From Cladosporium halotolerans (taxonomy: Eukaryota), in NCBI RefSeq assembly GCF_011745625.1, contig NW_027191455.1:620001-684000 (forward strand): 64,000 bases of DNA, given 5' to 3'. Below, in pieces: positions 1 through 64,000 of this stretch. Position numbers and translations under genes: made by a program. Under the pieces are notes generated by a model. It saw nothing but the letters and a program-made list of their open reading frames with translations, was not told the DNA's origin and did no database searches. Positions within the stretch are counted from its first letter, which is position 1; every line of letters begins with the position of its first letter.

Positions 1-327
1 CTCTCCAACAGCCACGACAGCACAGTACGCACATGGGACGTGCGACCCTTCGCACCGCCCGACCGCGCCGTCAAAGTCTTCGACGGCGCACAGGCGGGCC
101 TGGAGAAGAACCTGATCCGCGCGTGCTGGGACAGCGAAGGCAGGAGGATTGCGGCCGGCGGTGGCGATGGCTCGGTGACGGTCTGGGAGAACCAGAGCGG
201 CAAGATGCTGCACAAGCTGCCCGGGCACAAGGGCACCGTCAACGACGTGAGGATCTCGCCGGACGGCAGCCTGGTGCTGAGCGCCAGCACCGACCGCACG
301 ATGCTGCTGGGCGAGCTGCCCAAATGA
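1..327 (+). CDS. spf38: C-terminal part of WD40 protein, U5 snRNP 40 kDa (SNRNP40/Spf38/Cwf17)-like; truncated at window start
   Basis: Frame open from base 1: LSNSHDSTVRTWDVRPFAP...GLEKNLIRACWD...LPGHKGTVNDV...SASTDRTMLLGEL. The WDVRPFAP and EKNL motifs are typical of SNRNP40. Confidence 0.85.
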   Translation, partial: LSNSHDSTVRTWDVRPFAPPDRAVKVFDGAQAGLEKNLIRACWDSEGRRIAAGGGDGSVTVWENQSGKMLHKLPGHKGTVNDVRISPDGSLVLSASTDRTMLLGELPK

Positions 328-1132
328 AATTAATGTATACAATCGATGGGTTTTCTGAGCAACGTCAGACCGAAAGCTCGAGATAGCCGAAAGTGCACAG
401 TGCGTATATTGTGCCTGTTTCAGCTTCAGGCACTGCAACCAACATTTCCAACTGCGCCCACCCTCCAAAGCAAGCACGAGACGTCCTCGCAATCCCAGCC
501 CGCAACACAATACATCGAGACCCTCAAGAACACAATACGCTCCACGCATGCCTCGCAAAGCAGCAAGCCCTCTCGCCACCATCGAAGAAACCCAAGAGCA
601 AGCGTTGTGTTGCATCGCGCGGTACCTGCAGCAAACCCAGCCCATGCACGCGCAACGATTGGCTCTCCGCGCCCGCCAGCCGCGACGCCATCCCGCGACG
701 GCCGACCACCAGCGCGTCCGCGCCTGATGTCTCGCAGACGAGCCCGCCAGAGCAAACGCCCCGGCCATTGGCTGGTGTTCGTGCGCGAGAGCAGGGTTGT
801 CGGTGCGTTTCAGACAGGTCGTCGCGGGCGCCCTTACATTGTGTCTGCCGTGTGACGGTGCGGAACCTTGGGACTGTTTCTGGAGGCGTTCGGGCGTGGG
901 GAGTGATAGGTTCTGCGGTGGGTTGGGTCGGAGCGAGGGAGGGTGTGAGTGTGAGGGTGGTGGTGGTGTGTTGTGTGGGAGGGTTCTCTTGTTTATCTTG
1001 CTGTAAGCTGCTTCTCATAAGGTCCTTCTGCAGGGCGGGTTCGCCTTCTTCATGTCTCTCACATTTCCTCTTGCTCCAATCTCATTGCTCAAGTTGTGAG
1101 TCTTGGGAAAATAACGCGTCACACTATCGACA

Positions 1133-2276
1133 ATGCGCAGCCCTTTACCAGACTCAAGCCATTTGGAAGCCGGCATTGTCGAAGACGCCGTGCCGTCGCG
1201 ACTATCGCGCGTTCACGACAATGTTCGAGATCTCTTACGACGATCAGTCTTTGGCTCTGTCAATGGCTCTGCTGCACCATCACCGGCTCTTCCGTCTGCC
1301 AATTGCGTTCTTCCTAGTCCCATTGCACGAACAACAACATGTACTCAGAGTGGATCGGATAATCGACCAAGCCCATCGGAAACATCACCAACCTCTTCGT
1401 TCGACAACGTGCCGGGAGTGCTCTTTCCACCATGGCGCCAACGAGATCGCGCCGACGCATCCACCACATCCGTAACAACAGCCGCCTCAACCAACAGCCA
1501 CCCAGACCTAGAAGCCCAAGCTCTATCCGCCTTCCGCGAACAAAAACGCTCCAAACGCCAACAACAACGAGCCTGGAAGCGGCCCAAACCCCCCAAACGC
1601 AAGCGCAAATCCCACAGCGGCAAATACCTCTTCTGCGCCGTGCTTGCTCTCGTTTTCTGCGGCCTGCTGGCAACATGTAAGAACCACTTTCGCCCTCCCT
1701 TTCAACCCTAAACAACAACTAAACCATCCCCCTCCAGACATAGCCCTAACAACAACCTCCCCAACCGTCTCCCCCCTCCTCCACGCCCTCTTCATCCTCG
1801 CCCTCCTCTTCACCACCATCGTCTTCACCCACTCCCTCGTCCGCCACTGCTGCCTCAAACCCCACGGCCGCAAGAAACCGCGCCTCGTCCGCATCGAGCC
1901 CGCTCCGAGGCGCAGACGCCACCGTCGTCACGAGAGGGACGCTTCGACAGCAACAGCGACAGCGGCAGAAGCTGCGCCAGAACACTACGTCCCCGCGACT
2001 CCGATCCCAGTCCACCTGGCGTCGGACGACGCGCTGCCGGAGATGGCGGAGGTGGGAGAGCGGGCTTTCCAGCAGCAGCAACGGCAGCCGCCGCCGGCGT
2101 ACGGGAGCAATACGAGTAGTGTAAGGGCGGACCCGGAGTTGCTTTACTGGCAGGCGGCGGTGGACGAGGGGTTGCCGTCGCCGACTTATGAGGAGGCTGT
2201 CAAGAGTAAAAGCGGTGGGGCAGGGGGCGAGGAGGGAAGGGTGGGAGGAGGTGAGGTTGTGCGTGAGTTTGCGTGA
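1133..2276 (+). CDS. Fungal hypothetical membrane protein with two predicted TM helices; intron 1677-1737
   Basis: Intron GTAAGA..CTAAAC..CCAG joins ORF 1133.. to ORF ..2276 as GLLAT-Y-IALT. Two hydrophobic stretches follow a basic patch, with PPPAY and PSPTY motifs near the C-terminus. Confidence 0.75.
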
Positions 2277-2737
2277 GGGTGTACCATAGGTTCGTCTTCT
2301 TGGATTTATTCAAAGGTATCGCGCGCTTCGTGGCGTTGAGAGCGAGATTGCAGTTGACTGCTTATCTTGGTGTCGTATCCTGTGCCACTGTGACTATTGC
2401 AAGACCCTCAGCAAGAGCCACCGGCGATTTATCTCTTAGCACGATCGACAGTATCCTCCGAACGACAAGGTGGAAGCATGGAGTTGACATAAGGTGTATT
2501 ACATATAAAAAATTATGTACAGACAAGTTGTGTGAGACACAAATATAGGTATAAAGCGGTGAAAAGCACCTTTTGACTCAAAGAAAGGTATAGAGAACGA
2601 GAATGTAGTGCAGCGTGTTCGTGACGGCGTCGGCCGAGACCCTGCTCGACACAACGACCGCTCGTTAGGTCGCGGTTGCAAAGGGATTAGCTCCCTTCAG
2701 GTATCCGGTATTAGGTATTAGAGTATGGACCTCTGGC

Positions 2738-4792
2738 TTAGTTGCCGGTCTTGCTCTTGCCCGCCAGGGCAGGGAGGACAGAGGCCTTGGGGCGGGACTC
2801 GGTTGTCGATTGGGAAGGCTGGCTCTGGGGCTTCTCGGCCTCGGGCTTCTTCTCGGAGACGGGGGCTTTGGCGGCAGGAGAAGACGCCTGAGGCTCAGGC
2901 TTGGAGGCAGAGGGAGGGCCCTGAGGAGCAGAAGGAGGGCCGCCCTGGGGAAGCTCTCCCATCACATCGGCGAAGGGAGACTCGGGCTGCTCGTGCTCGG
3001 GCTCGGGCTTGGACGCGGCGGGAGGGCCTTGCATCTGGGCGCGCTGAGGTCTCTCTTCACGCTGGGGGCGTTCAGGGCGGCCTTCAACTTCGCCGAGGAT
3101 CTCAGCGACAGGGAACTCGTGCTCAGATGCAGAAGAAGGGCCTTGGGGCTTTCCGCCTTGGGGCTTGCCCTCGGAAGAACCAAAGACATCAGCGACAGGA
3201 GATGCCTCCTGACCATGAGGGCCGGAGGGCTTGCCGCCAGACGGGGGAGCTTGAGCAGCAGGAGCGCCGTGGGCCGGCTCCATGGGGCCGGAAGGAGGGC
3301 CAGAAGGTACACCACCCTGCTCGTGGGACAGCGGGACAAGGAAGGCGTCGAGAGGGCTCTTGCCAGCGGGCTTGCCGGTAGGCTGAGCATGGCTGTCGGC
3401 CTTCTGAGTGGGGGCGAAGTGTGCCTCGGTGCGGGTGTCACCCTTGAAGGACCTGGAGGACTCGTCGGCGTTGAAGGGAGAAGAAGGAGGACCCTGGGGA
3501 GTGGGCGCAGGGCTGGCAGCGGCAGGAGCGCTGTGAGCAGCGGGCATGGCCTCAGGCTTTGCGGTTTCGGAGTCGAAAGCCTCACGCTTGCCAAGACCAA
3601 TGGGGAGACCGACGGGGAGCTTGTTGAGCTTCTCGAGGTGCTTGTTGATGCCGTGAAAGCCCTCCGAGGCGGTGGCGTTAGCGGTGGAGTTGGCTGCGGA
3701 AGTGACATTCTTCTCTGCCTCAATCGGGGTGGCGGCGGCGGCTTCGACATCTTGGGCAGGGGTGGCAGCAGCATCTTGGACCTCCTCGACCTGACGCTTT
3801 CCGACAGGGAGGCCAGAGATAGGGTCTTCGGGGAGCGGGAGATCCTGACGCTTCAGAGGGAGACTTCCTATCGGCAGGCCACCAAGAACATCGTCGACCT
3901 CGCTGGTGCTGGCGCTTGTGGCGGCAGGGGCAGCGCTAGCAGTCTCGTTCTTGGCCGCAACAGGCTCCTCGGTGGGAGTCTCCTTGGCCTCAGGCTCAGC
4001 AGCAGGCTCCTCCTTAGGAGCCTCTTCCTTAGGAGCCTCTTCCTTAGGAGCCTCTTCCTTAGGAGCCTCTTCCTTAGGAGCCTCTTCCTTAGGAGCCTCT
4101 TCCTTAGGAGCCTCTTCCTTCTTGGCTTCTGGCTCAGCAGCAGGCTCCTCCTTAGGAGCCTCCTCCTTCTTAGCCTCAGGCTCAGCGACGGTCTCGTTCT
4201 TAGGGGCCTCAGCCTCCAGAGCATCGGTAGGGATAGTGCTGACAGGCTTGACGGTCTCATTCTGAGGCGCAGCGGGCTCCTCAACAGTGGCGTTGGCAGC
4301 CTTGGGCTCCTCGACCGCCTTCTCCTCCTCAACAGGAGCGGCGGCAGCAGGCGCAGGCGCAGGCTCGGACTCGGACTTGGTGCTGTTGTCCGACTCGAGA
4401 TAGTCCTGGAGCTTGGCGTCCTGCGCGTCTTCGTCGTAGTTGCCGGAGCTGTCAAAAGTCTCGAGGTAGGCGTCGAGGGGGTCGGCCGGGGCGGCAGCGG
4501 CCTCGCTGTCCTGCTCCTCAGTGACTTCGCGGAAAGAAGGCTGCTCAGCCTCCTGTCTGCGGACAAGGCCAGTGGGGAGAGAGGGAAGGTCCCCGATGAG
4601 GCCGGAGGCGGAGGAGCTGGAAGAGCTGGACGACGCAGGCTTCTCCTCCTCCTGTCTGCGGAGCAGATTGGTGATCTCGGGAAGCTTTGGCAGAGCGGAG
4701 GTCGGGATTTGCTTGGACATGTCAGTCGACCTCGGCGCAGGCGCTGCGGCCGCGCCGATGGCGAACAGGGTAACGAATGTGGTGAGGTGCAT
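2738..4792 (-). CDS. Secreted acidic, low-complexity repeat protein (684 aa) with signal peptide and multiple dibasic (Kex2-type) sites
   Basis: ATG at 4792 opens the signal peptide MHLTTFVTLFAIGAAAAPAP. Single exon with strong codon bias, EEAPK repeats and RR|Q, KR|Q, KR|EA sites. Confidence 0.85.
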   Translation of the reverse strand: MHLTTFVTLFAIGAAAAPAPRSTDMSKQIPTSALPKLPEITNLLRRQEEEKPASSSSSSSSASGLIGDLPSLPTGLVRRQEAEQPSFREVTEEQDSEAAAAPADPLDAYLETFDSSGNYDEDAQDAKLQDYLESDNSTKSESEPAPAPAAAAPVEEEKAVEEPKAANATVEEPAAPQNETVKPVSTIPTDALEAEAPKNETVAEPEAKKEEAPKEEPAAEPEAKKEEAPKEEAPKEEAPKEEAPKEEAPKEEAPKEEAPKEEPAAEPEAKETPTEEPVAAKNETASAAPAATSASTSEVDDVLGGLPIGSLPLKRQDLPLPEDPISGLPVGKRQVEEVQDAAATPAQDVEAAAATPIEAEKNVTSAANSTANATASEGFHGINKHLEKLNKLPVGLPIGLGKREAFDSETAKPEAMPAAHSAPAAASPAPTPQGPPSSPFNADESSRSFKGDTRTEAHFAPTQKADSHAQPTGKPAGKSPLDAFLVPLSHEQGGVPSGPPSGPMEPAHGAPAAQAPPSGGKPSGPHGQEASPVADVFGSSEGKPQGGKPQGPSSASEHEFPVAEILGEVEGRPERPQREERPQRAQMQGPPAASKPEPEHEQPESPFADVMGELPQGGPPSAPQGPPSASKPEPQASSPAAKAPVSEKKPEAEKPQSQPSQSTTESRPKASVLPALAGKSKTGN
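4006..4120. repeat. Coding 15-nt tandem repeat (CCTCTTCCTTAGGAG)n encoding EEAPK
   Basis: Six perfect copies at 4021-4110, plus partial or variant flanking copies. Confidence 0.95.
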
Positions 4793-6248
4793 TGTGTCGA
4801 CCTCAGACGTGAAGAACAAAAGCAAAAGAAGGGATGGTGAACCGAAGCGAGCCGAGTGTGAATAGAAAGGAGGGACATGATACTTGCGGAATGGTTTTGT
4901 ACTTAAGGCGGCCACGCGCAGTCTTGCGAAACAGACAGACACCTAAGACAAGCATAATATGCGAAATGCTCGAGCACCGAACGATCTGCGGCGTTGGTAT
5001 TGGAAAATTAGGCGGTTTGGAGGTGAAGTCCACGCAGAGTTTGGCGTGATAAAGACAGTGCAGCGGGTGGCGGAATGGTGCAGCTGATATAGGTAGCCGT
5101 TGCATAAAGCTCAGCGGCCCGAGATTGACAACCAACAGGAGGGCGAGGGCGGACGATTGCCGGCACGGTAAAGCAGCAAGAACGTTTGGCGTTAGAGCGG
5201 AATGTCTCTCTCTTGCTCCGCTATGCAATATCCTTGTGAGCACAAGTCGTTGATGACCCTGGGGTGCACAGATGAGTTCAATCTCACAGAGCGGAGAAAT
5301 CGTCCGGTCGAGTGTCGAGTAGCTGCGACATTCTCATTGACAGATGGATGACAGACGAGGTCTCGGAGACACTTCCTGGCCAGTGGTATAATTGAAGTAG
5401 AATGATTCGTGCTTACAAGTTGTTACGCAACCCGCTGCGATTTTGCTGAGCAGATGCGTCTGTCGCGCGGACAGAACAGGAAGATGACCATGGCTCTTCC
5501 CCAGTCCGCTTGTGGTAGAGCTACCAGGATAGTCCCGGCTCGTGAATAGTCTTCAGATCCAGATTAATATGCTCTCATCCAAAGGTTGCAATGAAGCCGT
5601 CAACGAGACTAGCGGTTTGTGCCCAATTCAGTATTTTGAGGCCTTCAGAAGTACCAAAGGTACGGAGCGGTGCAACAGATTGCCTCTCACGCCAGCAAAG
5701 ACACGCAACGAAGATGAATATGTTGACGAACACGACCGCGACCACGACGCGACGAGACGGCCGCGAAGGCGTCAGACGTGCATTCTGGCAATACGTGCAT
5801 GGTCTTCTCGCATGCTTTCTCGTCATCAATTTTCGTTATCAATCTCAGGCGCTGCAACTTAACTATGGTGTACTTCAGCAAGCCTCGATGTCCCCGGTCG
5901 AAATACTAAGTCCCTACCGTGGCTATTCTGTGATGAGTGCTTGAGACCTCGCGTCTCGTGCCTCAGCAGCCAAGTCGACGCTTTTAGGAGTTGGCAAGCC
6001 TCAGGCTGCAAGAACGCTCGCAGCCAATCAGCAAGCACACGGAGCTGTGCAGTCAGCTTGCCGGTCAGCAAGCCGCGATGACCGCATCATTGGCCGGCGG
6101 TGTTGACGTCGATGTTTTGTCGCCGGCCTGCCGAAGCTCCATCGTCCAGCCATGCTGCATTGCATCGTCGCGTAAAGGCCGTAAGTAAGTCCGTAGCCTC
6201 CAAGGTGACCTGCAGCTTCCCTTCCTCTCCCCCACCACTCGTCCTTCC

Positions 6249-8021
6249 ATGTTCCCCTCACTCCGTCACGCAACATCCCTCTTCCGTCAACCCATCGCGA
6301 GGCAAGCTCCCCGTCTGTACTTTCAAAGCGCCTGCTTCTCTACCACTACACGCATCATGGCGTCCGAGTTCAAGCTGAAGGGCCTGACCAGTGTCGACCT
6401 GAAGAACGGACAAAAGCAGGAATGTGAAGTCGAGGGCGTCGAGGGCGGCAAGGTGCTGCTTGTCAAGGCCCAAGATGGCCTGCACGCCATGTCGCCCAAC
6501 TGCACCCATTACGGAGCTCCTCTGATGAAAGGTGTTGTCACTGGTGACGGCCGTATCACCTGCCCGTGGCACGGTGCCTGCTTCAAGATCTCAACCGGCG
6601 ACGTTGAAGACGCTCCGGCTCTCGATCCGCTGGCTAAGTTCAAAGTCGTACAAAAGGACGGCGGTGTCTACATTTCGGGTGAAGAGTCTGCTCTCAAGGC
6701 CGGAAGGAGAAAGCTGAACATCAAGTGCTCTGCAAAATCTCAAGAACACACCGTGATCGTTGGTGGTGGAAGCGGTGCTCTCGGTGCCATTGAAGGCCTG
6801 AGGGGTGGCGGATACTCGGGCAAGATCACAGTCATTTCGTCCGAGCCCTACCAGCCCATCGACAGGACCAAGCTTTCCAAGGCTCTGATCACAGACCTCT
6901 CCAAGATCGCCTGGCGCAGCGAAGACTTCTACAAGGAGGGTGACGTTGAGCTCGTGACTGGCAAGTCCGTCAAGTCTGTTGACTTCAAGGGCAAGACTGT
7001 CACGTCCGAAGATGGTAAATCATTCAGCTACTCCAAGCTCATCCTCGCATCTGGTGGTATCCCTAAGTATCTGCCAATGGAGGGCCTGAAGGGTGATCTC
7101 GGCAACGTGTTCCTCATCCGTTCGCTGCCCGACGCCCAGGCGATCATGAACGCTGCTGGCCAGGACGGCGGCAAGAAGATCGTCATCGTCGGCAGCAGCT
7201 TCATCGGCATGGAGGTCGGCAACGCACTCGCTGGCATGAAGCATGACGTTACCATCGTCGGCATGGAGGAGGAGCCTATGCAGGGCGTCATGGGCAAGGA
7301 AATCGGCAGCATCTTCCGCAAGCTGCTCGAGAAGAACGGCGCGAAATTCAAGCTCTCCGCCTCCGTCGAGAAGGGCACCCCTAGCAGCTCCGACAAGTCC
7401 AAGATCGGCGCCGTGCAGCTCAAGGACGGCACCTCGCTCGAGGCCGACCTCGTCGTCGAGGGCGTCGGCATCCGCCCCTCCACCGATTACCTCCGCGACA
7501 ATTCCGCCGTGCAGCTCGAGAAAGACGGCTCCATCTCCGTCAACGAGAAGTTCCAGGTCCCCGGCGTCTCTGATGCCTTCGCCATAGGCGACATCGCAAC
7601 CTTCCCCTACCACGGCCCGTCGGGCAACGGCAAGCCCGTGCGCATCGAGCACTGGGACGTGGCGCAGAACGCCGGCCGCAGCGTCGCGCTCACGATCAAC
7701 TCCAACGGCGCCGAGCACAAGCACTTCATCCCCGTCTTCTGGTCCGCCGCTGGCGGCCAGGTGCGCTACTGCGGCAACACACCGCACGGCTGGGACGACG
7801 TCATCATTCACGGCACGACGGATGTCAGCGAGGGCAAGCAGAGCTGGACCGCGTTCTACACCAAGGGCGACGAGGTCGTGGCTGTTGCCAGCATGATGAG
7901 GGACCCTTACATGACCCAATCGGCTGAGCTGATGAGAAGGGGCAAGATGCCGAGCAAGAGCGAGCTGCAGAAGGGTGTGGAGATTCTCGAGATCAGCATC
8001 CCTAGCGAGGTTAAGATCTGA
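6249..8021 (+). CDS. aif1: AIF-like oxidoreductase (Rieske 2Fe-2S + FAD/NAD pyridine nucleotide-disulfide reductase), AIFM3/Aif1 type
   Basis: Rieske CTHYG..CPWH; GGGSGA and VGSSFIGME dinucleotide motifs; AIGDIA; RIEHW; N-terminal mitochondrial-type presequence. Confidence 0.9.
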   Translation: MFPSLRHATSLFRQPIARQAPRLYFQSACFSTTTRIMASEFKLKGLTSVDLKNGQKQECEVEGVEGGKVLLVKAQDGLHAMSPNCTHYGAPLMKGVVTGDGRITCPWHGACFKISTGDVEDAPALDPLAKFKVVQKDGGVYISGEESALKAGRRKLNIKCSAKSQEHTVIVGGGSGALGAIEGLRGGGYSGKITVISSEPYQPIDRTKLSKALITDLSKIAWRSEDFYKEGDVELVTGKSVKSVDFKGKTVTSEDGKSFSYSKLILASGGIPKYLPMEGLKGDLGNVFLIRSLPDAQAIMNAAGQDGGKKIVIVGSSFIGMEVGNALAGMKHDVTIVGMEEEPMQGVMGKEIGSIFRKLLEKNGAKFKLSASVEKGTPSSSDKSKIGAVQLKDGTSLEADLVVEGVGIRPSTDYLRDNSAVQLEKDGSISVNEKFQVPGVSDAFAIGDIATFPYHGPSGNGKPVRIEHWDVAQNAGRSVALTINSNGAEHKHFIPVFWSAAGGQVRYCGNTPHGWDDVIIHGTTDVSEGKQSWTAFYTKGDEVVAVASMMRDPYMTQSAELMRRGKMPSKSELQKGVEILEISIPSEVKI

Positions 8022-8571
8022 AGTGTTGTTTAGTCGGATTCGCAGAGAGATGGTTCTTGATGAGACACGCACACATATGAACTTGTAATGAAAGTGGCAT
8101 GCATTAGCTTTCCTCGTGTCATACTTCCAAGTTTGAGGGACTTGCCATTTTGGTTTCTGTGTCCTATCAATCGAGAGTGATGTCTGTAATCTGAAATGGG
8201 GTCATACCGCTTGAAGTCTTCGTTCGCGCCCTCTGATCTCACGGAAAATAGCAGCGAATTGAAGAGAAATTATTCTTAGAAAATGATGGACGATATTCAA
8301 CTTCACATATACAAGCTGAACATCTGTATTTGCTTTCTACGGCCATGTTGTGGGTGAGAAGTGGACGTCATTATGTTTCGAGATTTGTGAAGTTCGTCAG
8401 CTATAGCGTGGAGTTCAACGATCACGAAACACCGTGACGACCTACCCGCGTGCAACAGGCAAGCCAGGCCAACGTTAGGTATTTGACACATATCAAGAAA
8501 ATGCATAAAACAATTAAATGTAGATAACAGTGCTGGTGAACAAAAAGAGACGAGCAAATGCAGCATGGCGG

Positions 8572-8592
8572 CCTAACCCCAACCCTAACCCT
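8572..8592 (+). repeat. Short interstitial telomere-like tract CCTAACCCCAACCCTAACCCT
   Basis: About 3.5 units of CCCTAA with one CCCCAA variant, in the AIF-Rad1 convergent intergenic region. Confidence 0.6.
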
Positions 8593-8870
8593 ACGGAACC
8601 CATCGTCCGACCTTTCCAGCACAGACGCGTCGCCGACGCTGGGTATTAGCCCGTTACGCGCAAATGCTCGCGTTGAAACGCAGGATTGCATCCGCACAGC
8701 GATTACACAGAGTAAAGACTTCCATGTGCTTCCTCGCACACGGGCGAATGGCGGTGCTCTTGTTGAATGTGCCAGGCAAGGCTCAATGGCTCTGACACTG
8801 GAGTATGAAGCACACAGATCACTCAAAGTACCGGTACAATGGCTAGCTAGACTTCACACACACAGGCCCA

Positions 8871-9860
8871 TTACTCCTCGTCGCTCTCATCTCCCTCCTC
8901 ATTCTCGTCCTCAACCAGGGGAACTACCCGGAACTCCACGAACGTGTGCCCTGTGCCTCCGCCGGCGGCCTCCATATCGACCAGAAACTGCAAGTTCAAC
9001 ACGCCCTCTTCGTCAATGCGCAGCGAAACCTTCGTCGCAGTTGCCATAGCACGCTGCGCGGCTTTCAGCAGGGAGAAAGTGTAGCTCGCGGTTGTCTTGC
9101 GGTGGCAAGTGTACGTCTCTAGGATCGGAGTTTCCGAGGGCGTGGACGTGCTGAAATCGACTGTCGCTGAGCCCAGCGAGCCGGTCACAGAGAATGACAG
9201 GGTAGAGTGCGAGGACGACGACGGCGTGGCGGTGATTGTGACCGATGGCGGGTTCAGGGATGAGAGCTCCGTGATGGCGTCCAGGAGGCTGACCGAGCGC
9301 ATGATAGTCTTCAGCGCGATGGTGTCGCGCGCAAACGGAATTTCTTCGCTGCTGTCGGGGTCGTAAGTTGTTAGGTCGCAGGTAGTTGTAACGCCTGTTT
9401 CGGTCATGTGGACGCTGAGAGGGTTGCCTTCGCCAGAATAGGATAAGGTGCAGATGCCAGCGGTGTGTGACGTGAAAGCGTCGAGGCCCGCGTGTCGACC
9501 AAGGCGATGAGCAGCGAATGCGTCTGAAGCATCCGGGCGCTTGGTAGCATTCGGATCAGAGAGGGTGAAGATGTTGAGTGTTTCCAGGAGAGAAGTAAGA
9601 GAGACTTGGAAATGAGGTGGTTCTGGAGGATCATCCTGGGAGGATGCAGGTTGGAGCTGGTTGTATTTGTAATTTGTGAAGAGTGATCTTTCTAAGAAGA
9701 TGAAAGCCTCCATGACGCTGCCATCTTCTGTGGTAATGCGCAGCCCTTCTGGGGCAATGCGAACGTGTGCCTTGCTGGTGAACGATATACAGCGAAGAAG
9801 TTGAAGAAGTTGGCGGGCCGAAGAGGAAACGGCAGTGAAGAGGATTGAATCGGCAGCCAT
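8871..9860 (-). CDS. rad1: 9-1-1 checkpoint clamp subunit Rad1/Rec1 (S. cerevisiae Rad17)
   Basis: LFTAVSSSARQLLQLLRCISF...EGLRIT; GVTTTCDLTTY; ATKVSLRIDEEGVLNLQFLV; FVEFRVVPL followed by an acidic tail. Confidence 0.92.
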   Translation of the reverse strand: MAADSILFTAVSSSARQLLQLLRCISFTSKAHVRIAPEGLRITTEDGSVMEAFIFLERSLFTNYKYNQLQPASSQDDPPEPPHFQVSLTSLLETLNIFTLSDPNATKRPDASDAFAAHRLGRHAGLDAFTSHTAGICTLSYSGEGNPLSVHMTETGVTTTCDLTTYDPDSSEEIPFARDTIALKTIMRSVSLLDAITELSSLNPPSVTITATPSSSSHSTLSFSVTGSLGSATVDFSTSTPSETPILETYTCHRKTTASYTFSLLKAAQRAMATATKVSLRIDEEGVLNLQFLVDMEAAGGGTGHTFVEFRVVPLVEDENEEGDESDEE

Positions 9861-9928
9861 GCTGGGCAGATGCTGAAATGGTCGCTAGGGAATTGTAGGG
9901 TATCGTAAAGGTTGTAAGAGTGGATGTT

Positions 9929-10227
9929 TTACACGTAGACGCCGACGGCACAGATCATGTAGACAGCACCGAAGCCGAAAGTTAGAGAAGCCGGGACGGC
10001 ATACAGGGGAAGATTCTTGAGACTGTTGTCTGCAAAATTATCAGTACGCCGTCGCGACCGAGAGACAAGCATCTGAAGTACTTACTCAGGCCAAAGAGGC
10101 CAGTGAACAGGAGAGCCGCGAACAGTAGACCGAAGCCGACGGTGAACTGCTGAGACTTGTCGATTGTGGGAGCAAAGGGCTGGCTCGCCGAGGCGTCCCA
10201 AAGATCCTGAAGAGGCGTGGAAGACAT
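9929..10227 (-). CDS. OST5: Oligosaccharyltransferase subunit Ost5/TMEM258 (80 aa); intron 10030-10085
   Basis: Splicing GTAAGT..CTGAT..GCAG gives MSSTPLQDLW...LFTGLFGL-N-NSLKNLPLYAVPASLTFGFGAVYMICAVGVYV*. The C-terminus matches the Ost5/UPF0197 consensus. The complete gene is not shown in the ORF track. Confidence 0.9.
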
Positions 10228-10534
10228 GGAGTGCTCGTCGAAATTGCAAGGCAACGTATTGGTTCAGAGAGTGGATGATGTCTCCTTGTCAACAGAGCAG
10301 CAGTGAGGCTTCACGGACATGCAGCCATTGAACAGCTGGAGCTCGGCTTCTGGAAAGCCGCATACTGGCCTCAGGCACCAGTATTCACGTGTCAACGGCG
10401 TGGCTTCCGCACATCCCATCGAGTGACGCTCCGCAGCTGGCCAAAGCCATCATCGCGAAGTCGGCCTCCGAGCGAGTTAAGAGGTCTAATCGCAACACAC
10501 ACCCAGCACATTACCACAGCATTCTGCAACAAGT

Positions 10535-12030
10535 ATGGCCCAAGGGGCGCTAGCAGACGAGGGTGAGTAGTCTCCATTATCTTGCAATTGCGCAATAGCA
10601 CCAACCAACATGCGACACGGCGCGTCGAGCGAACGCTCCGCCGTCGCAGGTAAACGCCGATTAGTGCCAGTCAATACTAATTGCGTATCTCTGTAGCACC
10701 TAAGAGGAAAGCCGAAGCTGATCTGAACGGCGACACGAACGGTCATGACGCGAAACGAATCAAACCTTCGACTTCCCCCGAACCTGAGCTCCCTCCACCG
10801 AAGGAGGAGGAGGACGAGACCAATGGCACCAACGGCACGAATGGAGCAAACGGCACCACCTTTGAATACAGACCTGCCATTCCTTTCCCTGAAAAGCCTG
10901 CTGTGCTAGAGGAGCGCAACGGCGACATCTCTTTCTGCGTAGTCAACAATGATGGCAAGCCTCACTCTTCGATCATCCTCACCGGTCTCAAATGCATCTT
11001 CCAGAAACAGCTACCCAAAATGCCGAAGGATTACATTGCAAGATTGGTATATGACAGGACACATCTGAGCATTGCAATCGTGAAGCGCCCGCCTACTGGA
11101 AGCTTTGCTGAAAGCTCCGGCTTGCCTGGAGAAGTTGTGGGAGGAATCACATACCGACCCTTTAAAGGGCGACAATTTGCTGAGATTGTGTTCTGTGCTA
11201 TTAGCAGTGACCAGCAAGTGAAAGGATATGGTGCTCATTTGATGTGTCACCTGAAAGATTATGTCCGCGCCTCGAGCGATGTGATGCATTTTCTCACATA
11301 CGCCGACAATTACGCCATCGGCTACTTCAAGAAACAAGGCTTCACCAAGGAAATCACGCTCGACAAGCCTAAATGGATGGGCTACATCAAAGATTACGAG
11401 GGCGGTACCATCATGCAGTGCTCTATGCTGCCCAAGATCCGCTATCTAGAGTCCGGACGCTTGCTGTTGAAACAGAAAGCTGCCGTTCATGCCAAAATCA
11501 GTGCGAACAGCGCCAGCTACACGACACACTATCCTCCCGCGCAATGGAAAAAGCTCAAACCAGGCGAGCCTATTCCGGCGATAGATCCACTAACCATTGA
11601 TGCCATCAAAGCCACTGGCTGGAGTCCTGATATGGATGCACTGGCTCGACAACCGCGCCGCAATCCCTCCCACAGCCTCTTCATGAGCCTTCTCAACGCC
11701 CTGCAGACATCGTCAGCTTCATGGCCTTTCTTGGCACCTGTGAACAAGGACGAAGTGCACGATTATTACGAGGTAATCAAAGAGCCTATGGATCTTGGGA
11801 CCATGGAGCAAAAGCTTGAGAAGGACCAGTATGAAGTGGTGGAAGACTTTGTCAAGGATGTGCTGCTTATTGTGCGGAATTGCAAGCGTTACAATGCAGA
11901 GAACACGCCCTACGCTAAAGCAGCGAACAAGCTGGAGAAGGAAATGTGGAAGCGGATCAAGGAAATCCCCGAGTGGAGCTACTTGGAATCGGACAGCTTT
12001 GAAACGACGAACAGGCAAGATGGGAAGTGA
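10535..12030 (+). CDS. GCN5: Histone acetyltransferase Gcn5 (GNAT HAT + bromodomain); intron 10563-10696 (5' exon model uncertain)
   Basis: [54 protein letters not shown]; bromodomain [23 protein letters not shown]. Confidence 0.97.
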
Positions 12031-12423
12031 TGATAGTAAGGAAAGATTAGCTACGGATGCGGATCCAGATTTTATGTGATACCCCAATATGAATATCATT
12101 CTTCAATTGCCGCATTCTTCACGTGCATTTCCAGTCCTTTTCAGCTTCATTGCATCGCGAAACAACAGTTGTTCCGCGGCTGTGAGCCCTTCAACTCGGT
12201 TGGCCATTCATGAAAGTACCTTGCACTGTGAAGTGCCAAGCCTCAGGCTGGACTTCATCGAACGTCACGTCAGCTTCACCAGGACAGGGCTGTTGAGAAT
12301 CGCTTACACATGCGCGCGAAATGCATGATTCGCGTTTGTGATAGTGATCGTTACATGTGTAGAAACAACTCTTCTTCAGCGCAACCACTTTACTTGTGAA
12401 GAACCAGGCTTTGCAGCGCCGAC

Positions 12424-13269
12424 ATGTCCTCGCCACCACAGGCACAGGCTGGGGGCTTTCTATCGCCCCCTCCTTCTTCAGTGACTTCGTCTGTCACTAA
12501 TGCCCATGCCGAGCTGCCACATCCTCGGTCAACACCTTTGAAGCCTGGTGGAAACAAAGAAAGTGCTTTCATTCGCTACGTGGACGACCGTATCCTTCAC
12601 ATCCAGAGGCGCTTCGCCAAGCGTGAGACACCGTCTACCAACGGCGAGGACGCGGAGAAAGACGCCGCTGCTATCTGGGACAGTGTCAAAGGCTACAAGA
12701 GCATGCGCGAAGCGTGCAAAGATCTAGAAAATCTCGTCGGCGTGGTTTGGGTGAGCGGCACTCCAGGGCTTCAGATTCCGTATCTAATTAATCTGGCACT
12801 GCTCATGACGACGGTCATTGCTGGAATGCCTGCCAACCCGAAACAATTGTTCCGATTATTGGCGAAGCTGGATCATGCGTTTGCTAGTTTGCTGCAAGGA
12901 AAGGATGTTGAGAGCGGAGAAAGACTGCCTGGTTTCGAAAACAGACGTGGCGTTAGCGGGACGGAGAAAGTGAGGATTCGAAGCTTGGTTGAGAGGACTA
13001 GGAGAAGCGTGATGGACAGTCTCAAGTCTGGAGAAATGGAAGAGGCGGACGCGTCGGACGAAGAAGATGCCGGCTCCAAAATGGAAACGGATCGCGAAGA
13101 TGACCTTGAAGGCGAGCTGATTTTGGAGGGCGACGGCCCGTACGCTTCTGGACAGGAGGAGGAGAGCTGGGAAATGCAGATCGCGAGAGTATATGATCGC
13201 ACAATGGTTGAGCTAGGGGACAGTCTGGATACGCCTAACATTGGGATCGTCACCGAGGGCCGCACTTGA
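12424..13269 (+). CDS. TFB6: TFIIH-associated subunit Tfb6-like protein
   Basis: LPHPRSTPLKPG..ESAFIRYVD; VWVSGTPGLQIPYL; KLDHAFASLL; VSGTEKVRIRSLVERTR. Recalled as the filamentous-fungal Tfb6 family. Confidence 0.7.
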   Translation: MSSPPQAQAGGFLSPPPSSVTSSVTNAHAELPHPRSTPLKPGGNKESAFIRYVDDRILHIQRRFAKRETPSTNGEDAEKDAAAIWDSVKGYKSMREACKDLENLVGVVWVSGTPGLQIPYLINLALLMTTVIAGMPANPKQLFRLLAKLDHAFASLLQGKDVESGERLPGFENRRGVSGTEKVRIRSLVERTRRSVMDSLKSGEMEEADASDEEDAGSKMETDREDDLEGELILEGDGPYASGQEEESWEMQIARVYDRTMVELGDSLDTPNIGIVTEGRT

Positions 13270-14024
13270 GCTCGATGGCGAAGCGGCCATTCGGCGTTAT
13301 GCACATGCCAATCTGTTGCTTCGCTAGGCCCTCTCCAAATCCAGGTTTCTTGATCGACCAGGACCTCAGCTTTGTCGGCGAAAATGTGCTAGGCGACACC
13401 GCAAGTCGTTCAGACCTGGGGTTTTGATGAAATTGGCCTTCCACCGTGCGGTGTGCCCTCGGAAGCTATGAAGGAACCTATGGTGGTGAGTACCCAGCCG
13501 AGATGGGTACAACATGGCACCTGCATTTGCCTGTCGCGATGAGGTTATCGGTCCTGATGTCGGTTCCGAGGTCTTTGTGCTGCTCTCACGCCACACAAGG
13601 GCAGCGACAAGTGAATCTCGACACGATTCCCCTCATACCGGCTTGTTGAATTGGTGGAAGGAACGGTCTACTGGTCGCAATGTCATTGGAAAGCTCTGGC
13701 AAGCCTCATGGACGTTACGTTGATTCGACACAGGGTCGGCGCGCCTGGAAAAGGCGCTCGACGAGTTGAAGTTAGCCGGCCCCACTGGTGAGGTGCTCGT
13801 TAGAGGCTTGCACGGCGCCTTATCGTGGGCGTCTCTTAAGCGGAGTTGCCGCGCAGCGCGTTCTCACCTTGATCGTACACAAACAAATCAACCCTGACAA
13901 GACTTGAAGTCACTGACATTGAATCCCTGGGATCTTGCCTCATTTCCTCCAGACCTCTATACCACTACTCCATCACGCCTGCCTTCAACAGGTGTGCGAA
14001 AAGCGGTCCGCCGCGTTCAGCTGG

Positions 14025-16385
14025 ATGCCGACATACAAGTCCCTCGGCATTAGCGCCTCACTGTCGGTGTCTGAACTCAACACCACCCTTTCCGATGGCA
14101 TCAAGTTACGCATGGGCTCAGACCAGCAGGACGATGCTGACCGCATCAAGCTCCAGCTTGCCAATGGTCGTACGCTACGCGAGCGTCCGTGTGGCAATGC
14201 TGACGGAAAAGTGAGTACCAATGTCATGCAATTTGTGGGCGATAATGAGGACATGATCCTTTTCGTGGTTGTGGCTAGGGACAAGGAAGAAGCGGAGCAG
14301 CGGGTACAGACCTTTCTACAGCAGGAGACCGACACCGAGAGTGCTTGCAAAAACTTGAGTTCTGCAATTCGTGTACGTACTCTGGATCTCGAGAAGCAAC
14401 TGCAGGCCGACCTCGATCCCTCCGATGCCACCAATGGTACCTTAGAGGATGGAAACCTTTCAAAGCGTAAGCGATCGAGCATTCGACAGCGCGAGATCAA
14501 AGACAGCCAAGCTGGTAACAGCACGAGGAATAACGACCAAGCGAGCGCCAACAAGCGTGGTAAAGGTAAGTCAACCATGCACATGAGGCAATTTGAGAGA
14601 TTGACAACCTCCGCAGGTTCCGAGTTAATTTCTAGGTCAATCAAAGAGCAAACCACTTCTTCTCAGCGCGCCCCTGATGGCCCACTTGCACTGGATCTTT
14701 CCGTCGATTGTACGAAGTTTCTCGAGCGTGGAAAAGATCATAGTCCCCTCTCTCGCAAAGACCTCAAGTTCGAGGTTTACTTGAATGGCCAACTGGTCGA
14801 AGTCAGCTACGAGAATCTGCGCCGCATATGTGGGCGATACGGGAAACGAGGTGGCTTCTTCCAGTTCAGTGGAACCAGATTCCATCGTCAAAGCGAGAAG
14901 CCATGGGTCTACGTGCCGACAAAAGTGCTTGACAAAGACGATGGACAGGCTGATCTACGCTGGTCTGAGATCAGCGCTGGTTTGCAGCAAGAGGCCACTG
15001 CTCGCGGCACCGATGTGTTTCAGCAGCGCCCCATCTCCGCGCAATACCTCATCGCGCTGTCTCACATGGACCTACCTGAAGACTTGAAGGGCCACACCAA
15101 ATTTGCGGTGGTTGACTTGCTCATCACGGCTGGAAGGGGCTGTAAATATGGACCAGAGACGAGTTACATTTTCGGACCGACTCGCATGGAAGACAACACT
15201 TTCAGCGAACATGCACCTATTTTGGAAGGTCTAGGACCTTACCGTGAGCTCGATGGCGAAATCACAATGGAGTGCGACGACCTTACTTCCTGCAGCCTCC
15301 CGGTACCGTCTTTCATGACCGAAACTGCTCCTACGCAACCCCAGCAGCCGTGCCATCCACCGAGCCCGCAAACACCACGAAGCATGTACAAACGCGCCAC
15401 TCAAGCTTACCGTGACGTGCTTGAAGGCGCTGTCGTCAAAAATGGAATTCATAAATACGAGGGCTCCCAAGGCCGCACGAAAGGCACTCGTACTCTGAGA
15501 CAGCGGCTTGGTGACATGCTGAAGATGTCGACCCAGAGACGGCGCGATGTATTGGACGATATGCAGGATGACCTCGATCCAGAGACTCTAAACATCATCA
15601 AGAAGGCCCTTCAGATGGATGATGCTCCACCAGACAGCGTGCCAATGCCCCCTCGCAAGCAAGTTCGCTTTGTGGAGGAGAACATCATGGGTGCGCTTGA
15701 TGGCGCGCAGGAGAATGATATGCAGAAATCTTCTTCGGCCGTCAACACAAGTAAGCTAGATGGCGCAGTAGTTGAGCGAGAGTCGCTGGCAGGCGCTCAG
15801 CGCAGGCCCTCCACATCTTGGCTCACCTTGCCGGATCGAACGGTCAGAAATACCAGAGCGAATGCTTTGGCCAACTCGCCAATTCCATTCTCTGTCGAGA
15901 ATTCGTACCCCGGTGGAGTCCGCTCGGCTCTTTCAGACCCGACGCTTGATGGGAGCAGCGAGAAGTCGCCGGTCCTTGACCCCGCTCTTATCGCACCAGA
16001 GTCCTCGACACCGTGTGGCTATTTCCAAAACCCCTTTACTGCCGCAGCGACCCAGTCCGCCTCACAGGACGGTGTACACAGCCATGCTGAGGCTACGATA
16101 GCCGATTTCGCACCACAGGACCAGGTCACCAGCCCTACTCTGGATTCGCCAACCCGACTCGCCGCCCAAGGCCATGTTTCTGGCGCAAACAGAACCAGGC
16201 TCCGCTGGAATCCAAACGAGAAAACGGCAGAGGAGGCCCTGAAAGACTTTCAGATTCCGGATCTGTGCAAAGGCAGTGTGGTCACCTACGCCGAAGGTAT
16301 GGCCCAGAGACAAGTTGAGAAAGCTCGTGGAGGAGAGTTCCACGAGGAGGACATCGTGGTCGGGATGCGCTTCATTGTTATTTGA
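14025..16385 (+). CDS. Hypothetical fungal protein (~786 aa)
   Basis: Long uninterrupted ORF with first ATG at 14025 (MPTYKSLGI). Globular-looking blocks DLKFEVYLNG..FSGTRFHR and a C-terminal SVVTYAE..RQVEKARGGEF..VGMRFIV. Confidence 0.75.
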   Translation: MPTYKSLGISASLSVSELNTTLSDGIKLRMGSDQQDDADRIKLQLANGRTLRERPCGNADGKVSTNVMQFVGDNEDMILFVVVARDKEEAEQRVQTFLQQETDTESACKNLSSAIRVRTLDLEKQLQADLDPSDATNGTLEDGNLSKRKRSSIRQREIKDSQAGNSTRNNDQASANKRGKGKSTMHMRQFERLTTSAGSELISRSIKEQTTSSQRAPDGPLALDLSVDCTKFLERGKDHSPLSRKDLKFEVYLNGQLVEVSYENLRRICGRYGKRGGFFQFSGTRFHRQSEKPWVYVPTKVLDKDDGQADLRWSEISAGLQQEATARGTDVFQQRPISAQYLIALSHMDLPEDLKGHTKFAVVDLLITAGRGCKYGPETSYIFGPTRMEDNTFSEHAPILEGLGPYRELDGEITMECDDLTSCSLPVPSFMTETAPTQPQQPCHPPSPQTPRSMYKRATQAYRDVLEGAVVKNGIHKYEGSQGRTKGTRTLRQRLGDMLKMSTQRRRDVLDDMQDDLDPETLNIIKKALQMDDAPPDSVPMPPRKQVRFVEENIMGALDGAQENDMQKSSSAVNTSKLDGAVVERESLAGAQRRPSTSWLTLPDRTVRNTRANALANSPIPFSVENSYPGGVRSALSDPTLDGSSEKSPVLDPALIAPESSTPCGYFQNPFTAAATQSASQDGVHSHAEATIADFAPQDQVTSPTLDSPTRLAAQGHVSGANRTRLRWNPNEKTAEEALKDFQIPDLCKGSVVTYAEGMAQRQVEKARGGEFHEEDIVVGMRFIVI

Positions 16386-17025
16386 GCGTGGAGACTGCCT
16401 GCTACGGCATGCACTGAGCTGCTGCTTGTTCTTGAGACGCATAATGAGCGATGCGTGTGAGAAAAGCTAATGGAATGACAAGGAGGAGGCAGGGAATTGC
16501 ACATGCTTGCTGGCTCGGAGAAAGCCCGTCTTTTTGTTTATAGCCCACAGGCACTGCGATTCAAGTTGAAAGAGGGCGATCGTGCCTGTAACTTGCAAAG
16601 GGTAAGAAGTATAGCTGAACGTCAATAACGAATTGAAGGAACACCTACCTGTGCATCAATTACCAAACGATCCTGAGGTCACATGTAGGGGAAAGGTGGG
16701 AATTGATTAACCCCAGATCTCGTCCCCATCGATGAGATCGGGCCATTCTTCTAGCGTCGCTGATCAATGCGGGATGGTTTCATTCGCCCACATGGCCGCT
16801 GTCGGCACGGAGTTGCGTGCCGTAGCATGCGTAATTGACTTTTGCAGAGAGCGCGATTGGCTGCAACGAGACGTCGCTCGTTACATATGATGTATGAAAC
16901 AAGGAAAAGAGTGTACGGCTTTATATAGATCCCTTGCGGAATTATCAGGACAACAATCTTGCTACTTCGGTCAATCTTCATTCACCAAGCTTTTCTTCAA
17001 AACAATAGTCTTCTCACAAACGACG

Positions 17026-17672
17026 ATGGGCGAAACAATCTCCGACGCGATCGCTGCTGACCATCACTCTTTCGACGAGTATGCGGACTACCTAAAGACC
17101 GCCACAGACGATGCCGAGAAAGTCCGGTGGCGGAATCAACTGACATGGACTGTCGCAAGGCACGCCATCAGCGAAGAATTGACACTCTATCCGGCCATGG
17201 AAAAACATCTGGGAGAGGAAGGTGTTCGACTATCGAAGACAGACAAGGAGCAACATCAAGCAGTGGGTATCTTATTGTTCTAGCTAGTCCGTGGTATGTT
17301 GACCTTCGTAAACAGGTCAAGAACACTCTCTATGAACTGCAGGATATGTCCCCTATCGACTCCAAGTTCTTGCCGCTGCTCGAGACCCTCCTCGAGAACC
17401 TCCACCACCACATCGAACACGAAAAGGACGAGGACATGCCTCGACTTGAGAAGCTCCTGTCTCGCGAAGAGAGCGAGAGGCTTGCTAAGAGCTTCAAGCG
17501 CACCAAGAACATTGTGCCCACCCGCAGTCATCCTGCTGCCCCAACAGAGTTCTATGCAGAGTCGCTCGCTGGTTTGCTGGCAATGCCGATCGATCGATTT
17601 CAGGATTGGTTGAGAGATTTCCCGGATGAGCAGGACGTCGAGGATGCGAAGGCAAGGACCGGTTATGAATGA
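17026..17672 (+). CDS. Hemerythrin/HHE cation-binding domain protein; intron 17263-17315
   Basis: ISDAIAADH..ARHAISEELTLYP..H..HHIEHEK..MP..VPTRSHPAAP. The intron GTGGGT..TTGAC..ACAG joins two ORFs in frame. Confidence 0.9.
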
Positions 17673-17973
17673 GCTTTGTCGCGGAAGGGTATTTCGTATG
17701 GAGTCTTCCGTATCCCACTTTAATGTCACTGGTCGTCTGCTGGGTCATGTAACCAATACCGAGGCTGCTGCGTCTGCTTCGATGAGACCACGAGGGATTT
17801 GGTAGCAATCGTGTATTCATCGCAGAGCGGGCCGAGGCGCCTTGGAAACTGCGGTGCCGGAAAACCGCCAAGTGGATGCAAGATCAACTGCGACAGGCCA
17901 AGGTCCATTTGGCGTGACGGTGGATGTTCATAGGTCCCATTTTTAAGCGGTGCGGAAAATGCACTACATGCAA

Positions 17974-18810
17974 TCATTTCACACGCTGACGGACCTTGAA
18001 CTTTGTACCGCTCTTGTTAACGCCGCCTTTCTTGCCGTTCATTTGCACTCTTTGATCCTCGAGCTCCCGTAGCGCAGTCGAGAGATCTTCCTCGCGGTCT
18101 TTCGCAGCCCCAAGCTTGTTGCGCCTCGTCTCTATGTGATGCTTCTTGCGCTTGGCTGCTGCTCTTGCTGCCTTTTCTTCCTTGGTTGTAGGCTTGGGCT
18201 CAGCTTTCTCTTCAGGCGCATCTGACATGTCTGTGTCTGGCCCGTCGAGGTCGTCCAGTCCGTCCAGTGGTTCCATGCCTTCCAGACCATCGAAGCCAGC
18301 AAATTCGTCCATATCGTCAAAACCATCCATGTCCTCATCCCGGGGATCGAGCTCTTCACCCTCATCTCCAAAGACGATCCTGTTCTTCCCAAAAGAAGCG
18401 CCGATCTTGACACCGTTCTCCAGCGCAGTGACCTCCTGCTCCAGCCTTGCAATCTCTTTCCTTGTGCTCTGCAGCACTGTTCTGAGGTATGCCACGTCCT
18501 GAGTCTTCATCAACTTCACGACGTCCATGCTCAAACTCTTTCCGCCGCCACCACTGTTCTCCGCGCCTCGCTTTGCGACTTTAACACCATTCTTGGTCGA
18601 GCTGTTCATCATCCCAAAGTAGAATTCATCCTCGTTCCTGTCGGCCGCCTTGGCCTTGAGCGCATTGAGCTTGCGCTTTTTCTGGTTGTGGTCCTTCGCT
18701 CGGAGAGAGTAGTCCTTGCGTTTTTCGAGCAAGCCCCATTTTTGGCGCTCCAGTGGTTGCGCTCGCTCTTTGTGGTTGCGCCGCTGAACGGCATTGCGCA
18801 TGGACGACAT
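17974..18810 (-). CDS. UTP11: U3 snoRNP / SSU processome protein Utp11
   Basis: MSSMRNAVQRRNHKERAQP..WGLLEKRKDY..RA..RNEDEFYFGM; LMKTQD. Confidence 0.95.
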   Translation of the reverse strand: MSSMRNAVQRRNHKERAQPLERQKWGLLEKRKDYSLRAKDHNQKKRKLNALKAKAADRNEDEFYFGMMNSSTKNGVKVAKRGAENSGGGGKSLSMDVVKLMKTQDVAYLRTVLQSTRKEIARLEQEVTALENGVKIGASFGKNRIVFGDEGEELDPRDEDMDGFDDMDEFAGFDGLEGMEPLDGLDDLDGPDTDMSDAPEEKAEPKPTTKEEKAARAAAKRKKHHIETRRNKLGAAKDREEDLSTALRELEDQRVQMNGKKGGVNKSGTKFKVRQRVK

Positions 18811-20035
18811 GCTTGCAACTTCTTCTGGATCAAGTGCGGGCGGAGAGTTGTGTTGCAAAAGAGTAGCCCAGTTCTCGTTCCTCTAGGAAATTCTTAGAGC
18901 CGAGGGTCGGAATCATCCGAGGATTTGCCGATCCTGAAGCACTTCGCCTCACGCCTCCAGATCCATCTGATCCATCGTAAAGCAACCCCCATACACTCGA
19001 CTGGTGCCATGGAATGCCTGTGGTGGTCATGAATATCTGTTCGCAAGAAAGTCCACAGCCCACCATGAAAGTCTAAACTAGCCACAAATGCCTGACTTGC
19101 GTCCCGCACTTCCTACTCCTGGGTCCATGGGCCCTATCTCAATCTGGATCACGGAAGTTCGAAGATCATGAGCAATTTCGTCAAGTAAAATCAATTGAGT
19201 ACCTATAAATTGTATTACCTGAGGTGATGATGCAGGCAATGTGGTAGCGGTCCTACCCAACGAACGTATCGACTGATAGCGCTCGCGGTTTCAAACATGC
19301 GATCACATGGTGCAAGGTCCCGAAATCTCTTTGCTAAGCTAGCATAAATCAGTACGACAATTGGGTGTCTCATTTTGTCCGAACCTGCAGATGCAAGGAA
19401 TATGAGATTCGATCGCCGCACACGCCCAAGCCCATCAATGGCAGCCGCGTGGCTTGAAGACATGATGATTCGTACGCACGCCAATGTTCTTTTGGACGAG
19501 GCACCTCGACCGTAACGAGGGAAGTTACTAGCAATTTGCTTGAGGACCATACGATTGAGAAGCACATGGACATTGAAGACTTGATCGGGGGCCAATGCTG
19601 GTCCTGTGGTAATCAAAGGTGGTATGACAACCGGCCGTCTCCATGCCGTGAAACGTGAGAGTATATGTGTAACATCTGTGAGGATTCAGCCCAGGTAAGT
19701 CCGATTTTGATGCATGTCATCTCTAAGGGGGCTGCATGATTCGCTGTCTTGCTCGGATGCAGCATTTCCCAGTTGTGAAGCTCTCACTCACTAGATCTGC
19801 AGCTCGCAATCGAGGTAACTTGATAGCAAAACCTACAGTGAACTTTCACAAAGTCAACTGCTGGAATCTCGCTTGCTTGTGGCGAAGCAATAGCTCACCT
19901 ATCGCTACGCTCGACAGCATGTACGCCCCGCACCGCATCACTCACTACATGCCCATGCGCAAGCACAGCGCACAACCCACAGCAGTCGACCAAACACATC
20001 AACTAGCGCCTCAACTACCCCGTCTCACAGCAGCG

Positions 20036-20570
20036 ATGAATCCGCAGGTCGGCGCACACACCTTCAGACTCCCACCCGAGCTCCCCAACAACATCTACGA
20101 GCACGTCTTCGCCGCCATCCACGACCGCGCGATAGATCTCGAATCGGCCCAGGCAACCGCTCCGCGCCTCGTACACCGCCTTCTGGTCGGAAAACACCTT
20201 CCGCCTCAGCAGCAAGCGCGGGTGGCACGACAGCTGGGTCACCGAAGAGCAAGTCGAGCGCGTGCGCCAGGTCGTGATTGACTGGGAATACGCCAGCCGT
20301 GAAAGATACTACCAAGGCCGCGTGCTCCTGAAGCGGCGCTTCGCCTTCGCCTTCGGCCTCCTCTGGACGATCAAGCTGGAAGTCAGGGGCCTGGCGGAGC
20401 TCATGACGGAGAAGCTGCACTACTACCACGGAAGCTCTGGGAAGTTCAACAGATTGTCCCGTATGGACTCTCGTGAGAGGAATCCGAGAGCTCAGCTGGC
20501 GAGGCTGATGGGATATTGTCACAAGGAACTCAGGCAGTGGCGGAGGCGGAATATGAACGAGACTTTGTGA
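20036..20570 (+). pseudogene. Probable frameshifted pseudogene of an F-box-like 'LPPELRN.IY' family protein
   Basis: One frame gives MNPQ..FRLPPELPNNIYEHVF. A shifted frame from ~20165 gives ASYTAFWSENTFRL...VRQVVIDWEY. No intron reconciles the two frames. Confidence 0.55.
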
Positions 20571-21019
20571 CGGGGCAGAGGCAGAAAAGTGCATCTCTCT
20601 AGGGGCTCTGGCGAAGCAGGTTGGCGCAAGCTGACATGCTGTATTCTCCTTGTACTGTAGTCTAATGAAAAGCGGTTGAATATTCCGCGTCTCCAGCTCC
20701 AATCTCATGTTCATTCTAGATAATCCTCGTAGATGCCTACATTATGTCATTCTGCGATCCGAAACAAAGGCCGTGACAAGAAAACCACAAACAAAAAGCT
20801 TCAGAAAGGGAAAAAGGGGTAAATCTATGCCGCTAAAAACCACCTCCCGACGCCCGCCACATGCTCACGTGGAAATCATAAGCAATGGTATATCCAGTCC
20901 GAACGCCACTGCAACTCCCGCCAACTCGGGAGAGTCGTAAGAAAAGAAAATGCCCGTTTCGTTCCCGCCGCCAATCTCGTGAACCAAAAGCAAGCAAGCA
21001 AGCAAGCAACACCCAACAC

Positions 21020-24000
21020 TCAGCGCACAATACTAGCTCCCCTTCCGATCATCCCGATCCCGCCCTTACCAGCCTGCAGACTCTGCCTGACGATCAGCTC
21101 CGCCGCCGCAGCGGCCGCCAGCCTCTCCTTCTGCCTGCTGCGGTCGCGGAGGTAGCGCTCGGCCTCGGGCCGCATGCGCAGGATGCGCAGGATCATGTCG
21201 TCGTTCGGGTCGGCCTGGATCTCCTTCCGCTTCTCTTCCTTGGCCTTCTTCATGGTGCCCAGGTTGCGGCTCATCATGATGCTCTTGGAGCGTCTGGTTG
21301 GCAGGGCGGCGAAGATGCTGCTGTTGGCTGCGCCGCCGATGTTGCCGAACGTGGGCGGAGCGGAGAGTCGGTTGAGGCGCGCCGCGGCTTCTTGCTGGCG
21401 GGCGGCGGTGGCGGTGGCCATCGCTTCGGAGGTGCGGATGAGGTTGTCGGTAGTCTCGAAGTAGAAGAAGTTGAGGTTTTGTAGGTCGTGGTATTTGGGT
21501 GACTTGAGGACGTCAAGCGGTACGCCGAGGACTTCGCTGGTCTCTTCGTCGACAGCATGGAAGAAGTCAAACAGGATCTGTGATCGTTAGCATCCGGGTT
21601 GTGTATCTGAAAGAAAATCCGTCATGGACATACCTGCAGCCATTTGTAGACCACATCGACTTCCTGCAAAGTGAGCGGACGCTGTGAGCTGATCTTGTCG
21701 CTCAACGGCGGAACGAGCAAGCCCTCCAGAGTCACCAGGACTTCTTTCCACAATCTCGTCATAACCATGACCATGGCGCTGTCAGTGAGGGTCTGCTTCA
21801 TAATTGCGAAGTTGTCATCAAAGTAGGTCAACAGTGGCTTCAAAGCGTTGTTGACATCAAGCTGCGACGGAGCAGTAGATGGGGTCGGCACGGCAGCCAT
21901 GGAAGTTGGCCGGCCCGACATCTTGGACCAGTAGCCTTTCATCGAGTTCAAACCGGCAGTGACCTGTACGTTGATATTCTGCGCAGTCAAAGCACGAAGT
22001 GTGCGGCGCGACAGACATTGGTGGATGTATGCGCTGAGCTTGTCGGTGATCTTGCGCGTCATGTCGCGTTCGGTACGCTTGAGTGTCCTGAAAGCCTTTC
22101 CAAAGTAGAATTGGATGTCGTCGCGTTCGCCTTCCATGCTGACGCGGACCAGCAGGCGACCCTGGGTGTCAAGGTCAAGCCAATACTCGCGAGGCATGAA
22201 GTCGTTGAAGTGACTCGGGTCCAGCTTCAAGCTGGTGCGGCCAAGGCAGTCGTGATCGCCGAGCGCATCCCAATCCCAGACAGTTGCAATGACATTGAGC
22301 GGGCCGGTGGTGATAATGTCGACGCTCTCATCCCAGCGAGGGTTAAGGTTTCCGTAGACGGTCCTGGTCTTCGCCAGTCGCTTCTGGTATTCATCACCCA
22401 AGACCACGTACGGATCGCTCAACCCGTTCATGTCTCCTGCCTTGAGATCCTCTGCCTCAATGATCTTGATCGTGAAGACATACTTGTTTCCTCGCATCCT
22501 TGGCGGTGGCGGATCCCGGCGTTGGATCACCTCAGCGCAAGCATCGACGTTGATCTCATGCTGTAGCTTATCCAGCTGGTTAGTTGCGTACTCAATGTTA
22601 TTGAGCTTCACAAGACTCTCCGGCAAAAATTGAAACGGTTCGACCTTCTCTTTCTGATTCCAGGCGTCGCGCGCCATCGCAACCCATTTCTCTTTCTGTG
22701 TCCGCTGCGCCGCCTCTTCCTGCTCCGGTGTCTGCCTGTCCATCTCGGCGACAAACCTGCGCTCCATCAACTCGCAGTAGCGTGCCACGCCAGCACCAAT
22801 GCTTTTGCCGGTGGCTGTCATGAACTTAGCGTACTGTAGATCATCATCCCATTCCAACTTGACAATCTGCTCAATGCTCTGGTTGAAGATGCGGAAGACG
22901 TCAATGGGGCTTTGACTGTGTCGCTCGTCATCAGTGGCGATGTTGCCCTCGTGGGCCGTGCGAACCTTGAAATCGTCCTGAGCCAGCGCGCCTTCAATCC
23001 AGTCCAGGATCTTCGTGTCGGTGGCAGCGATCCATCGCCAGACAAATTCTTGAAGCAAGCCCTCAATGTGGAAACCGAAATCGCGGCCGGGCAACGCACT
23101 TGCGTGGACCTGCCGGATTGAGACCAATTCCTTGTACAGATCAAAGCCATCCTGAATCGGCACATCCTCCTCTTTCGACTTTGACATTTCCATGATGCGA
23201 CTGACGAGTGCCCTCGCGTCTTCTGCAAAGCTAGGGAGGATCTCCTCGACCAGGATGGACAACGGGTTGGCACCCATGACCTCCGGGTTCTTCCTGTAGC
23301 GCTTCTGGATCTTCTCAGACAAGTTGACGACAGCTGAGCCAAGCTTGATGATATGAGCGAACTCCCATTCATCGGCTTGCTCGGGAACATGCTTGGACAA
23401 GATCTCTCCATACTTGTCCCGAGCCTTCTGACGAAGTGATTCGATCAGGGAGTTCGTGAACCCGTCTAGCTCTTCTGGCGTTGTGGAGAAGAGAGGATCT
23501 TCGTACAGATGCGTATCAATGACATATAGAACAACTCCAATGCTCGGCGGTTTGCTTTCGTAGCAATTTCCAAACAGAGTGAAAAGTTCGCGTAACAGAG
23601 CATCGTGCAATGCTGAGAGCGCCTTTTGCCACACCGACTGATCGTAAGTAGTCCACTTGCCGCGGTCGAACATATTGGCTTGCGCTTGTAGAGCGGGAGC
23701 AGACTTGCCTTTCTTTGAAGGCTCAGGCGGAGGCTCTTTCACGAAGAGGAACGCGGCGTCGAGTGTTTCCAGACTGGCGTCCTGCGCAAGAAACTTGTCC
23801 TTGACAACATCCAGGAAGAGTACCAGCCGCGTGGAAAACGGTATGCGCCATCGTAGCCCAACTTCATTGAGCAACTCCGTGCTTTGGAGACTCAACAGCT
23901 TGATCTCAGTAGCATCCTCCGAAACAGATGAGGGCTCAAGATCCTCGTCTTTCATGTCGTGAGTAAGAGCGACTTGCAAGATATGACGATAGTACGCTCG

Positions 24001-25266
24001 TGCGTCTAGAGGAATGAATGTGAACTTTGCTTCTGCGCCGTCCACAGACGCACTTCTTGAGTCCCGCGGCGAATTGCCTCCCAGATTCAAGCTGCTGAGA
24101 TCGACAGGCTGGTCGATCATGTAGCTTGAAGCACCTTCAATACTATGTGGCCTGCTCCCATCGGAAGACTCGATTTCGGCTTGCACACTGGCAGAAGGTT
24201 TGAAAGCCGGTAGTGCACCGCTGGTACTGCTTTTGGCAAGTTCTGGGTTTGACTGAATGATGGCCAGCATCATTTGACTGAGGTCACCCGTTTCTCCTTT
24301 TCGCCATGACTCGAAAGCTTCCTCCGTGTCAAAATCACCTTGGGTGAGCGTTGCTTTCGTGCTCAGCATGAGATGGTTCTGGTACTCCTTCAAATCTTTC
24401 AGGGCAGCAGTCTCGGTCCACTCTTCCTTGTGCGCATTGATATCGTTTTGGGCCTGGGCAGTGGGAATTGCGAATATGCGACAGACGCGGATGACTAGTG
24501 GCATGTCCCTAACCTCGTAGCTCCTCGGAACCTCGACCTCGACGCTCTGTCCACCTTGTCCACCTGCCCGATGATTCGCGTCTGCCAAATCCTGATCGTG
24601 CTGCAGGAGCTTGGTCTCCAAAGTATGTAGCCTGCTGCTCAGCTCAGGTCTTTCCCTCGCCCAATCGTTGTTCTTGAGCACGTTGCTGATCAACCTCACG
24701 AACAGTGCAACGTGACGGTCCACCATCATCTTCCAGCTGTCATCGTCCGGCGCCTTGCCCTTTTGCAGCTCCGATGTTGCCTTTGAGAAGAAGATCAGAA
24801 GCAGATCCTCCACCCTCCGGTCCTTCTCCATCGATTTCCTGAAAGTTGGGTTCTTGAACTCGTTCAAAAACGCGGCAAACGTTCTCTTGACTAGTGCATC
24901 GCTGTACTCCGGCATCTTCTCCTGACCAACTAAAACCTTCGTGATACGCTTGTCCAAGGCACCCATAAACGCGTGTGGAAATCTTGTGCTCTTTGAGTCT
25001 CGGATCAGGCTGAAGTCCTTGACCATGTCCTGGATGCTGGTGGAGCTCCGCTGAATGGGCTTGCTTGTATTCGCGACATGCTGGACACGCTTCTGGCGTG
25101 GCTGAAGGAGATATGACAGGAACGCGACGCGAAGGGCGTACGTGTACGCCTCATTGTCGCTGATGGGGGGTTTGGCGTAGGATATGTTGCGGCGAAGGTC
25201 TCTGGAGGCGGCAGGCCGAGAGTTGGCTCGCTTGCTGTTCACCGACGTGCGAGCGGAGGAGGCCAT
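21020..25266 (-). CDS. Munc13-homology (MHD1-C2-MHD2) exocytosis protein, Ync13/Yor296w-like; intron 21578-21633
   Basis: 1214-codon ORF with a C2 domain (IIEAEDLKAGDMNGLSDPYV..LNPRWDE..VWDWD) and MHD2 (PLLTYFDDNF..RLWKEVL). The intron GTATGT..GCTAAC..ACAG continues into ILFDFFHA..DDMILRILRMR. Confidence 0.88.
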
Positions 25267-26427
25267 TTTGGCACCTGGGATCGCACGGGGAGAGTATACT
25301 GGTGTTGCGATACGATGGTGTGTGCCAGCTCACTTCATTCTGCGAGGGTCCGGGGAATCGCAAGTGGGGTGACGATCGACAGAGGAGCAGGCCGCGATAG
25401 GGAGCGGGCTGTGGGACGCGGCGACACTGCAGTGCCAGCAGGCGAAGGGTGAACAGAGGTGTAGAAGTGCGAGGAAGACGAGCAGGACACAGTCGTGGTG
25501 GTGGTGCAGCACAGGTGGTTCACTCGTCGCAGCGCTACGCTACGCCAACATTGCTAGACTGGGCCAGGGCACGTCCGTCAATCAAACAGCAGCGACGCAG
25601 GAAGGCACGTCACTGGCAGAGCAGGGGCAAAGCCACGCCCGTACCGCCGCCCGTGTTTCAGGCCTCGCGCCATGCAACCACCACCCAGCGCCCGCCGTCT
25701 CCAAGCCCGGCCCGACCCGCGCCACGCAGTCCGCAACCTCACCTCTTGCTGATGGCGACGAGTGCGTGGAGGCGGAGGACCGGTATCAACCGACCACATG
25801 CGCGGCATCATGGCGTTGAGCAGTCTGGTGACTCCGATGCGCTCGTTTGAGCATGTATCCATGTGAGCAAGCCTCGCTCGACCCCATGAGAGAGCACCGT
25901 GCCCTCTCGATGCAACGACACGATTGCAACATTACATCAAATCACTCCTACGTGCCTCCCGGCTGACTCAACATTGACGCCCATAGCTTTATTGGAAAGC
26001 CCAGTTAGGAAATCGTTCGTTTGCATGTACGTGCTGCGCAGGTGCGTGTGACCTTGATTCACTCATTTCTCACTTCACTTCACTCCAAATTCCACTCCAA
26101 ATCTCCCAAAAACCTGTTTAGCTGGTCAGCTGCAGCGCCAAGAGTTCACCAGGTCACGCTCACTCTCGGTCGCCCGGCGGCATATAAATTCCTCGTCCCC
26201 GCCCTCCGCTTTCACTTCCCAAACCAAGACCACTTGCTCACGCTGCTGTCCGTTTTTCTCTTCTCTCGTGTACAGCAGTACCAGACGTGCTAACTTGCTT
26301 TCTACAGACCAGACGGCACAGCTCAAGCCTCCGCCAGCCGAGCCGCGACATAAAACCCCGCCTGCGTCTTTGCTCCCACCCAACCCCAAACACCACCCTA
26401 TCACTCAGCAATTCCACCACCATCGCA

Positions 26428-26865
26428 ATGGCTTCCTCTAACAACCAGCGCACCACTCCGACCGGCGGTTCCGCCAACGACCGTCCTCGCCTGACTGATG
26501 CTGAGAAGAAGCAGAATCACATTCTGTCTGAGCAGAAGCGTCGTCAGGCCATTCGTCAGGGCTTCGACCGTCTGGCCGCCCAGGTCCCGGGCTGCGAGGG
26601 CATGGGTCGCAGCGAGGCTCTCGTCTTGCAGGCCACCGTCAACGAAATGAAGGCTCAGACGGCTCTCAAGGAGAAGCTCAAGAAGAAGATCATGCGCGAC
26701 AATCCCGACATGACCGAGGACCTCTTCAACCAGTTCTATGAGCCGCACTCCACCGGCGTCCCGGAGGCCGTCTTCTGCCCGCCGCAGGCCAACTCCCCGG
26801 CCGCCTCCACTGGCAGCGGCTCTGGCAAGGGCAAGGGCAAGAAGGTCAAGACTGAAACCGAATAG
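26428..26865 (+). CDS. Small bHLH transcription factor (Ino4/Mlx-like)
   Basis: RPRLTDAEKKQNHILSEQKRRQAIRQGFDRLA..VPG.EGMGRSEALVL. Probable UTR introns at 26248-26307 and 26869-26929; TATA-like CATATAAA at 26181. Confidence 0.88.
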   Translation: MASSNNQRTTPTGGSANDRPRLTDAEKKQNHILSEQKRRQAIRQGFDRLAAQVPGCEGMGRSEALVLQATVNEMKAQTALKEKLKKKIMRDNPDMTEDLFNQFYEPHSTGVPEAVFCPPQANSPAASTGSGSGKGKGKKVKTETE

Positions 26866-27761
26866 ACTGTACGTATCCCCTCCTCTGTCCATCACTCAGC
26901 TGAAGTCCTCACTGACATGCCACCGCCAGGTACCACCATCACCCTGTACCACCATCACGCCTGCACGCCTTGTAATATTCTGATGCGGCGTTTCTGGATT
27001 GTTGTATTGGGAATGATACCCGGTCACCGTTTGTTTCTGACCTTGGCTCTTGGTCACTGGCGTTTTCGGAGATGGCACGGCGCTTTTCCTTTCTTCCCAC
27101 CGCAAAGCTTGTATCGCGCATCCTCTGTACTATGGTCTTCACCGACCGGTCTGTAGAGTAAGCCGCTGTTGACAAGCGACGAAAATGTAAAACCATTGTG
27201 CAACACCTCTGTCTTCTCCTCTCATTGCCGTCCCCCTCACCGCTCTCGTCTCCTGTCGTCCCCTCCAAAGCCCGCTTTCGCGACAGCTGGACCTCTCTCC
27301 CACACAGCCCAAAATCCCGTGAGGTGAGGTTAACGAAGTGCAAGCCCGACCCCGCCATGGCAGACTCACAGCATGGGCCCGCTCGACACGCCCCTCGGAC
27401 CGTCTGCGGCCACTGTGAGGTTGCGATCATCCTCGAGCGTCCTCCCTCGGCGTCTCATGGGCAATTCATCACATGCACCAGGTGCGCGCGGCGCGCCGCT
27501 CAACTGATCAAAAGTATGTTTTTGCAGAGTCGCATTCATCCCATTTTCTGCACATGTATAGATCTCGAAGCAAAAATGCGAAGGCATGTTGAATCCTCCG
27601 CTCGCGCCAGCTCTCTCCTCCGAGCCGCTTGTCCAGAACGGCACACCAAATCCAACCTCACATTCTCGCCAAAAATCACGATCAAATCTACACGAAAGCG
27701 TCCTCCGACCCGGCACTCCATCCACCGAACCCACCCACCCTCCCACCACCGCCTCCCCCAC

Positions 27762-29325
27762 TCAATAAAACGCCCTCACCCGCCACCCAACCTTCATAAC
27801 CCGCGTGGCAGCAAAGCACCCGAAAGCCAACACATAGCACAGCGCGGTCCACAGCGCGACGCCCCAGTACGCGCCTCCGCTTGCGCTGATGATGGCGCCG
27901 CAGATCGGGATGCCCGTCAGGGTGCCGAAGCTGACGATCGTGTAGCAGGTGGCGTAGTAGCGGCCGTACTCCTGCGTGTCGCACAGCATGCCGACGCAGA
28001 CGGGCGTCAGGCTGATGTTGCTGCCGCTCGCGAAGCCCATGAGCACGCAGTAGGTGATGGTCAGGCCTTCGATGACGGCGGGCCGCGTGGAGGCGAGCTC
28101 CGAGAGGACCGTGGCCGGCAGCCAGAGCGCGGCGGACGACAGCATGCACAGCGCGACCATGAGCAGCATCGTGTTGTAGCGGCCGAGGATGTCGGCGAAG
28201 TAGCCCGGCAGCCAGCGGCCGAGGGACGAGCCTGCGTTGAAGATCGCGATGATCTGGTAGGCGAAGGCGTCGCTCGTCGCGCCCGTGCGGAGGGTGTAGG
28301 AGGCCAGGTAGGTGATGGGCACGAAGAGGCCGTACTCCAGGAAGAAAGTGCCGAGCGTGCACATGAGGAAGGGCACGTCGCGGAAGATGGTGAAGTCCGG
28401 GAGCACGCTGCCGCCGGGCTTGGGCGGCAGGCGGGAGCGGATCAGGAGGTTGGCGAAGGCGAGGAGCGCGATGAAGATGAAGCCGAGGATGCGGCTGGCC
28501 CAGGCCCAGCCGAGTTGGGGGTAGAGTTGCTGGAGCATCAGAGGGAAGATGATGCCTCCTACGGACCCGCCGGCGGCTGCGATGCCGGTGGCGTTGGCGC
28601 GCTTGACCATGAACCAGTGGCCGATGGCTGAGATGGCAGGCGTGAAGATGAGAGAGGTGCCGACGCCTCCCAGGACGCCGAAGACGAGCATGAAGTGCCA
28701 GTATTCTGTTTCACCACGGTCAGCATTCAGATCTCGACCAGAATTCATCGCACCGCAAAGAGGACTCACCAGTACACTCCGCCATCAAAAACGCACTCAG
28801 CAGCAGACAGACGGTGCCCGCGGCCAAAATCCACCTCGGCCCATGCGCATCGAACACCGGCCCGACCTGCACGCCGCAGAAGAAGGCCAGAAAGACGTAG
28901 ACCGAGAAAATCCAGCCGATCGCCTGCTCGCCGTAGCTCTCGAGCTGGTGGCTGCCGAGATACGCGTGGAAAATTCCAATCGTGTTCATGTACCCGAACC
29001 CCGCCGTCATACCGCAGAAGGACCCGAAGACCACGAGCCAGGCCCGCAGGCCGCCCTCGGGGTACTCGATGTCGTCCTTCGGCCGGCCGGTGCTGTCCTG
29101 AGGGAAGTCATCGTTGTCGTTGTCGTTGTCGTCGTCGTGCTCATCTGCCCGGGGCCCGGAGGCGCGAGGCCGGCGTGGCGCGCATGCTTTCTCCGTGTCG
29201 AGGACCGCGGCGGCGGTCTGCGGCGAGGACACGGGGTGCAGCGAGAGGCTGGCGCTGTTGTTGCGGGGGCGCGTAGCGGGTGTTGTTGTTAGTCCTGGCG
29301 TGCTGCCTTTGGTTTCGGCGCTCAT
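27762..29325 (-). CDS. MFS monocarboxylate-porter family transporter (Mch5/riboflavin transporter-like); intron 28706-28769
   Basis: [61 protein letters not shown]. Confidence 0.92.
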
Positions 29326-30080
29326 CCGCCACCGGAGGGAGTCGTTCTGAAGCGAAGGGTCTTCTTCTCCGCGCCTGCGAGACCGGCTGAGGGGCCTGAC
29401 ATAGACAGGGCAGCGAGCTGGAGCTGAGAGGGCTGCTGCGCAGGCAAGAGAGACTCGTTCTTTTCACCTGGAGCAGAGAAAATATCGATACAGGGAGTGG
29501 CGGTGTCTATATATACGGTAACATGCTGATCATGCAGCCGCACAGTCATGGCGAAAGGTATAATCGCACCCAGACCCACGTGCAGAGGCCGCGATGCCGT
29601 CTCGGCTTCAAGGGCCCATTCTGGCGGGAGAGTGCGGTCAATTTTCTTCGCGTCATGGAGCGCGCATATTGGCTGGCGGTGCTAACGCACGCGGTTCGGC
29701 AAATGCGGATCGGGGCTGGGCGATTAGGCGAGTGGAGCAGAAAAAGCGGCGCGATGAGGGAAAGAGGAAGGCAGGCGGGCCGGCGGTTGGATTCGAAGGC
29801 CTGGGGAAAAGCCAATCCGACAGGGCGTGGCTTTGACGACGGAATTCAGCCCGGAGATGCGAGGGCGCGGCGTTGGAGTTCGGCGTGGGAGATAGATGCA
29901 TCGCGGAGCCCGCCGATGGCACGATTGGAAAGATACAAAAAAAAAGAAAGAAAGAGAGGATGTGATGAATATTGAGAGATGCATTTGTCAATGTCCATAC
30001 AGGCTCAACTCCCATCAGCTGAAATATTTCGGTAACCCTGCGTGGTATTACTCCCAGCGATTGCATTCGAGTCCACCACC

Positions 30081-32525
30081 TCACGACACTTCCCTCTTCG
30101 CCGCAACCGCGATTTCCCTTTTCAATTCCTCCAGCCGTCTGTGCATCTTCCACAGCTTCTCACGTTCATCCTGCCTGATCGTCTCGCCCTTCGACTGCCG
30201 CTCAGCGATGGAATCGTAGAGCTTGACATACTGGGGGTAGTAGCGCTCGCGGAAATTCCTGGCTTTCTCGACGCCTTGCTCGTAGGTGATGTGCTCCATG
30301 ATGGGCCCTGAAGAGTCGCTGCTGCCGCTGTCGAAGACGGCGTCAGGGGAGGTGCCGCTGGCGGTGGTCATTGTGCGCGCGGTGCCGAATGAGCTCGAGT
30401 GCGAGCGTTGTGAGATTGAGGAGTTGGATTCGGTCTTGCGGTGCTTGAGGTCGGAGCCGTTCTGGTTTCGAGCAAGCGACTCCTCAGCCTTGCGCTTGTT
30501 GAGGGTCGTGGGCTTCACGCTAGTCGCAACAGGTGCTCGCTGTGAAGACACGCCGTTGGTAGTAGGTGAAGGACGCTTGTCGACGGGCTTCACAGCCGTC
30601 GCCTTCTTGTCACCGTCACTGGAGGTGAAAGACTCGCGGCTCGTGACCGTGTCTTGACGTTTCTTGCGCACGCCGTTAGCGCCAGCGGTGGTGATCCCAA
30701 GACCCTTGGGAGCCGCCGCGTCGCTTTGCTTTGCGCGCTGAACGCCCACAGCACTTCGATCCGAGACGTCTGAAGCGTTCCGCGGCCTCGCCGCACCTAG
30801 CGGTGAAGGTACGGTAGGTCGAGTGTGAGACTTGGAAGGCGACAGCTGAGTCCTCTGTCGTGAAGGCGCAGGAAGTGCACCGTTTGATGGAGTTGAGCTA
30901 CCGTTCGCGGCTGGCTTGGCTGGCTTGATGGCCGGTGAAGACGTCGCTTTCGAAGGTAGTGCGCCGGGTTTCGCCTTGGCGTTGGCAACCGTCGGTTTTG
31001 TGGCTGGTTTCACAGGCTTGACATGACTGTCGGCGTTCTCAGGTGATGGCGTGTTTGCTGCCTTGGGCTTGGGTTTGACAGCTGCGGTGGCCTGGCTCGG
31101 TTTCGGAGCCACGCTTGGCGGCAATTCCCTGATCTCGCCCTCCTCATCCTCATCATCTGAGCTGTGAACAAGTTCTGCAGACTTGATCTTAGATGATGGC
31201 GCAGTGGTGCTCCTGCTTGACGCCGAGGCTCTGGCCGGCTTCTGCTTCTTCGCGACCCTACCATCCCTGTCGCTGGCTGCAGCCTCCCGCTCTCTCTTTC
31301 GTTTTTCCTTCGCCTCTTCCGCCGCCCGTGCCTTTTTAGGATCTTTCGCCAGCAGTCGCTTCTTCATATCCGAGCCAGCTGATTTTGCCACAGCAGGCTT
31401 GGGCGTGCCGGACTGCCCAATGCGGGGAGTGTTCGCCGAGCTGAGAGGTCTCTCATCTTCGCTGCCGTGCGGCTGTGGACTGGGCATATGATTGGGCGTA
31501 GATCCCTTGCCCGGTTGGGGTGCACTCAAATGGAGCTTGGAGAGAACCTTGCCCTTCCCTCTCTCTTCTTTCGGCAACAACGTCTGCCACAACTTCTCCT
31601 CCCTGCCCACTCTGGACCGGTCATAAGCCCTGATAGCGTTGTCGATAGCCATCTGCCTGTCTTCTTGCGTCTTGTATCCAAAACTCCAAACATCCAATTC
31701 CTTGTACGCTCTGTCCAACAACTTCCATTTGCCGTCGATATGCTGTGCGATCTTGCTCACTACTGCCTCTAGATCCGCCTTTGGTATGCGTGTAATTTTA
31801 ATGATGTCGTCTGTCGAGGCGGGCTTCATGGCGAGGAGATGGACGACGGGTGTCTTCATTGCCTGCCTCCGTAGCGTCTGATCGCTGGGCGCCGAAGTGG
31901 CCGAGAGACCGGCTCTGGATGGTGTACCGACAGCGCTCAAGGACGGACTAGAGTTTCCAGAACTCAAGCCCAGCAAACCACCACGCTTTTGTTTCCTTGC
32001 CGCATCAAATCTGTTTTTGTACTCCGGGAGAACGTCGTCGGTGATGAGTGTAGACTTTGCCTTCTTTTCCTCCTGGTACGAGGCCATGCTGTTCTGTAGG
32101 GCTGCGAGGGCGGCATCTGCTCCGGCAGTGTCGGGTTGGGAGGACAGGGTGGGAGCAAAAGACGCTCGGTGGGTGATGAGAGCGTCGAAGTTGAATTCAT
32201 CAGGGGAGGTGGAGGTGTAGAGTTCGTTTCGGAAGGTATCGGGGGAGACACTGAGGTCCAAGGATCGATTTCCCAGACGGAGTTTCTAGAATAGGGCCTC
32301 AGCATACACACTCCGGTTCAGGGACTCTGAAGAAAGCCTTACCGGAACCTTGCCAGTGACGAGGTGCAACCCATCCTTGCCATTCGACGCCGCCCGGAGG
32401 TCATTGAGCATGCTCTGAGAGAGCTTGAACAGGATTGCGGACTTGGAGCTGTGCGTGGTGTCGTCCATGTCTGCTGAAAGTCCACGCAGCGAGACGCCGC
32501 CAGCGGGAAGCGTGGAGACGGCCAT
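30081..32525 (-). CDS. ell1: RNA polymerase II elongation factor Ell1-like protein; intron 32286-32342
   Basis: Central PVVHLLAMKP..W.L.DRAYKELDVWSFGY..DRQMAIDNA block and C-terminal FRERYYPQYVKLY..LWKMHRRLEELKREI (occludin/ELL-type). The intron GTAAGG..GCTGAG..CTAG is in frame. Confidence 0.7.
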
Positions 32526-34472
32526 GCTGCGTGGAAGAGGGGTGTGAGGGAGAACAAAACGGGGCGAGAAGCGGAGTGGTCGGCTAATTGGGGCGCATGC
32601 GTGTCAAAGAAGCCATATGCTTGTCTTTCAAACAGGGCACAAAGCTGAGGAATCACCGGGCATCAGCGACGCCGTGTCTCATGGACGATGACGTTCCGGG
32701 CAGCACTCACCAGCCTCTAAGAATGTTTGCCGGAGAGCACAAGCATGGCCAGTCAAGGCATGCCGCAGCGGGAGGGAGAGGGTCACACGGCGAGCAGCAA
32801 CACAGGGTGGAGGAGTAGCAGAGGACGGACGGCGGTGGCAGCAGTGGCAGTGGCAGTGGCAGTAGTGAGAGTGAGAGTCGTGCGTAGCGTAGCGGCCTCG
32901 CCTTCGAGGTACAAGGCCCGGACGCTCGGACAGCGCCCGTTTAACCTCGCCGCGCTAGCCTGGGAACGTTGGAGACGGGCGGGCGAGCTGCCTGCAAACG
33001 CAGCGCGATGCTGTCGCCGGCCAGCGCTTGGCGCCCGTCCACATGGGCCGCGGTGGGCGAGGGCGGGTAGCACAACGCTCGCCTCCAGGCTCTCCGTCCG
33101 GCAGGGGACAAGGACGGCGGACATGGCACACTGCCCTTTCGCCCTTTCGCCTCCCAAACCGGCGGCCTCGACTGCACGGGCGGACGCAGACAAAGCGGCG
33201 GCGGGCGGGCAGCGCGTGTGCCTGCCGACGCAGCCTCCGAATCGGGCACATGGCTCGCATGGCTCCCAGCGGAGCAGACAGCCGAGCCACCCCAATCCCT
33301 GCCCGAGATCAGGCTGCGTGCCAGGGCAGGGCAGGGCCAGGGAGCGTGGGAGCGTGGTGCGTGGGTGCGTGGGTGCCTCCTAGGGCGGTGGATCCGCTCG
33401 TCGCGAGCCGAAGCGTCCTGCCAGAGTGGAGGGTGTCCAAGACGCTCCGGTGCCGCTGCGTCCGCGCATCTCTCCGCCGCGCGCGGGCGACACGAGAGCA
33501 CTATGTATGTATGTGTGCTGCTAGCCCGCCCATCTAGTGCCTCGCTGCACGCCCGCCTGGCCGTGTCGCGGCGTGCTTAACGAACGCCAGCTATCGCTGA
33601 CGCACGCCCGCAGCAGCCGCCGCGCGCTGAGGCTCATCGGGAGGTGAAGCGCCTTGTCTCAGCGCTGTCTCTGGCGATCGCTCATCGAGGCCTCCATGGA
33701 CGCGGCGGCAGCACCAACAGCACCAGCTTGACAACCGGGCGATGTGCCGGGGCGGTCGTGTGCGTCGCCTTCTTCCGCCACGGCAGGGCTTGAAAGGGCG
33801 CAGGCTCGCTCTGCCGGGTTCAGCCCAGCGCCACGCTGGCGTCGAGGGCGCCCGCTCTCCGCTGTTCTCGTGCAGCTGCGCGGACGGCGGGGCGGGTCCA
33901 TGACAGCAGCAGGTGCAGGACGAGGCGAGGCCAGACGAGGCGAGTGGGCGAGGCGTGGGAGGCTCCGAGGGCTCGCGCGATCTCCTCAGGCGCATGATCC
34001 GCACATCCTCAGGCAGGGCTGGCCGCCGACCTGTCTGCCTTGTCTGCGCCGGTAGCTTTCGGCTGCCCGTCGACACCGCCCAAGCGGAGCCAGCCCGCGC
34101 CCGCCGCCTCCACCGACATGCAGCGCCCAGGAAGTCTCTCGGTCTCTCGCCCAGCAGCCCACGGCGGCAGCCCTCAAGGTGTGCCACTACCGTGCGAGCA
34201 GCGCTTTAGACCGCAGGCGAGTTTGGCGCTGCAGACACGTGAAGAGAAGCGCAGTCTGCACCCACACAGTCCGCCCCGAGACATTTGCTTCACTGCGAAG
34301 CTTACAATCCCCCTCGGCTTACCCGGTATGCCGCGTCCTTCCCGCTGCGCCTTTCATTGTGTCCATCGGCTATGTTCACGACCGGTATCGGCACGACTGC
34401 TTCACCATGCTGTGAGATCATCGTAGAGAGCATGTTGACATCTTGTGACTCCATCGACCATTGATTCCACAT

Positions 34473-35681
34473 ATGGCGTCCAGGCTAAGTAGCATTCGCA
34501 GCCATCTTGTACAAAACGTGACTAAACGCCGCACAAGCCCTTTCCGCACCATGTCGTCGACATCCACACCATCAATCGCCATTCTAGACGATTACGGCGG
34601 CCTCGCATCCAAGCACTTCGAACAAATCCCCGGCCTCAAAGTCGACTCCTTCCCCGAAACCCTCGACCCAGCATCCGAAGATGGCCTCCAAGCCCTGGCC
34701 GCCCGCCTCAAACCCTACACCATAATCAGCACCATGCGCGAGCGCACCCCCTTCCCCTCCACCCTGCAATCCCAACTCCCCAACCTCAAGCTCCTCCTCA
34801 CAACCGGCGTCCGCAACGCCTCCCTCGACATCCCCTTCGCCACCTCCCGCAACACCACCGTCGCCGGCACCACGGGCGCCAAACCCGGCCACCCAGACCA
34901 CTCCTCCGCCGACAGCGCCTCCGCGCCTCCGCCCCCCGGCTACGACTCCACAACCCAGCACACCTGGGCCCTGATCCTCAGCCTCGCCTCCCGCATCCCG
35001 CACGACAACGCCGCCCTCCGCTCCGACCCCTCCGCCTGGCAATCCGGCTTCTCCGTCGCGCTCGGCGGCAAGACCCTCGGCCTCTGCGGGCTGGGGAAAC
35101 TCGGCGCCAACGCCGCACGCATCGGCGCGCAGGCCTTCGGCATGAACGTCGTCGCCTGGAGCGAGAATCTCACGCAGGAGAAGGCCGACGCGGCCGCCGA
35201 GAACGCGGGTCTGCCCCGGGGCGCTTTCAAGGCCGTCTCGAAGGCGGAGCTGTTCCGGAGCGCGGACGTGCTGAGTCTGCACTACGTGCTTTCGCCGCGC
35301 AGTCGCGGGATTGTGGGCGCGGAGGAGCTGGCGATGATGAAGGGGACGAGTTTGCTGGTGAATTCTTCGCGCGGGCCGCTGATTGACGAGCAGGCGTTGC
35401 TGGAGGCGCTGGAGAGGGGTCAGATTCGCGGCGCGGCCCTGGATGTGTGGTGGAAGGAGCCGTTGCCGGCTGATAGCCCGTGGAGGGCGTATAAGGGCAA
35501 GAGCGAGCTGGTTATGAGCCCGCATATGGGCTATGTTAATGAAGGTGAGATTGTGTTTGTATGCGGTTGTGGGGCGTGGCTAACGTGATTAATAGGTACG
35601 ATTGACCGCTGGTACGAAGAGCAGGCTGAGAACGTGCGCCGTTTCATAGCGGGTGAGGAGATCTTGAATAAGCTTAACTAA
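34473..35681 (+). CDS. D-isomer-specific 2-hydroxyacid dehydrogenase; intron 35545-35595
   Basis: IAILDDY, TMRERTPF, GLCGLGKLG, LVNSSRGPLIDE, AALDVW.KEPL, SPHMGYV. Spliced end is EGTIDRWYEEQAENVRRFIAGEEILNKLN*. Confidence 0.93.
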
Positions 35682-36106
35682 TGGTCGACCTGACGATTCG
35701 CCCGAACATGATTTGTCTTCGAAAGCTGTTGTAACAGTCACCTCGGTGCCATTCCAAGACCGAAGTGTACCCCACTGCGGATTGTACGAGGATCCATTCT
35801 TGTTGTTCAATGGTTGAGATATCAAGCTCACTCTTTCAACTTTTTGAACGACTTTTTAAGAACCTCACCATCAATTGCCATGCTATATTCCCCAACATCA
35901 CCTACACGCAACGAAAGCACATCGTAACATACCCGAGTGTATCTGCATGAAGTGAGAGGGCAATGTACATAGTGCCACTAGCGCCCCATCAGGCTTAGCG
36001 CAAACCTAAATCCGTCGTGCATCGGAGTGAATTTGAATCAAAACCAATTGTCCGACGCGTGCCTGTCGTCGCCAACAACGCGAATTCCATTTTCCTTTTC
36101 TTCCAG

Positions 36107-37439
36107 ATGTCGTTCAGTTTCGGGTTTTCTGGGGAAGATGTTGAGGACGACAATGATGTTGCGCAGGACGTGACGGCGACTGCACAATCGAATGGCGGAG
36201 AATCCGGCTCTCCATTCGTCGGATTGCCGGCGAAAGAGCACTCTTTGGATGAGTTGGTAAGTGATTGCTGTGTCTTGAAATACCACTGGAAGAATTCACA
36301 GCAGAAATGCGAGATCTCTGAAAGCTACGTGTGCTAGTTTCGTTTCGTTCGCTTCGAGACCAGCCGCCACGTCTGGTTCCGAATGAGAATCGAGCAACCA
36401 GGGAACGAACGATTGGATGAACCTTGCGATTGAGAAATAGACATGCATGCTTATCTCATCACTGTATATCTCACTAAGATTTCCGTCCAGTTAGCTACTC
36501 TCCCCGACCACTTGTGCTACAGCACGATCCAGATCGAATCGCCCACAGGCAAAACGATCAATCTCCCACGCCGTGATCTGTCAGATATCCGGGTACAATT
36601 AATGGCCGAAGATGAAGCCGCCAACGACAGCACATTACACGACCTGGAAGACTCAGACATCCGGACCGGCGTCTACGAAGGCGGCTTCAAGACCTGGGAA
36701 TGCTCCGTCGATCTCGCTAGCATCCTTCTCGACAGAGGCCCTCGCAAAGACATCGACGAGCTCGTGCGATGCGACCAAATCATCGAGGTAAGCCCTTAAG
36801 CCCTTCTTCCCTTAAGGATTCAAACCACTAACCACACCTCCCCAGCTTGGCTGCGGCACCGCCGTCCCAACCCTCACCCTCTTCCAGCACTGCCTGCAAT
36901 CCTCCATCCCCCAATCCTTCACCCTGCAAGACTACAACGACTCCGTCCTCCGCCTCGCCACCCTCCCCAACCTCCTCCTAACCTGGGCCACAACCACAAC
37001 CCCGCCCCTCATCTCCCCCACCGACCCCCAAAACGACCTCGAACTCACCCCCGAAATCCTCGCCGCCTTCCGCGCCTCCCTCACCGAAGCAAACATCTCC
37101 CTCACCTTCCTCTCCGGCTCCTGGTCGCCCGATCTCGCAGCTCTCATCCCGGCGTCAGCGCCCGAGATGGGCACGCTGGTCCTCGGCGCCGAGACGATCT
37201 ACTCGCCTGCGGCGACGGATGCGTTCGTGGAGATTCTCATGCTGCTGCTGCGGCGCGTGAAGATGGCCAAGGCGATGGTGGGCGCGAAGAAGTTCTACTT
37301 CGGCGTCGGCGGCTCGGTGGATGGGCTGAAGGAGGCGTGCGCGGCGCGGGGCGCGGTCGCGTACGAGATTGAGAATCACGGCGTGCCCGGGCTGGAGGCG
37401 GGGGTTGGGAGGGCGTTGGTGGAGGTGCAGATGTTTTAG
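36107..37439 (+). CDS. HPM1: Histidine protein methyltransferase Hpm1/METTL18; introns 36257-36490 and 36788-36845
   Basis: MSFSFGFSGEDVE; LPRRDLSDIRVQLMAED; GVYEGGFKTWECSVDL; IIE-LGCGT; DYN; AETIYSP; AKKFYFGVGG. Confidence 0.92.
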
Positions 37440-37616
37440 ATTTAGAGGGATGGGAAGGGTGGAATGGATGGAAAAGGCTGGTCGCTCAAGGCAATTGCTG
37501 GTCGCTATTCTGGGTATATTTTCGCACATTTGGCCTGTGATGGCAGCCAGCATGCATGCATGCGGTCGTCGCGTCGTAAAGAAAATCACGTCTCGCTGCG
37601 GAACCCACCCCTTACG

Positions 37617-37658
37617 TTTCAAGAACTCCACTCCCTTTCAAGAACTCCACTCCCTTTC
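37617..37658. repeat. 19-nt perfect tandem duplication TTTCAAGAACTCCACTCCC spanning a stop codon
   Basis: Copies at 37617-37635 and 37636-37654, plus TTTC. Confidence 0.9.
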
Positions 37659-39365
37659 CTCGTCTCCTATCATAGTCGCTCTCATCCTCCCATCCGCCCT
37701 CCCAGCGATACTAGAAAGCCGCTCCGCCTGCACCCTCCGCCCCGACTCCCTCTGCATCTCCAACCTCTCAATCCCCAGATTGATATTCTGAATGTGCACC
37801 TCGAGCGGCACGACCTCGCCCACCGTCTCCGGCATGGCCACGCGCTCGCGGAGATCCTCCAGGTTGTCGCGGATCGCCATGAGCTTGACGACGGCGCTGT
37901 TGACGTGGCCCCAGGCCATCTTGCGGTACAGGCCGACCTGCTTGAGCAGCGTGATCTGCTTCTCGAGCTTCGCGACGGAGTTGCGGTTGCCGCCCAGCTG
38001 CGTCCAAAGCTGCGCGAACAGCTCGTCCTTGCCGTCTTGCACTTTGATGCCGTCGCGGGTGGCGATGGCGGAGATGAGGTCCAGGCGGCTGTCGAGGTTG
38101 TCGAGGACGTCGAGGAGGGCGTGCGCTTCGCTGATGAGGGAGAGGATCTGCTCTTCGACTGCGCCAGTGTGCCGGAGGTACTGGTCGAGGAGGGCGTTGC
38201 GGCTGAGGGCGACGGGCTGGAAGGGCGCGAAGACGTTGAGGTTGGTGGAGACCCATTTGCGGACGACACCGCGCGCGGCGTCTTCGGCGGCGACGCCGTC
38301 GATGACTTGCAGCGTCCAGCGGTTGGTGGATAGGATGTGGTCGACTGCGCGGCCGATGCGTGAGTTGAAGCGGCTCAGGTCGTGGCTTGCCTGTCGGGCG
38401 GTGTCGATGAAGCCTTCGAATTCAAAGACAAGCTCGTTGCGGGAAGGGAGGTGCGAGTACTGGACAACGTGCTTCAGATCCCGAATGCCGGACTCGCTCG
38501 ACTTCATCTCCAGCGGAAGAAATGCGCCAGTAGCAGAGGCCGCGAGGACCTCCTCGAACTGAGACTGCGCCTCGACAAGCTTGTCGAACTCAGCCGGGCC
38601 CGAGAGCTCAGGGACAGAGCCCTTCGGACAGAATGGCAGATTCAGAAACGAGCTCCCAGGAATGCGGCAGATCGGCGACAAAGCATTGCTGATAGTGTCG
38701 TTGACGAAATTCCCAGCCAGCATAAACACACCCACGACCAACCACACCGCCAACACGCTCTTCGTCAACGGGTTCGTCGTCGCGATCCGCAGAACATCCC
38801 ACGCGTACCAAAGCAACGGCACCACCGCCCTCTCCCACACCACAAACGGCCAATTCAAATCGCTCGTCTCGTCAATCTCATCGTCGTACTCCGCCTTGCT
38901 CTGCGCTTTCTTCCCCTTCCCCTTTCCCTTCCCCTTCTCCTCCTCCGCCCTCCTCACAAACGACCCCGCATCACTCGTCAACGACCTCTGATTCAACCTC
39001 ATATGCGGCGTCTTCGCCCTCGCCACCGACGCCCTCGGCTTCCCGCCATCCGGCGACGAAGGCATGACCAAGCTCGGCTCGCGCCTCTTGCGCAGCCCAA
39101 GATCGCTGCCCCCCGTGTTGCGGAGCGCGTTCTGCGCCGCTTCCGCCGACACGAAGGTCCTGGCGTCGTGCTCGTCCTCGCCCTCGTCCTCTTCGACTTC
39201 CTCGTTCCTGCTCTGGGATCTGGACGCTCTCTTCTCCGACGTGTACGAGTCGCCTAGCTCCTCGCGCTCGTCGCCTGGCGCGTAGATTTCGGACCCGAAG
39301 TCTTGGGCGTCGACGTCGTCCCAGGATTCGGAGAGGTCGGGGCGCGAGCGGCGCGTGCGGGCCAT
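37638..39365 (-). CDS. Conserved fungal membrane-anchored coiled-coil protein of unknown function
   Basis: ATG at 39365 (MARTRRSR). Disordered N-terminus, hydrophobic segment(s), CRIPG..LPFC, then a long helical region with strong codon bias. Confidence 0.8.
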   Translation of the reverse strand: MARTRRSRPDLSESWDDVDAQDFGSEIYAPGDEREELGDSYTSEKRASRSQSRNEEVEEDEGEDEHDARTFVSAEAAQNALRNTGGSDLGLRKRREPSLVMPSSPDGGKPRASVARAKTPHMRLNQRSLTSDAGSFVRRAEEEKGKGKGKGKKAQSKAEYDDEIDETSDLNWPFVVWERAVVPLLWYAWDVLRIATTNPLTKSVLAVWLVVGVFMLAGNFVNDTISNALSPICRIPGSSFLNLPFCPKGSVPELSGPAEFDKLVEAQSQFEEVLAASATGAFLPLEMKSSESGIRDLKHVVQYSHLPSRNELVFEFEGFIDTARQASHDLSRFNSRIGRAVDHILSTNRWTLQVIDGVAAEDAARGVVRKWVSTNLNVFAPFQPVALSRNALLDQYLRHTGAVEEQILSLISEAHALLDVLDNLDSRLDLISAIATRDGIKVQDGKDELFAQLWTQLGGNRNSVAKLEKQITLLKQVGLYRKMAWGHVNSAVVKLMAIRDNLEDLRERVAMPETVGEVVPLEVHIQNINLGIERLEMQRESGRRVQAERLSSIAGRADGRMRATMIGDEEREWSS

Positions 39366-40401
39366 GGTGCGTTTGTTGGTTGGGTTTGGTTGTTGTTGTG
39401 AGGACTGTGAGGATGGTCCAAGCTGGCGTTTGTGGTTTGCAGTCCCCGTCGCGGCTGTGTTTTTATCTCGCACAGGAATGCTGCTCGCTCGCTTTGTCTC
39501 AGTCAACGAGCAATCAGTGTTCGTTGATCCGCAAGACAAGCAAATGGAATTCGCTTGAGTCCAAGACAGAGGTGAGCGATCGCAAAGTAAGGTAAGACAG
39601 CCGTGCTCGAACCGCAGCCAAAAAAGCAAAGGCGAACGACCGCGAGGCTTGTTGGGCGCGCGCGCCCCAGCGCCTACGCGATCTTGATGCATGTCCCGTC
39701 GCGTGGTCTGGAAGTGGCATGTGCGGTGACGTAGCCGCCTTGCGCTTGCCCTGACGCGCAGCCGTGCCGAACCATTCACTTGCACTTCTGACCCCACCGG
39801 TTGACGCCTCAGGCAGGGATTATGGGCGGAAGGATTCGGTGGTCATGGACCAAGGGACTTCGCTTACCGGCCTGGAGTTGTGCCACGGATCGAGTTGGAA
39901 GGATTATTGCAGGAAGGGGTTTGATGCCCAGTTACCGGTTCATCAGCGATTGCGAGTTTCCGATGGGCCTTCTCGTTTAAACATGTTTCTCACTTCGGAA
40001 GACCAGGAGTTGACAAGTGAAGTGAACCTCTTCTCAATTATTACATTGTCGCCCGCAAGCCTCCCTAACTCTCATGACTGCCTGAAAGGCGCGCAGACCG
40101 AGTCGGCTAGCGATAATATCCAGCTCCAGCTCCTCCAAAGCCCCAAACCCATCCATCCCATGCATCGACATCGAAGATAAATGAAGATGTGAAGACAAGA
40201 AGAGTAAAGTTGCAGCAAGCAAGTTGAAAAGAAAAAAGTAGAAAAGGACAGAACTCCGAGGAGTCCCGCCCAAAAGATCCGTCTCTTCGTAGAAAGCGCG
40301 TTTCCCGCTGACATGTCATCCAAACCTTCGTCAATATCCGTGAATAAGAGTTAAATCAAAAAGTCTTCGCCTCGCTGCCGGCGTGCTGAAACGGAGAATT
40401 C

Positions 40402-43400
40402 TCAACCCGGGAGATTGAGCGCCACGGCCTCCCGCTCCTTCGCGCTGAGATCAGTATCGGTCTCGCCGTCGGTGCCGGTCGCCGCCGAGCTGGGAGCAGT
40501 GGAGTACATATCTGTCGCCTTGGAGCTTCCAGCCAGAGACTCCCTCTCAGCGCCCGTGTTGGCCTCTGCGCCTAGCCCCTCGATCCCCAGACCTTGGCCG
40601 TTTGTCCCCCCAGGAGCGGCGCCGTTGCTCTCGCCAGTAGCGTCCAGTTCGATAGGAGTGTTGGCGCCAGCCCCCGCCTCGTCGTCCTTGAGCGCGGGCG
40701 GGCGCTCTCTGCGCTCGCGGGCTTTGGCGAGGGAAATGGTCTTCTGGTTGTAGGTGGTAGTCACGACGCCGTCCTGCTCGCGGTCGATGACGGCCTTCAT
40801 CAGCGCCGCCATCCACAGCCGGCCCTCCTGCCTGCTGTTGACGGCGAAGTAGTGCACCGTCGGCTTGGTGAAGGTGACGCCGCGGCCGGACTTGGGCGGG
40901 ACCAGCTTGAAGATGAACAGGCCGTCGTCGTCGGTGCCAGCCTGCGGAGGGTTGTCCTGCAGGTCCTTCTGAGCGGAGGTGAAAGTTGCGCTGTCTTTGG
41001 GGCTCAGGGGCGCTGTGTTGCCGGCGCCGGTCATGGCTGCGTGAAGGCCTGTTAGTTTCTCGCCGTGGGCGACCATGACGTTGTGGAATGAGATGTCGAT
41101 GAGGCCTTTCTCCTCGGTGTCGGTCTCGGAATAGTAGTATGATAGACGACGTCCTTTGAGCACGAAAAGTCGGGGTTTCCAGGTGGTCATCAGCGATCCA
41201 GATTTCTTCTTCATCCAACCAGAGTAATCTGCGTCGGGGATCTGCTCTGCAGGAGTCCTCTGCATCAGACCGCGAGTGTATGCTGAAGTCTCTTTCTTGT
41301 TCTTCCTCTGTGGTCGCTTCGTGGAAGGAGGCGGAGGCATCAAATTGCCACTTCCTGATCCGGTAGACGTCCTTGTTGCTGACTTAGGTCCATCAATGCT
41401 CGGTTGATCCGTGCTCGGCGTACTGGATCCTGTTCGTGCCGGAGAATCCTCCTTCGTAGGACTAGCAGCGGTCTTCTCCTGCGTCGTGACAGCATCGCTT
41501 CTCGCACGCAGGCCCTTGACCTTGGATTTGGTGATGAAGAAAGGCAACTGAGAGGCAAGCGGTGGGCTTTTTGTAGGTGCCGTACTCGAAGTGTCGCTGC
41601 CTGGTTTCACTGGACTTGATGAATTCGCGTTGCCAACAGATGGAGTACTGTCGTAGTTCAGCTTCGTAACAATGGGCGTTGTATTCTCTTCTGCGACCAA
41701 GGGTTTCTCGTGGAACTGTGGCATGCTGGTGGTCCGGAAGCTAGCAAATTTCGAGTTGATAGCCGAAGTCGCATCGGATAATCTGCCCGACGGCATGCCG
41801 GGGCTGGTCGGTGATTTTGTGGTTGGACCATAGCCGCTTGACGAGAAAGACTTCTTTTGCAGGACGGTGGGCTTAGCCCATCTGCTTCGCTGCTCCGTCT
41901 CATTCGAAGAGAAATATCCTTTCTCCATCTCGCTCGGCGAAGCTGTCACATCGCCCTCGCTGATCTGACGCGTCAAATCTGGGCGCGGTGTGTCCGAGCT
42001 CATAGTGTAAGCGTGGCTACTGCTTGCCCTGTTGTTGCCGGCTTGCGCTTGCCCGGGTTGCCACTTCGCATCGAACGAAGGCTGCTTCCTGTGTCCTGAC
42101 CGCATAGCTGTATCCTTGGCATTGAAAGAAGAATCAACGCTGCCCATGCTAGAGTGTCGCCGGCTGTGGTTCATTGTACGGATATTCTGTGCCGAAGGTC
42201 TGTACGTGCTTTCTGGTCGTGTAAAAGATGTCATGGACTGCAGGGGCGACATCGCACCACTCACTCGCGCGCCTGCTGAAGAGGGCGGTTGCTGATACGA
42301 GTGCATGGCGCTCGCTTTACCATCAATGCTTTGTCTGGTTGACAAACCTTGCGGCAATGCCGAGGCGGCGCTGGTGCTGCGAGCCCGTCCTATATCGCGC
42401 GACTCCTCTTCCGGAATGTCGTCTTGCGCACCACCCGCAGAGTATTCGGAAGTGCTCAGAGCCACGCCGACCCTCTGGTTTCTCATCACCTCATCTTGCA
42501 GGGCCTTGATCTTGTGCCAAGTGCGCAACCTGCGACCCACTGGACCAAGATCGAATTCCTTCATGAAGACACTACTTTGCTCCATGGCAAGCAGGACATC
42601 CCCGGAAATTTCCTGCTCCAGGAAAGCGTCGCAGTGTGATTTCTCAACCCCGTTGTCCTCAAGATATTCAGCCACGCGCCGCGCGCTCCACGACATGACT
42701 TCCGCCTCAGTGTACAAATTGCTCTCCTCCTCGTCGGTCTCATGACCCGCAATGAAGGATGACCGATTCAAGGGCTGGCTGCTGTAGACAGAGCTCACTG
42801 TTTCACGTTTGTTCCCGTTGGCATAGGATGTGCGTTGGCCGCTCATGTCGGTGATGTGCTCGTTGATGACACTGAGGGTCTCGTTCATGACAGGCGACTG
42901 CATATTCATTGAGCTGTACGAGGGATTGGGCGGGTTGAAGTCGTTGACGAGTGAGGTGCGGATTGTCGGCGTGCTCGAAGGGGCGTTCGGCGCAAGAGGG
43001 CTGCTCGTTTTCGGGCTGCTCGAGCTGGCTGGACGTTGCTGGAGAGGAGCAGAGGATTGGCGTTGGTTTGCTGAATCTGAGCTCGTCGTCGGTCGTGAGA
43101 GATTCTCGGTCGCGCGGCGTGCGCCATTGATGGCGGCATTCGACAGTGTTCCTTTGGGCGCCGGGGTCGTGTAGACTAAATGGCGGTCAGCATTTTCCCA
43201 CTCGCGGCCATACGCGCGAAACAGCCTTTTCTTGCTTACCTTCGGGGAAGAGGCCAGTGTTCCCGTTGTTCATATGCCGCCCGAGGAACCACCCATCGCC
43301 AAAGTCGTCGTCGCGCTCAATGAGCTCGATGCGGTCGCCCTTTGCCAGACTAAGCTCATCAGCACTCCGTGCGATGAAGTCGTGCACGACCAGCAGGATG

Positions 43401-43444
43401 GAGCCCGCTGGCGCATCTGCTTTGCTGCCCTCTCTTGCTGCCAT
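40402..43444 (-). CDS. BOI2: Polarity scaffold Boi1/Boi2/Pob1 (SH3-SAM-PH); intron 43176-43239
   Basis: SH3 VHDFIARSADELSLAKGD..GDGWF..GLFPE-VY; SAM WSARRVAEYL..QEISGDVLL; PH YSGWMKKK..WKPRLFVL..WMAAL. Confidence 0.92.
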
Positions 43445-44854
43445 GGTCGCTGTGCTCCGATGGGTTGTGGAGATGTGGTATGTCGTGGCGCGCCGCTGGG
43501 GTCAGGAGTACGCAGCTTGCAGGCAACTCCGTGTTCTTCACAGACCCATGTTCCTTTTTCTCTGCACGCTAGGCGATCATCCAACGGTGTACCATGTGAA
43601 CGCGACAGAGGTGAATCAGCGGGGGCGAGACAAGTCGGCGGCCTGTGACGTGTGGGGAGGCGGATGCGGTGGTCTGGCGTCTGTGCCTGCGGCTGTGAGG
43701 ATCGAAAGCAGGGGATTCGCGGCGTGTGTGCTGCAGGGCGTCAGCAGCGCGAGGACGGGCAGGCTGGCAGTCGAGCAGGCGAGGATGTAGATGTAGTGAC
43801 GCGGAGGACGTGCAGGGCAGACGTCGCAATTGAGCGGAGGCCGATGGGCGCGCCCTCGAATCATAAAGCAGCGCCAATCTGGTCGCAGGCGGAGCCGTGG
43901 GCGTGCGCGAGGGCAGCCGTTGCGCGCACCGGAGCACAGACGGATGGACCGACCCATCTAGCCGGCGATGGCATCTGCTAGCACTGCCTAGCAGCACGGC
44001 CTAGCAACACCTTGTTTGCGCTCGCGCGCCACACCTGGCCTGCCCAATACTGTAGGTAGCACGCCCATAGCACCGCCTCGGCAATGCTCCGGCATCTGGA
44101 CCGCTCGGCTGGCTCTCACGCTCGCTTGCGTCTCGCGCCTGTGATGCCGGGCTGTTGTCTCGCTGCGTGCCTGCGTGATGTGGCCGCAGCTAATAATACC
44201 GCCATGGGCTTGGGAGATCGTGGAGCGCTCCGCACGTAAAGTCCAAGGCCAAAGTCTAAGGTGCTGCCAATAATTGGTTGCGGGCAGATGCCACAGAGCG
44301 CCATGTGTGATCTTGCCTGTGACCGGCCATCATGTCGCTGATCCGTTGTACGATACCTGATACGACTGACATCTTTTCCAATGTTTGCCGGTACTTGCGG
44401 CATAGAATGATTCAGGTGACTGATCAATGCATTCCCGCATCCTTGCGCTCATCACGCGTTTGGTCTGGCCTGGCAGCCAGGCACCTTCGCGGACAATGCG
44501 TGCAACGGGCTGAGCCGCGGTCTACCTCATCTCAAGCGCATCCACTTTTCCGTCCTGTGATAACATTGACCTGCTCAACGATTTTCTCGCCAGATTGCAG
44601 GGACAGCGGATCCGTGCGTGGCTGGCTGAGTGCGCATTTGGTATGCCGTCGAAAGTGAAACGCGAAGCTTCAACAACAGCGCGCCGTCTCCCACGCGAAC
44701 TTCAACAACACCTCGGACCGTCCGCCACGGGCCTCACGAGGTCTCCCGCTCCGTCGGGCGCCTGCATGTGACTGCAATAGACGCTTCGCGCCTACACAGG
44801 GCGTGGACACGATGCGCAGGCGGCGCTTGACTCGGACGACAGACCGCCGTCAAC

Positions 44855-47800
44855 ATGGTCGGCCATACTCATGCTTTCTCCCCTAAGCGGCGGCGCACCG
44901 ACGATGGCGAGCGCACGGCACAGCAAGTCGCCGAAACGAATGCGACGCTGCAGATGTTCGCGTCGCGAGGCCACCGGCCGTGGATGCAAGACTTGAGCAA
45001 TACCGCGCGCAGAGAGGAAGGCGCGATGCAGGACAGGCAGACGTCCTCGCATGGCAACGTCACTGTACTTCAAAATGCTGCCGTCGGCAAGAATATCATG
45101 GCACATGGGACAAACCGCGAATTGAACGCCGATATGAATCCCACGGCCGCCCGTGGACCTCCCTCTCCCGCACTGGCGGAACAGACTCGCTTCGATACCG
45201 GGTCCAGTCTCGTACAGCACGAGTCTCCGTATGGCGTGGAATCGCCAACACCTCGCTCATCTGCCACTATACCTTCGTCTACAGCACGCCCTGCACCCGC
45301 AACAGTGCCGTCGCCTGCCTTTGGCGGCAATGGGTCAGGGCCGCCGGGGAACGCGATCCTCGTCGACGACGGGCCAGGCGTAGCTCCGCCTCGGCCGTCA
45401 CATGCCCCTACTAGAAGGCCCAGAGGTCGCCCGCGAGGTAGTTCTGTTGGAAGTGGAGTCCCTAGAAATACCGTGCCTGTTCAAACTCCTCTAGCCGGAT
45501 CTACCTTTCCCGCGAAACGTAGAGGCCGTCCTCCCAAGAATTCAGTTCTGGCGCACGCCGCTAATAATACACGAACACAAAGTTCCCTTCAGGTCACCAT
45601 CCCCAGCAACTCAGCAACAGCCTCGCCGTTACCACCCGCAAACCCGAGCGCGCCCACACCGACGTCATTTCTCGCACGAGCTGCATCGCGAAACAGTAGC
45701 ATTTCCAATACGCCAGTCGCAGGACGTTCACCGCAGCAGAATATGCAAACAATTTCCCCTCAATTACTACAGGGTTCTTCGAGCTTGTTTGACACCGCCA
45801 GAATGCAGCAGCGTCTCGAGGACTTTTTCCGCGGCTCGGATCCTTATCTCAATGAATTTGACCATGGGCGGAAGGTGCTCTTGCAGGAAGCCGTTCGGAA
45901 GGGGGATATGTTCTACCTGGTGCTGAATCAAGTCTTTTGCTTGTATAGCTGCAATCCAACAGATGTGCCGGCTTCACTTATGGGAACTTTGACTCTGTCA
46001 TCATGGACCACTCTGGAACAGCTTCTATGCTCGAATCGGGTCGTGACTCCCTTCGTACTGAGGTGGTTTTCCGAGTTTCCCGCAACAATACAGGTCGTGA
46101 ATGCTAGTAACGAATCACTCACCTTCAGACATCAGTTGACCAATGTCAATACCTTCCTATTGGAGTTACCCTGTCGATGGGATCCTCTCATTACACATTG
46201 CAGACAAAGGTTAGCGCCACCACTTACTCAGGAGCTGGTTGAGCAGCTGAACATGACATCTCCTGTCCTGCAGACCACGGTATTCCGCGCCATTGCTAGA
46301 ATCATCTGGGGCCAGAAGAATGATGCAGGTTACCGTATTCTGGAAGAGCTACATGAGGTCGACCAGCGAACATACAACGTCCAGGGCTGGAGGCGTACGG
46401 AGGCTGAGAAGCGGGCCGCAGCCCAGTGGTTTTCCGCGTTATACGCTTCATGGAGACAGCGGTACGCGAACCCAAACAATCCGCCTGGTGCTTTCATCCC
46501 TCCGCCGGTGTGCGGCAATTTTCATCGTCCACCCCAAGGTATGCGTGCAGGTGAGCCACAATCCGTACAACAACAGTCGGTCCCGAGCACGGCAAATCAG
46601 AGACAGCGCATGGAACCCAATCAAAATACAAGACAGCAACAGTCAGTGAATGATAGCATGGCCATCACAAGCCAAGTACAGACACCAGGAGCCATTGTCT
46701 ACCCCAATGCACACATTGCACCGGCAGTGAACACTTCCTCGGGCTACCAGCAATCCCTGCACCAGCCAGTCATCAATCCTAACCCGCCGACGATGTATGC
46801 AACTGGATACGCCCCGCCGCCTCATCCAACACATCATGCAGCGAGAAGCGCGATGCCGCAGTTGAGCGCCCCAAATCTGCGTCGCTTGCTACCTCCGGAG
46901 AATTCAATGCCCAGGCCATTGCCAGTACAACCTGATACCGCTCGAGTATCACTGCACCAAGCTCACCTACGCAGTCCGATACCTGGAAGGAAAACACTCA
47001 TGCCCGGCGAACAGCCTCTGTATAGACATGTCGTCGGTTTCGCGCTCGGCCCAGTCACACTTCCTGCGCAGACGATGCAGTTCACCGCCTCCTGGACGCA
47101 AATGGATTCCATACCCACATCGACGCCGGGCTTGCTGCCCGGAGAGCCCCCGATTCGGTTGCTGAAAGAGGGCTCAACTCTGTACCGTCTTCGCTGCGCA
47201 AAGCGACCAGCAGACGGCGACTTCACATCCGACAGCTCCTGGTTGACCGCCGAAAACACCTGGCCAGACACCCTAGCCTTCCAACTCAACGGCCACTTCC
47301 TCGAGCCCAGGCGCAAACTGCACCACGGCCGCTACCTGCCCATCGACATCACCCCGCACCTGCGCCCCGGCGAAAACACCCTCAACGTCTACGTACTCCC
47401 CAACCCCCACGACAAAACCCCCTACGCCCTCGCAATCGAAACCGTCGGCGTCTCCTCCCACTCCACCATCACCTCCCGAATCCCCACCCTCCCCGCCGCC
47501 CAATCCCTCGCCGCCATCAAACGCTCCCTCTCAAACCCAACCGACTCCCCCTCCTCCGACGAAGACTTCATCATGACCTCCTCAACCCTCACAATCCCGC
47601 TCTTCGACCCCTTCCGCGCCGACCGCATCTGCGCGACGCCCGTCCGCGGCGCCGCCTGCTTGCACAGGGAGTGCTTCGACCTCGAGACCTTCCTCTCGCA
47701 GTGCCGCCGCGAGGAGCCGGGCTACCCGTGCGTGCCGGACTGCTGGCGCTGCCCCATCTGCAAGGGCGACGTGCGGCCGCAGACGCTGGTGAAGGATGGG

Positions 47801-48022
47801 TTTTTGATGGAGGTGAGGGAGGAGCTGGGGAGGAGGGGCATGCTGGGCACGAGGGCTATTGTTGTTGAGGCGGATGGGGGGTGGAGGCCGAGGGCTGAGG
47901 AGAAGGGGACGGGGGTTAGGAGTGCGAGTTTGGAGAGGGAGGAGGCTGGTGTGGAGGGGCTTGATGTGAAGGGGAAGGGGAAGGGGAAGGGGAGGGTCGT
48001 GGAGGTTATTGAGCTTGATTGA
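44855..48022 (+). CDS. SP-RING (MIZ) zinc-finger protein with two AT-hooks, putative SUMO E3/Zmiz-like
   Basis: PLFDPF..PVRGAACLHRECFDLETFL..WRCPIC; RRPRGRPRG and KRRGRPPK; C-terminal SIM-like VVEVIELD. Confidence 0.88.
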   Translation: MVGHTHAFSPKRRRTDDGERTAQQVAETNATLQMFASRGHRPWMQDLSNTARREEGAMQDRQTSSHGNVTVLQNAAVGKNIMAHGTNRELNADMNPTAARGPPSPALAEQTRFDTGSSLVQHESPYGVESPTPRSSATIPSSTARPAPATVPSPAFGGNGSGPPGNAILVDDGPGVAPPRPSHAPTRRPRGRPRGSSVGSGVPRNTVPVQTPLAGSTFPAKRRGRPPKNSVLAHAANNTRTQSSLQVTIPSNSATASPLPPANPSAPTPTSFLARAASRNSSISNTPVAGRSPQQNMQTISPQLLQGSSSLFDTARMQQRLEDFFRGSDPYLNEFDHGRKVLLQEAVRKGDMFYLVLNQVFCLYSCNPTDVPASLMGTLTLSSWTTLEQLLCSNRVVTPFVLRWFSEFPATIQVVNASNESLTFRHQLTNVNTFLLELPCRWDPLITHCRQRLAPPLTQELVEQLNMTSPVLQTTVFRAIARIIWGQKNDAGYRILEELHEVDQRTYNVQGWRRTEAEKRAAAQWFSALYASWRQRYANPNNPPGAFIPPPVCGNFHRPPQGMRAGEPQSVQQQSVPSTANQRQRMEPNQNTRQQQSVNDSMAITSQVQTPGAIVYPNAHIAPAVNTSSGYQQSLHQPVINPNPPTMYATGYAPPPHPTHHAARSAMPQLSAPNLRRLLPPENSMPRPLPVQPDTARVSLHQAHLRSPIPGRKTLMPGEQPLYRHVVGFALGPVTLPAQTMQFTASWTQMDSIPTSTPGLLPGEPPIRLLKEGSTLYRLRCAKRPADGDFTSDSSWLTAENTWPDTLAFQLNGHFLEPRRKLHHGRYLPIDITPHLRPGENTLNVYVLPNPHDKTPYALAIETVGVSSHSTITSRIPTLPAAQSLAAIKRSLSNPTDSPSSDEDFIMTSSTLTIPLFDPFRADRICATPVRGAACLHRECFDLETFLSQCRREEPGYPCVPDCWRCPICKGDVRPQTLVKDGFLMEVREELGRRGMLGTRAIVVEADGGWRPRAEEKGTGVRSASLEREEAGVEGLDVKGKGKGKGRVVEVIELD

Positions 48023-48534
48023 GGGGTTGCGGCGGGTTGTTTTGGATTTTTTTCCTTTTTTTCTTTTCTTTCCTCTCCCTTGCAGAAGATTCCCCTGGCT
48101 TCTATGTTTTATTAGCTTCCTGCATTCTAGCGAAGCGAAGGCGTTTGTTTGGGATCCTGGATGGCATGGCATTATCACGATAATATCCGGTATGGCTGTA
48201 ACATAGGTACTCAAAAGTATGGTTCAGTGTGCCAGAAGAAATCTGTACGAAGAGTCTGTGAGAACCTTGATCCAAAGCGGATCGATTGCGTTGCGTGTGC
48301 TTTGTCAATCACGATTTATTCTCTCATACACACGGAAGCCTCCCTGTCATCTCGCCAGACGCCTTGCAATACAATCAAAACCGCCTCCCAAACCCCCAAA
48401 CAAAACAACAGCACAACGCTCTCCCCAACACCCAAAAAGGCACCAACTCAAAGACCCCCACCGCCATCACCTTCCCCTTGACTCCCTTCTCTTTCCTCCT
48501 GTCGCTTCTCTTTCCCTTCTCCCCCTCCCCAACC

Positions 48535-50914
48535 TCAAACCTGCAGCCCACTCCCGCCCCTCCCGCCGACCTCCTCAATCCCAAACCCAAACACAAGCCT
48601 GTACAAATCCCGCATCCAAACCCACTGCTCGTTCCTGCCCAGCCACTTGACGCTCCTCGCCGCCTCCGCGGCCCCCAACCGCCTGACGGCCCAGCCGCCC
48701 GCGCCCGCCATGCTCTTGTCGTTGACGACCAGCTTCTGGTAGATGGCCCACACCTTGCGCTGCCAGGGGGCGGCGCCGAAGCTCGCGGCGCTGCGCGCCT
48801 GCACGTGCGCGGGGAGCGGGGAGGGCGACGAGCGCGTGTAGCCTGTGTGCAGGATCGCGGCGCCGAGGAGCAGGTAGCGCAGGCGCGTGAGGTGGGTTTC
48901 GTCGGTGGTTTTGCTGGCGGTCGCGGTGGAGGAGGTGCGTTGGCTGGAGGCGGATTCGCTGTACCCGGAGAGCACGCTGGCGTTGCTGGACCAGCGGTCG
49001 TGGTGGGGCGCGGGGCCGCGGAGGGAGGCGGGGTTGCTGCTTGTGCTGGAGGTTGCGCTGGAAGAGGGGGGCGCGGGGCCGAGGACGAGGATGTTGGGGA
49101 TCGCGATGCTGTCTGTTGGGGAGGAGGCGGTTGTTGTGGCGTCGTCGAAGATGGTTGTGGGGGTTTCCGGGGGCAGGGAGGCGGCGGCGTCGTGGTATTG
49201 TCTGTTGCTGAGGCTGGAGGAGCTGCGCTCGGTGGAGCCGCGGGTGGAGGTTTTGGAGGAGTGGAAGGGGAAGGTGGTTTGAGAGGGGCGCGGGGTGCCG
49301 CGTTCGGGGCGGATTTGCGCCCAGCCTTCGCGGAAGAGGTCGCAGAGGTCCCAGCAGGCTTGCACGGCGGAGCCAAGGAGCTCCTCGTCGGGGAGTTGGC
49401 CCTCGCGTTTGGATTGTCGGAGGTTGAAGAGCATTTCTGCGAGGGCCCAGCAGGCGCGGAGTAGAGCGTCGGTTTCTTGTGGGAGGGATGTTGGGAGCTT
49501 TACCAATCGGTGGCAGAGAGTGATATAGAAGTCTAAAGTCCGCTCGTTGAAGGCATCTGGTAGGCTACGGTCGTGGGTGTTGTATAGGTGATTGTTGAGC
49601 TCGAAGCTGACCCTCAAGACAGAATCGGATGCCTCGTCGGTTTTCTCCCGGGCGTCGAATAGTGACTGACAGAAGTCTCGACAAAGCTCCAATGTTGGTG
49701 TTGTTTGAGAGGCGTGGTCTTCGTCTCGTGCATTGTAGAGCTGCTGGCATAGCCTCCAGCAACTGAGCCAAGCAGATTCTTGCTGCTCTTGTCTTCCAGC
49801 TACTTGGAATGTACGTTTTCGGTGTGTAGATGACAGATTCGCCAACGTATTACATAGTGTCCAAATCTCGCTCAGAGCAGTGCGCAGATTCGAGACTTGC
49901 TGTTCGCGGGCGGAGGGAGATTTCTGCGCTGAGTCCGAGGATCCATCTCCGACGGGACCAGCAGTACTCGGTCGATCCGGTTCGTCGTCATCTCTGCCCA
50001 TTGACTCGGGGATGTCTTCAGAGCAGTCAGTATGAGCACCGGCAAGCAGAGAGAGATTTCTTGTACCCTCGAGGCTCGACATCCTGCGGCTCCGTCGCTT
50101 TTCACTATCATCATCCAAGTCGTTGCGAGTCTGCGCTCGAGGAGTGGACCTGTCCACGTATGGAGGGACGTCGGTGTTCACAGGAGACAGGCTGGCGGGT
50201 CGCTGAAATGCTTGTCAGCCGTACCTAACACTTTAAAGTCCTGGTAGTTGTGCTCACCTTCTTGCTGGGGCTTTGAGCGGCTTCGGGCGTAGTAGGCGAC
50301 TGCAAAAGAGGAGCTGGTTGATCGGTCTCCGACAATGGACGGCTTGTCTTTCCGTCGCGGAAGTCTTTGAAACCTGTTGGAACATGGATGACCGACTGCG
50401 GTGCTTCTTCCTGGGAATCGGAGCGTGTGTGGTTGGGTAGCTGTGTAATGATCTTTTGAGGGCGCTCCTAAGAGGATTGTGAGCATTCTGAAATGAACCA
50501 AGTCTCCGTTCAAGCAGACATACACTTGAAGCACTTTGCGGGCTGCTGATCTCTACATCTGGTGATTTGACTTCTGCAGCGGTGGTAGACGCTGGTGACT
50601 TCACTTCCGAGTCATCCTGGGCATCTTCCTCTATCTCCGTGCTCTCAGTGCCGTTTGAATCTACAGGCGAGGGCTCAATCTGAGTGGGATACGGGCTCGG
50701 CGGTGGTGCCAGCGAATCTGTAGGTCCAGAGGATCTTGCACCTGGCGTCAGCATTACACGGACGGGGCTCTCTCAATTGACCTCTTCGATACCTATTAGA
50801 ATTATTGTTGAAAGAAGTGAACGGTGCCGGCGAGTTTGGAGAGTCCGTGTACGGCGAGAAGGCGGACGTGAGTCCACCAGTTGGGGAAGGCATCAGAGGG
50901 CTCTTCAAAGCCAT
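48535..50914 (-). CDS. Conserved fungal hypothetical protein (possibly DUF7624 family); introns 50735-50792, 50468-50523, 50203-50257
   Basis: Three introns with canonical donors and branch sites join MALKSPLMP.. to the 548-codon ORF in frame. Conserved-looking helical block EIWTLCNTLA..RVSFELNNHLY..QACWDLCDLFREGW. Confidence 0.8.
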
Positions 50915-52175
50915 GACGGCTGGCTTCCTGACTGGAGGGCGCAACTGCGGTAGAACAATGGGATGTGCCAACGCGATCCAACAAAAGCTACTGGTGCCGC
51001 ATAGCAATGGCGAAGATCCCCAGGCAGACAATCGGTTAGCCTCAACGGAAGTAGAGACGGCAATCCAGAGCTCGTGAGGTCGCGAATCGGATCAGAACAT
51101 CTCAGCCGCCAGACGCGCACAGCGGTGGAGCTGCCTTCTTTCAGCCGCACCGGTCAGTCCACTGTCGTCCAGCGCAGTGTCGTCTGCCGCTGCACTGGCA
51201 AAGTCAATGAGGTGTGAGGAACGAAACGAAAGACCGCCGCGGTCACCACCAACACGTCGAGGACGTGACCAGGCAGGTAAGGGAAGTTATCTTCACGCAT
51301 GCCCGTGCGCGAGCTGGGTCGGCAGGCAGGACAGGGCAGGACGAGGGGCGATGTGAGATGTCTGCAACGCGCTCGTCCCGCCAGCACGCGATGCCGAACA
51401 CGGCCAAGGGCAGCATCCTTCGACTGCAACAGCGCTCGCTTGCTGCGTGTCCAGCTCTGCGGCCGCAGCCCGGTGCCGCGATAGCACGCAGCGCCCGCTC
51501 GCTCGCATGCCTTGCCGTCGTCGGCAGCCTCGGGCGGAATCCTCACCGGTCGCAGTCGGCCAGTCACGACGGCGAGTGCGATTGACAGCACGCCGGACGA
51601 GCTCTCGTTTGCCGCGAAACGCACCGCTGCCCTGCTGCAGATGCCTGCGTCTAAGCGCCGGTGGCGCTGGAGGGGCGTGCCAAGACCTGTTGGACTGCTC
51701 CACCTGCCTCTCTGCCGGTGGCTACTCGAGGAGTTGAACAGAATAGACATTTTCGGCACCATACTTCTACAACGACAGCAGCCAGTGCATCTGGCACTCG
51801 ACGGACAAGTGCTGACGGAGACGCGAATGGCTTTCGCCCTCTGCTCCGTCTCCGCGGACCCTCTGGCCGCAGACTCCATGTGACACCTACTTACTTTGTG
51901 ATGCTACACACCATTGAAGCTCCATCGGCCCGCGGGTGCATGTGCCTGGCGCCGCAGCCTGGCGTGCGCGTAAGGCGGGATGATATATCGCCGAGTAGAG
52001 CTCGAGCGGCCAAGCCATGCGAACCAACGCGAACACAACGCAGCCACCAACTCACGAGGCGCTGAAACAACTCATACAATTTGTGAACGTGGCTCATATA
52101 CTTTGTCTTCGTTACTGCCACCAACTTTGCCTGATTCCTTCCATGCGCCGGCCGGCGACATTTTGCATTCCACCA

Positions 52176-54193
52176 CTAGTAGGTGTACCGGAACTTGTCC
52201 TATTGGAAAACATTAGCAGGAGACACTTTGTCAGGCGGAGCTCGCAGCCTTACGGTAGAATCGACGCCAGGAACGGGCTCGATGATCTTCTCTCCCTTGG
52301 CCTGCTTCTTGTTGCAGAAGAAAAAGTACGTGTCCGTCACCATAACGATCAAAACAATGATCAGGGACCCCGTCATGCAAGCCCAAAGACCCGGCTTATA
52401 ACCCGGCGCATCCTGCTGCCTACATCACCCAAATCGTCAGCCAAAAAAATTCACCTCCCTCACCAGCCACGCAATTTGCAAACCGAAAGACTCACCTAAA
52501 CACCAAACTGCCCGCAATGCCGCCAATGCCACCAAACGCCACGAGCGTCGCGCTGCAGAACGCGCGCTTCCACTGCCCGCGGATGTTGTTCGCCTGCCAG
52601 CTCATCATGTGCGGGATGTTGGAGTTCGCGCCCGCGCACGTGAAGAAAACGCCGGCGTACTGCGACGCGACTCCGGGAGCCCAGCCCATCATCGCCAGCC
52701 CGATGATCGTCAGCACCGCCAGGCTGGCGATGATGGGGCCGCGGATCCGGTACTTGTCCGCCACCCAGGCGGTCGAGAACATGATTATGCCGGCGAAGGC
52801 GTCTGAGAATTATCAAGGTTAGTATAGTATGGGGTGAGCTTTTGTACGGGAGTTGAATGGACTCACATGGTGGCGCGACGAGGCACTGCGCTTCGCCTGT
52901 GGTGAAGCCCATACCGTCTTTCTGTAAGTTCTAGTCAGTCTCGTGGCTTCCGGTCGCGTCCCGAAGAGCGGGCGGACTCTTGATCCGAGAGGAACATACT
53001 GCAAAACGTCAGCGATGCGTCTTCAAAATCAAGGGACGACAAGATCCATACCCAAAATCTGCGGCAAAAAGTACGCCAGCGCGTACGAAACCGTCGTCAG
53101 ACAACAGAAGCAGACCGCGAAACCCCACACCTTCAAATCCAGACCCGGTTTCAAGAACTTGACAAGATTGAACGGCTCGACAGCGACATCCGAGCGATCC
53201 GCATTGACGCGCGCGACGACGAAGTCGACCTCCCGCTTGTTCAGGAACCCCCACGACTTCTCCGGGTTGGCGTCCGGGAACGGCACGAGCATGATGTAGC
53301 CCATGATACCGACGCAAACTGTGATGACGCCTTCGATGATGAAGATCCAGCTGGCGGGGGGCGTTAGTATGCTCGTGGTGGAATCAGGGGTTGGATGATT
53401 CAGACGTACCGCCATCCTCCCAGGCCGGCCAAGCCGTTCATCTGCATCAGGCCGAAGGCGAGGATGCCGCTGAAAGCTGACGCGACGACGCCGAGGAGGT
53501 AGAAGACTGAGTAGCGCTTGCCCATGTCGTAGCGGACGTACCAGGTCGAGAGGAGGTACACGCATCCCTGGTGGAGTCAGCGGTTAGGTCTGCACATATT
53601 CGGAGGTCGTGCAGGCGATGGCAATACTCACAGGGAAGAAACCAGCTTCGAACAAACCCAGGATCACACGGCACGCGGCGAGGGCTCCCCAGTTGTTGGT
53701 GAAGCCCATGCCAATCATCACGGCTCCCCAGCCGATACAGAGACCAGCAAGGAAGTAGCGTGGACCGATCTTGCGAGTGAGGACCGTCGCCGGAGGTTGG
53801 AAAACGATGTATGTGATGAAGAAGACCAGAGTGACGATGGACTGCGGTCGAAGCGTGTCAGTGCGTGCCGGTTGCTCATTTCCCGCTGCGAAAATTACTC
53901 ACATATCTCATTCCCACGGTCAGCTCCAGCTCCGTGTTCATGCCCGCAATAGCAGCATTGCTCAAGTTGGAGCGATCCATGAGCGAGACGCAGTACATGA
54001 CTCCGACGACCGTAACCAGGCGCCTGTCGAGACGGTGGATGATCTTCTTCTGCTCCGCCGGCGTGAAGTAGTTCAGAGCGTCCTCCTCCAACGACCGCTT
54101 CTCGTCGTCGCTCTGCTGCCCGTTCTCGTAGTGAAACACATCCTGCGCCTTGTTGTCGTTGTCCGCAGCGACGTGCGGCTCCATGTTCGTCAT
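52176..54193 (-). CDS. MFS anion:cation symporter (Dal5/Tna1/phthalate-transporter-like); introns 53842-53902, 53568-53631, 53351-53409, 52922-53052 (twin intron), 52803-52866, 52420-52495, 52200-52253
   Basis: KKIIHRLDRRL..DRSNLSNAAIAG; EAGFFPG; GWRWIFIIEG; WQANNIRGQWKRA; C-terminal FRYTY*. Every splice junction was checked for frame. Confidence 0.92.
52922..53052 (-). other. [D1,2] spliceosomal twin intron (stwintron): internal intron 52999-53051 nested between nt 1 and 2 of the external donor
   Basis: Minus strand reads ATT TTG | G [GTATGG..GCTGAC..TTGCAG] TATGTT..ACTGAC..TTACAG | AAA GAC GGT ATG. Confidence 0.85.
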
Positions 54194-55929
54194 GTTGGCG
54201 ACGTTATCTCGCAGCCGCGCAATGCCGGCTCTGTGTCCCAAAGCAGAAGATTCGATTCAGGTAGATAAGGCAGGAGGGGGGCATGGACCAACTCAAGGCC
54301 TGAAGAAGAAAAAGGAAGAAACCGTTGAGGATGGAAAGAACGGACTCCACCCGTTCCCAGACCCGACGTCTTTGTAGAAGACCACGTCCGACCTCCCGCG
54401 GCCTCGAAAGTGAAATGCAAGGCCCTCCGCCTCCATCTAATTGCCTCGGCCTCCCTCCCCATCCCCAGGCCAAAGACCCATATTCCAAGACGCTTCTCCG
54501 CGTAATGCGCTCTTGGCCCTGCGGCGTCCAAGATTTTGCCGAAAGCGATCCGCCGCGCGCGTATCGGGCTTCGACAGGGAATGCAGGTGTCTCTGCGCGG
54601 GAGCGAAGGGTCGCTGCTTACCGTCCCCGCCCAGGCCGCGGCCTGGGGGGGTGGGTGACGAGGAGACGCACGGTTGGGGTGTGGAATTTGGGGGATTTTG
54701 CGGAGGGGGACCCAGTTTCTCCACGTTACATCCTGGTGGCAAGCGGCTTGGCTGCGGGCTTGGTATTTGTGCGAAGGGCGGTAGATTCGGAGACGGTTTG
54801 TCGAAGGTTGTTGGTTTTGGGGGGACGAGAAGAGAACGGAGAGAGAGAGGGCCAAGGGCGCTCGGAAGGGGAAGTTGGACGGTTTTTCTGGTCGCGATGC
54901 CGAATGAACTCTAAAAAGATGCCTCGGGAGGCGTTTCGTGAGGCTCTCGCGGAGGGGGCGTTGTTTGAGTTGGCGGGCTTGAGACAGGATCGCCGCGCAA
55001 CGTGGTTTAGAGTGGAGGCGAACGGGCGCAGACACCTGCAGACGGCGTCGGGGGATTTGCCTCGGTCGGTGTAAGTGGCGGCGGTTGGATCGTCATGTGA
55101 GGTTTTTGGGTTGTCTTGGGATCCACCGGACGACGTTTTGTGTATTCATCCACAGTGCGCCACGAAAGTTTAAGGTGTCCCTGGTTGCTGTTGATTCGCC
55201 CCAATTATCGTATGTCTATTTCGCGGGAGATACTTATACCCGCTTCAGGACCGGAGAAATTTGATTTGCTTGTGGACCAAGCCACCATTGAGACTCACCT
55301 CGGCCGGCGGTGTCGGGCGAGACTACGAGAACACGACTGAGATGCATAGAGCCCTACGCGACGTAAGACGCATCAAGGCGCCATTTTAGTCCGCATCTGT
55401 CTCGCCAGGTGGAGCACCTTGATTGAAGAACCGATCCGAGCACCCTTTTGGTCCGCTCACCTATGAAAGGCAACCCAGGACCTCTCAATGCTCCCTCACG
55501 CTCTCTGGTTGTCATGAATCACAGAACCGGCGGATTGGTAACGGAAATAGATCTTGTTGTGCAATGTTCAATCCAACTAGCGGGATTCAGGTACGAGAAT
55601 CAATGCAGTAAAGATTCGAATGCTTGTTTCATGCGGAGAAGTCGCTGCGGTGCAATGTATCCGCCCCACAAGAGCTTTTGTGGTGAGACGCAGGCGGTGG
55701 AGGCGTGACATCTCTCAGGCATGAACGGCGGCAAACATGCATAGGCCTCGGTCTTGATTCGGCAATAACAAGGCTCGGGCTTGTTTCATTTCAGTGATGA
55801 TGGTTGACATTATTTGATTCCTGTGCTCATCGTGGGGTATCTCAGCTAATTCATCATTCTCTTCATGCTTCGTAAGTCGTGTAGAAACCGCGTTCCAGAC
55901 AGCAATGGAGTGCGCGAGTGCTTGTGCGA

Positions 55930-56858
55930 TCAGGTGATCCATCTCTGCCCTTCTCTGTCATACCCAACCACGTCGAGATCGATGTTGAGAGACCGTAGCA
56001 TCATGTCCATAGTGAATGACTGCACATCGTTAGCATGAGTCCAAATGAGGCCAAAAGCTTCATACATACATCGTCGTCACTTCCAATCTGCTGCCAGACT
56101 TGCTTTGAACCCGCAGGTTCCTCTCCGACCGGCTCATCAACATCCGCAGCATCCATAGCTTCCTGTTTGATGCGCCTTTTCTCCTTCTTCCTATACTCTT
56201 GCTCCTCCTCAGGCAGCTCCTCGCCCTGGCTGTCAAACTCGCAGTCCGCATCGTCTTCCACTTCAGGTTCCGCGAATTCCCCAATCCCATTGGCCCGCTC
56301 GTACTTTTGCTTCTCACTCTCACGCCAGGCTTCTACACCGCCCATGCGGTTGACACGCTCCTTTACGGAACCAAAGAGCTCTTCAGCGGCTCCCTGGCAC
56401 GCGAGCCTCCACTTCAGCGCTAATGCTTCCAGCTCGCTGTCGGCGTCTGAATCTGCGTACTTGCTCGCTTGGTTGAGGGTATCGATATCGTTGCGAACGG
56501 ACTTGATCTGCAGCTCGAGAGACGTTATAGCCTTCTGCGCTGCTTGCTCGGCTGGATCTGAGCGTCGTGGAGTGATATACGCCTGTCGCCGGACAGGATT
56601 CGGCCGTGACGGAGTGATGGCCGACGACGGTCTACTTGGAGCATTGCTACGAGCTACGGTGGAAAGCGTCGGCTTCACGGTGTGCGCGAGCGTGCTGGGA
56701 ACATAGGGCGGATTGCGTGTTTCGGTCAAGGCGCTGCGCCGGTCTCTGGGCGGCGTCCTAGTGACGTCGGCGGTCTTGAGAGGCGAGACGAAAGGTTTAC
56801 TGAGCGTGCTTGAAGCGTGGTTCAGCCTGCGCCGCTTGGCTGTGGATGGCGACGCCAT
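55930..56858 (-). CDS. SFR1: Swi5-dependent recombination protein Sfr1/Mei5; intron 56020-56069
   Basis: AKRRRL..TLSKPFVSPL; LEALALKWRLACQGAAEELF; spliced end FTMDMMLRSLNIDLDVVGYD...W. Confidence 0.88.
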
Positions 56859-57599
56859 GATGCGCTCGGTGGAAGGTGAGATTGTGAGCTCATGTTTGAC
56901 GGGCGGTCGACGAAAGACCCTTGGACGCGCTGACGAGACGCGACGAAGTCGATGGCATTGGGTCTTGGCACCCACGGCACCTCCCCTCACCTCCTTCCTT
57001 CCTCGCTATCGTCCCTTCGGACTTCACACGGATGTTCTCATCAGCGTTAATGCTCCGTATCATCTTCGCGACGAAAGAAAAATCTGCTGTCGACTAAGTG
57101 ACCTTGGTTCCAAATAAATCGGCAGGGTAAGCCTCTCAATACTCGAAAGTATGGCCCAGCATTCGCCATCGTTGGTGTTTCGCCTGAGCAGGACGACATT
57201 CAATCTTCACGGTCATGTCGACTACAGCCTCTTCGCACGCTCAGATGTGATGACTACAATTGCATTGCAATGGAAACTGGAGAAATTCAAGACTCTTGCG
57301 CAGTGCAAGACGGTCACCACGCATTAGAACATACTCCACCAGCAACACAGCACTATCCACCCGTTCTAGGTGAGGCGATAAGGTTTGCTTTGTCCCAATT
57401 TCAAGACCTGCCTTTCAGATGTCTTTGTTCGTTTGCTCTGCAGTCCGTTTTGGGCTGGCTTCCGGATGCGATGCTCTGAATCAATGAACAAAGCGCCTTG
57501 AACGAAGGTAATATCACGGTGAATCTCTTCTGTAATCTAACTTTGACATAACACTTCGTCACTACGAATTCGAATCGATCGCTATCGACGTTCGCCAAA

Positions 57600-60295
57600 A
57601 TGTCCTCAAATCAGGATGCCGATGACTTCAAGATATGGCTGAAGTCTGCACTTGGCGAAGAGCCATCTATGTCTGATGGCGATTTTTACACAGAGGCTGA
57701 CAAGCTATGGAACACCCTGTCTCCTCTTCAGCGGCATTCTTTAGCTTCGGCAATGCGCGACGTTTGGGATGCCAGACGAGGAGTGGATGCAGCCGACGAA
57801 GCCTTGCGCACTGCCGCCACCGAAGTTTCGGATGTGACTACAGCAACTGCACACGAGGCATGGGACAAATTTCTTCATCAGCTGGAGGCTCGACGTCCTC
57901 TCCTCGCCAATTTATCCGCGTTGATCTCCAAACTCCAAACTCCACAGCAGCCTGCGACGGCCGGAGAGGGTGACCTTGCAATTTCCCTGAAACAACACCT
58001 TCAACATTGCACAAAGACATCGCAAGACGGTTTGACCGCAAACAATAAGTGGCTAGAGACGTGTAGCGGCTTCGGCTCGAAATGGACCAGAAGGGCTTTG
58101 GATCAGGTTAAGAATTTGGCGAAAGAAGTCCTGGAAGCATTGTCGGACACTGATGCAGCGTTTCCTCCTGCCAAGGGCAAATTGAAATCACCACCAAAGC
58201 CAGCACAAGGGAACGATGGTCGGGAGGAGGTCCCACAACCGGGGGGGACGTTGCAGGCTGATGCAGCTCCTCCTGTCAAGGGCAAACCGAAATCCCCATC
58301 AAAGCGACCACGAACGGACGATGACCAGGAGGAGGCGGCGCAACCGGCAGCCGAGTCTCCCAAGAAAGTCCGTAAAGAAAAGAGTCCCAACGCGCAGGCC
58401 GGAGCAGCGCCCTCGCAGCAGCCGGAAATTCCTGCAAATCCACTGCCCACAATTGCCGGAACCTTACAAAACCCCAATAACAGTCCACCGGCCCGCTTCC
58501 CTCGCACTCCCCATGGAGAAGAAGGCGCTCATGCTCGATGGCTTTTCGATGAAGAAATGAACTTCTCCGACGCCTTCAGAAGGTATTGCATGGGCGAGCT
58601 TGTACATGCTCAAGCATTAGGAGCTTACAACACAATGGATGATCTCGAGCCGCTGGCCAGGATCTTAGAAGTAAGTCGACAACCCTTCAAAGCATCAAGC
58701 TACATGTGACTGACAATTTCGATCTCGCATCACAGCTGCTACATACTTGTGTACTCCCAGACCATGACTGGGAAAATGAAGCAGGCATCCAACGCGATCC
58801 CCTTCCAGGCGACAACTACCCTAACGATGTCCGGCCTAACGTTCGTCGCGTGCTGCAGATGGTCCAAGGGGACGGCACGGTCTCTCTGAACAGCTTCGTG
58901 AGCCGCCATTTGTCAGATGGCTCCGGTGTCTTGTTAGACAATGCTGATGATATCGCGCGTGAGCTGATCAAACTAGTCAAGGAAAGGGGGCGCGCGCACG
59001 ATTGGGATAACGAGCCCGATATCACGACCATCCCACCCCCGCCAGCGGACAACCTCGCTCGTGAACCGTTGCTTGGGCTGGATCCACGTTATGACGGGCG
59101 GTGGAGCGTAAGCCATTTCCCTCTATTCCTAGATCATATAGTTGTACTGACCTCGAGCCCATTTAGTATCTGGGAGTCATCGGACAAGGAGGAAACGGTC
59201 GCGCCGTTCTCTACGTCCAATACAACACTGCGGGTCGCATAATCAACGTGAGTTACACAATGCTGCTCATCGGAAGCACATGCTGACGCTGCGACACAGC
59301 GGCTCGTTGTCAAGGAAGTCTTTCTGGGCCGACAATGGAATAATGCGGACGAGTGGTATGGCCCTTTCAAGAACCGCGTACCCATAGAGGCTGCAATGCA
59401 CCGCGTGTTGCCAAATCACAAGCACATAGTGGAATTCCTGGGCTTCAGCGTCTTCAGTGGCATGAAGTTCATCCGGCACTACACTGCTTTCGCGGAACTG
59501 GACGATCTCCACTCACTGTGGAACAAGCATTTGGGATTGCAGTATTATGGCGTCGACCAACAAGACAGGCGAATCATAGCGGACATCCCCACCGTTGCCA
59601 TTGCGTATTTCTTCGAGGCAATGGCCGCTGGAGCTTGCCTGATGGCTCACGGCGCCTTACCCGACGACAGAGGCAACTGGCCCAATGGTGGAGGAAATGG
59701 CGAAGCCCCGGAGCCGGCATGGCGTCACAGCATCGTCCACCAGGACATCAAACTGGGCAACTACTTCCTTGCCAACCCGACCGATTCAACCGTCTGGCCT
59801 GGCCTCCCCGTCGTCAAGCTCGGAGACTTTGGCAACTCCCTCGACCGAGGAGACCCATACTTCGCGGCCGTCCTACTTATGCCGCAAGAAATGGGCACAG
59901 ATAATTGGATGGCGCCCGAGCAAATCGACGTCGGGCAAGAATCAAACCTCGTATGGTCCGCCACCAACGTCTACCAGGTCGGCCTCACGATCTTGCATCT
60001 CATGAGCTTGACCAAGGCCTCGCATCAGCCTAGCATAGCGACCCCGGAGACGCTGTTGTTCACAAACCTGACCTACCAGCAAGTGTACCCGCCCGAGCTC
60101 GTGGTCTTAGCCGAGTCCTGCTGCACTCGAGTCCCCGCGCTGAGGCCTTCGGCCAAGAAGGTGTACATGGACATCAGGAAGATCGCGATGGCGTACCCGG
60201 CGGGCGACCACGGGGTGCCGCTGCAGTTTCAGAGGATCCCGAGCGACCGGATCCTGCTCACGCCGGCGGATAAGTACGCTGTCTGGGCGGCTTGA
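57600..60295 (+). CDS. Divergent non-RD Ser/Thr protein kinase with long N-terminal extension; introns 58671-58735, 59108-59166, 59248-59299
   Basis: Spliced model gives IGQGGNG (Gly loop), VVKE, helix-C Glu (PIEAAMH), HQDIKLGN, DFG, WMAPEQ and subdomain XI RPSA. All three introns are phase 0. Confidence 0.85.
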
Positions 60296-60432
60296 TGCAG
60301 AGGGGAAGATTTCATTACGTCCGCTTTCTATGTACACCCAGACTGTCAATTTTGATTATCATAATGCATCGTTCTTCAAAACCACCAAGCTTCCACCCTC
60401 ATCCCCATCCCAGCCACAAACCCCCTCCCCCC

Positions 60433-61224
60433 CTAAAGCTTCGACGGCATCCTCGTCCCCCCGTCCAACCGCACACACTCCCCATTCAGCATCACATTCT
60501 CCACAACCGCCCTCACCAACGCCGCAAACTCCTCGCCCCTCCCCGCCCGCCGCGGGAACTCCATCACCCTCTCCAGCGACCCGCGCACCTTCTCGCTCAT
60601 CGCCGCCGTCATGTTGCTCTCAAAATACCCCGGCGCGATCGCCACCGCCCGGATCCCCAGCGGCGCCAGGTCGCGCGCCAGCGGCAGCGCCACCGACCGC
60701 ACGGCGCCCTTGCTCGCCGCGTACGCCACCTGCCCGGGCTGGCCGTCGTACGCCGCGGCGCTGGAGACGAGGACCACGACGCCGCGCTCGCCGTCGGGGC
60801 CCGAGGGCTCGTTGCCCGCGAGCAGCGGCAGCGCGAGCCGGACCAGGTCGAGCGTGCCGCGGAGGTTGATGGATAGCACGAAGTCGAGGGCGGCCATGGG
60901 CGCGGGCGCGCCGTGGCGCGTGAGGAGTTTCGCCGGGTTGCCGACGCCCGCGGCGGGGATGATGGCTGCGAGGGGCGCGTGCGTTTCGTCCTGGATCCAG
61001 GCGGCGGCGCCTTGCACGGCGGCTTCGAGCGAGGGCGTCGACGAGACGTCTGTTTCGAAGAAGCGGGCGCGCGGGGCGAGGGAGGAGGCGAGCGCCGTGC
61101 CGGCGGAGGTGTTGAGGTCGAGGATCGCGATGTAGCCGCCGTGGGAGTGCAGGTCGCGCGCGGTGGCGAGGCCGAGGCCTGAGGCGCCGCCGGAGATGAT
61201 GAAGGTGCGGTCTTTGATGTGCAT
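60433..61224 (-). CDS. Short-chain dehydrogenase, 3-hydroxyacyl-CoA dehydrogenase type 2 (HSD17B10-like), C-terminal PTS1 SKL
   Basis: IISGGASGLG; GERGVVVLVSSAAAYDGQPGQVAYAASKG; LNGECVRLDGGTRMPSKL*. Confidence 0.93.
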   Translation of the reverse strand: MHIKDRTFIISGGASGLGLATARDLHSHGGYIAILDLNTSAGTALASSLAPRARFFETDVSSTPSLEAAVQGAAAWIQDETHAPLAAIIPAAGVGNPAKLLTRHGAPAPMAALDFVLSINLRGTLDLVRLALPLLAGNEPSGPDGERGVVVLVSSAAAYDGQPGQVAYAASKGAVRSVALPLARDLAPLGIRAVAIAPGYFESNMTAAMSEKVRGSLERVMEFPRRAGRGEEFAALVRAVVENVMLNGECVRLDGGTRMPSKL

Positions 61225-61248
61225 GGTGGTGTTGGAGGGGTGGGGTGG

Positions 61249-61542
61249 TCAGAGGTAGTGGGTGGTGAGGAAGGCGAGGGCGCGGACGAGGAGGTAGACG
61301 AGGATGGTCAAGACCAGTGCAGCTCCCAGCAGGATGAGTCCGTAGGCCGAGATGCCAAAGATGCCGTTGCCGGTGAAGTGAGAGTGGTATGGCGCGGCAG
61401 CACGTGCGGACGAGGAGCCCCCGCGATGCCGAGGCACTGCGTCACCGTGGTCGTCTGGCCGCCTCACGAAAGAAGCGCCGCGCTTTTCCAGAACGTCCAG
61501 GTCGAGGGAGTCGCCGACTATGCCGGCGCCGCGTCGACGCAT
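61249..61542 (-). CDS. Small putative membrane protein (97 aa) immediately upstream of, and in frame with, the SDR
   Basis: ATG-initiated ORF with a C-terminal hydrophobic helix (GLILLGAALVLTILVYLLVRALAFL) and C-ending codons. No family recognised. Confidence 0.45.
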   Translation of the reverse strand: MRRRGAGIVGDSLDLDVLEKRGASFVRRPDDHGDAVPRHRGGSSSARAAAPYHSHFTGNGIFGISAYGLILLGAALVLTILVYLLVRALAFLTTHYL

Positions 61543-62865
61543 CGTATGCGTAGAGAGTCTCTAGGCACGCATCCTCCCGCCATGCAAGCGCTCCTTTCGC
61601 ACGCAGGGCCGGCAGCGGCGGGATGACACCGGCCGGCGTGGGTTGATCGCACCCGCAATCCCCAGCCGTGCTCGTTCGAAACTCCGGGGCAGAGTCGACC
61701 TGATGTCAGCGTCGCCCGGCAAACTTGCACACCATCATCGAATGAACCACGATCAAACTTCACGCCTGCTTCAACCCACCCCAGACAATCCAGCAGCAGT
61801 AGTATGCCATCTATCACTCCCCATAGTGATCCTTAGACCAGAACGACAAACTTCCGCTCCCGCCCTCCCGACCCCCCATCCTACACGACCGATGCATCCG
61901 CGCTCAGGACCAAGGTTCGGCCGGCGAAGGAATCGGCCCATCGCGGCCCCAAATTGCGATCTGGCGCTTACTGTACAAAGTACGCTCTCGCGATAGGGCT
62001 GGCGCTGAAGCGACGCAACGTGCTCCGGCCTCCAGCCATGAGCGGCCTGCGAAGTCGTGCTTGCATCACGCCTCGAAGCTGGGCGTTACGTGCATGGCGT
62101 GATAAGAAGGGTGGAAGTGCCGCCGAAAGGTCAGGCCGAGAGCTGCCCGTTCGAGGCTTGCTGGGCGCGACGCCACGACAAGCATTTGCGAAGGTGACCT
62201 TTGCAGCGAGCCCGTGGCGAGCGAGGCGGAGGTAGAGTTTGCTTGGCCTCGAGACGGTTGAGGTGTGCGGTTGGAAAGGTAAGGTTTGTTCTGGGTGCTG
62301 GTCGGCATTGGTAGAAGATTGGAAAGATAAGATTGCGGTAGATCTTGGCTTGCGTTGATGAGATAGTAGAGGAGAGATGGAATCGTGTCATGTGAATGTT
62401 GAGTATTGGCTTGCATTATTAGAACTCTATCCGTCATCATCATCATCACCGCCAGTGAACGTCACTACCACTGTACTCTAGAAACACCACCAACAGTGCT
62501 TTTCGCGCCGATTGTTACGTCGGCGAAAAACAATCCGAGGCCAGGAAAACGGGATGAGTATGTACAAACATCCAGCTCCCTCTGTGCCTGTCTCCGTCCG
62601 TCCGTCAAGTCGTGCAGAGCCCTTTCAGGCTCCACCAACTGCTCGCCTGTCTGTCCATCCGGAGTATTAAGGATGTGACGTTTAGGCGGGCTGATGACTT
62701 GCGGCTCTCATTCAGCATTCAACGCTCGTGAAGTGACGATAGTCAATCTCCAGCATGCCAAAGCAAAGCGTATGAACAAATCGCGTCTCGTCTCCTTTGT
62801 ATGAACAAACGTCGTAGAAAACGTCAACCAAAGAAAGATAGAAAACGAAAAGTCGTCGTGCCCAT

Positions 62866-64000
62866 TTACACCTTCTCACCCGCGGGGTCGCTGCCGCTGC
62901 CCGTGCTGGATTGGGTCATGTAGCGCTGGAAGACGCGGTCCTCGACGTCCTGCGAGTAGTCCTCCTTGCCCTTCTTGGCATCCAAGCGGCGGAAGACGAT
63001 GCGCTTGCACCACTTGTAGAACTCGGCGCCGAGGAAGAAGAGCAGCGCGACGACGAAGACGACGCCCCATTCCCTGTTGGAAGCGTTAGTGAGTGTTCAT
63101 TTGGAGGTTGAGGGGTGGGATGTGATTGTGGCTTACCATGAAATGTCGTGGTGCTTGAAGACGTAGTCGTTGATGACGGGGATGTAGATGAGCGGGAAGA
63201 TGGTGACGAAGCCGAACATGACGGCGCAGAAGAGGAAGCGGTTGGACCAGACGTCGATCGCCCACTGGGTGAAGTAGCGCTTGGAGTCCGGCTGCATTCT
63301 GAGGAAGGAGCGGCGCAGGTCGATGACCTCCCAGGCCAGGAAGAGCGACAGCCAGGTCATCGTGGCGAAGCAGGTGGCGCGCGCACGGAAGACGAGGTCG
63401 CAGGTGTCACGGGACTCGTTGCAGTTGGTGCCGATGAAGCCGTCGCCCCAGCCGAAGAGGATCAGGGCGAAGGAGGCGAGGCACAGCGCTGCGATCCAGA
63501 GGCCATAGACGAGCATGTCGGTCATGATCTCGAAGGAGAAGATACCGACCTTCATGTTCTGAGGAGGCCTGCTCATGACGTCCGCAGCCGCCTTCTCGAA
63601 ACCCAGACCCATATCGGGAATACCAGACGTGATCATAATAATCCACAGGATCTCGACAGGACTGAGCGGGAAGACGGAGACGTTGTCGGAATCCTTGAAT
63701 GCGAGACCAATGAGAAGAATCAAGGCCTGACCAACGTTCTGAGAGAGCAGATGGAGAACGAATTTCTGAATGTTGTCGAAAGTACGACGTCCTTCCTCGA
63801 CGGCGGCAAGAATAGAAGCAAAGTTGTCGTCCGTGAGGATAATATCAGACGCATCTTTAGCAACGTCGGATCCGGCTTGTCCCATGGCAATACCGACATC
63901 AGCGCGCTTCAAAGAAGGAGAGTCGTTGACACCATCGCCAGTCATAGCGACGAACTTGTCGCGGCGATGGAGGGCTTCGATCATGCGTACTTTAGTATTG
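62866..64000 (-). CDS. ENA1: C-terminal part of ENA-type (P2D) Na+/K+-exporting P-type ATPase; intron 63074-63136; truncated at window end
   Basis: [78 protein letters not shown]. Confidence 0.93.

Follow-up and report, generated by a model that had tools for sequence, protein, structure and literature searches.

Gene structure and the layout of the intervening sequence

On the minus strand of the window (the whole 64-kb stretch of DNA analyzed here) lies a gene whose spliced translation, from an ATG at 54193 to a stop at 52176, is an intact major facilitator (MFS) transporter of 502 aa. Seven joints in cDNA-type contigs divide the gene into eight exons (Table 1). P0002, a protein of 499 aa from a transcript-like 1785-nt contig, is identical to this product at 496/499 positions, the transcript-derived proteins P0003, P0005, and P0008 share 87-88% identity with it, and proteins of the named Dothideomycetes Polychaeton citri and Zymoseptoria brevis share 66-70%. 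Membership in the MFS is indicated by the Pfam family MFS_1 (PF07690), which P0002 matches with an E value of 1.2e-36 and 126.8 bits against a cut-off of 33.4, and the source annotations of relatives read "phthalate transporter-like" or "MFS general substrate transporter." Six of the seven intervening sequences are GT..AG introns of 54-76 nt.

The remaining one, 131 nt long, separates exon 4, which ends in ...CCG CAG ATT TTG with its last G at 53053, from exon 5, which starts with AAA GAC GGT ATG at 52921. A single G (53052) follows the TTG, and behind it stands an inner unit of 53 nt, near in size to the other introns of the gene. If this unit is taken out, G and TATGT together read GTATGT, a canonical donor for an outer unit of 78 nt (G53052 plus 77 nt) that has its own branch element, ACTGAC, and its own CAG acceptor. 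A complete internal U2 intron is therefore found between nucleotide 1 (G) and nucleotide 2 (U) of an external donor, the arrangement of a [D1,2] spliceosomal twin intron (stwintron). This nested layout (G53052, then 53051-52999, then 52998-52922) had been put forward in the initial annotation, and rereading of the sequence bore it out base for base. The internal donor, GTATGG, carries a G at position 6 and in this falls outside the Aspergillus nidulans donor consensus, GURWGY, as given in PMC12403724. When the full [D1,2] layout was written as a regular expression and run on both strands of the 64-kb window, it matched once, exactly at this site, and it had 0 matches in each of 100 first-order Markov simulations of the window.

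Table 1. Features of the transporter gene and of its 131-nt intervening sequence (window coordinates)
Feature	Position	Strand	Basis
MFS transporter gene, ATG to stop	52176..54193	-	8 exons and 7 intervening sequences; joints from cDNA contigs
Exon 4, ending ...AYFLPQIL	53053..53350	-	Sequence and cDNA contigs
Whole [D1,2] twin intron (preferred reading), 131 nt, phase 0, apparent GG..AG	52922..53052	-	Joint in X3 and X15; no joined form in DNA runs X1 and X7
G1 of the split donor of the external intron	53052..53052	-	Sequence; no indel listed at 53051-53053 in X1 and X7
Internal intron, 53 nt	52999..53051	-	Sequence; would be removed separately
Internal donor GTATGG	53051-53046	-	Sequence
Near copy of the spliced exon-exon junction, GATTTTGAAGACG (13/14 positions, one gap)	53018..53030	-	Inside the internal intron; local alignment score 21
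Internal branch element GCTGAC, A at 53009	53013-53008	-	Sequence
Internal acceptor CAG	53001-52999	-	Sequence
External intron remainder, 77 nt, starting TATGTT	52922..52998	-	Sequence
External branch element ACTGAC, A at 52935	52939-52934	-	Sequence
External acceptor CAG	52924-52922	-	Sequence
Exon 5, KDGMGFTTGEAQCLVAPP plus 1 nt	52867..52921	-	Sequence, cDNA contigs, spliced translation
Competing single canonical intron GTATGG...AAAG, 134 nt, in frame	52918..53051	-	Used by the public model; without cDNA support

Transcript and genomic contigs across the site

Contigs of four sequencing runs (X1, X3, X7, and X15) were aligned to positions 52150-54300; assembled contigs of this kind drop rare forms. 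Two of the runs are DNA. X1 contributed a 299-kb contig that is identical to the window and may be its source, so that it is not fully independent of it, and X7 contributed an independent 28.8-kb contig from another organism (organism C) about 2% diverged (44 substitutions and 28 gap letters over 2151 nt). X3 stems from the organism of the window and of X1, in another sample; because its contigs skip all seven intervening sequences, we take them to be cDNA, and they show 0 mismatches over the exons and into the untranslated ends. X15 is a metatranscriptome, with RNA on record, that holds a diverged strain.

In contigs of both X3 (depth 275) and X15 (depth 15), 52921 is followed directly by 53053, and the 131 nt in between are missing. 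Both contain 52919-52921 and are without 53052, and in both the bin 52942-53013 has a depth of 0. Read on the coding strand, the skipped piece has the ends GG..AG (GG..CA with the cut shifted by the one ambiguous base), whereas the remaining six joints in the cDNA contigs are GT..AG. P0002 reads LPQILKDGMGF across the junction, as do the cDNA contigs. A mature junction 53053^52921 with the look of a GG..AG intron is what the initial annotation had predicted, and the use of any other in-frame junction in the mature mRNA, which it had named as evidence against its proposal, is not seen in the X3 and X15 contigs, which list the seven mature joints only and in which rare RNA forms are dropped. Likewise, none of these contigs skips 52999-53051 alone, as the splicing intermediate would.

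Both DNA runs retain the insert. Among the differences listed for X7, those within the insert are one substitution (52936), by which the external ACTGAC becomes ACTAAC, and an 11-nt insertion behind 52957; the insert of X7 may hold further substitutions. In organism C, the external branch motif class is kept while intron length drifts, as expected of a functional intron.

A separate difference between the two RNA-derived sets concerns the last intron (52198-52256), where X15 skips 56 nt with 2 other letters between and X3 skips 54 nt; this is probably strain variation.

Splicing route and alternative explanations

Of the splice models tested, only the one without 52922-53052 leads to the cDNA product, 502 aa with LPQIL-KDGMGF at the junction. 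A single intron of 130 nt (53051-52922) leaves one G behind, shifts the frame, and yields a 439-aa product; retention of the whole intron reads LPQILGMDLVVP and then a stop; and in an intermediate that has lost the internal intron only, translation meets a stop after 28 codons. A further canonical intron, of 134 nt (53051-52918), stays in frame and yields LPQIL-DGMGF, 501 aa. The statement in the initial annotation that the alternatives fail is right for the other routes that it listed, and incomplete in that this in-frame canonical intron was missed.

The nested layout, the three G in the DNA, and the exact mature junction are directly established, and no single canonical intron yields the observed mRNA (130 nt shifts the frame, 134 nt loses a Lys); therefore, the best reading of the 131 nt at 52922-53052 is a [D1,2] twin intron removed in two steps, to which we assign a probability of roughly 85%. 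It is the only route made of canonical reactions. The same interpretation had been offered from the letters of the DNA, and the mature junction, the DNA layout, and the splice-model test now support it. For the accompanying idea that mis-splicing tunes transporter output, the analysis holds nothing in support.

How stwintrons are defined, how they are excised in two steps, and what part intron definition plays in this are described in PMC12403724 and PMC5639578. At the present locus, the following sequence of events would apply: (i) the spliceosome would pair the nearest sites, as under intron definition, and excise the 53-nt internal intron (53051-52999), whereby G53052 would be joined to TATGTT and the canonical donor GTATGT of the 78-nt external intron would arise; and (ii) a canonical reaction via ACTGAC and the CAG at 52922 would then join TTG (53053) to AAA (52921), giving ...LPQIL-KDGMGF... 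in the 502-aa transporter. We infer both this order and the existence of the intermediate; intermediates of [D1,2] stwintrons have been sequenced in other fungi (PMC5639578, PMC5587772). The 3' unit (52999-52922) is itself GT..AG, and if it were removed first, only the Lys-less product could follow.

Removal of the 131 nt in one step, as a non-canonical GG..AG intron whose internal signals are coincidental, would leave the same trace in the contigs, which show the final junction only. We regard this as improbable, since the supposed GG cleavage site has a good donor, GTATGG, itself preceded by a G, one base further downstream, the full nested signal set is present in a layout that occurred in 0/100 simulated windows, and all six other introns of the gene are GT..AG. 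To our knowledge, GG-AG is not an accepted splice-site class. Moreover, similar apparent introns in fungi have repeatedly turned out to be removed in two steps, with sequenced intermediates (PMC5639578, PMC5587772).

The public gene model takes the 134-nt canonical intron. P0141, the NCBI/UniRef model WHR41_01701 of Cladosporium halotolerans, has 501 aa and shares its 90% cluster with P0002, and the window translated with the 134-nt intron equals P0141 letter for letter. It is nevertheless very unlikely that this intron, with its GT..AG ends and intact frame, is the main route. While a relative, L017, is likewise one residue shorter at the site (LPQILKGMGF), X3, X15, and P0002 all carry the AAA codon and are without G53052, the joint 52917->53052 is not among the listed contig joints, and the acceptor AAAG lies 4 nt past the first CAG after the branch element. 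The 134-nt intron may serve a minor isoform at a low level not visible in contigs. As it stands, P0141 is without a Lys that is present in the cDNA; the twin intron seems to have led the annotation astray by one codon, in line with the earlier remark that gene finders misannotate stwintrons. The public model is thereby corrected to a real protein of 502 residues.

We give still less credence to an assembly artefact, in which the true DNA would have two G and an ordinary 130-nt GT..AG intron. Such a single intron would yield the same mRNA, and long-read assemblies can miscount short homopolymers; however, the independently built X1 contig equals the window (with the reservation that X1 may be the window's source), and among the indels listed for the independent X7, which is about 2% diverged, none falls at 53051-53053. 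The finding of only two G at 53051-53053, which the initial annotation had considered as a possible refutation, is contradicted by both DNA runs, where all three G are kept. It is just as implausible that the cDNA contigs derive from a different locus or allele that is without the insert (a paralogue or retrocopy), a reading that has no direct support beyond the fact that contigs carry no locus label, since the X3 pieces agree with this locus at every position of all exons and on into the untranslated ends (0 mismatches), no joined form occurs in DNA runs X1 and X7 at 52150-54300, and identity to the next-closest homologues does not exceed 88%.

Under the preferred two-step reading, the locus provides a natural test of intron definition: a canonical in-frame intron is on offer, and the abundant transcript would take the nested route.

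Relation to known complex introns

Flipphi et al. (2013; Fungal Genet Biol 57:48) are said to have given the first description of the [D1,2] stwintron class. Hundreds of [D1,2] stwintrons have been reported from Xylariales, together with single cases in Aspergillus and in the DHA1 MFS family (PMC12403724, PMC9024468, PMC5639578, PMC5587772), and in Helminthosporium solani a [D1,2] stwintron has an alternative [A2,3] splicing path (PMC5639578). The closest parallels are of three kinds. (i) The lipS stwintrons of Aspergillus nidulans and A. niger, examples of the [D1,2] type in Pezizomycotina (PMC5639578), likewise have a short external intron whose donor is split between G1 and U2 by an internal U2 intron of about 52-53 nt. 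Each of the two introns carries a separate branch element and CAG acceptor, the mRNA mimics removal of a GG..AG intron, and automatic annotation is wrong. The present case differs in that it lies in a phthalate-transporter-like MFS gene of a Cladosporium-type Dothideomycete, has an in-frame canonical competitor, and is documented by its DNA layout and mature junction. (ii) The [D1,2]/[A2,3] stwintron of a DHA1-type MFS efflux pump (PMC5587772) also interrupts a major facilitator gene, and its constituent introns also overlap by one G, whereas the present gene is of another MFS family and its exon 5 starts with AAAGAC, so that there is no [A2,3] route to the same mRNA, as the initial annotation had reasoned from the A at the start of the exon. 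(iii) The sister stwintrons of Hypoxylaceae and Xylariaceae (PMC12403724, PMC9024468, PMC8469720) are of the [D1,2] type as well, stand at positions that are empty in most relatives, and are inserted seamlessly, with no target-site duplication at the borders. In contrast to these, the present intron has no sequence-similar copy within the 64-kb window and does not show the near-terminal inverted repeats (NTIRE-9/10) or terminal symmetry described for the Xylariales sister stwintrons in PMC12403724.

Long animal introns can be removed step by step through recursive (ratchet-point) splicing, whose first reaction restores a 5' splice site. The proposed route resembles this in its stepwise removal and in the restoration of a 5' splice site at the start; it differs in that the donor would be completed by a single upstream intronic G and that both introns are short and fit intron definition. 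PMC5587772 names recursive splicing as a process distinct from stwintrons. As for mobile introns, the present case is like introners and introner-like elements (PMC9860276) in being an intron at a new position in a Dothideomycete lineage; unlike them, it showed no multi-copy family (within the 64-kb window), terminal repeat, target-site duplication, or unusually stable fold. Introner-like elements occur in Mycosphaerellales.

A search of the literature on stwintrons combined with Cladosporium or Dothideomycetes returned no description of this case in main texts. It is well supported that we are dealing with a previously undescribed, RNA-supported [D1,2] stwintron, of a class already well described and not with a new kind of element. 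Its interest lies in adding an RNA-supported [D1,2] twin intron for a Cladosporium-type Dothideomycete, most known cases being from Xylariales and a few model ascomycetes.

The site in relatives

An 82-aa query spanning the junction was compared with 80 metagenome loci. Alignments crossed the site in 71/80 of them, 54 ungapped and 17 gapped, and the other 9 gave no alignment; 15 of the 17 gapped loci have a one-residue deletion, and L018 and L042 have inserts. Only the window's own alignment is broken at the site. All 10 loci that are at least 83% identical in this stretch read straight through it. Eight of these (L017, L021, L022, L053, L059, L063, L074, and L080) are genomic, because the reading continues into the next intron (APPC...), and two (L001 and L016) are cDNA-like. 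In the DNA of the read-through loci, TTG is directly followed by an AAA, AAC, AGC, ATG, or CAG codon; since the TTG of relatives directly meets the next codon, the 131 nt sit seamlessly between TTG and AAA. A further 19 genomic ORF fragments also read through (P0004, P0006, P0007, P0009-P0012, P0122-P0128, P0130-P0132, P0137, and P0139). The comparison of orthologues that had been suggested as a check on the intron state thus shows eight genomic loci and 19 genomic ORFs of close relatives to be intron-free here. As most close relatives have nothing inserted at the site, the locus offers a compact setting in which to ask how a twin intron is born at a new position.

Two genomic fragments are interrupted exactly at the site: P0129 (92% identical), where LPQIL is followed by GMSLRISGI, and P0133 (85% identical), where it is followed by GKPVPYIH... 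Both inserts start with a Gly codon and not with GTN (G+GTATG and G+GTAAG, respectively). P0133 differs from the transcript-derived P0008 at 2/85 residues, and P0008 reads LPQIL-NGGMGF; removal of a segment that starts with G+GT is therefore probable in the P0133/P0008 lineage as well and suggests that a twin intron occupies the position there too. The first insert codons of P0129 are compatible with G+GTATGT, followed by letters like those of the external intron of the window. Judging from these fragments, a twin intron, or a canonical intron shifted by one base, may be position-conserved in the sister lineages of P0129 and P0133.

A tree of exon 4 (99 columns, 44 rows) was poorly resolved. 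The occupied state takes two changes on the best tree and one change in 31% of the bootstrap trees, and a tree uniting the occupied lineages in one clade was not rejected by the AU test (p 0.50), this group having been named after the tree had been seen.

Possible traces of origin

Within the 64-kb window, copies of the inner or outer intron were limited to chance matches of 9-11 nt. The fold of the 131 nt is ordinary (MFE -35.8 kcal/mol; mean of shuffled sequences -36.1; z 0.08), the best near-terminal duplex (-10.7 kcal/mol) was reached by 343/2000 shuffles and is not beyond chance, and neither terminal repeats beyond chance nor a target-site duplication were found at the borders of the insert.

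Two short resemblances to the flanks are present. The internal intron contains GATTTTGAAGACG, the near copy of the spliced exon-exon junction listed in Table 1, whose score of 21 was reached by 40/2000 and 22/1000 shuffles, and when each of the seven introns was compared with its own junction context, p fell below 0.05 for the twin intron only. The second resemblance is GGTATGG, the opening 7 nt of the twin intron (53046-53052), which recurs at 52915-52909, 6 nt into exon 5. The junction copy is suggestive only. Together with the GGTATGG repeat, it would be compatible with break repair in which the flanks served as template for filler DNA; the statistics are modest (p about 0.02-0.04 by shuffles).

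Taken jointly with the occupied relatives, these traces allow a scenario that we consider unlikely: a small Cladosporium-like clade would have acquired the twin intron once, in its ancestor, at a site then free of introns, the intron would have kept its position, and the lineage of the window, P0129, and P0133/P0008 would all carry it today. The internal intron would then still hold a 13-nt copy of the pre-insertion junction (GATTTTG·AAGACG at 53030-53018), next to the GGTATGG repeat. If true, this would be a molecular fossil of templated break repair making an intron, and a twin intron, de novo.

Ordinary introns near the site

In more distant homologues, ordinary introns stand at several positions within about 25 nt of the site. 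In L018 (942-1115), an intron lies in the second Ile codon of LPII, in phase 2, and that of P0134 is apparently in phase 1; P0138 has an intron after ILRD, P0135 in the Gly codon after ILRE, and L042 (1082-1240) after GMG, and P0136 is another distant homologue in the set with ordinary introns nearby. It seems that, in this family, the loop-coding stretch around the site is a hot spot where introns are gained or slide. At the end of one locus, L039 (4846-4974, minus strand), there is a second, inverted partial copy of the exon region; the assembly may have folded back here, or the region may be locally duplicated in inverted orientation.
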